From Rouxiella aceris (GTDB lineage Bacteria > Pseudomonadota > Gammaproteobacteria > Enterobacterales > Enterobacteriaceae): a DNA stretch of 24,000 nucleotides. The stretch spans positions 324,525 through 348,524 of the forward strand of contig NZ_JAADJU010000005.1 of assembly GCF_012933545.1 (NCBI RefSeq). The letters are read 5' to 3'. Made by a program: the position numbers and the translations under genes. Below, piece by piece: positions 1 through 24,000 of this stretch. Position 1 is the stretch's first letter. The number at the start of each line of letters is the position of its first letter. The notes beneath the pieces are model-generated. The model did not search any database and was not told where the DNA came from. It worked only from the letters and a program-made list of their open reading frames with translations.

Positions 1-2
1 GT

Positions 3-254
<252 letters not shown>

Positions 255-261
255 TCGCTGA

Positions 262-296
262 CTGCCGGACACCCATTGGTGTGCGGCAGCTTTTCT
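262..296 (+). terminator. Rho-independent terminator downstream of the SDR gene
   Basis: Hairpin ctgccggacac (262-272) / gtgtgcggcag (279-289): an 11-bp stem with one mismatch, followed by cTTTTcTcTcc. Confidence 0.65.
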
Positions 297-340
297 CTCC
301 CCGCCTCACTTCCTGCCTTTTCGCACCGCAGCCATAAGTT

Positions 341-357
341 TGCATTATGCTGGTGCA
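341..357 (+). promoter_or_regulatory. NtrC-type enhancer site (TGCATT-N5-GGTGCA) upstream of nac
   Basis: The 17-bp element TGCATTATGCTGGTGCA matches the NtrC dyad consensus TGCACC-N5-GGTGCA at 10 of 12 half-site positions. It lies about 150-160 bp upstream of the predicted sigma-54 promoter. Confidence 0.5.
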
Positions 358-487
358 TACTGACGTTTGATTTCTCTGCCGCCATAGCACATTGCCAAGG
401 CATTTTTCCCCAAGGGTAATCGTTTTTTCTTATTTTATAGGCGATTAGCCGGTCGTACTTTTAAACATTTGTAGATAACTGACTGAT

Positions 488-504
488 TGGCCTGGATCTT
501 GCTG
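488..504 (+). promoter_or_regulatory. sigma-54 (-24/-12) promoter reading toward nac
   Basis: TGGCCTGGATCTTGCTG fits TGGCAC-N5-TTGCW. GG is at 489-490 and GC at 501-502, which is the canonical 12-nt register. The orientation is toward the nac start at 617. Confidence 0.6.
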
Positions 505-616
505 CGTATGGTCACTTGCCAAGGCGAATAAAGTCTTCGCGTAATTATGATCAAGACGTTTTGCGTTAGTCGGGAGTAGCCCCGCGAACCGCTCACCAGG
601 CACGATGGAGACACAG

Positions 617-1540
617 ATGAATCTCAGGCGTTTAAAGTACTTCGTGAAAATCGTCGATATCGGCAGTCTTACCCAGGCCGCCGATGTGTTGCATATCGCG
701 CAACCGGCCTTGAGCCAACAGTTGGCGACGCTTGAGGGAGAGTTAAAACAGCAGTTGCTGGTGCGCACCAAGCGCGGCGTAACACCTACCGAAGCGGGCA
801 ATATCCTGTATGCCCATGCGCAAACCATTTTACGCCAGTGTGAACAGGCACATAGTGCGGTGAACAGCGCCGGACTGGCGCTTAATGGTCAGGTCTCGGT
901 AGGGATGGCTCCGGGCACCGCTGCGTCGCTGTTGGCATTGCCGCTGTTGCAGGCGGTACGCAGTCAACATCCCGGCATTCTGCTCTATTTAAACGAGAAC
1001 TTTGGCAGTGAATTGACCGATCAAACGGTTAATGGCCGCATGGATATGGCGGTGCTCTACGGCAACAAGGCGATCCCGGGATTATCCTTTGTGCCGTTAA
1101 TCAAAGAAGATCTCTATCTGGTTGCCACGCATGCCGTGCCTCATCCGGGAAACTATGTCGAGCTTGCCGATGTCGCCAAACTGAATCTGTTTTTGCCACG
1201 CACTCACGATGTGCTGCGTAAGCTGGTGGATGAGGCAATGGCCTTGCGCCGGTTGTCGGCGAAAGTGATTGGTGAAATAGAATCGGCCACCACGCTGACT
1301 GCCGCCATTGCCAGCGGCCTGGGGGCGACGATTTTACCCGAGTCTGCGGCACGAGCGATTGTCGGCCCGGCCAATGCCTGGATGTCCTGTATCAGTAGCC
1401 CGACCATTCAGGCGCCGCTGTCACTCTGTCTGTCCGATCATCTGCCGCTGTCGCAGCCGGCACAGGCGGTGCAAAAAATTCTGTTGGCATTGGTGGCAGA
1501 AAACCGCGAAGAAGTCCGCACCTTGCTGGCGGTGGGTTAA
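617..1540 (+). CDS. nac: LysR-family nitrogen assimilation control regulator Nac
   Basis: The N-terminus [78 protein letters not shown] is near-identical to E. coli/Klebsiella Nac as I recall it. Similarity continues through ...[32 protein letters not shown] chose the start at the second ATG (617) because GGAGA lies 5 nt upstream and the length (307 aa) matches Nac (~305 aa). The sigma-54/NtrC signals upstream are consistent with this call. Confidence 0.8.
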
Positions 1541-3129
1541 ATCCCCGGTGCCTTCCACATCGAGGTGGTCAAGCCGCTATCTACCAGGCCAAGCTGGTCG
1601 GCGTAAACTGCCTGCCAGTTGGTTTTTTGCTGCTGATAAAGCTGATGATGCTGCATATTGGGCTGATACTCCCTTTCCCAGCGCACCAGCGCCTCACCGG
1701 TATCGGCCAGCGAGCGATAGAGCCCTGCGGCCACTCCTGCGGCAATGGCACAGCCCAGAGCTGTCGCCTCTTTAACCTGCGGGACTTTTACCGGTTTTCC
1801 GGTTACGTCACTGAGGATCTGACTCCAGAGTTTGCCCTTGGATCCACCACCGGCAAAGACCAGGCTGGAGGCATTAACGCCGGAAAATCCGGCAATCAAT
1901 TCAAGGTTGCAGGCCGAAACAATGGCGGCATTTTCCTCCAACGCCCGAAACAACGTCTGTTTGTTGCACTTATCTGGGTCAATAGACAAATTAATAAATG
2001 ACGGTGCGGCGTGATACCAGTTTTTAAAATGCATGGCATCAGAAAAAATCGGCATAACTCCCCAGGCACCCACCGGCACTCGCGCCGCCATCTCTTCGAG
2101 CAGACTGTAGGTATCGACCCCCAGCCGTTGCGCCAGCAGCTTCTCTTCGCTGCAAAAGGCATCGCGAAACCAGCGCATGGTTAAACCGGTAAAAAAGCTG
2201 ATGCATTCCGCCTGTGCCATCCCGGGGATCACGTGGGGATTAATGCGAATATTCATCTGTGGATCGGTCACCGGATGGGGCAGATTAACCACCTGTTGCC
2301 AGAAGGTGCCGCCAAATACCGCCGTCTGTCCGGCGCGGACCAGTCCCAGTCCCAGCGAACCCAGTTGGACATCGCCGCCGCCCATGCCCACCGGTGTTCC
2401 GGCTAGCAGGCCACACTGTTCGGCACTGCGGGCGCTGAGAGTGCCCAGCAGACTACCGGTCTCCAGTACCGGTGAAAGAATATCGGCGCGTAACCCGGCC
2501 ATTTCCAGCAGCTCCGGGTGCCAACGCCGGGTTTGCAGACTGAGCATCCCGGTGGTCCCGGCATTGGAGGGATCGACTGCCAGCTCGCCGGTCAGCATAT
2601 AAGCCAGCCAGTCACTGATCATGGTCAGCGTTGCTGCCTGGCGATAGATATCGGGACGGTGATGGGCCAGCCACAGCAGTCGGGGCATAGCGCCCAACGC
2701 CAGGGTCTGACCGGAATGCTGGTAGGCCTCGCGTTCAAACTCTCCCTGATGGATCTCCTTCAGCTCGCTGACCTCACGGCTGGCGCGAGAATCCACGTTG
2801 GCACAGGCCCAGATCGGCTCACCGGATTTATCATATAGCACAATGCCTTCACGCATTGAACAGGCAGCGATGGCGGCGATCGCCGAGGCGGGCAAGTGCG
2901 CATTGGCCAGCGCCTGACGGATACATTGGCAGGTCAGCGCCCAGTTTTTTTGCAGGTCAAACTCCATCGACCCCGGAATATCAGTCAATGGATTATGTTG
3001 CCATTCCGCCTGACCCACGGCGATTTGCTGGCCTTCGAGGGAGAAAATCACCGCGCGGACACTGCCGGTGCCGGCATCCAGCGCCATAAGGTAGGAAGCA
3101 TGATGTGATGATGAGCAGGAAGGTTCCAT
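1537..3129 (-). CDS. lsrK: Autoinducer-2 kinase LsrK (FGGY carbohydrate kinase family)
   Basis: The translation from the internal Met (residue 107 of the 636-aa ORF) gives 530 aa. It aligns end to end with E. coli LsrK as recalled: [17 protein letters not shown]..., ...[11 protein letters not shown]..., ...WACANVD-R..., ...[22 protein letters not shown]..., ...LWSQIL-DV-G-PV..., ...GLTTS-WKAPG. GGAGAG lies upstream of the ATG at 3129. Confidence 0.93.
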
Positions 3130-3379
3130 ATCCGCATTCTCTCCGCTAGCAACGCGAGTTATCTCGCTGGCCGCCAGGGGAGGATGCGCGATGGCGGGAC
3201 ATCGCCTAATAGTGGACGCTATTTGGCAGCGATAACAAATCATTGCCCGGCAAAGTTTGTTAATTGTGATGCGTCTTGCATTTCCAGCCTGCCAGCGGAT
3301 AAGCCGATGTTGTTGCGGCAAATCAGCGACTAAACTCTGACAAGATAACCCCGGCTGACCCAATTCACAGGAGCGCATA

Positions 3380-3673
3380 ATGGAAGTCACCATGGTCGAA
3401 ATTAACGTCAAGGCGGACAAGGTTGAAGAATTTCTGCGGGTGTTCAAATTGAACCATCTTGGTGCAATCGCTGAACCAGGAAATTTGCATTTTGATGTTT
3501 TACAGGACGAAAATATCGCGACGCGCTTTTATATCTACGAAGCCTATCGCGATAGTGATGCGGTTATTGCCCATAAAAAGACGCCGCACTATCTGGCCTG
3601 CGTCGACGCGTTGGAATCATTAATGTCAGAACCGCGCAAAAAAACCAGCTACAAAGGGGTCTTTCCCGAGTAG
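3380..3673 (+). CDS. lsrG: (4S)-4-hydroxy-5-phosphonooxypentane-2,3-dione (P-DPD) isomerase LsrG
   Basis: 97 aa. [57 protein letters not shown] matches E. coli LsrG (96 aa) as recalled. AGGAG lies 7 nt upstream of the ATG. Confidence 0.9.
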
Positions 3674-3701
3674 GCGGCAGTAGAGTGCGGGAGGTCCATG
3701 C

Positions 3702-3735
3702 ATGCGGCGGCGATGGCGTTGCCGCATTTATCGTC
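3702..3735 (+). terminator. Possible weak terminator after lsrG
   Basis: The stem atgcggc (3702-3708) / gccgcat (3721-3727) is followed by tttatcgtctatt. The loop is long (12 nt) and the T-tract is poor. Confidence 0.35.
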
Positions 3736-3909
3736 TATTAACCTTACCTCCGTATAATTATCGATAAATAATATATTTTACTGATGCGTTATTGGAAGTA
3801 TTAATAATTAAATGGGTCGGTAAGTTTAAAGTTTATTAATTTTTTGACGGTTATATTTTGGTTAAGGCGTGCGCTGCTATTTTCTACCCTCTGTTAAAAA
3901 GGAGGGTTT

Positions 3910-4842
3910 ATGAGAAAATATCAACTCATCGCGGGCCTTTGCGCTGTATTGAGTGTTAATGTGGCGATGGCCAAAAATAATATTTCATTATCTGCTGATA
4001 ATATTACGATGAATACTTCGCTGGGTTGGTTAGGCGGAGAGTCAAAAGAATATGTTTATGATCCCGAAGACGGTCGCAAAATCAGCCAGCTTGACTGGAA
4101 AATAAAAAATACGGCCATTATTAAAGGAGATATCTCCTGGAATGCCCTGGATTGGTTGACGCTCAATGCCCGCGGTTGGACCACGCTCGCCTCTGGCAGC
4201 GCAGGAATGGACGACTATGACTGGAGCAATCCCGGTCAATCCCACTGGACGGACTGGTCAACGCACCCGCGAACCCGCCTGAATTATGCCAATGAATTTG
4301 ATGTCAATATAAAAGGCTGGGTGCTGGCGCATCCTTATTATCGACTGGGTGGGGTGCTGGGTTATCAGCAAACGCGTTTTAGCTGGACGGCACACGGCGG
4401 CGATTATCAATATGATAATGGCAATATTGTTGGCTCCTTTCCGGATAACCTCAGCGTAATAGGCTATCAGCAAACTTTCAGCGCGCCTTATATTGGTCTG
4501 GTGGGGATGTATCGTTATCGGAATTTTGAATTTAATGCCTTATTAAAATTCAGCGCCTGGGTGCAGGCCAAAGACAATGACGAACATTATCGTCGCAGTC
4601 TGACTTTTCGCGAGAATACGTATCGCTCGCGCTATTACTCCGTTACCCTTGATGCCGGGTATTATGTCACGCCTAACGCTAAGGTCTTCACCGAGTTAAG
4701 CCTGAGTCAATATACTCAGGGGAAAGGCGGCATACATATGATCAATCAGCAAAGCGGGGAGAGCCAGTATCTCGGCGGTGATGCGGCGGGGATCGCCAAT
4801 AAAAATTACAGCATTACTGCGGGTCTACAGTATCGGTTTTAA
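3910..4842 (+). CDS. Omptin-family outer-membrane aspartyl protease (OmpT/Pla/PgtE/SopA family)
   Basis: 310 aa with a signal peptide (MRKYQLIAGLCAVLSVNVAMA). Homology to E. coli OmpT is strong along the whole length: ...GRKISQLDWKIKN-AI-KGDISW..., ...LTLNARGWT-LASGS--MDDYDW..., ...DNDEHY..., ...YYVTPNAKVF-E..., ...GGDAAGI-NKNY--TAGLQYRF. Both catalytic pairs are conserved (D-Y-D in MDDYDW; D-E-H in NDEHY). GGAGGG lies upstream of the ATG. Confidence 0.93.
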   Translation: MRKYQLIAGLCAVLSVNVAMAKNNISLSADNITMNTSLGWLGGESKEYVYDPEDGRKISQLDWKIKNTAIIKGDISWNALDWLTLNARGWTTLASGSAGMDDYDWSNPGQSHWTDWSTHPRTRLNYANEFDVNIKGWVLAHPYYRLGGVLGYQQTRFSWTAHGGDYQYDNGNIVGSFPDNLSVIGYQQTFSAPYIGLVGMYRYRNFEFNALLKFSAWVQAKDNDEHYRRSLTFRENTYRSRYYSVTLDAGYYVTPNAKVFTELSLSQYTQGKGGIHMINQQSGESQYLGGDAAGIANKNYSITAGLQYRF

Positions 4843-4855
4843 ATCACGCTAAACA

Positions 4856-4886
4856 GACCCTGCCAGGCTGAACACCCGGCAGGGTC
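4856..4886. terminator. Bidirectional hairpin between the convergent omptin and MFS genes
   Basis: A perfect 9-bp GC-rich stem gaccctgcc (4856-4864) / ggcagggtc (4878-4886) sits in the 49-bp gap between two convergent stop codons. It is flanked by aaaca on the left and ggcattt on the right. Confidence 0.6.
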
Positions 4887-4891
4887 GGCAT

Positions 4892-6127
4892 TTATGCGTC
4901 GCGTTCACGGGGCTGACTGGCGGGGCGCATCATGGCGTAGATCGCCACCAGCGCCGCCAGAAACCCCGAGGCGGCACCGACTCCCAGCGACCAGCGCGGG
5001 CCAAAATGGTCGGCGACCCAACCAACAATAGGCGCACCAATCGGCGTACCGCCCAGAGCCACGCCGACGCGCAGCGCCATTACCCGTCCGCGCATGGCGG
5101 GCTCGGTGGCCAGTTGCATCAGACTGCTGCTGGTATTGGTAAAGGTGATAGCGGCGATACCGGTGATCACCAAGGCGCCGGCAAAATACCAATAGCCCGG
5201 TGCCATGGCGGCCAGCAGACCGCCGATGCCAAATATTACTGCCCCGATCAACAGTGAAGCAAACTGGGGTCTGTCGCGCCCGGCGGCGATCAGTGCACCG
5301 GACAGCGTGCCAATGGCCATAAACGACGACAACAAACCATAGCCGCGTGCGTCGGTATGAAAGACGCCCACCGCCATGGTGGAAAGAAATATCGGGAAGT
5401 TCAGGCCAAAGGTACCAATTAGAAAGAGCATAATCAGCATGGCTTTCAGATCCGGACGCTGCCAGACATAGCGCAGCCCTTCGCTAAAACTGCCACGTAC
5501 CCGTTGGGCGCGGGCATTACTCCGCAGCTCTGCCACGCGAAATAAACTCAGCGAAGCGAGGACGGCAACAAAACTAATGCCGTTAAGCAAAAATGCCCAG
5601 CCAGTGCCTACCGAAGCGATGGTCAGGCCGGCAATGGCTGGTCCCACCATGCGCGCGGCGTTAAAGGAGGTGGAGTTGAGCGCCACCGCATTGGACAGAT
5701 CCTCTTCGCCAACCAGCTCGGCAACAAAGGTTTGCCGCACCGGGGCATCAAAGGCGGCGGCACTGCCGAACAGAAAGGCGAAGACATAGACATGCCATAG
5801 CTGCACCAGGCCGCTAACGGTAAGCAGACCGAGCAATAACGCCAGCACGCCCATCGTCCCCTGGGTAACCAGCAGTAGTTTGCGCTGATTAAAGTAGTCA
5901 GCGGCGAACCCGGTCCACGGCAATAAGAGCATCTGCGGGCCAAACTGTAGCGCCATAACGATACCCACCGCCGAGGCATTATGGTTGGTCAACTGGGTCA
6001 GAACTAACCAGTCTTGTGCGGTGCGCTGCATCCAGGTGCCAATATTAGAGATCAGTGCGCCGACTGCCCAGACACGATAGTTGAAGCTGCGCAAAGAACG
6101 AAAAGTACCTCGGGTCGCAGTGGTCAT
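4892..6127 (-). CDS. MFS transporter, EntS/MFS_3-like (12-TM efflux-type)
   Basis: 411 aa and highly hydrophobic with about 12 predicted helices. The N-terminal FRSLRSFNYRVWAVGALISNIGTWMQRTAQDWLVL is typical of the enterobactin-exporter-like MFS_3 family. It lies immediately downstream of a MarR gene on the same strand. Confidence 0.85.
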   Translation of the reverse strand: MTTATRGTFRSLRSFNYRVWAVGALISNIGTWMQRTAQDWLVLTQLTNHNASAVGIVMALQFGPQMLLLPWTGFAADYFNQRKLLLVTQGTMGVLALLLGLLTVSGLVQLWHVYVFAFLFGSAAAFDAPVRQTFVAELVGEEDLSNAVALNSTSFNAARMVGPAIAGLTIASVGTGWAFLLNGISFVAVLASLSLFRVAELRSNARAQRVRGSFSEGLRYVWQRPDLKAMLIMLFLIGTFGLNFPIFLSTMAVGVFHTDARGYGLLSSFMAIGTLSGALIAAGRDRPQFASLLIGAVIFGIGGLLAAMAPGYWYFAGALVITGIAAITFTNTSSSLMQLATEPAMRGRVMALRVGVALGGTPIGAPIVGWVADHFGPRWSLGVGAASGFLAALVAIYAMMRPASQPRERDA

Positions 6128-6200
6128 AGGCGGAAGACCGCCGGGGAAACGTGTTCATTATGGGTCATGGTTGCTTGTCCAGACAGAGAGTGGCTATGGT

Positions 6201-6635
6201 TTAAAACTCGGCCAGGCGCTGCAAAAGTTTAACCGCGTCGGCAAGTTGTTGCTGTTCACTGGCAGACAGTTGCGCAAGCATTGCCCGTGTTAGCCAGTCC
6301 TCTTTGACCGCCCGGCTGGCATATAGCTTTTGCCGAAACGTTGGCGTCAGGGCGACCAGCGTCTGGCGGCCATCGTGTGGATCAGGGGTACCGTTGACCG
6401 CTCCCATGGTCTGCAGCGCCGCGACCGTGACGCGCATAGACTGCGGACGTACGCTTTCAGCTCGCGCCAGCGCCGAGACGGTGGCAGGGCCGTCACGATC
6501 CAGACGTAGCAACACCGATTTTTGCGACGAGCTAAAATCACCGGGTTGCGCCTGCTCACGCAAGCGGCGGATCAACTTACCGGCACTAATGCGCACTTCT
6601 GCGGCAAGGGCGGCTAGCTGTAAGGCTTCGGGCAT
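6201..6635 (-). CDS. MarR-family transcriptional regulator
   Basis: 144 aa. The winged-HTH core ...SSSQKSVLLRLDRDGPATVSALARAESVRPQSMRVTVAALQTMGAVNGTPDPHDGRQTLVALTP is the classic MarR pattern (D-x-R at the wing). It is co-directional with, and 73 bp upstream of, the MFS gene. Confidence 0.85.
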   Translation of the reverse strand: MPEALQLAALAAEVRISAGKLIRRLREQAQPGDFSSSQKSVLLRLDRDGPATVSALARAESVRPQSMRVTVAALQTMGAVNGTPDPHDGRQTLVALTPTFRQKLYASRAVKEDWLTRAMLAQLSASEQQQLADAVKLLQRLAEF

Positions 6636-6690
6636 AAGGTGGCCTCAGTATGGGAAAAATTGGCATAACAAGATAAGCAGACTCTAACAT

Positions 6691-6735
6691 AACTACAGTT
6701 TAACTGTACAGTTTACCTGTGTAGTTTTTGTAGTT
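6691..6735. promoter_or_regulatory. Candidate MarR operator: nested perfect palindromes and tandem AGTT-ending units
   Basis: The sequence AACTACAGTTTAACTGTACAGTTTACCTGTGTAGTTTTTGTAGTT contains the perfect dyad TACAGTT-T-AACTGTA (6694-6708), overlapping the perfect 12-bp palindrome AACTGTACAGTT (6702-6713). Two more TGTAGTT half-sites follow. The region lies 56-100 bp upstream of the marR start. Confidence 0.55.
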
Positions 6736-6847
6736 GGCAGCATTGTGCCGCGCATAAAAGGATTTATTCATCAGGGAAGGAGGATTGCCGGGCAGGGGAG
6801 TGCTATCAGGCCTACAGCGACAATGCGCCGCAGGCCTGTGTCAGGTC

Positions 6848-7969
6848 TTAGTAGAGTTCGCCCAGGGATGCGGCGTTAAAATCTTCCAGTTCAGCGGAAT
6901 TGCCGCTGCGGATTTTGCTGACCCAAAGCGGATCGCTGAGAATAGCGCGACCGACGGCGATCAGGTCAAACTCGTTACGTTCCAGGCGATGGATCAGATT
7001 ATCCAGCCCCGCCGGTTTTGAGCCTTCGCCGCTAAAGGATCCCATAAAGTCGCCGGACAGGCCGACCGAGCCGACGCTGATGGTGGCCGCGCCGGTGATT
7101 TTTTTCGCCCAGCCGGCAAAGTTCAGGCCCTGTTCGCCATCAATCTCCGGGAATTCCGGCTCCCAAAAACGACGTTGTGAGCAGTGCAGGATATCGACCC
7201 CGGCTTCGACCAGTGGCACCAGCCAATCGCTCATCTCATCAGGTGTCTGCGCCAGGCGGGTGGCAAAGTCCTGCTGCTTCCATTGGCTCAGGCGCAGGAT
7301 CAGCGGAAAATCATCGCCGACGGCCGCGCGCATGCTTTTTACCACTTCGGCGGCAAAACGCGAGCGCTGCTTGAGGGTGGCACCGCCATATTGGTCAGTA
7401 CGCTGATTGGTGGCGGCCCAAAAGAACTGATCGATCAGATAACCGTGGGCACCGTGGATCTCGGCGACATCAAAACCTAAACGTTTGGCATCGGCGGCGG
7501 CGGCGGCGAAAGCGGCAATGGTATCGGCGATAGCTTCATCGCTCATGGCAACGCCGCGCGGTTGATCGGGCCCGACCAGCCCGGATGGACTTTCCACCGG
7601 CGCTTCAGGGACCCATTCGGTCATAAAGCTGGCCACCGAGCCGGTATGCCAGATCTGTGGGCCCATTTTGCCGCCCGCGGCGTGGACTTCATTGATTACC
7701 CGTTGCCAGCCGGCAAGGGCCGCTTCACCATAAAATAGCGGAATATTTTCGTCGTTCCTTGAGGCCGGGCGATTAATTACCGTGCCTTCCGAGAGGATTA
7801 AGCCCACATCGTTGGCCGCCCGGCGTTGATAATAGGCAGCAATGTTTTCCCCAGGAATACCTTTCGGGGCAAAACTGCGTGTCATGGGGGCCATGACGAT
7901 ACGGTTTTTTAGCGTCAGATTTTTCAGCGTAAAAGGTTTAAATAACGCGTCGACATTTAATGTGGTCAT
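6848..7969 (-). CDS. NADH:flavin oxidoreductase, Old Yellow Enzyme family (alkene reductase-like)
   Basis: 373 aa. The N-terminus LFKPFTLKNLTLKNRIVMAPMTR..., then ...QIWHTG..., ...EIHGAHGYLIDQF... and ...RTDQYGG... are the canonical OYE TIM-barrel FMN and substrate motifs. Confidence 0.88.
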   Translation of the reverse strand: MTTLNVDALFKPFTLKNLTLKNRIVMAPMTRSFAPKGIPGENIAAYYQRRAANDVGLILSEGTVINRPASRNDENIPLFYGEAALAGWQRVINEVHAAGGKMGPQIWHTGSVASFMTEWVPEAPVESPSGLVGPDQPRGVAMSDEAIADTIAAFAAAAADAKRLGFDVAEIHGAHGYLIDQFFWAATNQRTDQYGGATLKQRSRFAAEVVKSMRAAVGDDFPLILRLSQWKQQDFATRLAQTPDEMSDWLVPLVEAGVDILHCSQRRFWEPEFPEIDGEQGLNFAGWAKKITGAATISVGSVGLSGDFMGSFSGEGSKPAGLDNLIHRLERNEFDLIAVGRAILSDPLWVSKIRSGNSAELEDFNAASLGELY

Positions 7970-8004
7970 CGTATTGTTATCTCTTGGGTTAGGAGTTTTT
8001 TATA

Positions 8005-8019
8005 GTATATTATGTATAC
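8005..8019. promoter_or_regulatory. Small dyad GTATA-N5-TATAC in the OYE/hxlR divergent intergenic region (possible HxlR operator)
   Basis: The inverted repeat was read directly from the sequence. It sits in the AT-rich core of the 102-bp divergent promoter region. There is no further support. Confidence 0.3.
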
Positions 8020-8071
8020 CAGACGTCAATCAGGCACCTGCACGCTACCAGGTAGCCAAAAGGAAACCACC

Positions 8072-8470
8072 ATGTCGAACTCGCAACCGGTTTTTTCCGT
8101 TGCTCAATGCCCACACCGTCTGCTGCTCGATCAGATTGCCGATAAATGGTCGGTATTGATCCTCGGTGCACTGTGCGAGAAACCGCTGCGCTTTAATGTG
8201 ATCAAACGGCAACTTGAAGGCATTACGCAAAAAGCGCTAACGCAAAGTCTGCGGAGGTTGCAGCGCAACGGTATTGTGGAACGGCGTGTGATTGCCACTT
8301 CACCGGTGGCCGTCGAGTACGAGATCACACCGCTTGGCCGTACGCTAAAAGAACCTTTTCAGGCTCTCTATAACTGGACCATGACCTATCTACCCGAGGT
8401 GGAACGGGCACGTTTGGCTTTTGATCTTGAAATTAATGATTTACGCGAAGCTTATCAACCTACTGCGTAA
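8072..8470 (+). CDS. HxlR-family (DUF24/MarR-like) transcriptional regulator
   Basis: 132 aa from the ATG at 8072 (AAGGAAA upstream). CPHRLLLDQIADKWSVLILGALCEKPLRFNVIKRQLEGITQKALTQSLRRLQRNGIVERRV...VEYEITPLGRTL is the typical HxlR wHTH signature (C-P ... GDKW ... RF ... L ... I ... LT ... L ... L ... G ... R ... Y ... VEY ... T ... G). Divergent pairing with a flavin reductase is a common arrangement for this family. Confidence 0.85.
   Translation: MSNSQPVFSVAQCPHRLLLDQIADKWSVLILGALCEKPLRFNVIKRQLEGITQKALTQSLRRLQRNGIVERRVIATSPVAVEYEITPLGRTLKEPFQALYNWTMTYLPEVERARLAFDLEINDLREAYQPTA
8366..8467 (+). repeat. Direct repeat copy A (functional 3' end of hxlR)
   Basis: This 102-bp segment recurs exactly 1065 bp downstream (9431-9532), with about 12 substitutions and no indels by manual alignment. 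Confidence 0.85.
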
Positions 8471-8731
8471 TCACTAATATCTGCGAAGAAAGTTTTTACC
8501 GTTCATTGAAGATGGAATATCTCTATTGCTAACGCTTATATCAGCGGGGAAGTGATGTGAAGGGTAATTTCTTCAATACGGATATTTATAAATGGATCAC
8601 AGACTGCTGACAAAGTCCATTATTAGGGAGAGTGCACCGTTGGGGTCGTAGCGGGCTTGCCCGCCGGAGCGCCCCTGGGTGTGCTATGCCCGGGTATCTC
8701 GATCATCAAGACGACTTTGTCATCAAACTCA

Positions 8732-9019
8732 TCACCTCATTCTTTCGCTTGCTAAGTGATAAACATCACTGCGTTCACGCTTACCCACAGCAACAACTGC
8801 GATAACCAATATTTCGTCAATAACCTGATATACCAGGCGGAAACCAGAGGCTCGAAGTTTTATTTTATAGCAGTCCTTTATGCCACGTAATTTTGACGAT
8901 GGAATATGTGGATTTTCACAACATTTTTTTAATTTCTTTGCAAACTGTTGCTGAATGGTCTTATCCAGCTTCTGCCACTCTTTCAGCGCATCTTCCCTGA
9001 ATTTGACCTTATAATTCAT
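8732..9019 (-). CDS. relE: Type II toxin, RelE/StbE (ParE/RelE superfamily) mRNA interferase
   Basis: 95 aa. ...ALKEWQKLDKTIQQQFAKKLKKCCENPHIPSSKLRGIKDCYKIKLRASGFRLVYQVIDEILVIAVVAVGKRERSDVY closely parallels E. coli RelE (ALKEWRKL..., KLRGMPDCYKIKLRSSGYRLVYQVIDEKVVV-V--VGKRERSEVY) as recalled. Its start overlaps the antitoxin stop by 4 nt. Confidence 0.88.
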   Translation of the reverse strand: MNYKVKFREDALKEWQKLDKTIQQQFAKKLKKCCENPHIPSSKLRGIKDCYKIKLRASGFRLVYQVIDEILVIAVVAVGKRERSDVYHLASERMR

Positions 9020-9267
9020 AGATAGCTATCCAGATCTATTTCAAGTAGCGGTTGGTTACCGCGCTCACTGACCAGTTTAACCAGCTCCTGATCATCCAGG
9101 GCGTCGAGTATTTTTTCATAGAGTTCTGCGGGTACACAATAGAATGCAGGTTGATTACGGTTCAGTATCGCGACAGGGAAACCGTCACCGGCATTGACTG
9201 TAGCCATAGGGTTCTTTTTTAACTCGCTTACGCTGGCGCTGGTATCACTTAAAATAATGTTCGGCAT
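9016..9267 (-). CDS. Type II antitoxin, Phd/YefM (StbD-like) family
   Basis: 83 aa. The N-terminal SVSELKKNPMATVNAGDGFPVAILNRNQPAFYCVPAELYEKILDALDD fits the Phd/YefM fold signature (S...ELR.N....v......pv.I..rn.p.avlv....ye). It lies upstream of the toxin and overlaps it by 4 nt. GAGGGTGAG lies upstream of the ATG. Confidence 0.85.
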   Translation of the reverse strand: MPNIILSDTSASVSELKKNPMATVNAGDGFPVAILNRNQPAFYCVPAELYEKILDALDDQELVKLVSERGNQPLLEIDLDSYL

Positions 9268-9278
9268 AACTCACCCTC

Positions 9279-9335
9279 AAGACTGTTTAACAGGTCTTTA
9301 AAGGTAGCAATCTAAAGACCTACTAACAAGTCTTT
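9279..9335. promoter_or_regulatory. Probable TA autoregulatory operators / promoter
   Basis: There are two imperfect dyads built on AAGAC...GTCTT: aagactgtttaacaggtctt (9279-9298) and aaagacctactaacaagtcttt (9314-9335). They lie 12-68 nt upstream of the antitoxin start. On the minus strand, TTGTTA-N17-TACCTT overlaps them. Confidence 0.5.
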
Positions 9336-9430
9336 TTAACGTTTTTTGTACAGTTGGGCTGCCCGAGCGTAAACCTCACTCGGTGAAACAGTGAGCGAGA
9401 CTGAGTCTGTCTGAGCAAATTATTGAGGTA

Positions 9431-9532
9431 TTCTATAACTGGACCATGACCTATCTGCCCGAGGTGAAACGCGCAGGTTTGGCTTTTGATCAGCAAGCTA
9501 ATGATTTACGCTAAGCCTATCAACCTACTGCG
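9431..9532 (+). pseudogene. Displaced, decayed copy of the hxlR 3' end (direct repeat copy B)
   Basis: This copy is about 88% identical to 8366-8467 in the same register. In the homologous reading frame, the GAA codon of copy A (8447-8449) is TAA here (9512-9514). There is no upstream coding continuity. Confidence 0.8.
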
Positions 9533-9571
9533 TTATAACGATGATTGCCCTTTGTGGCCCGGAGAATCAGC

Positions 9572-10207
9572 ATGTATGTTCCCCCGCCGTTTCGCGAAAA
9601 CCGCACCGAAGTGCTTTACGATCTGATTGCTCACTATCCCCTCGGGACGCTGGTCAGCCAGACTGACGGGCAACTGGATGCCATGCATCTGCCGTTTGAG
9701 ATTAACCTTGCCGACAACGGCACGGCCACCCTGCTGGCCCACGTGGCGCGCGCCAATCCAATCTGGCGCGAAGTGGCCAACGGCAGCGACGTGCTCATCG
9801 TGTTTCGCGGCGGTGATGCTTATATTTCCCCGAACTGGTATCCGAGCAAACAGCAAACGCATCGTCAGGTACCCACCTGGAATTATCGCACAGTCCATGT
9901 GCGCGGGCAGATTACTTTTCGCGATGACCTGCCGTTTCTGCATGATGTTCTCACCAGGCTGACTGCACGACAAGAAGCCACGCACACGCTGCCCTGGCAA
10001 ATCGGTGATGCCCCCGAGGACTATATCGCCGGTATGCTCAAGGCGATTGTCGGGGTAGAGATCACCATTAGCGAGATCGTTGGCTGCGTTAAGCTCGGGC
10101 AAAATAAAAACCAACAAGACCTGCAAGGGGCAGCAAACGGCGTTATTGAACAGGGTAATCTGATCATTGGCGAAGCCATGCTGGCGGGACTTAAAGATAA
10201 AAACTGA
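9572..10207 (+). CDS. paiB: PaiB-family FMN-binding (pyridoxamine-phosphate-oxidase-like) putative transcriptional regulator
   Basis: 211 aa from the ATG at 9572 (GGAGA upstream). MYVPPPFRE......L..LI..YP.GTLV......L.A.HLPF....., H.ARANP.W......VL.VF.G..AYISP.WY.......VPTWNY..VH..G resembles B. subtilis PaiB as recalled. Confidence 0.82.
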   Translation: MYVPPPFRENRTEVLYDLIAHYPLGTLVSQTDGQLDAMHLPFEINLADNGTATLLAHVARANPIWREVANGSDVLIVFRGGDAYISPNWYPSKQQTHRQVPTWNYRTVHVRGQITFRDDLPFLHDVLTRLTARQEATHTLPWQIGDAPEDYIAGMLKAIVGVEITISEIVGCVKLGQNKNQQDLQGAANGVIEQGNLIIGEAMLAGLKDKN

Positions 10208-10258
10208 GGTCAGGTGGAGGTATTGCGGCAACGGCCATCCTGTGCCGTTGCCGAGGGT

Positions 10259-11104
10259 TTATAACACCTTGTCCAAAAACTGCTGTGTACGTGAGTGTTG
10301 TGGCCGCTCCAACACCTGTGCGGCGCTGCCGCTTTCTACAATACGACCCTCCACCATAAATACCACCCGGTCGGCGACCTGACGGGCAAAACCGATTTCA
10401 TGGGTTACCACCACCATCGTCACGCCGGAGCGGGCCAGCTTTTTAATGACTTCCAGCACTTCGCCCACCAGTTCGGGATCCAGCGCCGAGGTCGGTTCAT
10501 CAAATAACATCACTTTCGGGTTAAGGGCCAACGCACGGGCAATGGCGATGCGCTGCTGCTGTCCACCGGAAAGATGCCGTGGCCACGCCTGCGCCTTGTC
10601 TCGCAAGCCGACGGTATCAAGCAAGGCATAGGCCTGGGCAATGGCCTGTTTGCGGCTGTACAGTCGATGGACAATCGGCGCTTCGATGATGTTATCCAGT
10701 ACGGTCATATGTGGGAACAGATTGAAGTTCTGAAAGACATAACCGACCTGGGTGCGCTGTTTAAGGATCGCCCGTTCTTTTAACTCATAAAGTGTATTGC
10801 CTTTACGCCGGTAGCCGACGTAATCGCCATCTATCTGAATAAAACCTTCATCTACCCGCTCAAGATGGTTAATGGTGCGCAACAAGGTTGATTTTCCGGA
10901 CCCGGAAGGGCCGAGGATCACCGTTACCGTGCCAGGTTCAATGGTCAGGCTGACGTTATCCAGCGCCTTGTAGTTACCGTAGTATTTGCTGAGATTACGA
11001 ATGGCAATGCGTCCGGCAAGTTGTCCAGGCTCTGCCGTCAGGCGTGGTTGTTCTGCCTGCCGCGGGGTCGGACGCTTAACAAAGAGATCAAAAGCTTCTG
11101 ACAT
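10259..11104 (-). CDS. Amino-acid-type ABC transporter, ATP-binding subunit
   Basis: Walker [11 protein letters not shown]-loop, signature [15 protein letters not shown], Walker [12 protein letters not shown] and H-loop VVVTHE. The overall pattern is like the GlnQ/ArtP/HisP class. Confidence 0.92.
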
Positions 11105-11121
11105 AAGGCATCACTCCGTTT

Positions 11122-12036
11122 TCATGGTCGGGCCGTGCGCCATTGACGCAGGCGTTGCAGGGTTGTCGGTGCGATATGGCGTATTGCCCCGCGCGAAAAA
11201 TAGCGTTCGACATAATATTGCAGTATCGACAGGACGGTGGTGATCAGCAGGTACCAGACGGTGGCCACCATCAGCAACGGAATAACCTGTTGCGTGCGGT
11301 TGTAGATCACCTGCACGGTATAGAACAGTTCCGGCATCGATAAGACATAAACAATGGATGTGCCCTTGGCCAGGCTGATCACTTCGTTAAAGCCAGTGGG
11401 TAAAATAGCGCGTAGCGCCTGCGGTAAAATAATGCGCAAGGTGCGACGCCAGGCGGGTAATCCCAGTGCCGCTGCGGCTTCTTGTTGCCCATGATCGACA
11501 CCGATAATTCCGCCACGGATAATTTCGGCGGTATAGGCAGATTGCACCAGCGATAACCCCAGTACCGCCACCGAAAATTGATCCAGCAGATCGACGGTGG
11601 AATGACGGAAAAATTCAATCGAGGTAAAGGGAATCCCCAGGGACAGGCTGTCGTATAAATAAGAGAAGTTATAGAGAACGATAAGCACCAGCAGCAGCGG
11701 CAATGAGCGAAACAGCCAGATATATCCCCAGGCCAGAGCGCTTAATAGATAGGACTTTGATAAGCGCGCCAACGCCAGCAAGGTGCCAAAGATAATGCCA
11801 AACAGGGTGCCCAGCAGTGTCAGCAGCAGCGTTTTACCAAGACCGGCGAGGATCACCGGGTCAAAAAACCACTGGCGAAATACTCCCCATTCCCAACGCG
11901 GGTTGGTGGCAATGGATTGCACAATGGCCAGCAAAATAAACAGGGCAAAAAAAGCCGCCAACAGGCGCAGCGGATAGCGTGCCGCCACCACCTTTAATGG
12001 CCGATCATCAGCGTCATATTTATTGATATCACTCAT
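11122..12036 (-). CDS. Amino-acid-type ABC transporter permease (HisM/GlnP/ArtQ class)
   Basis: 304 aa from the ATG at 12036. It carries the EAA-type loop motif ...YTAEIIRGGI..V..GQ.EAA.ALGL........I.LPQA.R..LP. The start was chosen because it overlaps the GNAT stop by 8 nt, which suggests translational coupling. The further-upstream part of the ORF is Cys/Arg-rich and not protein-like. Confidence 0.88.
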   Translation of the reverse strand: MSDINKYDADDRPLKVVAARYPLRLLAAFFALFILLAIVQSIATNPRWEWGVFRQWFFDPVILAGLGKTLLLTLLGTLFGIIFGTLLALARLSKSYLLSALAWGYIWLFRSLPLLLVLIVLYNFSYLYDSLSLGIPFTSIEFFRHSTVDLLDQFSVAVLGLSLVQSAYTAEIIRGGIIGVDHGQQEAAAALGLPAWRRTLRIILPQALRAILPTGFNEVISLAKGTSIVYVLSMPELFYTVQVIYNRTQQVIPLLMVATVWYLLITTVLSILQYYVERYFSRGAIRHIAPTTLQRLRQWRTARP

Positions 12037-12559
12037 AAGCCTGCTCCCGGTGCGCGGTCTGCGGCAGGCTGTCGGGCGACAGTAGCTTGATAAACGGCAA
12101 GCGTCCGTCATAAGGCGGCAGCGAGTAGCTTTCTGGATCGCGCTGGGTGTCAAACTGCGGTTGATAGTGCAAAGAGAGGTAGAGCCTGACCGCCTCGGGT
12201 TGCCGGAAACCGGTGGTCAGAAACAGCCGACGATAACCCAGGTTCAAAGCCAGTTGTTCCAGTTGCCGGACCACTTTTTGCGCCAGCCCCTGACGGCGCA
12301 GCGAGGTATCGGTCCAGATCCGTTTTAGCTCGGCAGTCTGCTCGTCGTAACGTTTAAACGCCCCCATGGCAATGGGGCGTCCTTGACGCAACAGCACAAT
12401 AAACACCCCGTCTGGCGGGGCATAAACGTCTACTGATTCGGCCTCTTGCTCGCCAAAATAGTCGCCGTAACGGGCACGATATTCGCCAAACAAACCGGCA
12501 ATAACGGCCGCAATCAGCGGGTCATCAGCGCGGGTGTGAATAAAGGTATCCTGGCTCAT
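12029..12559 (-). CDS. GNAT-family N-acetyltransferase embedded in the transporter operon
   Basis: 176 aa from the ATG at 12559 (GGAGGAG upstream). The acetyl-CoA motif A region is ...ELKRIWTDTSLRRQGLAQKVVRQLEQLA...GYRRLFLTT (R-x-x-G-x-A/G pattern). Confidence 0.82.
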   Translation of the reverse strand: MSQDTFIHTRADDPLIAAVIAGLFGEYRARYGDYFGEQEAESVDVYAPPDGVFIVLLRQGRPIAMGAFKRYDEQTAELKRIWTDTSLRRQGLAQKVVRQLEQLALNLGYRRLFLTTGFRQPEAVRLYLSLHYQPQFDTQRDPESYSLPPYDGRLPFIKLLSPDSLPQTAHREQAYE

Positions 12560-12576
12560 AAGGTCTCCTCCGTCGA

Positions 12577-13497
12577 TCAATCGCCAAGGCCTGGCGGGTT
12601 AATGGTGGAGTGCTCAATTTTTTCCACGCTCTCTCCCCAACGGTCTAATACCTGCAGGTAGCTGCCGTTGGCAATGGCATTATTAAGCGAGGCCTGTACC
12701 GCATCGACCAAGCCGTTGCCCTTTTTAAGGGTGACCGCAATATTGGCGGTTTTTGGCCAGCCGCCGGGTACAACCCCTACCAGCCGGGTATTGCCGCTGA
12801 GTTTGGCTTTATAGGCACCGGTGACATTGGGGCCAAAGGTGGCATCGGCGCGACCGGACTGTAGCGCCAGCGTCGCAGCGGCATCATCAGTGACATACAG
12901 TGGCTGGAAGGGCGCCAGTCCTTTGGCCTGGTTCTCTTTATCCCAGGCGAGCAAAATCGCCTCCTGATTGGTGCCGGAACCGACAATAATGCGCTTACCG
13001 GCTATATCTGCTGCGGCGTTGATGGCGGTGATTTTGCTGCCGGTTTTTACATAGAAACCCAGGGTGTCCTGCCGGTAGGTGGCAAAATCAAATTTGGTTT
13101 TTCGCTCTTTGGTGACGGTTATATTGTAAATCGCTGCATCATATTTTCCTGAAGTCACCCCCAGCGGCCAGTCCTCCCAGGAGGAGGGCACCAGCTTGAG
13201 TTTTAACCCCAGACCGTCGGCGACCAGACGGGCAATATCCGCCTCACTGCCGATCACCGTTTTATTGTCACGGGCAAACAGTCCGAACGGCGGTGCGCTG
13301 CCCAATACGGCTACGGCCACGGTTAAGGTTCCGGGTTGTACAAATGAAAAGTTGGCCGGAATTTTAGCGGCAGCCTCGGCATTTTTTGCCGTGTGGATCG
13401 GCGTCTCGTTGGCGATCAAATCAATACCCGACGCCGCTTGCGTCAGCGGGGAGAAAGCCAGTAAAGCGGCGATAGTTAACTTTGCGCGATGCACCAT
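12577..13497 (-). CDS. ABC transporter periplasmic substrate-binding protein (family 3, polar amino acid type)
   Basis: 306 aa with a signal peptide (MVHRAKLTIAALLAFSPLTQAAS). It has family-3 SBP features (...GLFARDNKTVIGSEADIARLVADGLGLKLKLVPSSWEDWPLGVTSGKYDAAI...) and is the first gene of the operon. Confidence 0.85.
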   Translation of the reverse strand: MVHRAKLTIAALLAFSPLTQAASGIDLIANETPIHTAKNAEAAAKIPANFSFVQPGTLTVAVAVLGSAPPFGLFARDNKTVIGSEADIARLVADGLGLKLKLVPSSWEDWPLGVTSGKYDAAIYNITVTKERKTKFDFATYRQDTLGFYVKTGSKITAINAAADIAGKRIIVGSGTNQEAILLAWDKENQAKGLAPFQPLYVTDDAAATLALQSGRADATFGPNVTGAYKAKLSGNTRLVGVVPGGWPKTANIAVTLKKGNGLVDAVQASLNNAIANGSYLQVLDRWGESVEKIEHSTINPPGLGD

Positions 13498-13847
13498 TAT
13501 TATTTTTTATCCTGTAATTATTATTGAATAAGGGGGACTGGCACTATTGCCGAGCGCGGATGTTAAGTAAAACAACAAAATTAACTATTCAAATAAATAA
13601 AATGAAAATGACTATCGCAATGAGTGTTGCGGAAATTTTATTGCCAGCGGGATGTAAAAATATAAATGATGAGGTGTTCTCGCTTGCCGTTAGAAAAATA
13701 GCAGCATAGGAAAGATGATTTTTCTATTTAGTCCCGCCGCGCTTTTATGGAATTCTTTTTCCTTCGTGTTTGCCAATTTGCTGCCAATTGGCGAGCAAAG
13801 GCTGGCTGCGTATTGTCGCCAGCCCGTCCGCCATAAGGGATCCCGTA

Positions 13848-15170
13848 ATGAGTAACCGCAAAAAGAGTATTAAATTAGGCCTGATGTTGCACGGTGCAGG
13901 TGGTCATATGAATTCATGGCGCCATGAAAAAGCCCCGGCCGATGCCAGCGTAAATTTCCCCTATTTCCGTGAACTGGCGTTACGCGCCGAGGCGGCAAAC
14001 TTTGATTTTTTGTTTGTCGCCGATGGTTTGCATATTAATGAAAAATCGCTGCCTCATTTTCTTAATCGGTTTGAACCTATTGCGCTATTGTCCGCATTGG
14101 CGGCGGTTACCCAGCGTATTGGCCTGGCGGGCACCATTTCTACCTCTTATAGCGATCCTTTTACCGTGGCCCGCCAACTGGCTTCGATCGACAATATCAG
14201 TCAGGGGCGCGCCGGGTGGAATGTGGTGACCTCGCCGCTGGCCGGTTCAGCCAAAAATTTTGGCAAAGCGCATCCTGAACATGCCTTGCGTTATCAGATT
14301 GCCGAAGAGTATATCCAGGTAGTACAGGGATTATGGGACTCCTGGGAGGATGATGCCTTTATTCGTGACCGGCAAAGCGGGCAATTTTTTGATGCCGACA
14401 AGCTGCATAAACTTAATCATCAGGGGCAGTTTTTTAACGTTGAAGGTCCGCTGAATATTCAGCGTTCACCGCAGGGACAGCCGGTGATCTTTCAGGCCGG
14501 CGCATCCGCTGCCGGGATTGCACTGGCGGCCCGATCTGCCGATGCGGTATTTACCAATGCGCGCACGCTTGATGAGGCCGCACTCTACGCTGATAAATTG
14601 CAGCATCAGGTGCAGGAGCAGGGACGACAGCCGGTGGGTATCTTCCCCGGTATCAGCCCGATCGTCGGGCAAAGCATAGAGCAGGCGGAAGCAAAATATC
14701 AGTATCTGTTGTCGCTGATCTCCGTTGATGATGCGCTGGCCTATCTCGGCCGCTTTTTCGATCACCATGACTTTGCGCAATATCCCCTGGATGGTCCTTT
14801 CCCTGAGTTGGGCGATCTGGGGCAAAACAGCTTCCGTTCTACCACCGATGAGATCAAACGGCGGGCAAAAGAGCAGAATCTCAGCCTGCGCGAAGTGGCA
14901 TTTCAAACCACGCTGCCCAAAGGGGAGTTTTTTGGTACCCCTGAGCAGGTGGCTGATACCCTGATCCGCTGGGTGGAGCAGGGCGGTGCCAGCGGTTTTA
15001 TTATCAGCGGGCCGGTACTGACCGAGGCCCTTGACGATTTCACCCGCCTGGTATTGCCGGTGCTGGCTGCACGCGGCTATTGGCATCCGAGTACCGAGAG
15101 TGTCACCCTGCGCCAGCGTCTGGATATTCCCTTTAAAAATAATCGCTATAGTAAAAAAACGGCGGCGTAA
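13848..15170 (+). CDS. LLM-class flavin-dependent monooxygenase, NtaA/SnaA/DszA/SoxA subfamily
   Basis: 440 aa from the ATG at 13848 (AAGGGA upstream). ...[18 protein letters not shown]......., FDFLFVAD........, ...[38 protein letters not shown]... is characteristic of this subfamily. It is divergent from the ABC operon across a 350-bp AT-rich region. Confidence 0.87.
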
Positions 15171-15188
15171 GGGGACGCGGGCTGTGAT

Positions 15189-15221
15189 AACCGCTTAAGG
15201 CAACTTAGGCGGTTTTTTTTT
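15189..15221 (+). terminator. Rho-independent terminator after the monooxygenase gene
   Basis: The stem aaccgcttaag / cttaggcggtt (one G-T pair) is followed by a run of 9 T. Confidence 0.8.
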
Positions 15222-15411
15222 GCCGTAATGCAGTTCCGTTTTATGTTGCTTAATTTTCTATGATAAAAGTATCTGCTTAGATTGCTGCGTAATTATTCAT
15301 GATTATAACTATTGTTATGATAACGATGTTCGGTCAACGTTAAGCACCCGCCCACCTTCGTGATGGGTCGAGTGTTGGTTTTTATCTTGTTTTTTCTTCC
15401 AGGGATTTGCT

Positions 15412-16662
15412 ATGTCATCACCGTCCGTAAACTCGGATTCGCTGTTGCAACACCGATCTTTTGTCGCTTTCTGGGTAGCCCGGGCGGCGTCGAGCTTTGG
15501 TTTTCAGATGCTGGCTATTGTGGTGAGCTGGCAGATTTATTCCATGACCGGGCGTGCGCTGGACCTCGGGCTGATTGGTCTGGCCCAGTTCCTGCCTTCG
15601 GTATCGCTGGCGCTGGTGGCCGGTCATGTAGCGGATCAGTTCGATCGCCGTCGCATTGTATTACTGGGCCAGATGGTTGAAGGGTTGGCGATTGCCGCTC
15701 TGGCGGTGTTGAGCATCACCCATCATGTCAATGAGCTGATTGTCCTCGGCCTGATCCTGGTTATCTCCACGGCGAAAGCCATGGAAGCGCCGTCGTTACA
15801 ATCAATGTTGCCCGCCTTGGTGCCGCCCAATTTGCTGGCGCGGGCCATGGCAGCCAACGGCGTCTCTGGTCAGGCGGCGGCGATGGTCGGCCCGGCACTG
15901 GGTGGTTTTTTGTATATTGCCGGGGCAGGAACGGTGTATGCGGTGTGCGCGGCGCTGTATCTGCTGTCAATGCTGATGGTCAGCCGTTTGCGCTATGAGC
16001 AGGCACCACCGCGTCGCGTGCCGGCAACTTTCGCCACGCTGTTTGCCGGTATTCACTTTATCCGCCATCGTCCCGATGTGTTGGGGGTGATCTCCCTGGA
16101 TCTGTTTGCCGTTTTGCTCGGCGGGGCCACGGCGCTACTGCCTATTTTCGCCCATGATATTTTACATACCGGACCCTGGGGACTCGGTCTGCTGCGCGGG
16201 GCACCTGCGGTAGGCGGATTATTGGTCGGCTTCTGGCTTAGCCGTCGGGCGTTAAAACGCAATGTTGGGATGATTATGTTTGCCGCCGTGGCGGGCTTTG
16301 GTGTGGCTACGCTGGTCTTTGCTTTATCGACCACCTTATGGTTAACCATGCTGGCGCTGTTTGCCCTCGGCGGTTTTGATATGGTCAGTATGGTGATCCG
16401 CGGGGCGCTGGTTCAGCTCGATACCCCGGATGATATGCGTGGCCGGGTAAGTGCGGTGAATTCAATCTTTATCAATACTTCCAATCAACTCGGCGAGTTT
16501 GAATCGGGCATGCTGGCCGCCTGGGTCGGAGCGGTGCCCGCGGCGGCGTTAGGCGGTATCGGTACCTTGCTGGTGGTGGCCCTGTGGATGGCCTGGTTCC
16601 CCAATCTGCGTCGCCGTCAGCATCTGGAAAATGACGCGCCGCAGACACAAACGGCATCCTGA
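15412..16662 (+). CDS. MFS transporter, EntS/MFS_3-like
   Basis: 416 aa with about 12 hydrophobic segments. The N-terminal LLQHRSFVAFWVARAASSFGFQMLAIVVSWQIY..., and ...VADQFDRRRI... after TM2, are typical of the MFS_3 (enterobactin-exporter-like) family. Confidence 0.85.
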   Translation: MSSPSVNSDSLLQHRSFVAFWVARAASSFGFQMLAIVVSWQIYSMTGRALDLGLIGLAQFLPSVSLALVAGHVADQFDRRRIVLLGQMVEGLAIAALAVLSITHHVNELIVLGLILVISTAKAMEAPSLQSMLPALVPPNLLARAMAANGVSGQAAAMVGPALGGFLYIAGAGTVYAVCAALYLLSMLMVSRLRYEQAPPRRVPATFATLFAGIHFIRHRPDVLGVISLDLFAVLLGGATALLPIFAHDILHTGPWGLGLLRGAPAVGGLLVGFWLSRRALKRNVGMIMFAAVAGFGVATLVFALSTTLWLTMLALFALGGFDMVSMVIRGALVQLDTPDDMRGRVSAVNSIFINTSNQLGEFESGMLAAWVGAVPAAALGGIGTLLVVALWMAWFPNLRRRQHLENDAPQTQTAS

Positions 16663-16825
16663 CCCCGCTCTCGAGACGGTTTTTCTCGGCTGTATTTGCG
16701 TAATTATCAAGGAAAAGGCGGGGTTTTTTCCTGGTGATCCAGATGTCGATTAACGCTTTTGCACGCAGGGAGGCAGGTTATCGTGAGGCATGCCGCATTT
16801 ATCTCCTTTGTTGCTTAAAGAATGA

Positions 16826-16853
16826 TAAAGAATTTCCCTTGTCTGGCCGATAA
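16826..16853 (+). promoter_or_regulatory. sigma-28 (FliA) class-3 flagellar-type promoter upstream of cheV
   Basis: TAAAgaat-N12-GCCGATAA matches the consensus TAAAGTTT-N11-GCCGATAA. The -10 element is a perfect GCCGATAA and the spacer is 1 nt longer than consensus. It ends 59 nt upstream of the cheV ATG. Confidence 0.6.
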
Positions 16854-16912
16854 AGAGATCAGTCCCGCCATCGCGAGCACGCGCATGACTCATTATTTAC
16901 TCTGGGGAACAT

Positions 16913-17887
16913 ATGGATAATTTTCAAAAAGAAATTGATGAGAGAACAAACCTTACCTCATCGAACAGATTTGAGTTGCTGTTGTTCCAATTGGGGTCAT
17001 CTCCAGATGAGCCAAAGTCTGAACTGTATGGCATTAACGTGTTTAAGCTGCGCGAAATCGTTCCTATGCCGACGCTGACCAAAGCGGCGGGCATGGTAAC
17101 GCCAATGATGGGCATGGCGAATATCCGTGGTGAGATTATCCCGGTTATCGATCTGCCATCGGTGGTGGGCTGTGTGCCTAAAACCGGGCTAAATATTTTG
17201 CTGGTCACTGAATATGCACGCAGTACCCAGGCGTTTGCCGTCGAATCCGTTGACGATATTGTCCGCCTCGAATGGAGCCAGGTTTTGGCCGCCGAGTCAG
17301 GCGTCAAGAGCCGCAACATTACCAGTATTGCCCGTCTGGATACTGATAAGTCCAGCAACCGTCTGGCGTTGGTACTGGATGTTGAACAGATCCTATATGA
17401 CATTATGCCAGCCAGCCGCAATATCGAAATGGATGACAATCAGACCAAACCGTTCCAGTTAAAACCTGGCTCAGTGGCGATTGTTGCCGAAGATTCCAAA
17501 GTTGCGCGTTCAATGCTGGATCAGGGTTTGAAAATGATGAGCATTCCTGCCGAGATGCATATCACCGGTCTGGAAGCCTGGAATAAAATCAGGAAAATGG
17601 CCGAAGAAGCCAAGGCAGAAGGGCGGCCTATCTCGGATAAAATTGCCTTTGTATTAACCGATTTGGAAATGCCGGAGATGGATGGCTTTACGTTGACGTT
17701 AAATATTAAACGCGATGAATTCCTCAAGAATATCCCGGTTATTATTCACTCGTCATTGTCCGGCAGCGCCAACGAAGATCATGTGCGCAAAGTCGGTGCC
17801 GACGGTTACGTAGCAAAATTTGAAATCAATGAACTGGAAGCAGCTATTCACCGCGCATTAGATAGCAAGAAAGCGGTAAATTCCTAA
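16913..17887 (+). CDS. cheV: Chemotaxis coupling protein CheV (CheW-like domain fused to a receiver domain)
   Basis: 324 aa. The N-terminal CheW-like region is ...FELLLFQLGS....ELYGINVFKLREIVPMP..T...........G.ANIRG.IIPVIDL. The C-terminal receiver has ...IVAEDS...R......L......, ...VLTDLEMPEMDGF.L... and ...IHSSLSG......, with the phospho-acceptor D in TDLEMP and the conserved S and K. Confidence 0.9.
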   Translation: MDNFQKEIDERTNLTSSNRFELLLFQLGSSPDEPKSELYGINVFKLREIVPMPTLTKAAGMVTPMMGMANIRGEIIPVIDLPSVVGCVPKTGLNILLVTEYARSTQAFAVESVDDIVRLEWSQVLAAESGVKSRNITSIARLDTDKSSNRLALVLDVEQILYDIMPASRNIEMDDNQTKPFQLKPGSVAIVAEDSKVARSMLDQGLKMMSIPAEMHITGLEAWNKIRKMAEEAKAEGRPISDKIAFVLTDLEMPEMDGFTLTLNIKRDEFLKNIPVIIHSSLSGSANEDHVRKVGADGYVAKFEINELEAAIHRALDSKKAVNS

Positions 17888-18346
17888 CTCGTTTTATTGA
17901 TAGTGCGGCGGCTCTTGCCAACAGGAATGAGCCGCTACGCTATCTCCGCAAGCTGTGAAATCCTTGCCTTACTGCCATTCCCTTATTTGGTGTCGTGACT
18001 CTTCCCTCTCTTTCGCAGCTCAACTGAGCTTCCCGCGCAATCATTGGACCTGAGTGTCCAAAACTGATGCCTTTTTTGAATGTTCATACGCCATGACTTT
18101 TTCCAGTAAAAACGTGAAATAACTGTCTGATTATAAATTATGTGCTGTTTTATTTAAGTTATTTTGTATAAAACGATAATAAATAATGTTTTAAGGGAAA
18201 TTTCCATTGGTTATTATTGCTGTGATTTTAACCATGGCAATGACAAGGATAATCATATGGCTAAGTATTACCGCAACCAACAGATGCCTGAAATTCCGGC
18301 CAGGAAAAGGAGTATTACCCGCTATTTTGGTATGGAGGGATAGCGG

Positions 18347-20035
18347 ATGGGATATCGAGAGGATTGTTATGGGCGAGGATTAGCCCTTAATGGCGATAAA
18401 ACCACAACAGGTGCCAGTTGTATCAGCTCTACGGGATCGCGGGTTTCCTATTTTGGTCGCGGGATCGTCCGGGTGGGGGATGTGACCACCGACTGCCCGA
18501 AGTGTGGGCGGTATGGACGCATTATAGATGGTGAATCGAGATCGCAATATTTCGGTGCAGCGGCTGCGGTGGACGGGTCGCTGGTAGTTTGTCACTGCCC
18601 GGAAGGCAGTAACCGTGTTATTGCCCCTGCGGGAGAATGGCTGGGACGGGGAAAATCGCCAGAGCAACAAGCAGAGGAAAGACAAAAGGTCCGGCTGGCG
18701 ACCAGAAAAGCTGAACAAGCTGCACAAGAAAAACGATTAGCAGCAGAAAGAGAGCGCAACCGCGTATTTGCCAAATCCTGTCTGCGCGGAGAAGGATGTA
18801 ATGATGCCGGAGATCAGTGCGAACCGCACAGCAATTTTGCCCGTATGGCGTTTTATCAGGCAGCACCCGTCACAGATACGACGGCACGACAACACACCGA
18901 GTCTGGCAAAAAGCAGCCGTCTGCCGAGGCGATCCCTAAACCCAAGAGGCATAGTGCACTCTATAAATGGCGGTATGGCAATCATGAGGAAATGGATTAT
19001 CAGGCGGCTTTAGCCACCATGGCAGGTATGGCTCGTGTGCAGACCGCAATGGCCGGGGCCAACGTGCTTACTCCTATAGCCGGAAACCTTGCAGTGCCAG
19101 GAACCTGGGCAGTGAGTGCTGCCCGTATCGCAGTTGGCGGCATAGGTGCCCCCCTGGCCGGACTGCTGGTGGGCATGATGCCCGGCAGGTTGAATAACGG
19201 TGAGCAGGATTTTATTGACCGTATGCGGCTCGAACAGATGCGGGAAGCACCAACCCGCGTCCGGTTTACCTGGGAGAATGACACTCAGGGTAACCCTGTA
19301 CCGCACGGCTGGCATACGCCAGCGGGGCAGGATAAAGTACGGGTACGTAGCATGCAGTGGAATAATAGCCGGCAAGCCTATACCTTTACCACGGAAGAGG
19401 ATGATCCGCTTACCCTTATCTGGACACCAGACAGCTCAGGGATGGAGATTCCGGCCCACACCGGAGATCAATCGCCCCCCCAGCTCCCCGGCTCGGTAAT
19501 GGTTGATCCCTTACCGGACAATAACGGATTCGATAGCACTGTCAGCCCGGCACCGGAAGAGAAGGGTTTTGCGGATTATATTCTTATTCTGCCCCTGCCA
19601 AATATTCCGCCGATCTATATTTATTTGAGTAAACCTCCCGTGGAATTTCTGGAGGTGGAGCTGTATAGCGATTTTATTCGCAGGTCAAGGCAGGGAAAAT
19701 ACGAAGCAGACCATATGCCCTCTAGGGCTGCGGTTGAGCGTTATTATATGAATAAATATCCTACAATGGATATTGAACAAATTACTGAACTTTCAAACAG
19801 AGTGGCATCAATTGTAATACCGAAAGAGGTTCACAGAAGGGTAAGCGAGACATTTGGTGGACGTAACTCAGATACTCGAATCGATCTGGACTCTCGCGAC
19901 CTAAGGGCAGCAGCTGACAGTAACCTTGATGCGATAAAACCAAAATTGCAGGAATACGGTGCAACTGAACAGCAAATTGAGGCAGTAAGAGCAAGAGTGC
20001 ATGAGCTAAATTCAAAAATAGGGTTATACAAATGA
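18347..20035 (+). CDS. Polymorphic toxin: N-terminal PAAR-like (zinc-ribbon type) domain, Gly/Ala-rich hydrophobic segment, S-type-pyocin-like domain, and an unassigned ~130-aa C-terminal toxin domain
   Basis: 562 aa; GGAGGG lies 5 nt upstream of the ATG. Residues ~13-97 (LNGDKTTTGASCISS...VRVGDVTTDCPKCGRYGRII...AAAAVDGSLVVCHCPEGSNRVIA) show the three-fold G-D / C-P / A-A-x-x-D-G pattern of PAAR spike-tip domains. Residues ~295-430 (VRVRSMQWNN..QAYTFTTEEDDPLTLIWTPD....P..TG ... FADYILILPLPNIPPIYIYLSKPP) match the S-type pyocin domain and its conserved pre-toxin junction. Residues 431-562 match no toxin family I can recognise. Confidence 0.8.
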   Translation: MGYREDCYGRGLALNGDKTTTGASCISSTGSRVSYFGRGIVRVGDVTTDCPKCGRYGRIIDGESRSQYFGAAAAVDGSLVVCHCPEGSNRVIAPAGEWLGRGKSPEQQAEERQKVRLATRKAEQAAQEKRLAAERERNRVFAKSCLRGEGCNDAGDQCEPHSNFARMAFYQAAPVTDTTARQHTESGKKQPSAEAIPKPKRHSALYKWRYGNHEEMDYQAALATMAGMARVQTAMAGANVLTPIAGNLAVPGTWAVSAARIAVGGIGAPLAGLLVGMMPGRLNNGEQDFIDRMRLEQMREAPTRVRFTWENDTQGNPVPHGWHTPAGQDKVRVRSMQWNNSRQAYTFTTEEDDPLTLIWTPDSSGMEIPAHTGDQSPPQLPGSVMVDPLPDNNGFDSTVSPAPEEKGFADYILILPLPNIPPIYIYLSKPPVEFLEVELYSDFIRRSRQGKYEADHMPSRAAVERYYMNKYPTMDIEQITELSNRVASIVIPKEVHRRVSETFGGRNSDTRIDLDSRDLRAAADSNLDAIKPKLQEYGATEQQIEAVRARVHELNSKIGLYK

Positions 20036-20499
20036 CGGTAAATGTCGAAGCGCTGATTAATAGCTTAGGAAAGAGTTATAGCGAGATCGTTGCCTTGGGT
20101 TTGCTACCTTATAAAACCGAGCCAAGGGGAGCCTCAGGGTCATCTATACTCACTTTAAACATGGCAAAGGAAGGACTCTTTTTAGCCTTCCACCGAGAGG
20201 GAGTCATATTCCGAGAGGTATCTTTGAAAATTCAAAATGATAAGGCCAAAAATTGGATTTTCCCTAGTGATTTACCCTTACCTCTGCAACCCAGTATGTC
20301 TCGAGAATGGGTACATAAAACTTTTGGTAAGCCAGACAAAGCAGAGCCACCGCAAGTTGTAGCTAATTTAGCATTTGGCTGGACGGAACGTTTTACGGCT
20401 GTGCGGTATCAATTACCCATAACAATGCAAATTAGCTATGATTTGCAAGAGATGGTCAAAAAAGTCACTTTCCTTCCAACATCCGAACTGCGTTGGTAG
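20032..20499 (+). CDS. Putative cognate immunity protein (cytoplasmic, 155 aa)
   Basis: The ATG overlaps the toxin TGA (ATGA at 20032-20035). There is no signal peptide or TM segment. It shares the low-GC composition of the toxin C-terminal domain and is followed directly by a strong terminator. I recognised no family. Confidence 0.65.
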   Translation: MTVNVEALINSLGKSYSEIVALGLLPYKTEPRGASGSSILTLNMAKEGLFLAFHREGVIFREVSLKIQNDKAKNWIFPSDLPLPLQPSMSREWVHKTFGKPDKAEPPQVVANLAFGWTERFTAVRYQLPITMQISYDLQEMVKKVTFLPTSELRW

Positions 20500-20518
20500 C
20501 GGCAATATGAACTTAAAT

Positions 20519-20554
20519 AGCAGCACACTTTCTTATGTGCTGCTTGATTTTTTA
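20519..20554 (+). terminator. Rho-independent terminator after the toxin/immunity pair
   Basis: The stem agcagcaca (20519-20527) / tgtgctgct (20536-20544) is followed by tgaTTTTTTaT. Confidence 0.8.
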
Positions 20555-20633
20555 TCAGCCATCTTAACGCTGATGTGCGGCTTATTCTCGCAGAGATTAA
20601 GCCGCTAAGTGGCAATGATTGACCTAAAGAAGA

Positions 20634-22133
20634 TTAACTTATATCGCTCGACGCTGGTTGTTGCGCCATTGCCGGTTGGCGTTTTTGCAACTGAGCTTCC
20701 AGTTCTTCCAGGGATTTACCTTTGGTTTCCGGAACAAATTTCCACATAAACAGCGCCGCCAGCAGGCCCATAACGCCGTATAACCAGTAGGAAAAACCGT
20801 TATTGAAATGGGCGTTCAGATAGCTGTTTTTATCCATCATCGGGAAGGTCCAGGAGACCAGGTAATTGGCAATCCACTGTGCCGCCACGGCAATCGACAT
20901 GGCTTTACTGCGGATACGGTTGGGGAAGATTTCTGCCAGCAGCACCCAGCAGACCGGTCCCCAGGAAATGGCAAATGAAGCGACGTAAAACAGCATGGCA
21001 CCCAGGGCGACTGTAGGGGACATTTTGGTATAGAACGCGGTTCCCAGGGTGAACATGCCGAAGGCCATCCCCAGTGCACCAATAATTTGTAAGGGCTTAC
21101 GACCAAAATTATCTACCGTTAAAATGGCAATGGTGGTGAACAGCAGATTTATCACGCCAACAATAATAGTTTGCAGCAGGGCAACATCGGTGCTGGAACC
21201 CACGGAACGGAAGACTTCCGGTGCGTAATAGAGCACAACGTTAATACCTACAAACTGCTGGAAGACAGAAAGCAGAATACCAATAACGATAATGCCGATG
21301 CCAAACGAAAATAGCGGCGTATTTTTGGTCGGGCTGGCATTTACCGAATTAAGAATATTGCGCAATTCAATTTGGCTCTGCACTTTGCCCAGCAGTTTTT
21401 GCAATACGGCGGCTGCTTCGGCATTCATACCTTTTACTGCCAGCCAGCGTGGACTTTCCGGCACGGCAAACAGCAGAATGAAAAACAGCATAGAGGGCAC
21501 CGCGCCGGAAAGAAACATAAAGCGCCAGCCCATGGTATCCAGCCAGGAGGCGCTACCGGACAGGGCGATGCCGTAGTTGACGCAGTAGACCAGCAGTTGG
21601 CCGAGAATAATGGCAAACTGGTTGCAGGCCACCATTCGACCGCGAATTTTGGCCGGAGTAATTTCGGCGATATACATTGGCGAGACCATTGACGCCAGCC
21701 CAACACCGATGCCGCCGATAATGCGGTAGATAACAAATTCACTCAGGTAGCCGGAGAGATAATAGGGAATACCGTCGTTGGCGTTAATGGCGCGGTGACC
21801 AAATTCGGGAAAGGCCGACCCCACCGCCGACAGACAAAACAGCACCGCCGCGACCAGTAAGGTTTTCTTTCTGCCGAAGCGGGCGCTCAATGGGCCGCCA
21901 CAGGCACCGCCGATAATGCAGCCGATCAGGGCGCTGGCCACGCAAAAACCGAGTAAAGCGTTTGCCGCCGACTCACTTAATCCACGCGGGGTGATAAAAA
22001 CCGTGTTCAGCGTTGAAACCGTTCCGGAGATCACCGCCGTATCGTAACCAAATAATAATCCGCCTAATGTCGCAACCAGCGTAATGGATATTATATAGCG
22101 ATTATTGGCTTTCATCTCAGATGTTGTTGCCAT
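20634..22133 (-). CDS. xylE: D-xylose:proton symporter XylE (MFS sugar porter family)
   Basis: 499 aa. The near-colinear match to E. coli XylE as recalled includes: ...ITLVATLGGLLFGYDTAVISGTV.SLNTVF..P..LSESAAN.LLGFCVASALIGCIIGGA.GG..., ...PESPRWL..., ...FQQFVGINVVLYYAPEVF..., ...GRKPLQIIGALGMA.GMF.LGTAFYT..., ...WGPVCWVLL.EIFPN.IR.KA..IAVAAQW.ANY.VSWTFPMMDKNS.L.AHF.NGFSYW.YG.MG.LAALFMWKFVPETKGK.LEELE. Confidence 0.92.
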   Translation of the reverse strand: MATTSEMKANNRYIISITLVATLGGLLFGYDTAVISGTVSTLNTVFITPRGLSESAANALLGFCVASALIGCIIGGACGGPLSARFGRKKTLLVAAVLFCLSAVGSAFPEFGHRAINANDGIPYYLSGYLSEFVIYRIIGGIGVGLASMVSPMYIAEITPAKIRGRMVACNQFAIILGQLLVYCVNYGIALSGSASWLDTMGWRFMFLSGAVPSMLFFILLFAVPESPRWLAVKGMNAEAAAVLQKLLGKVQSQIELRNILNSVNASPTKNTPLFSFGIGIIVIGILLSVFQQFVGINVVLYYAPEVFRSVGSSTDVALLQTIIVGVINLLFTTIAILTVDNFGRKPLQIIGALGMAFGMFTLGTAFYTKMSPTVALGAMLFYVASFAISWGPVCWVLLAEIFPNRIRSKAMSIAVAAQWIANYLVSWTFPMMDKNSYLNAHFNNGFSYWLYGVMGLLAALFMWKFVPETKGKSLEELEAQLQKRQPAMAQQPASSDIS

Positions 22134-22463
22134 AATGAGCCTCAGATTGTTATTAATTGCTGATGATAAATCAGATGTGTTTTCTCACGACATAAAACAT
22201 ATGCCTCCCGTCTGGTGAAGGAAATTACAATATTTTGTTATCCAACCCGGCGTTTTGCTTTTCATGATAGCGGTCACAGAGCGCACTTTTACGCCATATC
22301 TGGGGGTGATAAGCACAATGTGATCGCCGTCATGCTTGCGATTTTACAGAGCGTGTTTATAAAATTTTATAATTGTCAGGTTATTTCTCTTCTTTGCATA
22401 ATCATCTCGTTGACTTTAATTCGATGACTTATTCATTTTCTGATTATTTTTAGGAGAATTACC
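22134..22463. promoter_or_regulatory. Divergent xylE / xylAB control region (expected XylR/CRP-dependent promoters)
   Basis: A 330-bp AT-rich intergenic region lies between the divergent xylose genes. One CRP-like half-palindrome CATGA-N6-TCACA is at 22263-22278 (8/10 to TGTGA-N6-TCACA). I cannot define XylR sites by eye. Confidence 0.45.
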
Positions 22464-23783
22464 ATGACCAACTATTTTGACCGCATTGAAAAGATCGCTT
22501 ACGAAGGAAGTGAAAGTCAGAATGATTTGGCCTTCCATTTTTATAATCCGAATGAAATTATTCTCGGTAAAAGAATGGAAGATCATCTGCGCTTTGCGGC
22601 CTGTTACTGGCACACCTTTTGTTGGGCAGGGACCGATATGTTTGGCACCGGCGCTTTTGACCGCCCATGGTTGAGCGCTGGCAGCGAGCTGGAAGCGGCA
22701 AAAATGAAAGCCGAGATTGCCTTTGAGTTCTTCAGCAAACTGAATGTGCCTTATTATTGTTTCCATGATGCCGACGTTGCCCCGCAGGGAAATTCGGTGA
22801 AGGAGTATTTGCACAATTTTGCGGTGATCAGCGATCTGTTGGCAGAGAAACAGCAACAGACCGGGGTTAAGCTGCTGTGGGGCACCGCCAACTGCTTTAG
22901 CCACCCTCGCTACGGCGCAGGTGCGGCCACCAATCCGGATCCGGAAGTCTTTGCCTGGGCGGCCACTCAAGTCAACGCTGCCATGGCGGCCACGCAGAAA
23001 CTGGGCGGGGAAAACTATGTGTTATGGGGCGGCCGTGAAGGTTATGAAACTCTGCTCAATACCGACCTGAAACGGGAACGTGAACAAATTGGTCGCTTTA
23101 TGCAGATGGTGGTGGAACATAAGCACCGTCTTGGCTTTAAAGGCACGCTGTTGATTGAACCTAAACCTCAGGAGCCAACCAAACATCAGTACGATTATGA
23201 TGTTGCTACCGTCTATGGTTTTCTCAAACAGTTCAACCTGGAAAATGAAATCAAGGTTAATGTCGAAGCTAACCATGCCACGCTGGCAGGGCATTCGTTC
23301 CATCATGAAATTGCCACGGCGGCATCGCTGGGGATCTTTGGTTCTGTCGATGCCAACCGCGGCGATTTACAATTGGGTTGGGATACCGACCAGTTCCCGA
23401 ACAGCGTGGAAGAAAATGCGCTGATTATGTATGAAATCCTCAAAGTGGGCGGTTTCACTACCGGCGGGTTGAACTTTGATGCCAAAGTTCGCCGCCAGAG
23501 CACCGACCCCTACGATCTTTTCTACGGTCATATTGGTGGTATGGACGTGATGGCCCAAGGGCTGCGCATAGCCGCTCGCCTGATCGAAGAAGGACGACTG
23601 GAAAAAGCGCGTGAAGCACGCTATGCCGGTTGGGGCAGCAAGCTGGGTCAAAATATTCTGGCAGGGAATATGTCACTGACCGATCTGGCGGGCTATACCG
23701 AAAAATCGGCATTATATCCGCAGCATCAAAGCGGTCAGCAAGAACGTCTGGAAAATATCGTTAACCAGGCCATTTACCGCTAA
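22464..23783 (+). CDS. xylA: Xylose isomerase XylA
   Basis: 439 aa. The match to E. coli XylA (440 aa) as recalled is very high: ...[24 protein letters not shown]..., ...[31 protein letters not shown]..., ...[22 protein letters not shown]..., ...[52 protein letters not shown]..., ...[61 protein letters not shown]. Confidence 0.96.
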
Positions 23784-23824
23784 CAGACCCGCGATTTTCA
23801 GCAGAACGCCAGAGGAAACTGGAT

Positions 23825-24000
23825 ATGTATATAGGAATTGATCTCGGTACTTCAGGGGTTAAGGTTGTCTTGCTCAATGAAGAGAACCAGGTGTTGGCCA
23901 GCCAGACGGAGAAATTGACAGTTTCCCGTCCCCAACCCTTGTGGTCCGAACAGGACCCGGAAATGTGGTGGCAGGCGACGGATCGCGCCATGCAATCTCT
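23825..24000 (+). CDS. xylB: Xylulokinase XylB, N-terminal fragment (3' end outside the window)
   Basis: MYIGIDLGTSGVKVVLLNEENQVLASQTEKLTVSRPQPLWSEQDPEMWWQATDRAMQ matches the XylB/FGGY N-terminus (MYIGIDLGTSGVK..L......V.......L.VSRP.P.WSEQDPE.WW.A). AGAGGAAA lies upstream and the gene starts 41 nt after xylA. Confidence 0.9.
   Translation, partial: MYIGIDLGTSGVKVVLLNEENQVLASQTEKLTVSRPQPLWSEQDPEMWWQATDRAMQS

Follow-up and report, generated by a model that had tools for sequence, protein, structure and literature searches.

A solitary type II toxin-antitoxin (TA) islet of 1,065 bases was found near the 3' end of an hxlR gene in most strains of one Rouxiella species, bracketed by two diverged copies of that gene end. 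Three kinds of empty site occurred among related contigs, and two of them carried hybrid hxlR tails. It was proposed that the islet brought its own hxlR tail, displaced the resident tail and was later deleted between the repeats, and we consider this whole model moderately probable. The window, i.e. the whole stretch of DNA that was analysed, was 24,000 nucleotides long, and all positions refer to it (Table 1).

Table 1. Features of the islet and the adjoining genes, with positions in the window.
Feature	Position	Strand	Description
HxlR-family regulator gene	8072..8470	+	132 aa in window strain; Pfam PF01638, E=5e-26, residues 22-109
Repeat copy 1 (attL-like)	8358..8474	+	functional hxlR tail ...LYNWTMTYLPEVERARLAFDLEINDLREAYQPTA*; holds 25-nt exact block 8367-8391
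Left spacer of islet	8475..8600	.	AT-rich; match only within species
MITE-like palindromic insertion, 130 nt	8601..8730	.	carries GC-rich patch; immediately past toxin stop codon
RelE/StbE-family toxin gene	8732..9019	-	95 aa; PF05016 60.7 bits (cut-off 23); TIGR02385 40.2 bits (cut-off 27.9)
Phd/YefM-YafN-like antitoxin gene	9016..9267	-	83 aa; 4-nt overlap with toxin gene (9016-9019)
TA promoter/operator region (predicted)	9268..9351	-	two dyads, 9279-9300 and 9313-9334, upstream of antitoxin gene; inverted repeat
Right spacer of islet	9352..9422	.	no match elsewhere
Repeat copy 2 (attR-like)	9423..9539	+	displaced hxlR tail ...FYNWTMTYLPEVKRAGLAFDQQANDLR*; TAA 9512-9514; continues directly into paiB leader
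PaiB-like FMN-binding protein gene	9572..10207	+	PF04299, E=3e-62

The repeat pair and the cargo

The hxlR gene was preceded by a divergent gene of an OYE-type flavin oxidoreductase (6848-7969), and this gene pair was kept across many Proteobacteria. The final ~15-25 codons of hxlR formed the copy-1 tail. When 8366-8467 was compared with 9431-9532, 90 of the 102 bases were identical in an ungapped alignment with an offset fixed at 1065 and a shared reading register, a match beyond what chance can give. An ungapped repeat of 102 bp in the same orientation, with about 12 substitutions, had already been described in the sequence-only reading; a repeat search extended it to 8358-8474 and 9423-9539 at 85% identity and detected no other long repeat within 7500-10500. 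The two copies were distinguished by 14 sites over the full 109 nt of 8366-8474, 12 of them inside 8366-8467, and the exact blocks separating these sites measured 25, 9, 15, 13 and 16 nt. The 25-nt block recurred in copy 2 at 9432-9456. The same reading had held the repeats to be too long and too diverged for a target-site duplication, and it was right: a transposon needs short identical repeats of 2-14 bp, and such an origin was ruled out by repeats of 109-117 bp that were 12-15% diverged.

The cargo, described earlier as a RelE-type toxin and a Phd/YefM-type antitoxin with their own dyads, was borne out by profile searches and the repeat search. The toxin was aligned without gaps to E. coli RelE (4V7K, E=2e-31) and retained K52, K54, R61, R81 and Y87, the catalytic and ribosome-contact residues of RelE; its sequence places it in the RelE/StbE mRNA-interferase family. 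The antitoxin was recognised weakly, with 25.5 bits for PF02604 (below the cut-off of 29.8) and 39 bits for the YafN model (cut-off 99). Its homologues on E. coli plasmids carry the Phd/YefM annotation in RefSeq, and its sequence was identical across 15 contigs, whereas the toxin occurs in natural variants with K13E, K28N, K32I, C33Y and I67V. The order of a type II TA operon was observed, with the antitoxin gene first, a 4-nt overlap with the toxin gene and a palindromic operator upstream. The G+C content of the insert was ~40-45% vs 55-60% in the flanks, lower by 10-15 points, and no sigma-70 promoters or intrinsic terminators above chance were detected within the islet. No integrase or transposase ORF lay between the copies, as had been noted before. 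Apart from the TA genes, the ORFs of at least 40 aa found there were short and unsupported; none of them was long enough for a recombinase, and the one at 8632-8805 gave no Pfam match.

The TA operon was 82% identical at the DNA level to a TA on ~200 E. coli and Klebsiella plasmids. Homologues of 88-92% amino acid identity were carried by E. coli IncF plasmids and also stood alone in the chromosomes of Pectobacterium, Acerihabitans and others, as islets at sites unrelated to the Rouxiella one, with the homology restricted to 8734-9351. The operator stretch travelled with the TA genes in the Pectobacterium, Acerihabitans and E. coli plasmid homologues, the homology spanning ~8734-9351. Flanking repeats longer than 23 nt (66-94% identity) were not found around the Pectobacterium, Acerihabitans and yjdP-site islets, and the idea that such repeats are a general trait of the TA family was dropped. 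A common TA family is present here in an uncommon and informative architecture.

The ~260 bp of unassigned DNA reported between the copies in the sequence-only reading was present, but it was not one piece: about half of it (8601-8730), the GC-rich patch included, was a separate insertion of 130 nt. This palindrome was flanked by a duplicated ATCAC (8596-8600 and 8726-8730) and was missing from an occupied strain (L087/L092), where the junction was clean. It folded into one long hairpin of -49.8 kcal/mol, with a z-score of only -1.75. A single copy was present in the window; two Yersiniaceae plasmids, of Yersinia frederiksenii and of Serratia proteamaculans, carried similar copies (80-88% matches) in their intergenic DNA. 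The left spacer was found in occupied contigs reaching that far (L081, L087/L092, L091 and L096) and had no match in plasmids, phages, viral contigs or the 160 hxlR loci of other taxa. Besides the TA homologies given above, only the 130-nt palindrome and a conserved hxlR block gave matches when plasmids and phages were searched with the spacers and with the entire insert. No Rfam match for a known RNA was obtained in the unassigned DNA. The right spacer showed an apparent similarity to copy 2, but 54 of 500 shuffles scored equally well, and the idea that it contains one more copy of the tail in a decayed state was dropped.

Occupied and empty sites in related strains

Besides the window, occupied sites were found on 14 distinct contigs from 12 samples (L081 and L087-L099, L092 being the L087 scaffold). 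These contigs were 98.5-99.9% identical to the window and represented at least three haplotypes. Empty sites of three kinds, in which hxlR adjoined paiB, were recorded among the R. aceris-like contigs. The first, E1 (L082-L086), belonged to a lineage of 95% identity genome-wide, yet it was only ~1% diverged from the window over roughly 7000-9800; the E1 lineage carries a recombined patch of low divergence at the hxlR locus, and its history is hard to read. The second, E2 (L191), shared 99.2% and 98.7% identity with the window across 12 kb. The third, E3 (L192/L193), represented a 93% lineage and had a copy-2-like tail. According to the gene maps of L082, L191 and L193, the distance from the hxlR stop to the paiB start was 57 nt at E1 and E3 and 33 nt at E2. 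The hxlR alleles within this one species complex encoded proteins of 125, 132 and 133 aa.

The sequence-only reading had advised looking in related genomes for hxlR directly beside paiB, and this arrangement was seen at E1, E2 and E3; the opposite picture, an ancient conserved duplication with no empty sites, was not seen. Because of these empty sites in related genomes, an insertion rather than an ancient fixed duplication is supported by the comparison. The direct repeats together with the empty sites also agreed with the attL/attR-type architecture with a replacement gene end that had been suggested. One claim had to be withdrawn. The TAA at 9512-9514 had been taken for the mark of a dead gene end, when the same TAA was the working stop of the 125-aa hxlR at two kinds of empty site. 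It is read here as the native stop of the 125-aa allele and not as a decay mutation, since the copy-2-like tail of E3 stops at the same TAA.

Two of the empty sites were hybrids of the repeat copies. At E1, all ten left-hand diagnostic sites were in the copy-1 state and all four right-hand sites in the copy-2 state, with the switch at 8434-8446, whereas E2 was copy-1-like up to 8447 and copy-2-like from 8469, with the switch at 8448-8468. The encoded HxlR proteins were of 125 aa (E1) and 133 aa (E2). The two switch points differed, and each lay inside an exact block of just 13-16 nt. As one hybrid was found in the 99% clade and another in the 95% lineage, the islet was lost by recombination between the repeat copies at least once, and probably twice. 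Two different switch points in such short blocks argue for homologous rather than site-specific deletions, and the shortness of the blocks argues against assembly artefacts, on the assumption that the assembler k-mers were longer. Gene-conversion patches between the copies were visible in L087/L092 and L096. The addiction module had been thought to stabilise the islet; no sign of this was found, and the hybrid empty sites in both groups point to loss.

The same data bear on a reading in which the core at 8367-8391 was the recognition site of a tyrosine or serine recombinase whose gene has since been deleted or lies in another place, and the diverged 83 nt to the right served as a surrogate gene end. 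The islet would then be an integrase-dependent miniature element, the relic of a larger island or prophage, or an integrase-less satellite (CIME-like) that targets the hxlR tail. The layout itself fits, as the exact core stands at the 5' edge of the homology and the diverged tail behind it stays in frame and finishes 4 nt short of the end of the homology, in the manner of e14 and phage 21 in icd and of the tRNA-targeting islands. However, neither an integrase ORF nor a fragment of one was found between the repeats, and excision at the 25-nt core restoring attB was not observed: both hybrid empty sites switch outside this block and at different places, unlike site-specific excision. Relatives of hxlR found in the collections of genomes and metagenomes were at most 81% identical in amino acids, and none had paiB, a TA or a duplicated tail nearby; the 160 hxlR loci examined in other taxa all lacked a duplicated tail, and a TA or paiB neighbour was seen at none of 80 genome-collection loci. 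The core, the tails and the spacer were unmatched in viral contigs, phages and plasmids (the LEI-type tail, the 25-nt core and a left-spacer 28-mer gave no matches in viral contigs), and the plasmid, phage, viral and metagenome collections yielded no sign of a larger element. An integrase-dependent origin is considered quite improbable. In a variant, the 1,065-bp unit would be a self-contained, recombinase-less integrative cassette, composed of the TA operon and an attP of surrogate hxlR tail and inserted by a host or helper recombinase at the 25-nt core. We consider the variant very unlikely; if it were true, the TA module itself would be the mobile element and the hybrid empty sites a background of homologous losses.

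Origin of the two gene ends

The direction of the exchange was judged against the E3 lineage. Of the 14 diagnostic sites, E3 had the copy-2 state at 10, among them the four right-hand sites, the QQA/HQA cluster, the TAA, the GCC and the TTATAAC, and the copy-1 state at the remaining four, all among the left-hand ten. Copy 1 departed from E3 at 10 of 14 sites, eight of which cluster in 8427-8472. Compared with this 93% lineage, copy 1 looks imported and copy 2 looks like the displaced resident tail, so that the minimal TA islet acquired through a foreign hxlR allele, as envisaged in the sequence-only reading, is the best fit. The private changes of copy 2 include E->K and R->G within the motif LPEVE-x-AR, in which R was invariant in 60 of 60 homologues inspected and E was kept in all except three; K and G at these conserved positions would be as expected of a displaced tail. 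The polarity draws on one outgroup lineage and 14 sites, which are thin data.

We infer the following sequence of events. An islet consisting of the toxin, the antitoxin, the operator and two short spacers would have inserted in the last ~25-35 codons of hxlR. Copy 2, beside paiB, would be the resident tail (...QQANDLR*, of the 125-aa protein), displaced and now drifting as non-coding DNA, and the copy-1 end (...LEINDLREAYQPTA*, from at most 8427 to 8474) would have arrived with the islet and would complete hxlR as a 132-aa protein. The change from resident to incoming sequence would fall within one of the identical blocks of 8367-8426, and no finer placement is possible. As the islet encodes no recombinase, integration may have taken place via host homologous or homology-facilitated recombination with DNA of a relative carrying the TA behind its own hxlR, or else through a recombinase supplied in trans. 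Since hxlR-like sequence is required at both incoming ends, the incoming DNA had to be a circle, a concatemer, an already duplicated donor or a linear piece that was joined within hxlR by an illegitimate event; no such intermediate was seen. Once in place, the 88%-identical direct repeats would recombine, giving the short gene-conversion patches and two independent TA deletions that left the hybrid tails E1 and E2. An unoccupied allele with the predicted resident tail ...EVERARLAFDQQANDLR* was not found among the related contigs, and a donor with the LEI-type tail and the left spacer was found in none of the collections searched.

The proposed model needs two deletions and a rival with E1 or E2 as the ancestral state needs one, which counts against the model. 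In this rival the polarity is reversed: the LEI-type tail would be resident and E1 (or E2) the ancestral empty site, and a DNA of 1,065 bp, circular or concatemeric and made of the TA and a 117-bp foreign hxlR tail (...KRAGLAFDQQANDLREAYQPTA*), would have entered it by a Campbell-type insertion. The crossover would have occurred in the 13-nt block 8434-8446 or, with E2 as the ancestor, at 8453-8468, and the left part of copy 2 and the right part of copy 1 would be foreign. E1 is exactly the left part of copy 1 joined to the right part of copy 2, as an ancestral attB would be, and E3 matches copy 1 at four of the ten left-hand sites. On the other hand, the "foreign" left half would resemble the sister lineage's own allele at six of these ten sites, the supposed resident would bear four changes clustered within 7 nt, and the crossover would have used a block of 13-16 nt while passing over the 25-nt exact block. 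Moreover, E2 would still be a secondary deletion, since it carries G8447, and the reconstructed foreign junction QQANDLREAYQ, searched as a degenerate pattern, had no match in metagenome contigs. Reverse polarity was judged rather unlikely.

The divergence of the copies was also weighed against a duplication in situ, in which the insertion itself duplicated ~110 bp of the resident hxlR tail, by illegitimate joining upstream of the homologous crossover, for instance, or at a long staggered break, and the 12% difference arose on the spot. The copy-2 changes at conserved codons would fit decay after such a duplication, and homology-facilitated illegitimate recombination could join DNA upstream of its anchor. 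Nevertheless, the neutral diversity of the islet spacer among the occupied haplotypes was ~2-3%, four to six times below the divergence of the copies, and ongoing gene conversion should homogenise the copies, not let them diverge. In addition, it is copy 1 whose differences are clustered and deviate from the outgroup. We regard a duplication in situ as extremely unlikely and retain the import of a foreign tail as the preferred reading.

Comparison with known systems

The entry and exit of solitary TA modules without mobility genes are still called poorly characterised (Belot et al. 2026, PMC13617665). The species complex described here preserves an unusually complete record of both, comprising occupied sites, a sister-lineage empty site, two hybrid scars and gene-conversion patches. 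The TA would have been removed by recombination of the old with the new gene end, a natural case of a RelE-type addiction module that does not prevent its own deletion. The insertion also parts paiB from hxlR and alters the C-terminus of HxlR (125, 132 or 133 aa), with possible regulatory consequences that are testable.

Chromosomes are known to carry type II TA modules as solitary islets that lie between core genes (Hayes & Van Melderen 2011; Ramisetty & Santhosh 2016; both as cited in Belot et al. 2026, PMC13617665). The Rouxiella islet resembles them in its two-gene TA with its own promoter, the lack of mobility genes, the presence/absence polymorphism among close strains, a G+C content below that of the surroundings and the evident loss despite an addiction-type module. 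The Photorhabdus ParE/RelE 26 islet has a copy of one 24-bp res-I-like palindrome on either side, which points to a Tn3 resolvase (Belot et al. 2026, PMC13617665). In contrast, the flanks in Rouxiella are 109-117-bp homeologous copies of the 3' end of the target gene. A Tn3/res-associated TA islet was ruled out, as no duplicated res-like palindrome was detected around the TA by the repeat search. The locus points to a route other than the res-site one, in which the TA brings a replacement end for the interrupted gene. An Xer-dependent element (IMEX, pdif modules) was also dropped, as neither junction agreed with the enterobacterial dif consensus at more than 14 of 28 positions.

As for the module itself, the ungapped alignment to RelE and the kept catalytic residues suggest a likeness to E. 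coli RelBE and plasmid StbDE. The antitoxin is Phd/YefM-YafN-like, unlike the ribbon-helix-helix RelB of RelBE, and the Rouxiella TA is chromosomal, unlike the plasmid StbDE-type modules.

The e14 element and phage 21 in icd, as well as the tRNA-targeting islands, insert in the 3' end of a gene and carry a surrogate end. The Rouxiella islet shares with them the exact core joined to a diverged replacement tail in frame, the native tail left behind at the opposite end and the existence of empty sites. Direct repeats with an exact core and a single-copy empty site, as in integrative elements, were found, and an encoded tyrosine or serine recombinase was not. Unlike these elements, it has no integrase, is only 1 kb long and carries a single TA operon, and its losses are hybrid junctions at varied points rather than core-specific excisions.

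In homology-facilitated illegitimate or Campbell-type insertion, short diverged homology anchors foreign DNA, a segment is duplicated, and later loss between the duplicates is possible. Although no donor or circular intermediate was seen for the Rouxiella islet, unlike in those cases, the locus shares with them the diverged homology anchor, the duplicated segment and the loss between the duplicates.

The duplicated hxlR tail and the genes between its copies

The 3' part of hxlR was found to recur downstream (Table). Over 8366-8467 and 9431-9532 the copies were identical at 90 of 102 positions in a gapless alignment that kept the codon register, which confirmed the repeat described in the sequence-only reading (same orientation and register, no indels, about 12 substitutions). 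A repeat search widened the pair to 8358-8474 (copy 1, attached to hxlR) and 9423-9539 (copy 2, running into the paiB leader). The copies differed at 14 diagnostic sites within 8366-8474, between which lay exact blocks of 25 nt (8367-8391), 9, 15, 13 (8434-8446) and 16 nt (8453-8468). Since the match to the HxlR Pfam domain stops at residue 109, the replaced tail lies largely outside the DNA-binding fold, and this position may be the reason for the persistence of 125-, 132- and 133-aa alleles. The regulator gene and an OYE-type NADH:flavin oxidoreductase gene together (6848-8470) formed a divergent two-gene unit that is conserved, at 68-75% identity in DNA, in Gamma-, Alpha- and Betaproteobacteria (loci L001-L080 and L111-L190), where the downstream neighbours of hxlR were not conserved.

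Table. Features of the locus, empty sites in related contigs and positions of related islets
Feature	Position or contig	Strand	Remarks
HxlR-family regulator gene (hxlR)	8072-8470	+	3' part recurs 1,065 bp downstream
Toxin gene, RelE/StbE family	8732-9019	-	
Antitoxin gene, Phd/YefM-like	9016-9267	-	4-nt overlap with toxin gene
Two dyads	9279-9300, 9313-9334		upstream of antitoxin gene
Empty site E1	R. aceris MAG L082, four Logan contigs L083-L086		one haplotype; hxlR 125 aa
Empty site E2	L191		99.2% and 98.7% identity to window over 12 kb; hxlR 133 aa
Empty site E3	L192/L193		93% sister lineage; hxlR 125 aa, ending ...HQANDLR before the stop
Pectobacterium islet	between siderophore-interacting protein gene and pyridine nucleotide-disulphide oxidoreductase gene		
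Acerihabitans islet	between fumC and tus		
Islet in enterobacterial contigs	adjoining yjdP		

The toxin aligned with E. coli RelE without gaps (E=2e-31) and retained K52, K54, R61, R81 and Y87. Between the repeat copies, no family support was obtained for ORFs other than the toxin and antitoxin, and no recombinase gene was present among the ORFs. The G+C content of this interval was 40-45%, compared with 55-60% in the flanks. The toxin-antitoxin (TA) operon with ~85 nt of promoter (8734-9351) was 82% identical to a TA carried on ~200 E. coli and Klebsiella plasmids; the homologous TA of pUMNK88_Ent was located ~760 bp from ParA/ParB-type partition genes. Toxins at 88-92% identity belonged to solitary chromosomal islets at unrelated sites. 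No long flanking repeats were found around the Pectobacterium, Acerihabitans and yjdP-site islets (one locus inspected at each of the three sites), and therefore the repeat is a property of the Rouxiella insertion and not of the TA family, which is ordinary. Another solitary TA insertion polymorphism was observed a few kb from the Pectobacterium RelE islet, a hipBA-type module (HTH_3, Couple_hipA, HipA_C) between LysR and LysE genes in two genomes and absent from a third (L105 versus L106/L107, locus ~100-1900).

Half of the DNA previously left unassigned, including the GC-rich patch, was made up by a separate 130-nt element (8601-8730) predicted to fold as a single long hairpin. This palindromic element was missing from L087/L092, an occupied strain in which the junction is clean, and in the window it is flanked by a duplicated ATCAC. 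Intergenic stretches on plasmids of Yersinia frederiksenii and Serratia proteamaculans matched it at 80-88%. It was read as a putative MITE-like insertion that landed directly past the relE stop codon. The islet spacers (8475-8600 and 9352-9422) had no matches outside the species among plasmids, phages, viral contigs and hxlR loci of other taxa, and no Rfam families were detected in the unassigned region.

Occupied and empty sites among relatives

The hxlR-TA-paiB arrangement was located by exact-protein look-ups in 14 distinct contigs from 12 samples (L081, L087-L099; L092 is the L087 scaffold), which were 98.5-99.9% identical to the window and represented at least three haplotypes. A duplicated arrangement present everywhere, with no empty sites, had been named as the outcome that would speak against an insertion; three kinds of empty site were found, in each of which hxlR was followed directly by paiB. 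E1 was 95% identical to the window genome-wide, yet diverged by only ~1% across ~7000-9800. In the MAG L082 the contrast (~5% genome-wide, ~1% from OYE through hxlR to the paiB start, 7000-9800) outlined a recombined patch with the islet site at its centre, so homologous recombination has moved the hxlR locus between lineages. The identity of E2 to the window places it, on sequence comparison, within the occupied clade.

Among the occupied strains (L087-L099), 5 of 6 toxin gene polymorphisms were non-synonymous (K13E, K28N, K32I, C33Y and I67V), and the antitoxin gene showed no variation in 15 contigs. These small numbers are compatible with early toxin erosion, and selection on the toxin may be relaxed or attenuating.

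Other differences were noted nearby. L087/L092 lacked the MarR-family gene (6201-6635), ~260 nt at 5959-6223 being replaced by ~100 unrelated nt, and the adjacent MFS gene was called shorter (354 versus 411 aa). In L192 (8212-12378, window ~11100 onward) the ABC permease and acetyltransferase genes that otherwise follow the ATPase gene gave way to a large serine recombinase of 555 aa plus several unknown ORFs; this island was missing in L193 of the same 93% lineage.

Origin of the two tails

E1 had the copy-1 state at all 10 left-hand diagnostic sites and the copy-2 state at all 4 right-hand ones, with the switch in 8434-8446. E2 was copy-1-like up to 8447, keeping GAA, and copy-2-like from 8469 (TTA TAA), with the switch in 8448-8468. 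Both are simple one-switch recombinants between the repeats, with different switch places. The switches fell in exact blocks of 13-16 nt; both sites were treated as genuine and not as assembly joins, because such blocks are presumed to be shorter than the assembler k-mers and because the E1 haplotype was observed in five contigs.

The E3 tail was copy-2-like (CATCAAGCT versus CAGCAAGCT), sharing the position of the TAA codon and, after it, GCC and TTATAAC; it agreed with copy 2 at 10 of the 14 diagnostic sites and with copy 1 at 4. The TAA at 9512-9514 is thus the native stop of the 125-aa allele and not a lesion, and the reading of a dead gene end there (GAA replaced by TAA) is not supported. 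Copy 2 stood alone at four sites; among these changes, E->K and R->G affect the motif LPEVE-x-AR. The R concerned was invariant among 60 homologues inspected, and the E was replaced in only three. The private states of copy 1 were concentrated in 8427-8472.

It was proposed that the resident tail survives as copy 2, pushed aside and no longer under constraint, while the copy 1 end (...LEINDLREAYQPTA and its stop, at most 8427 to 8474) would have come with the islet and completed hxlR, the original exchange having occurred somewhere in 8367-8426. E1 and E2, both carrying the imported LEI (copy-1-type) tail without the TA, would be later deletions by recombination between the repeats. We regard this account as probable because gene-conversion patches between the copies were seen in L087/L092 and L096 (8407C, 8432G, 8452C, 9434C), the deletion junctions differed and the sister lineage was closer to copy 2. 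Entry would have called for DNA bordered on each side by hxlR-like sequence, whether as a circle, as a concatemer or from a donor already duplicated in this way; alternatively, the incoming DNA may have been joined illegitimately inside hxlR at ~8358-8366. The architecture proposed by the sequence-only reading was largely right, and its picture of a stabilised relic with a dead end was unsupported.

The polarity could also be reversed, with E1 or E2 ancestral and a 13-16-nt block as the crossover point for a circle that brought a QQA-type (copy-2-type) tail. One loss would then suffice instead of two; however, the "foreign" half would have to resemble the sister lineage, the "resident" would need four clustered changes in 7 nt, the 25-nt exact block would be left unused, and the predicted tail junction was not found in metagenome contigs, which makes this order of events rather unlikely. 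The layout resembles that of e14 and phage 21 in icd, and an integrase-dependent element, relic or satellite could have used the 25-nt core. This is improbable: no integrase is present, a duplicated tail occurred at 0 of 160 other hxlR loci, viral or plasmid matches were not found, and both observed losses lay outside the core. Duplication in situ followed by divergence is very hard to credit, since the copies differ by 12-15%, four to six times as much as the neutral diversity seen in the islet spacers, and gene conversion counteracts such divergence. Xer/dif and Tn3-res sites were tested at the locus and rejected, as was an ordinary target-site duplication.

Comparison with known solitary islets

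Solitary TA islets are familiar from the intervals between core genes. How they integrate has been called poorly characterised by Belot et al. (2026, PMC13617665). The same authors concluded that an addiction module does not guarantee its own long-term retention, with which the Rouxiella locus agrees. Its architecture and the range of alleles found in nature (occupied, empty and hybrid) make it a useful case. In Photorhabdus, the ParE/RelE 26 islet was traced by the same study to a 24-bp res-I-like palindrome, duplicated at the islet and single at the empty site. The Rouxiella islet belongs to the same class but has a different footprint, consisting of homeologous copies of the target-gene tail, of which one serves as a functional replacement.

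Follow-up and report, generated by a model that had tools for sequence, protein, structure and literature searches.

A cysteine-free transporter, acetyltransferase and monooxygenase locus of Rouxiella aceris as a probable reduced form of the Cmo salvage pathway

Five adjacent genes of Rouxiella aceris probably form a Cmo-type unit, reduced and split, that salvages S-alkylcysteines under sulfur limitation, and are most likely a cut-down copy of a sulfur-scavenging pathway of Bacillus subtilis. They lie within a stretch of 24,000 nucleotides (NZ_JAADJU010000005.1:324525-348524), hereafter called the window. A first-pass annotation had proposed a sulfur-economised locus for the salvage of S-substituted cysteines, a proposal which is supported by an extreme and conserved depletion of Cys and Met, by the homology of the monooxygenase to CmoJ, and by the synteny of related loci with cmoO and M20 deacetylase genes. 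The features of the locus are as follows (Met counts exclude the initiator).

10259-11104, minus strand: ABC transporter ATPase, final gene of the minus-strand operon, 281 aa, 0 Cys, 4 Met (PF00005, E 2.5e-37)
11122-12036, minus strand: polar-amino-acid-type ABC permease, 304 aa, 0 Cys, 2 Met (PF00528)
12029-12559, minus strand: GNAT N-acetyltransferase, 176 aa, 0 Cys, 1 Met (PF00583, E 2.4e-15)
12577-13497, minus strand: family-3 periplasmic substrate-binding protein, first gene of the operon, 306 aa, 0 Cys, 0 Met (PF00497, E 1.3e-24)
13848-15170, plus strand: NtaA/DmoA-family FMNH2-dependent LLM monooxygenase, termed C20 type, 440 aa, 0 Cys, 2 Met (PF00296, E 1.3e-49)
15189-15214, plus strand: intrinsic terminator 3' of the LLM gene, 11-bp stem and T run

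The five start sites of the first-pass annotation were chosen again by our own gene finder on codon usage and ribosome binding sites, and the 8-nt overlap it had described between the GNAT and permease genes (12029-12036, permease ATG against GNAT stop) was borne out. Longer starts at TTG 12153 (permease) and TTG 13770 (LLM) would bring in four and two extra cysteines, respectively; both were rejected since the orthologue alignments start at the sites listed. In addition, the former extension falls within the GNAT gene, and the public protein cluster for the latter (P0001) is 440 aa long. No reading frame is disrupted, and all five genes evolve under purifying selection, the dN/dS values against two relatives which likewise have no adjacent cmoO being 0.03-0.13. 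RefSeq gives the genes generic names only. The best NCBIfam models for the ATPase were of the TcyN and EhuA types, none reaching its cut-off, and for the permease the cystine permease (129 bits, cut-off 300), while the binding protein scored far under the thresholds of the models for cystine, Lys/Arg/Orn and Gln binding proteins. The locus had been said to match no characterised system of E. coli or Salmonella, and at blastn sensitivity no counterpart was found in E. coli. Near-identical sequence occurs in metatranscriptome contigs, which indicates its presence in RNA libraries and nothing further.

A recount returned exactly the reported absence of cysteine from the five proteins (1,507 aa in total), together with nine non-initiator methionines. 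Based on the genome averages of 1.01% Cys and 2.38% non-initiator Met (4,163 predicted genes), the chance of no Cys is P = 2.4e-7 and that of nine or fewer Met is P = 1e-7. The proteins which had been offered as undepleted comparisons from the window, LsrK and XylE, indeed carry 10 and 7 Cys. Genome-wide, the cluster ranks first of 4,077 five-gene windows for low Cys plus Met (0.60% vs 3.4%), and only four of these windows are free of Cys. The canonical ssuEADCB operon (SsuD confirmed), which served as the positive control, ranks fifth and is thus less sulfur-poor than the locus; depletion of like degree was found only in ssu and in other LLM/ABC scavenging clusters. Protein class does not account for the depletion: the permease has the lowest sulfur content of 25 permease paralogues, the binding protein the joint lowest of 10 family-3 binding proteins, and the ATPase the third lowest of 125 ABC ATPases, after SsuB and the ATPase of a further sulfur-poor cluster. 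The depleted block coincides exactly with these five, and the MFS gene next to it has 16 Met. Depletion is retained by the orthologues of all components in about 25 loci from other genomes of many genera, where each transporter and LLM component has at most 0.17% Cys and 0.27-1.24% Met; the pooled binding proteins have no Cys and 0.27% Met in 10,754 aligned residues, and the M20 deacetylases, at 0.38% Cys, are the least depleted component. Both residues thus lie far under proteome and paralogue levels.

The monooxygenase carries the signature of two-component NtaA/DszA-type LLM enzymes (TIGR03860, 504.6 bits, cut-off 279.7). Among PDB matches it scored 555 bits with 3sdo and 496 bits (E 7e-148) with B. 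subtilis YtnJ/CmoJ. The genome encodes a second CmoJ-type enzyme on contig C18, which is 54% identical to that of the window and nearer to YtnJ (570 bits). In a tree built without B. subtilis YtnJ and YxeK, the C20-type clade (support 1.0) grouped with a proteobacterial clade (0.98) and one from Bacillaceae (0.994), in both of which the LLM genes adjoin cmoO-like genes. The phylogenetic check proposed in the first-pass annotation thus placed the enzyme, with that same limit of sampling, in the CmoJ (YtnJ) clade of the NtaA family and outside the yxe-context lineage. It belongs to a second enterobacterial CmoJ paralogue clade, and its predicted activity would be the C-S cleavage of N-acetyl-S-alkylcysteine sulfoxides, yielding a sulfenate and an aldehyde.

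The acetyltransferase comes from a lineage other than that of SnaA/YxeL. Orthologues occur in 83 of 401 species sampled, and in all 20 loci inspected they adjoin the transporter and an NtaA-family LLM gene; there is no paralogue in the genome. It resembles SnaA/YxeL-type GNATs only over about 40-55 residues of the common GNAT core. Compared with the cmo-cluster GNATs of Neobacillus, Listeria and contig C18, it matched over about 40-55 residues or not at all; against that of locus L044 the match was local (40 residues, 26 bits), and against that of L035 there was none. Its assignment as a SnaA or YxeL orthologue was therefore rejected. GNATs of the SnaA/YxeL type are encoded at other sites of the genome, the SnaA-type one on C18 being 45% identical to the L035 GNAT. 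Since the GNAT of the window is not an orthologue of either protein, its substrate can be suggested from context alone, from which a GNAT of another lineage would fill the role of SnaA.

Among the 20 enterobacterial loci inspected, transporter proteins are 61-87% identical to those of the window (ATPase 69-84%) and the GNATs 51-77%. In 14 of them the same transporter and GNAT genes adjoin a cmoJ-like LLM gene of the C18 type, as they do in L063, L067 and a Pantoea soli plasmid. The latter three and ten of the 14 have co-directional genes for a cmoO-like LLM, M20 deacetylase, cmoJ-like LLM, binding protein, GNAT, permease and ATPase, and the remaining four depart from this layout in that the cmoO-like or M20 gene is absent, out of sequence or oriented divergently. 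The closer relatives L016, L017, L019 and L053 have a cmoO-like gene immediately upstream of the C20-type LLM gene, both being fragmented in L019. No cmoO adjoins the C20-type gene in four loci, namely the window, L015, L013 and L018. The compact divergent layout without a deacetylase, which had been presented as distinctive, is true of the window, but a fuller form is common in Enterobacterales, of which the window holds a reduced version. Among relatives in Firmicutes, L035 and L044 carry the whole cmo cluster, which encodes a small LLM, a glutaredoxin, an importer (permeases, ATPase and binding protein), a GNAT and an FMN reductase; the M20 protein of L044 was confirmed by Pfam.

The window contains no cmoO-like gene for a partner sulfoxidase, no M20 deacetylase and no flavin reductase, and glutaredoxin is absent from the locus. 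Since these four are missing, the pathway would be functional only if partners exist in trans. Candidates are present in the genome: contig C18 carries a cmoO-snaA-cmoJ operon, SsuE on C19 comes nearest in the genome to the FMN reductase of cmo clusters (44% identity), and M20 paralogues on C5, C2 and C1 are 41-46% identical to the cmo deacetylase. In the proposed route, an S-substituted L-cysteine or its sulfoxide would be taken up by the ABC importer and N-acetylated by the embedded GNAT; the divergent CmoJ-type monooxygenase would then break the S-alkyl C-S bond in the N-acetylated sulfoxide with O2 and FMNH2, the latter most likely from SsuE, and N-acetylcysteine would be deacetylated by one of the three M20 amidohydrolases. 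Sulfoxidation would be provided in trans from the C18 operon, or be needless if ready-made sulfoxides are imported. Gene identities, Cys and Met depletion, synteny, placement in the tree and the shared promoter motif were computed, and from there the substrate, the order of steps, the partners in trans and induction by sulfur limitation are inferred.

Three conserved or distinctive elements were found in the intergenic region.

13543-13580, minus strand: conserved element resembling a promoter, ahead of the transporter genes, TTTTGTTGTTTTACTT (13580 to 13565), 16 nt, AATAGT (13548 to 13543)
13725-13756, plus strand: second conserved block upstream of the LLM gene, TATTTAG-N11-TTTTATGGAATTCT, from an alignment of six intergenic regions
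13767-13824, plus strand: GC-rich part of the leader containing two stable hairpins, absent from the L015 orthologue, where the alignment has a gap

Based on sequence, TTTACT and AATAGT of the first element were tentatively identified as -35 and -10 hexamers with a 17-nt spacer. The 16-mer, allowing up to two mismatches, recurs in the same orientation 5' of the leading gene of 15 related loci and 5' of cmoO on C18, which explains 17 of its 18 matches in 493 kb of loci. It has 13 matches across the whole genome, and about 0.001 would be expected by chance in the approximately 300-bp region upstream of the C18 operon. A strict motif search did not find it at ssu, and no CysB/Cbl site, for which this region had been suggested, was recognised. 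The second block stands 5' of the cmoO-LLM pair in relatives and occurs once in the genome at up to three mismatches. The GC-rich segment has no match in related loci and is specific to this genome; 91 nt of leader have a predicted fold of -33.8 kcal/mol and no second copy in the genome.

Four other explanations were weighed. It is possible, though rather unlikely, that the locus is self-sufficient for ready-made S-alk(en)ylcysteine sulfoxides, for example of the plant methiin type, which would be imported, acetylated and cleaved directly by the C20-type LLM, the loss of cmoO being adaptive. The four loci with such an LLM and no adjacent cmoO would fit, as would five intact genes under purifying selection and the source of the named close orthologues (Rouxiella, Ewingella, Erwinia, Pantoea and Kalamiella), which are mostly plant- or soil-associated genera. 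However, the genome keeps the C18 cmoO with the same promoter motif, so that supply in trans is equally possible. That the locus is a decaying remnant, left with no role in sulfur nutrition after the loss of cmoO and the deacetylase, is very improbable: genes that relatives carry are missing, the relative L019 has fragmented LLM and cmoO genes, and the hairpin-rich insertion in the LLM leader is peculiar to this genome, but the frames are intact, the dN/dS values are low, and neither the low sulfur content nor the promoter motif has been lost.

A catabolic function outside sulfur metabolism, such as oxidation of aminocarboxylates (NTA/EDTA type) or other amino-acid derivatives, with the poverty in Cys and Met incidental or serving, for example, oxidation resistance, is suggested by the family name NtaA/DmoA (TIGR03860) and left open by the generic RefSeq names. 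Little credence is given to it, since EDTA monooxygenase is a remote match to the LLM (189 bits vs 496 for CmoJ), the depletion ranks above all others in the genome, with ssu and other LLM/ABC scavenging clusters as its only match, and is no property of protein class, and relatives are syntenic with cmoO and the M20 deacetylase. It is likewise highly unlikely that the locus corresponds, in enterobacteria, to the yxe/scm operon of B. subtilis (YxeK, YxeL, YxeMNO, YxeP, YxeQ) which, with its 2SL-lyase variant, acts on S-(2-succino)cysteine (PMC9706529). [quoted passage not shown] On C5, moreover, lies a separate yxe-type locus, in which PrpD/YxeQ-like, M20/YxeP-like and class-I lyase (2SL-like) genes accompany a divergent LLM gene, an ABC importer and a GNAT gene whose product shares 36% identity with a SnaA-type GNAT. 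The LLM encoded there falls outside the CmoJ clade to which that of the window belongs, the two GNATs are unrelated, and the window has neither an M20 nor a PrpD gene. The kinship to B. subtilis N-acetylation/LLM operons put forward in the first-pass annotation therefore stands for the Cmo (ytmI) lineage and not for the yxe lineage.

The Cmo-type scavenging unit favoured here is best compared with the ytmI-ytnM operon of B. subtilis, which encodes SnaA, TcyJKLMN, CmoO, CmoI, CmoJ/YtnJ, RibR and a deacetylase, and in which S-alkylcysteine undergoes N-acetylation, sulfoxidation, flavin-dependent C-S cleavage and deacetylation (PMC10863075). Both gene sets combine a CmoJ-clade LLM of the NtaA family, a polar-amino-acid ABC importer and a GNAT, and relatives of the window add the cmoO-like LLM and the M20 deacetylase. 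The window differs in the four missing partners, in the lineage of its GNAT, in having a single permease and a single binding protein where the Bacillus operon has a pair of each, and in the divergent transcription of an LLM from the second enterobacterial paralogue clade. Another close system is the full enterobacterial operon, found for example on the Pantoea soli plasmid NZ_CP032703 and in Citrobacter youngae, which is uncharacterised, carries generic annotation only and has a second binding-protein gene after the seven listed above. Its binding protein, GNAT, permease and ATPase are orthologous and equally depleted, but its LLM is co-directional and of the C18 type, with cmoO and the deacetylase inside the operon. 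With yxe/scm the locus shares the general logic of acetylation, cleavage and deacetylation, unlike it in LLM lineage and GNAT and in lacking YxeP and YxeQ. While its LLM subfamily and importer class differ from those of ssuEADCB and tauABCD, and an acetyltransferase is added, the locus has in common with these sulfur-starvation-induced systems the extreme depletion of Cys and Met and the pairing of an FMNH2-dependent LLM with an ABC importer.

The window lies in a Rouxiella aceris genome of 5.37 Mb (24 contigs, 51% G+C). ORF listing and translation reproduced the five genes and every residue count of the first-pass annotation, which had described a cysteine-free, sulfur-starvation-style salvage locus. 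In window coordinates the genes, with the terminator of the last, are:

10259-11104, minus strand: ATPase (281 aa, 0 Cys, 4 non-initiator Met)
11122-12036, minus strand: permease (304 aa, 0 Cys, 2 non-initiator Met)
12029-12559, minus strand: GNAT (176 aa, 0 Cys, 1 non-initiator Met)
12577-13497, minus strand: binding protein (306 aa, 0 Cys, 0 non-initiator Met)
13848-15170, plus strand: LLM monooxygenase (440 aa, 0 Cys, 2 non-initiator Met)
15189-15214: strong terminator 3' of the LLM gene

The minus-strand genes are spaced by a 17-nt gap, an 8-nt overlap and another 17-nt gap. Longer TTG starts would add four Cys to the permease and two to the LLM monooxygenase. These starts are unsupported, since a gene finder using codon usage and ribosome-binding sites, trained on this genome, picked the annotated starts in all five genes, and since orthologue alignments begin at the same start codons. 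The longer LLM start is further opposed by the unconserved DNA 5' of its ATG and by an identical public protein cluster of 440 aa, and the longer permease start by its extension falling within the GNAT gene. A PaiB-like FMN-binding gene (9572-10207) was rejected as part of the locus, being conserved beside the cluster in no relative. Antisense to it is a longer ORF (9533-10231, 232 aa), taken as spurious because the codon-usage gene finder retained the PaiB-like gene instead.

Based on 4,163 predicted proteins, the genome background is 1.01% Cys and 2.38% non-initiator Met. At 0.60% Cys+Met the five locus proteins were the lowest among 4,077 five-gene windows of the genome, only four of which were without any Cys; by simple expectation, P is 2.4e-7 for zero Cys and 1e-7 for nine or fewer Met. 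The sulfur-sparing composition originally claimed was fully borne out by this genome-wide comparison. The positive control ssuEADCB, in which SsuD was identified by TIGR03565 (636 bits), ranked fifth by sulfur poverty. Depletion was not explained by protein class, since the permease was the most sulfur-poor among 25 paralogues, the binding protein joint lowest among 10, and the ATPase third of 125, behind SsuB and the ATPase of another sulfur-poor cluster. Neighbours of the locus were ordinary in sulfur content, with 16 Met in the MFS gene and, as already noted at first reading, an undepleted LsrK (10 Cys).

The depletion is conserved in evolution. Over approximately 25 related loci, the binding-protein matches were free of Cys across 10,754 aligned residues, with 0.27% Met. 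Cys stayed below 0.1% in both LLM types (0.44% Met) and did not exceed 0.04% in the permease and ATPase (about 1.2% Met). Depletion of Cys and Met marks the borders of a predicted sulfur-scavenging unit exactly, and it also singles out the other such units of the genome. Two additional strongly depleted clusters were recorded, ranking 2 and 7 among the five-gene windows: G000:C20:126662-134039 (peptide-type ABC importer, LLM and a 373-aa protein) and G000:C1:375750-388510 (fourth NtaA-family paralogue, a 528-aa binding protein with no Cys and no Met, and several amino-acid or MetQ-like importers).

The locus proteins were assigned by Pfam and NCBIfam to SBP_bac_3, BPD_transp_1, ABC_tran, Acetyltransf_1 and Bac_luciferase/TIGR03860; none of the transporter proteins reached the cut-off of a named equivalog model, cystine models being nearest. 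Among solved structures the LLM monooxygenase scored 555 bits against 3sdo (Burkholderia "nitrilotriacetate monooxygenase") and 496 bits against B. subtilis YtnJ (CmoJ), compared with 251 for DszA, 231 for DmoA and 189 for EDTA monooxygenase. Its closest named orthologues were from Rouxiella and Ewingella. The genome carries four NtaA-family paralogues, and the window enzyme was 54% identical to that on contig C18 and 44% identical to that on contig C5.

The LLM monooxygenase was placed by these scores against PDB structures and by Firmicutes loci recognised from their gene context, which stood in for the B. subtilis YxeK, YtnJ, SnaA and YxeL sequences. In a FastTree phylogeny of 119 LLMs, the window-like clade (C20 type) and the clade of the C18 enzyme (C18 type) each had a support of 1.0. 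With a support of 0.98, the C20 type formed a group with Agrobacterium, Burkholderia, Xanthomonas and an alphaproteobacterial locus that carries the same GNAT and transporter as the window. This group joined a Bacillaceae clade of cmo context (0.994), and the C5 enzyme branched outside the C20-type, C18-type, proteobacterial and Bacillaceae groups. By this topology, in a tree including neither B. subtilis YxeK nor YtnJ, the window LLM is therefore predicted to be a CmoJ-clade paralogue and not a yxe-context enzyme; of the likeness first drawn to both the yxe and ytm operons, the CmoJ part stood and the yxe part did not. The window GNAT had no paralogue elsewhere in the genome and gave only a short local match to SnaA-type GNATs. 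All five genes are under purifying selection (dN/dS 0.03-0.13 against the related loci L015 and L013), values which are rough because dS was saturated.

Among genomes sampled from the GTDB family, 83 of 401 species and 34 of 178 genera carried the window-type GNAT, as did two genomes from another family of the order. In all 20 fetched loci the binding protein, GNAT, permease and ATPase adjoined an NtaA-family LLM. Probing with genes of Firmicutes cmo clusters and of the genome's own paralogous loci refined the synteny. Two Firmicutes relatives were confirmed by Pfam as cmo clusters: L044 (Neobacillus) encodes a small LLM and an FMN reductase together with glutaredoxin, binding protein, GNAT and M20, and L035 (Listeria) encodes FMN reductase, glutaredoxin, small LLM and GNAT. 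A C18-type cmoJ-like LLM stood beside the transporter and GNAT in 14 of the 20 loci and in three further loci, from Citrobacter youngae (L067), an Enterobacteriaceae MAG (L063) and a Pantoea soli megaplasmid. Ten of the 14, together with these three, formed a co-directional operon in the order cmoO-like LLM, M20 amidohydrolase, cmoJ-like LLM, binding protein, GNAT, permease and ATPase; a second binding protein was usually present as well. The four that depart from this layout (L014, and in part L020 to L023) have their cmoO-like or M20 gene in divergent orientation or out of order, or lack it. All genes of the C18-type loci bear generic RefSeq names. The cmoO-like gene was split at L023:12614-13500. 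On the 557-kb non-mobilizable Pantoea soli megaplasmid (NZ_CP032703, 163648-171257) the full eight-gene operon was present, and partial DNA matches occurred on several other Pantoea megaplasmids. Citrobacter freundii plasmid matches were to an unrelated amino-acid ABC transporter and were set aside.

The remaining six of the 20 loci, and a Kalamiella locus (L053), were window-like, with a divergent C20-type LLM (79-88% identical). A cmoO-like gene lay directly upstream of this LLM in L016, L017, L019 and L053, and an M20 gene was also present in L013, L016 and L019; an adjacent cmoO was absent from the window, its congener L015, L013 and L018. In L019 (11706-13999) the C20-type LLM and the cmoO-like gene each gave several separate tblastn segments, suggestive of frameshifts and decay.

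Two conserved blocks emerged when six intergenic regions were aligned, and a third feature was specific to the window:

13580-13543, minus strand: block 1, in transporter-operon sense TTTTGTTGTTTTAC(A/T)T, 16 nt, AATAGT
13725-13756, plus strand: block 2, preceding the LLM gene and, in relatives, the cmoO-LLM pair
13767-13824: hairpin-rich, GC-rich leader of approximately 70 nt a short way before the LLM start codon, folding into two stable hairpins

Block 1 is compatible with a promoter having a -35 element (TTTACT), a 17-nt spacer and a -10 element; the putative hexamers would lie at 13566-13571 and 13543-13548, respectively. Allowing two mismatches, its 16-mer (13565-13580) occurred 13 times in the genome, once 61 nt upstream of the cmoO start on C18 in the same orientation. 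Of 18 occurrences in related loci totalling 493 kb, 17 preceded the opening gene of a transporter, LLM or cmoO unit. The 16-mer was not found at ssu in this strict search, and one group of type-B genomes lacks it in its loci. Its occurrence at both the window and C18 suggests that the two loci may be co-regulated. The 14-mer of block 2, used alone as a search motif, was too common to be informative. The LLM leader was absent from the congeneric orthologue, unrepeated in the genome and unmatched in related loci; it is neither a repeat nor a recognisable cmoO remnant, and could be an attenuator or an insertion scar. Short contigs from three metatranscriptome studies matched parts of all five genes near-exactly and also covered a neighbour, which denotes presence in RNA libraries only and not regulated transcription.

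Two paralogous loci were identified in the same genome:

G000:C18:145846-148793 (L114:5846-8793), minus strand: operon of cmoO-like LLM, GNAT and cmoJ-like LLM, all sulfur-poor
G000:C5:70759-82086 (L113): yxe-type locus, not sulfur-poor

The C18 operon encodes a cmoO-like LLM of 332 aa, an SnaA-type GNAT of 188 aa (no Cys, no Met after the initiator; 45% identical to the Listeria cmo-cluster GNAT) and a cmoJ-like LLM of 447 aa, which was the best YtnJ match (570 bits). This three-gene operon lacks a dedicated transporter. In Comamonas (L069) a fetched 21-kb stretch contained homologues of each of the three genes, though not arranged as one operon. The C5 locus comprises genes for a binding protein, permease, ATPase, molybdopterin oxidoreductase, PrpD-like protein, M20, GNAT and class-I lyase with a divergent LLM, which scored only 348 bits against YtnJ. 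It combines a class-I (2SL-like) lyase with an NtaA-family LLM; in a published survey of yxe loci 2SL and YxeK were described as alternatives (PMC9706529). Candidate partners for the window locus elsewhere in the genome were the C18 cmoO, SsuE (44% identical to a cmo-cluster FMN reductase) and three M20 paralogues (41-46% identical to a cmo deacetylase).

One specific reading, which is considered rather unlikely, is that the C20-type LLM, the non-SnaA GNAT and the importer would form a distinct CmoO-independent route for ready-made S-alk(en)ylcysteine sulfoxides or a different class of S-conjugate, co-ordinated with the cmoO-snaA-cmoJ operon through an undescribed regulator recognising the TTTTGTTGTTTTAC element. 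If so, plant-associated Enterobacterales would possess two parallel CmoJ paralogue pathways of differing substrate range. More generally, the genes labelled in RefSeq "LLM class flavin-dependent oxidoreductase", "GNAT family N-acetyltransferase" and "amino acid ABC transporter" acquire a specific, testable predicted function in about a fifth of the sampled enterobacterial species, which suggests that plant- and soil-associated enterobacteria draw sulfur from S-substituted cysteines.

As the first-pass annotation had held, there appears to be no characterised counterpart in E. coli: no match to the locus was obtained in 5,426 complete genomes (megablast, blastn), and searches of the literature revealed no enterobacterial system of this kind that has been characterised. 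A paper on Pantoea ananatis and Allium, which names an NtaA-family gene solely as part of the HiVir cluster, was not relevant. In the yxe pathway S-(2-succino)cysteine is processed by YxeL, YxeK or 2SL lyase, and YxeP (PMC9706529). The window LLM differs in not being of yxe context, and the yxe-type locus of this genome is that on C5. In the Cmo pathway of S-alkylcysteine salvage SnaA acetylates, CmoO sulfoxidises, CmoJ cleaves the N-acetyl-S-alkylcysteine sulfoxides and a deacetylase acts last (PMC10863075). The window LLM resembles this system in belonging to the CmoJ clade, whereas its GNAT is not of SnaA type. Based on sequence, the locus is best filed under the known Cmo-type salvage system, the chemistry of which is unchanged by this finding. 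The new elements are a reduced layout with a divergent LLM, a second clade of CmoJ paralogues, a GNAT not of SnaA type, the distribution over three loci within one genome and the promoter element common to two loci. In Enterobacterales the predicted Cmo pathway would draw its acetyltransferase from another lineage, would include two clades of CmoJ paralogues, and could be split across several loci with one common promoter motif.

Follow-up and report, generated by a model that had tools for sequence, protein, structure and literature searches.

A putative T6SS effector-immunity module with a PAAR, a Pyocin_S and a predicted TseN-type DNase domain on a strain-specific insertion in Rouxiella aceris

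We analysed a window of 24,000 nucleotides from Rouxiella aceris SAP-1 and found, on a 2.65-kb strain-specific insertion, a locus that is in all likelihood a two-gene T6SS effector-immunity module. The larger gene joins a PAAR domain, a Pyocin_S domain and a C-terminal toxin domain, and the smaller one, which overlaps its stop codon, encodes a protein of the PF19929 family.

In the mechanism that we propose, the PAAR domain would cap a VgrG spike encoded elsewhere and the whole protein would be fired into a neighbouring Gram-negative cell, as the presence of this domain suggests. The Pyocin_S/inner-membrane translocation (IMT) domain, possibly aided by a Gly/Ala-rich segment, would bring the C-terminal domain from the periplasm through the inner membrane. 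The C-terminal 132 residues would act as a non-HNH DNase of the TseN class, to which pyocin S3 presumably also belongs, and degrade the target chromosome. The PF19929 protein would probably protect the producer and its kin by binding and blocking this DNase. Since all the modules belong to families that have already been described, the locus is a fresh example of a known design and not a new kind.

Table 1. Features of the R. aceris module, with positions counted from the first letter of the window
Feature	Position	Strand	Evidence
Strain-specific 2,655-bp segment with the entire module	17979..20633		BLASTN against contigs L041/L042
Toxin ORF, PAAR + Pyocin_S + C-terminal toxin domain	18347..20035	+	ORF list, Pfam
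PAAR domain, residues 16-85, presumed VgrG spike-tip adaptor	18392..18601	+	Pfam PF05488, 38.4 bits
Charged linker, probably helical, residues ~100-140	18644..18766	+	Inspection of the sequence
Gly/Ala-rich hydrophobic segment, residues ~240-280, just N-terminal to the IMT domain	19064..19186	+	Hydropathy
Pyocin_S/IMT domain, residues 295-426	19229..19624	+	Pfam PF06958, 107.8 bits
Toxin domain, predicted TseN/pyocin-S3-type non-HNH DNase fold, residues 431-562	19637..20032	+	Profile, AF2, Foldseek
Immunity gene, 155 aa, PF19929 (DUF6392/CdiI_5)	20032..20499	+	Pfam, E 8.3e-63
Intrinsic-terminator-like hairpin and T-run closing the operon	20519..20552	+	Sequence; G+C-rich hairpin at 20519-20544

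Organisation of the locus

The toxin gene encodes 562 amino acids from an ATG start codon, with a ribosome-binding site (GGAGGG) 7-8 nt upstream of it. The start codon of the immunity gene sits in the ATGA that holds the toxin stop codon. The initial annotation had described this order of a 562-aa ORF, an overlapping 155-aa ORF and a terminator, and we confirmed it from the sequence. The left neighbour is cheV, which encodes a CheW and a receiver domain, and the right neighbour is the gene of a Sugar_tr MFS transporter (xylE), followed by xylose isomerase. No Rfam family matched, and the 368-bp left intergenic region, searched for remnants of a toxin or immunity cassette lying upstream, held none. 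A search for the exact toxin sequence found no record in the encoding-contig index.

Among the long, non-nested ORFs of the window (at least 100 aa) none encoded Hcp, VgrG, Eag or DUF4123, in agreement with the initial annotation, which had called the toxin an orphan cargo effector. The first word stands within the window, where the module lies away from T6SS genes in a housekeeping context. The term "cargo" has to be dropped, because toxins fused to PAAR count as specialised (evolved) effectors. A literature search for a T6SS in Rouxiella aceris returned nothing.

The delivery region

Pfam placed both the PAAR and the Pyocin_S domain above their gathering thresholds, with a cut-off of 27 bits for PAAR_motif, and the hydropathy profile (Kyte-Doolittle, 19-residue window) reached its maximum of 1.73 at residues ~257-273. 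The PAAR-like N-terminus, the hydrophobic Gly/Ala-rich stretch and the S-type-pyocin domain that had been read by eye from the sequence were thereby all recovered. The Pyocin_S domain matched PDB 3MFB (E 2.5e-23), which was the sole match in single-sequence PDB searches, for which the immunity protein as well as the toxin and its PAAR region served as queries. It lies directly N-terminal to the toxin domain, which begins at residue 431, and the NCBIfam model of the VPA1263 effector aligned over toxin residues 234-429. Pyocin_S is an inner-membrane translocation domain common to nuclease bacteriocins and T6SS effectors; its role in inner-membrane import was shown for pyocin G (FtsH/TonB-dependent) and has been proposed for T6SS effectors (PMC9040868). 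The Gly/Ala-rich segment may serve in membrane insertion, and one possibility is that it is an autonomous insertion element needed by the T6SS-delivered versions.

The PAAR and Pyocin_S modules had been thought to point to different delivery routes, a view that does not hold since their combination is already documented (PMC10763514; PMC11237486). Lone PAAR-Pyocin_S genes outside T6SS clusters were described in Enterobacter, and Ppp1-3 of Enterobacter bugandensis resemble the R. aceris toxin in this respect (PMC10763514). These three proteins and a homologue from E. cloacae share its architecture, with 521-579 aa and Pyocin_S at about residues 298-442. The E. cloacae protein has a clearly orthologous N-terminus (MGYRTDNFGRGQAL...) and the same toxin domain followed by a PF19929 gene, but a frameshift interrupts its toxin. 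The description of the Ppp proteins was purely in silico, and Ppp2 carries a colicin-E3 rRNase domain instead (PMC10763514).

YPK_0952/YPK_0953 of Yersinia pseudotuberculosis are alike in the order of PAAR, Pyocin_S and C-terminal nuclease and in the downstream immunity gene (PMC11237486). Secretion of YPK_0952 by T6SS-3 and its metal-dependent DNase activity were shown (PMC11237486). However, YPK_0952 has a toxin domain of another family and sits in an effector island, not alone. It was first suspected to be of the same toxin family, as the spacing of its F441/Y450 matches that of F443/Y452 in the R. aceris toxin. Translated, the published mutagenesis primers read HWKKHGSE-F-PELTNSKE-Y-VDATHDF, a sequence without counterpart in the R. 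aceris toxin, and the idea was therefore rejected. VPA1263 of Vibrio parahaemolyticus (MIX-Pyocin_S-HNH DNase) is a T6SS effector that likewise has an internal Pyocin_S before the toxin, but it uses MIX and not PAAR for delivery and carries an HNH nuclease in place of the S3/TseN-type domain.

The same domains could also belong to a diffusible bacteriocin, which would be released, perhaps by the T6SS, bind an outer-membrane receptor, enter through Pyocin_S and kill without contact. Pyocin_S and the toxin/immunity pair are indeed shared with soluble S-type pyocins, and YPK_0952, with its PAAR and Pyocin_S, was reported to kill contact-independently after its T6SS secretion (PMC11237486). We consider this reading improbable for the R. 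aceris protein, whose N-terminus is a PAAR domain and not a receptor-binding or Tol/Ton-box translocation region. Soluble members of the family have long and different N-termini, either of the Cloacin type or with 480-530 residues before Pyocin_S. Moreover, the insert holds neither a lysis gene nor a third ORF, and a scan of the 368-bp upstream region found no LexA-like box. Contact-dependent delivery by a T6SS, inferred from the PAAR domain, is the reading that we prefer.

Relatives of the module

By its sequence features the R. aceris protein is a polymorphic toxin: the delivery region is constant, the toxin/immunity cassettes alternate, and the toxin domain is found on other scaffolds. At loci L012 and L015-L018 the N-terminal ~430 residues were kept, with a different C-terminal domain and downstream gene. 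Conversely, the toxin domain was found C-terminal on PAAR, Rhs, CdiA (TPS/DUF637), PT-HINT and colicin-like (Cloacin) N-terminal regions, and 12 of the 69 members of the toxin-domain family also have PAAR. The cheV/xylE synteny was absent from every related locus examined, and no T6SS genes were found among the neighbours tested in the relatives.

In several relatives a conserved ORF of ~165 aa abuts the toxin start. It is absent at the R. aceris locus, and if it encodes a required accessory factor, the R. aceris copy may be poorly secreted. Signs of decay were also seen in relatives: besides the frameshift in E. cloacae, there is an IS insertion in L005, and L034, L036 and L040 have runs of orphan immunity genes. 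Together with the absence of T6SS genes from the window, the missing ORF and the decay would suit a module that is no longer a weapon, for want of a cognate spike or accessory protein, and that persists chiefly through the protection that its immunity gene gives against neighbours with the same toxin. This strikes us as unlikely: the 562-aa ORF is intact, keeps every invariant residue and is served by a good ribosome-binding site and a terminator, and in the relatives PAAR-Pyocin_S genes usually stand alone, outside T6SS clusters.

The C-terminal domain resembles the DNase TseN

Pfam gave no match on residues 431-562, and NCBIfam has no model for this domain. Col-Pyo_DNase (PF21431) was set aside, as it matched in some relatives upstream of the C-terminal domain and not on it. 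The family of the domain comprises 712 representative proteins at E<=1e-3, and D455, H456, H496, S500, T502 and N507 are invariant across it (69 sequences). The family profile matched the crystal structure of the TseN DNase (9J9W_B, E 3.7e-16) over positions 18-132, and the H496 column aligned with the alanine that replaces H254 in the crystallised TseN mutant.

A first AlphaFold run with 20 close homologues gave a pLDDT of 71.6 and no fold match and was discarded. The accepted model was built on a 50-sequence alignment and had a pLDDT of 96.2 and a pTM of 0.89. Like the reported TseN fold, it has three strands (E7-9, E22-26 and E57-62) and about seven helices, and Foldseek returned 9J9W_B as the sole match (E 5.7e-5, probability 1.0, TM 0.72/0.64). 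As judged from the profile and the predicted structure, the toxin domain is homologous to the DNase domain of TseN, with H496 and D455/H456 as candidate active-site residues. A toxin domain without a Pfam model thus receives a residue-level functional prediction and is now linked to a solved structure (TseN, 9J9W).

TseN of Acidovorax citrulli is a T6SS-delivered DNase that needs H254, the counterpart of H496, and is neutralised by TsiN (PMC12574953). It has the same toxin fold, a three-stranded antiparallel sheet with about seven helices (9J9W). What sets TseN apart are a FIX motif and nucleolar localisation signals and the lack of both PAAR and Pyocin_S. It depends on a separate PAAR5, on VgrG5 and on a chaperone, and was studied as an antifungal effector.

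A second relative is the S-type pyocin P0087 of P. aeruginosa, a 762-aa protein encoded beside toxA, which shares the C-terminal domain (BLASTP E 9e-39) and whose gene is joined by the same ATGA overlap to that of a 155-aa PF19929 immunity protein. From its locus position, its size and the annotation of homologues, rather than from a reference sequence, we infer that P0087 is pyocin S3. Pyocin S3 (pyoS3A/pyoS3I) shares the unit of Pyocin_S and toxin domain, with about 45% identity over the latter, but it is soluble, has a receptor-binding/translocation N-terminus of ~480 residues, is taken up through FpvAII and has no PAAR. Its cytotoxic domain is classed as a "non-HNH DNase", and a T6SS version of it was noted in over half of the K. 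pneumoniae strains (PMC5536347).

These matches changed the view of the C-terminal domain, which had been assigned to no toxin family. The profile and the fold connect it with TseN (9J9W), and it has a match in the killing domain of an S-type pyocin from P. aeruginosa, presumably S3. It is thus essentially a predicted nuclease of a known pyocin type with a known immunity family, an outcome that the initial annotation had set against its own proposal.

The presumed DNase activity of residues 431-562 has to be weighed against the low identity to TseN, which is just ~20%, so that the substrate and the metal dependence could differ. A domain that shares the TseN fold alone and acts on another substrate (RNA or nucleotides) would agree with this identity, with the G-D-T-W-R-A-K-N of TseN where the family has S-E-T-Y/F-G-G-R-N, and with the rRNase and tRNase domains that also follow Pyocin_S domains (PMC9040868), but it is very improbable, as the relatives studied by experiment (TseN and the pyocin S3 class) were all reported to be DNases and both the essential histidine and the D-H-x-P-S motif common to the domain and TseN are conserved.

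The immunity protein

The 155-aa protein had been described as soluble and without a recognisable family. It matched PF19929 (DUF6392) over positions 1-151 of 151, with the E-value given in Table 1, and the family assignment is therefore to be corrected. Its relatives are named pyocin immunity protein in NCBI and UniProt records, and it is 27% identical to a P. aeruginosa pyocin immunity protein (E 7e-12). At the related loci, every toxin-domain ORF with downstream sequence has a PF19929 ORF of 150-155 aa that abuts or overlaps its stop codon. The ATGA overlap and this linkage across the related loci examined bear out the proposal of a cognate-type immunity gene. Its product would probably bind and neutralise the predicted DNase.

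TsiN has no detectable sequence relation to PF19929, and a search of the PDB with the PF19929 profile found no relative, TsiN included. The mode of inhibition can therefore not be transferred from the TseN-TsiN structure.

Relation of TseN to pyocin S3

The killing domain of pyocin S3 has been known as a "non-HNH DNase" since 1995 and is still without a Pfam model. TseN was described in 2025 as a DNase of a new class for which no relatives were known (PMC12574953). In the papers searched we found no link between the two. That they form one superfamily is a tentative idea, which we hold to be possible and somewhat doubtful. If it is true, 9J9W would offer a structural template, the first one, for the toxin domain that hundreds of PAAR, Rhs, CdiA and bacteriocin scaffolds carry, and the superfamily would pair with at least two sequence-unrelated immunity families (TsiN and PF19929). 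The module itself is a routine polymorphic-toxin module, for which public records already use the labels pyocin and immunity protein, and it does not overturn the current understanding of T6SS effectors and bacteriocins.

A strain-specific insertion

Two contigs (L041 and L042) encode an identical CheV and have ~99% nucleotide identity to the window. In BLASTN their homology ends at position 17978 and restarts at 20634, and 182 bp of unrelated intergenic DNA take the place of the 2,655-bp segment. Because cheV adjoins xylE in these near-identical contigs, the module is a strain-specific insertion. We found no target-site duplication around the insert.

The G+C content falls from 55% in the delivery part to 43% in the toxin-domain/immunity part, with the break at the toxin-domain boundary. 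The low G+C content of the killing cassette fits a gain by recombination, which is usual for polymorphic toxins. The natural filled and empty alleles of one site would allow clean competition experiments. Separately, a 13-nt exact repeat, which may be due to chance, was observed at positions 18021 and 20688.

A further example of a known toxin-immunity kind

The pair from Rouxiella aceris SAP-1 is a further example of an already known kind of toxin-immunity system. When the sequence was re-read, the two ORFs, their ATGA overlap and the terminator were as the initial annotation had described them, and a ribosome-binding site (GGAGGG) lies upstream of the toxin ATG. Both proposed delivery modules are present in Pfam searches, PAAR_motif at residues 16-85 (38.4 bits, cut-off 27) and Pyocin_S at residues 295-426 (107.8 bits), as is the hydrophobic Gly/Ala-rich stretch, with its maximum at residues 257-273. 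The solved Pyocin_S/IMT (inner-membrane translocation) domain 3MFB matches residues 300-429 (E 2.5e-23). Residues 431-562 had no Pfam match.

The described setting was also borne out. The left neighbour is cheV (CheW plus receiver domain) and the right neighbour is a Sugar_tr transporter, followed by xylose isomerase. Elsewhere in the 24-kb window, the large ORFs that were scanned code for ordinary proteins, chiefly regulators, transporters and enzymes, and also an omptin protease; no T6SS component was found among them. No Rfam element was found. The 18-nt 3' half of the operon terminator (TTATGTGCTGCTTGATTT) is repeated with 89% identity about 190 nt 5' of the toxin start, and this copy may be a cassette-boundary remnant or chance.

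Coordinates of features in the window and in related loci
Feature	Position	Strand	Remark
Toxin ORF	18347-20035	+	562 aa
Toxin domain	19637-20032	+	residues 431-562
Immunity ORF	20032-20499	+	155 aa; start codon inside the ATGA ending the toxin gene
Terminator	20519-20544		G+C-rich hairpin and T-run, 3' of immunity gene
18-nt terminator half / repeat	20533-20550 / 18138-18155		
Insertion breakpoints	17978/17979, 20633/20634		BLASTN
13-nt exact repeat	18021, 20688		
ParE/RelE + PhD/YefM pair	8732-9267	-	95 aa + 83 aa
Omptin gene	3910-4842		
Split toxin, E. cloacae	L003:8863-10555		387 aa + 184 aa
Truncated toxin, another strain	L005:8388-10026		IS3-family element
~165-aa upstream ORF	L006:9495-9992; L008:9497-9997; L010:9500-9997; L012:9473-9997; L016:9494-9994; L023:1323-1781		
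Consecutive PF19929 genes	L036:571-2709; L034:9625-12990; L040:10579-11679		

The toxin domain and TseN

The C-terminal domain had been placed in no toxin family. A word-indexed search with residues 431-562 gave 46 relatives, every one short because the toxin genes had decayed by frameshift or IS insertion. An exhaustive profile search raised the number to 712 representative proteins (E<=1e-3), all with the domain at their C-terminus. Their N-terminal regions are very diverse: PAAR with Pyocin_S, a colicin-like (Cloacin) region followed by Pyocin_S as in soluble bacteriocins, CdiA (TPS domain, haemagglutinin repeats, DUF637), Rhs (RHS repeats, DUF6531) and PT-HINT. Such diversity marks out a polymorphic-toxin cassette. 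Six residues, D455, H456, H496, S500, T502 and N507, do not vary among 69 diverse members and lie within the motifs D-H-x-P-S and H-x3-S-E-T-Y/F-G-G-R-N.

A profile of 50 diverse domains matched one solved structure, 9J9W chain B ("TseN"; E 3.7e-16). The AlphaFold model, built from an alignment of 50 diverse domains, has three strands and about seven helices (pLDDT 96.2, pTM 0.89). In the Foldseek check that the initial annotation had proposed, 9J9W_B was the sole significant match in the PDB (E 5.7e-5, probability 1.0, TM 0.72/0.64). The Acidovorax citrulli T6SS effector TseN has a C-terminal DNase domain, presented as a new structural class without known relatives, that requires H254 and is neutralised by TsiN (PMC12574953). 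H496 aligns, in the profile comparison, with the Ala replacing H254 in the crystallised mutant. We therefore read the Rouxiella domain as a predicted DNase; a non-DNA substrate has some support, less than this reading.

The 155-aa protein, described as lacking a recognisable family, matches PF19929 (DUF6392, renamed CdiI_5 in a newer Pfam release) over its full length (E 8.3e-63). At least 141 homologues occur across Enterobacterales, almost invariably 155 aa long; the label "pyocin immunity protein" is common among them, and one is annotated as "similar to pyocin S3 immunity protein". In P. aeruginosa, a 762-aa "pyocin killing protein" found on >1000 contigs is encoded two genes away from the exotoxin A gene. 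In PA14, toxA adjoins the pyocin S3 locus. The Pyocin_S and toxin-domain region of this protein matches the Rouxiella toxin at E 9e-39, with ~45% identity over the toxin domain. A 155-aa PF19929 gene lies directly 3' with the same ATGA overlap, and the two immunity proteins share 27% identity (E 7e-12). From its size, the homologue annotation and the published overlapping pair pyoS3A/pyoS3I (PA14_49520/49510; PMC5493400), we infer that the 762-aa protein is probably pyocin S3.

The recently solved TseN DNase and the "non-HNH DNase" domain of the pyocin S3 type appear to be one fold family, whose immunity partners are unrelated in sequence. This link is the sole mildly new point; pyocins, colicins and bacteriocins go unmentioned in the TseN paper (PMC12574953), and our literature search found no paper linking TseN with pyocins. 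Hundreds of toxins of the PAAR, Rhs and CdiA types carry a domain clearly homologous to that of 9J9W chain B, as does the P. aeruginosa S-type pyocin, probably S3.

Related loci

A scan of species-representative genomes gave 35 related loci, in Enterobacter, Pantoea, Citrobacter, Cedecea, Brenneria, Erwinia, Yersinia pekkanenii, Hafnia, Rosenbergiella and others. Wherever sequence 3' of a toxin-domain ORF was available in the loci examined, that ORF is followed by one of 150-155 aa that belongs to the PF19929 family and abuts or overlaps the toxin stop. In five loci (L012, L015-L018) the match is confined to residues 1 to ~430, and the C-terminal domain and downstream gene differ. None of the related loci adjoins cheV or xylE. 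No T6SS component was found among the neighbours tested, and therefore the lone position is the norm for this group.

In E. cloacae a frameshift in the orthologous toxin gene separates PAAR and Pyocin_S from the toxin domain, and in another strain an IS3-family element truncates the toxin; the immunity gene is intact in both. A decaying module retained for its immunity gene has some support, less than a working effector pair, and the Rouxiella toxin is a single ORF.

Two or three consecutive PF19929 genes with fewer toxins, in L036, L034 and L040, look like orphan-immunity arrays. In L034 (Rosenbergiella nectarea) a truncated toxin fragment and two immunity genes precede a second full toxin-immunity pair. 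In several relatives a conserved ~165-aa ORF ends 3-8 nt 5' of the PAAR-Pyocin_S toxin start. This ORF matches no Pfam or NCBIfam model and lacks a counterpart in the window, while one copy faintly resembles the PAAR region of the toxin itself; it may encode an unrecognised accessory protein or chaperone.

Delivery

The initial annotation's T6SS effector-immunity reading is sound. Its picture of an uncharacterised toxin is contradicted by the TseN/S3 family and PF19929, and the supposed paradox of PAAR with Pyocin_S by published precedents. Pyocin_S is an IMT domain that the pyocin G nuclease needs to reach the cytoplasm, and in T6SS effectors it is found together with PAAR, VgrG and Hcp domains (Atanaskovic et al. 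2022, PMC9040868). Ppp1-3 of Enterobacter bugandensis are lone PAAR-Pyocin_S genes away from T6SS clusters, with products of 521-579 aa and Pyocin_S at about residues 298-442 (PMC10763514), close to the Rouxiella layout. Y. pseudotuberculosis YPK_0952 is a PAAR-Pyocin_S protein with DNase activity, exported by T6SS-3, with an immunity protein encoded downstream (PMC11237486). Its inactivating mutations F441A and Y450A have the spacing of F443 and Y452 in the Rouxiella toxin, which suggested the same toxin family. The published mutagenesis primers translate to HWKKHGSE-F-PELTNSKE-Y-VDATHDF, unrelated to the Rouxiella domain; therefore the toxin domains differ despite the shared delivery architecture.

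Most likely, the toxin would be mounted by its PAAR domain on a VgrG spike whose gene lies elsewhere. Once fired, the predicted DNase would cross the prey inner membrane by means of the IMT domain, perhaps aided by the hydrophobic segment, and would then degrade the chromosome; the PF19929 protein would protect the producer by neutralising the DNase. Diffusible, bacteriocin-like entry has some support, less than T6SS delivery; the module holds no lysis gene, and no LexA-type box was found upstream of the toxin gene.

Insertion and strain variation

The metagenomic contigs L041 and L042 (and the shorter L043-L045) encode an identical CheV in DNA ~99% identical to the window, with only ~270 bp between cheV and xylE. 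In place of 182 bp in these empty alleles stand 2,655 bp of the window, and the toxin-immunity module is thus an insertion. No target-site duplication was found at it; a 13-nt exact repeat may be chance. G+C is 55.0% in the PAAR-to-Pyocin_S part, 42.9% in the toxin domain, 42.7% in the immunity gene and 38% in the upstream spacer (window overall 52.1%). This contrast suggests different histories for the killing cassette and the delivery region.

A ParE/RelE-type toxin and PhD/YefM-type antitoxin pair lies in a low-G+C gap between HxlR and FMN_bind_2 genes. It is present in L041 and absent from the otherwise near-identical L042, and is a second strain-variable insertion in the window. The gene for the omptin-family outer-membrane protease lies in a locally low-G+C stretch (3501-4900; 0.42 at 3501-4000), unlike its surroundings, and may be another acquired gene.
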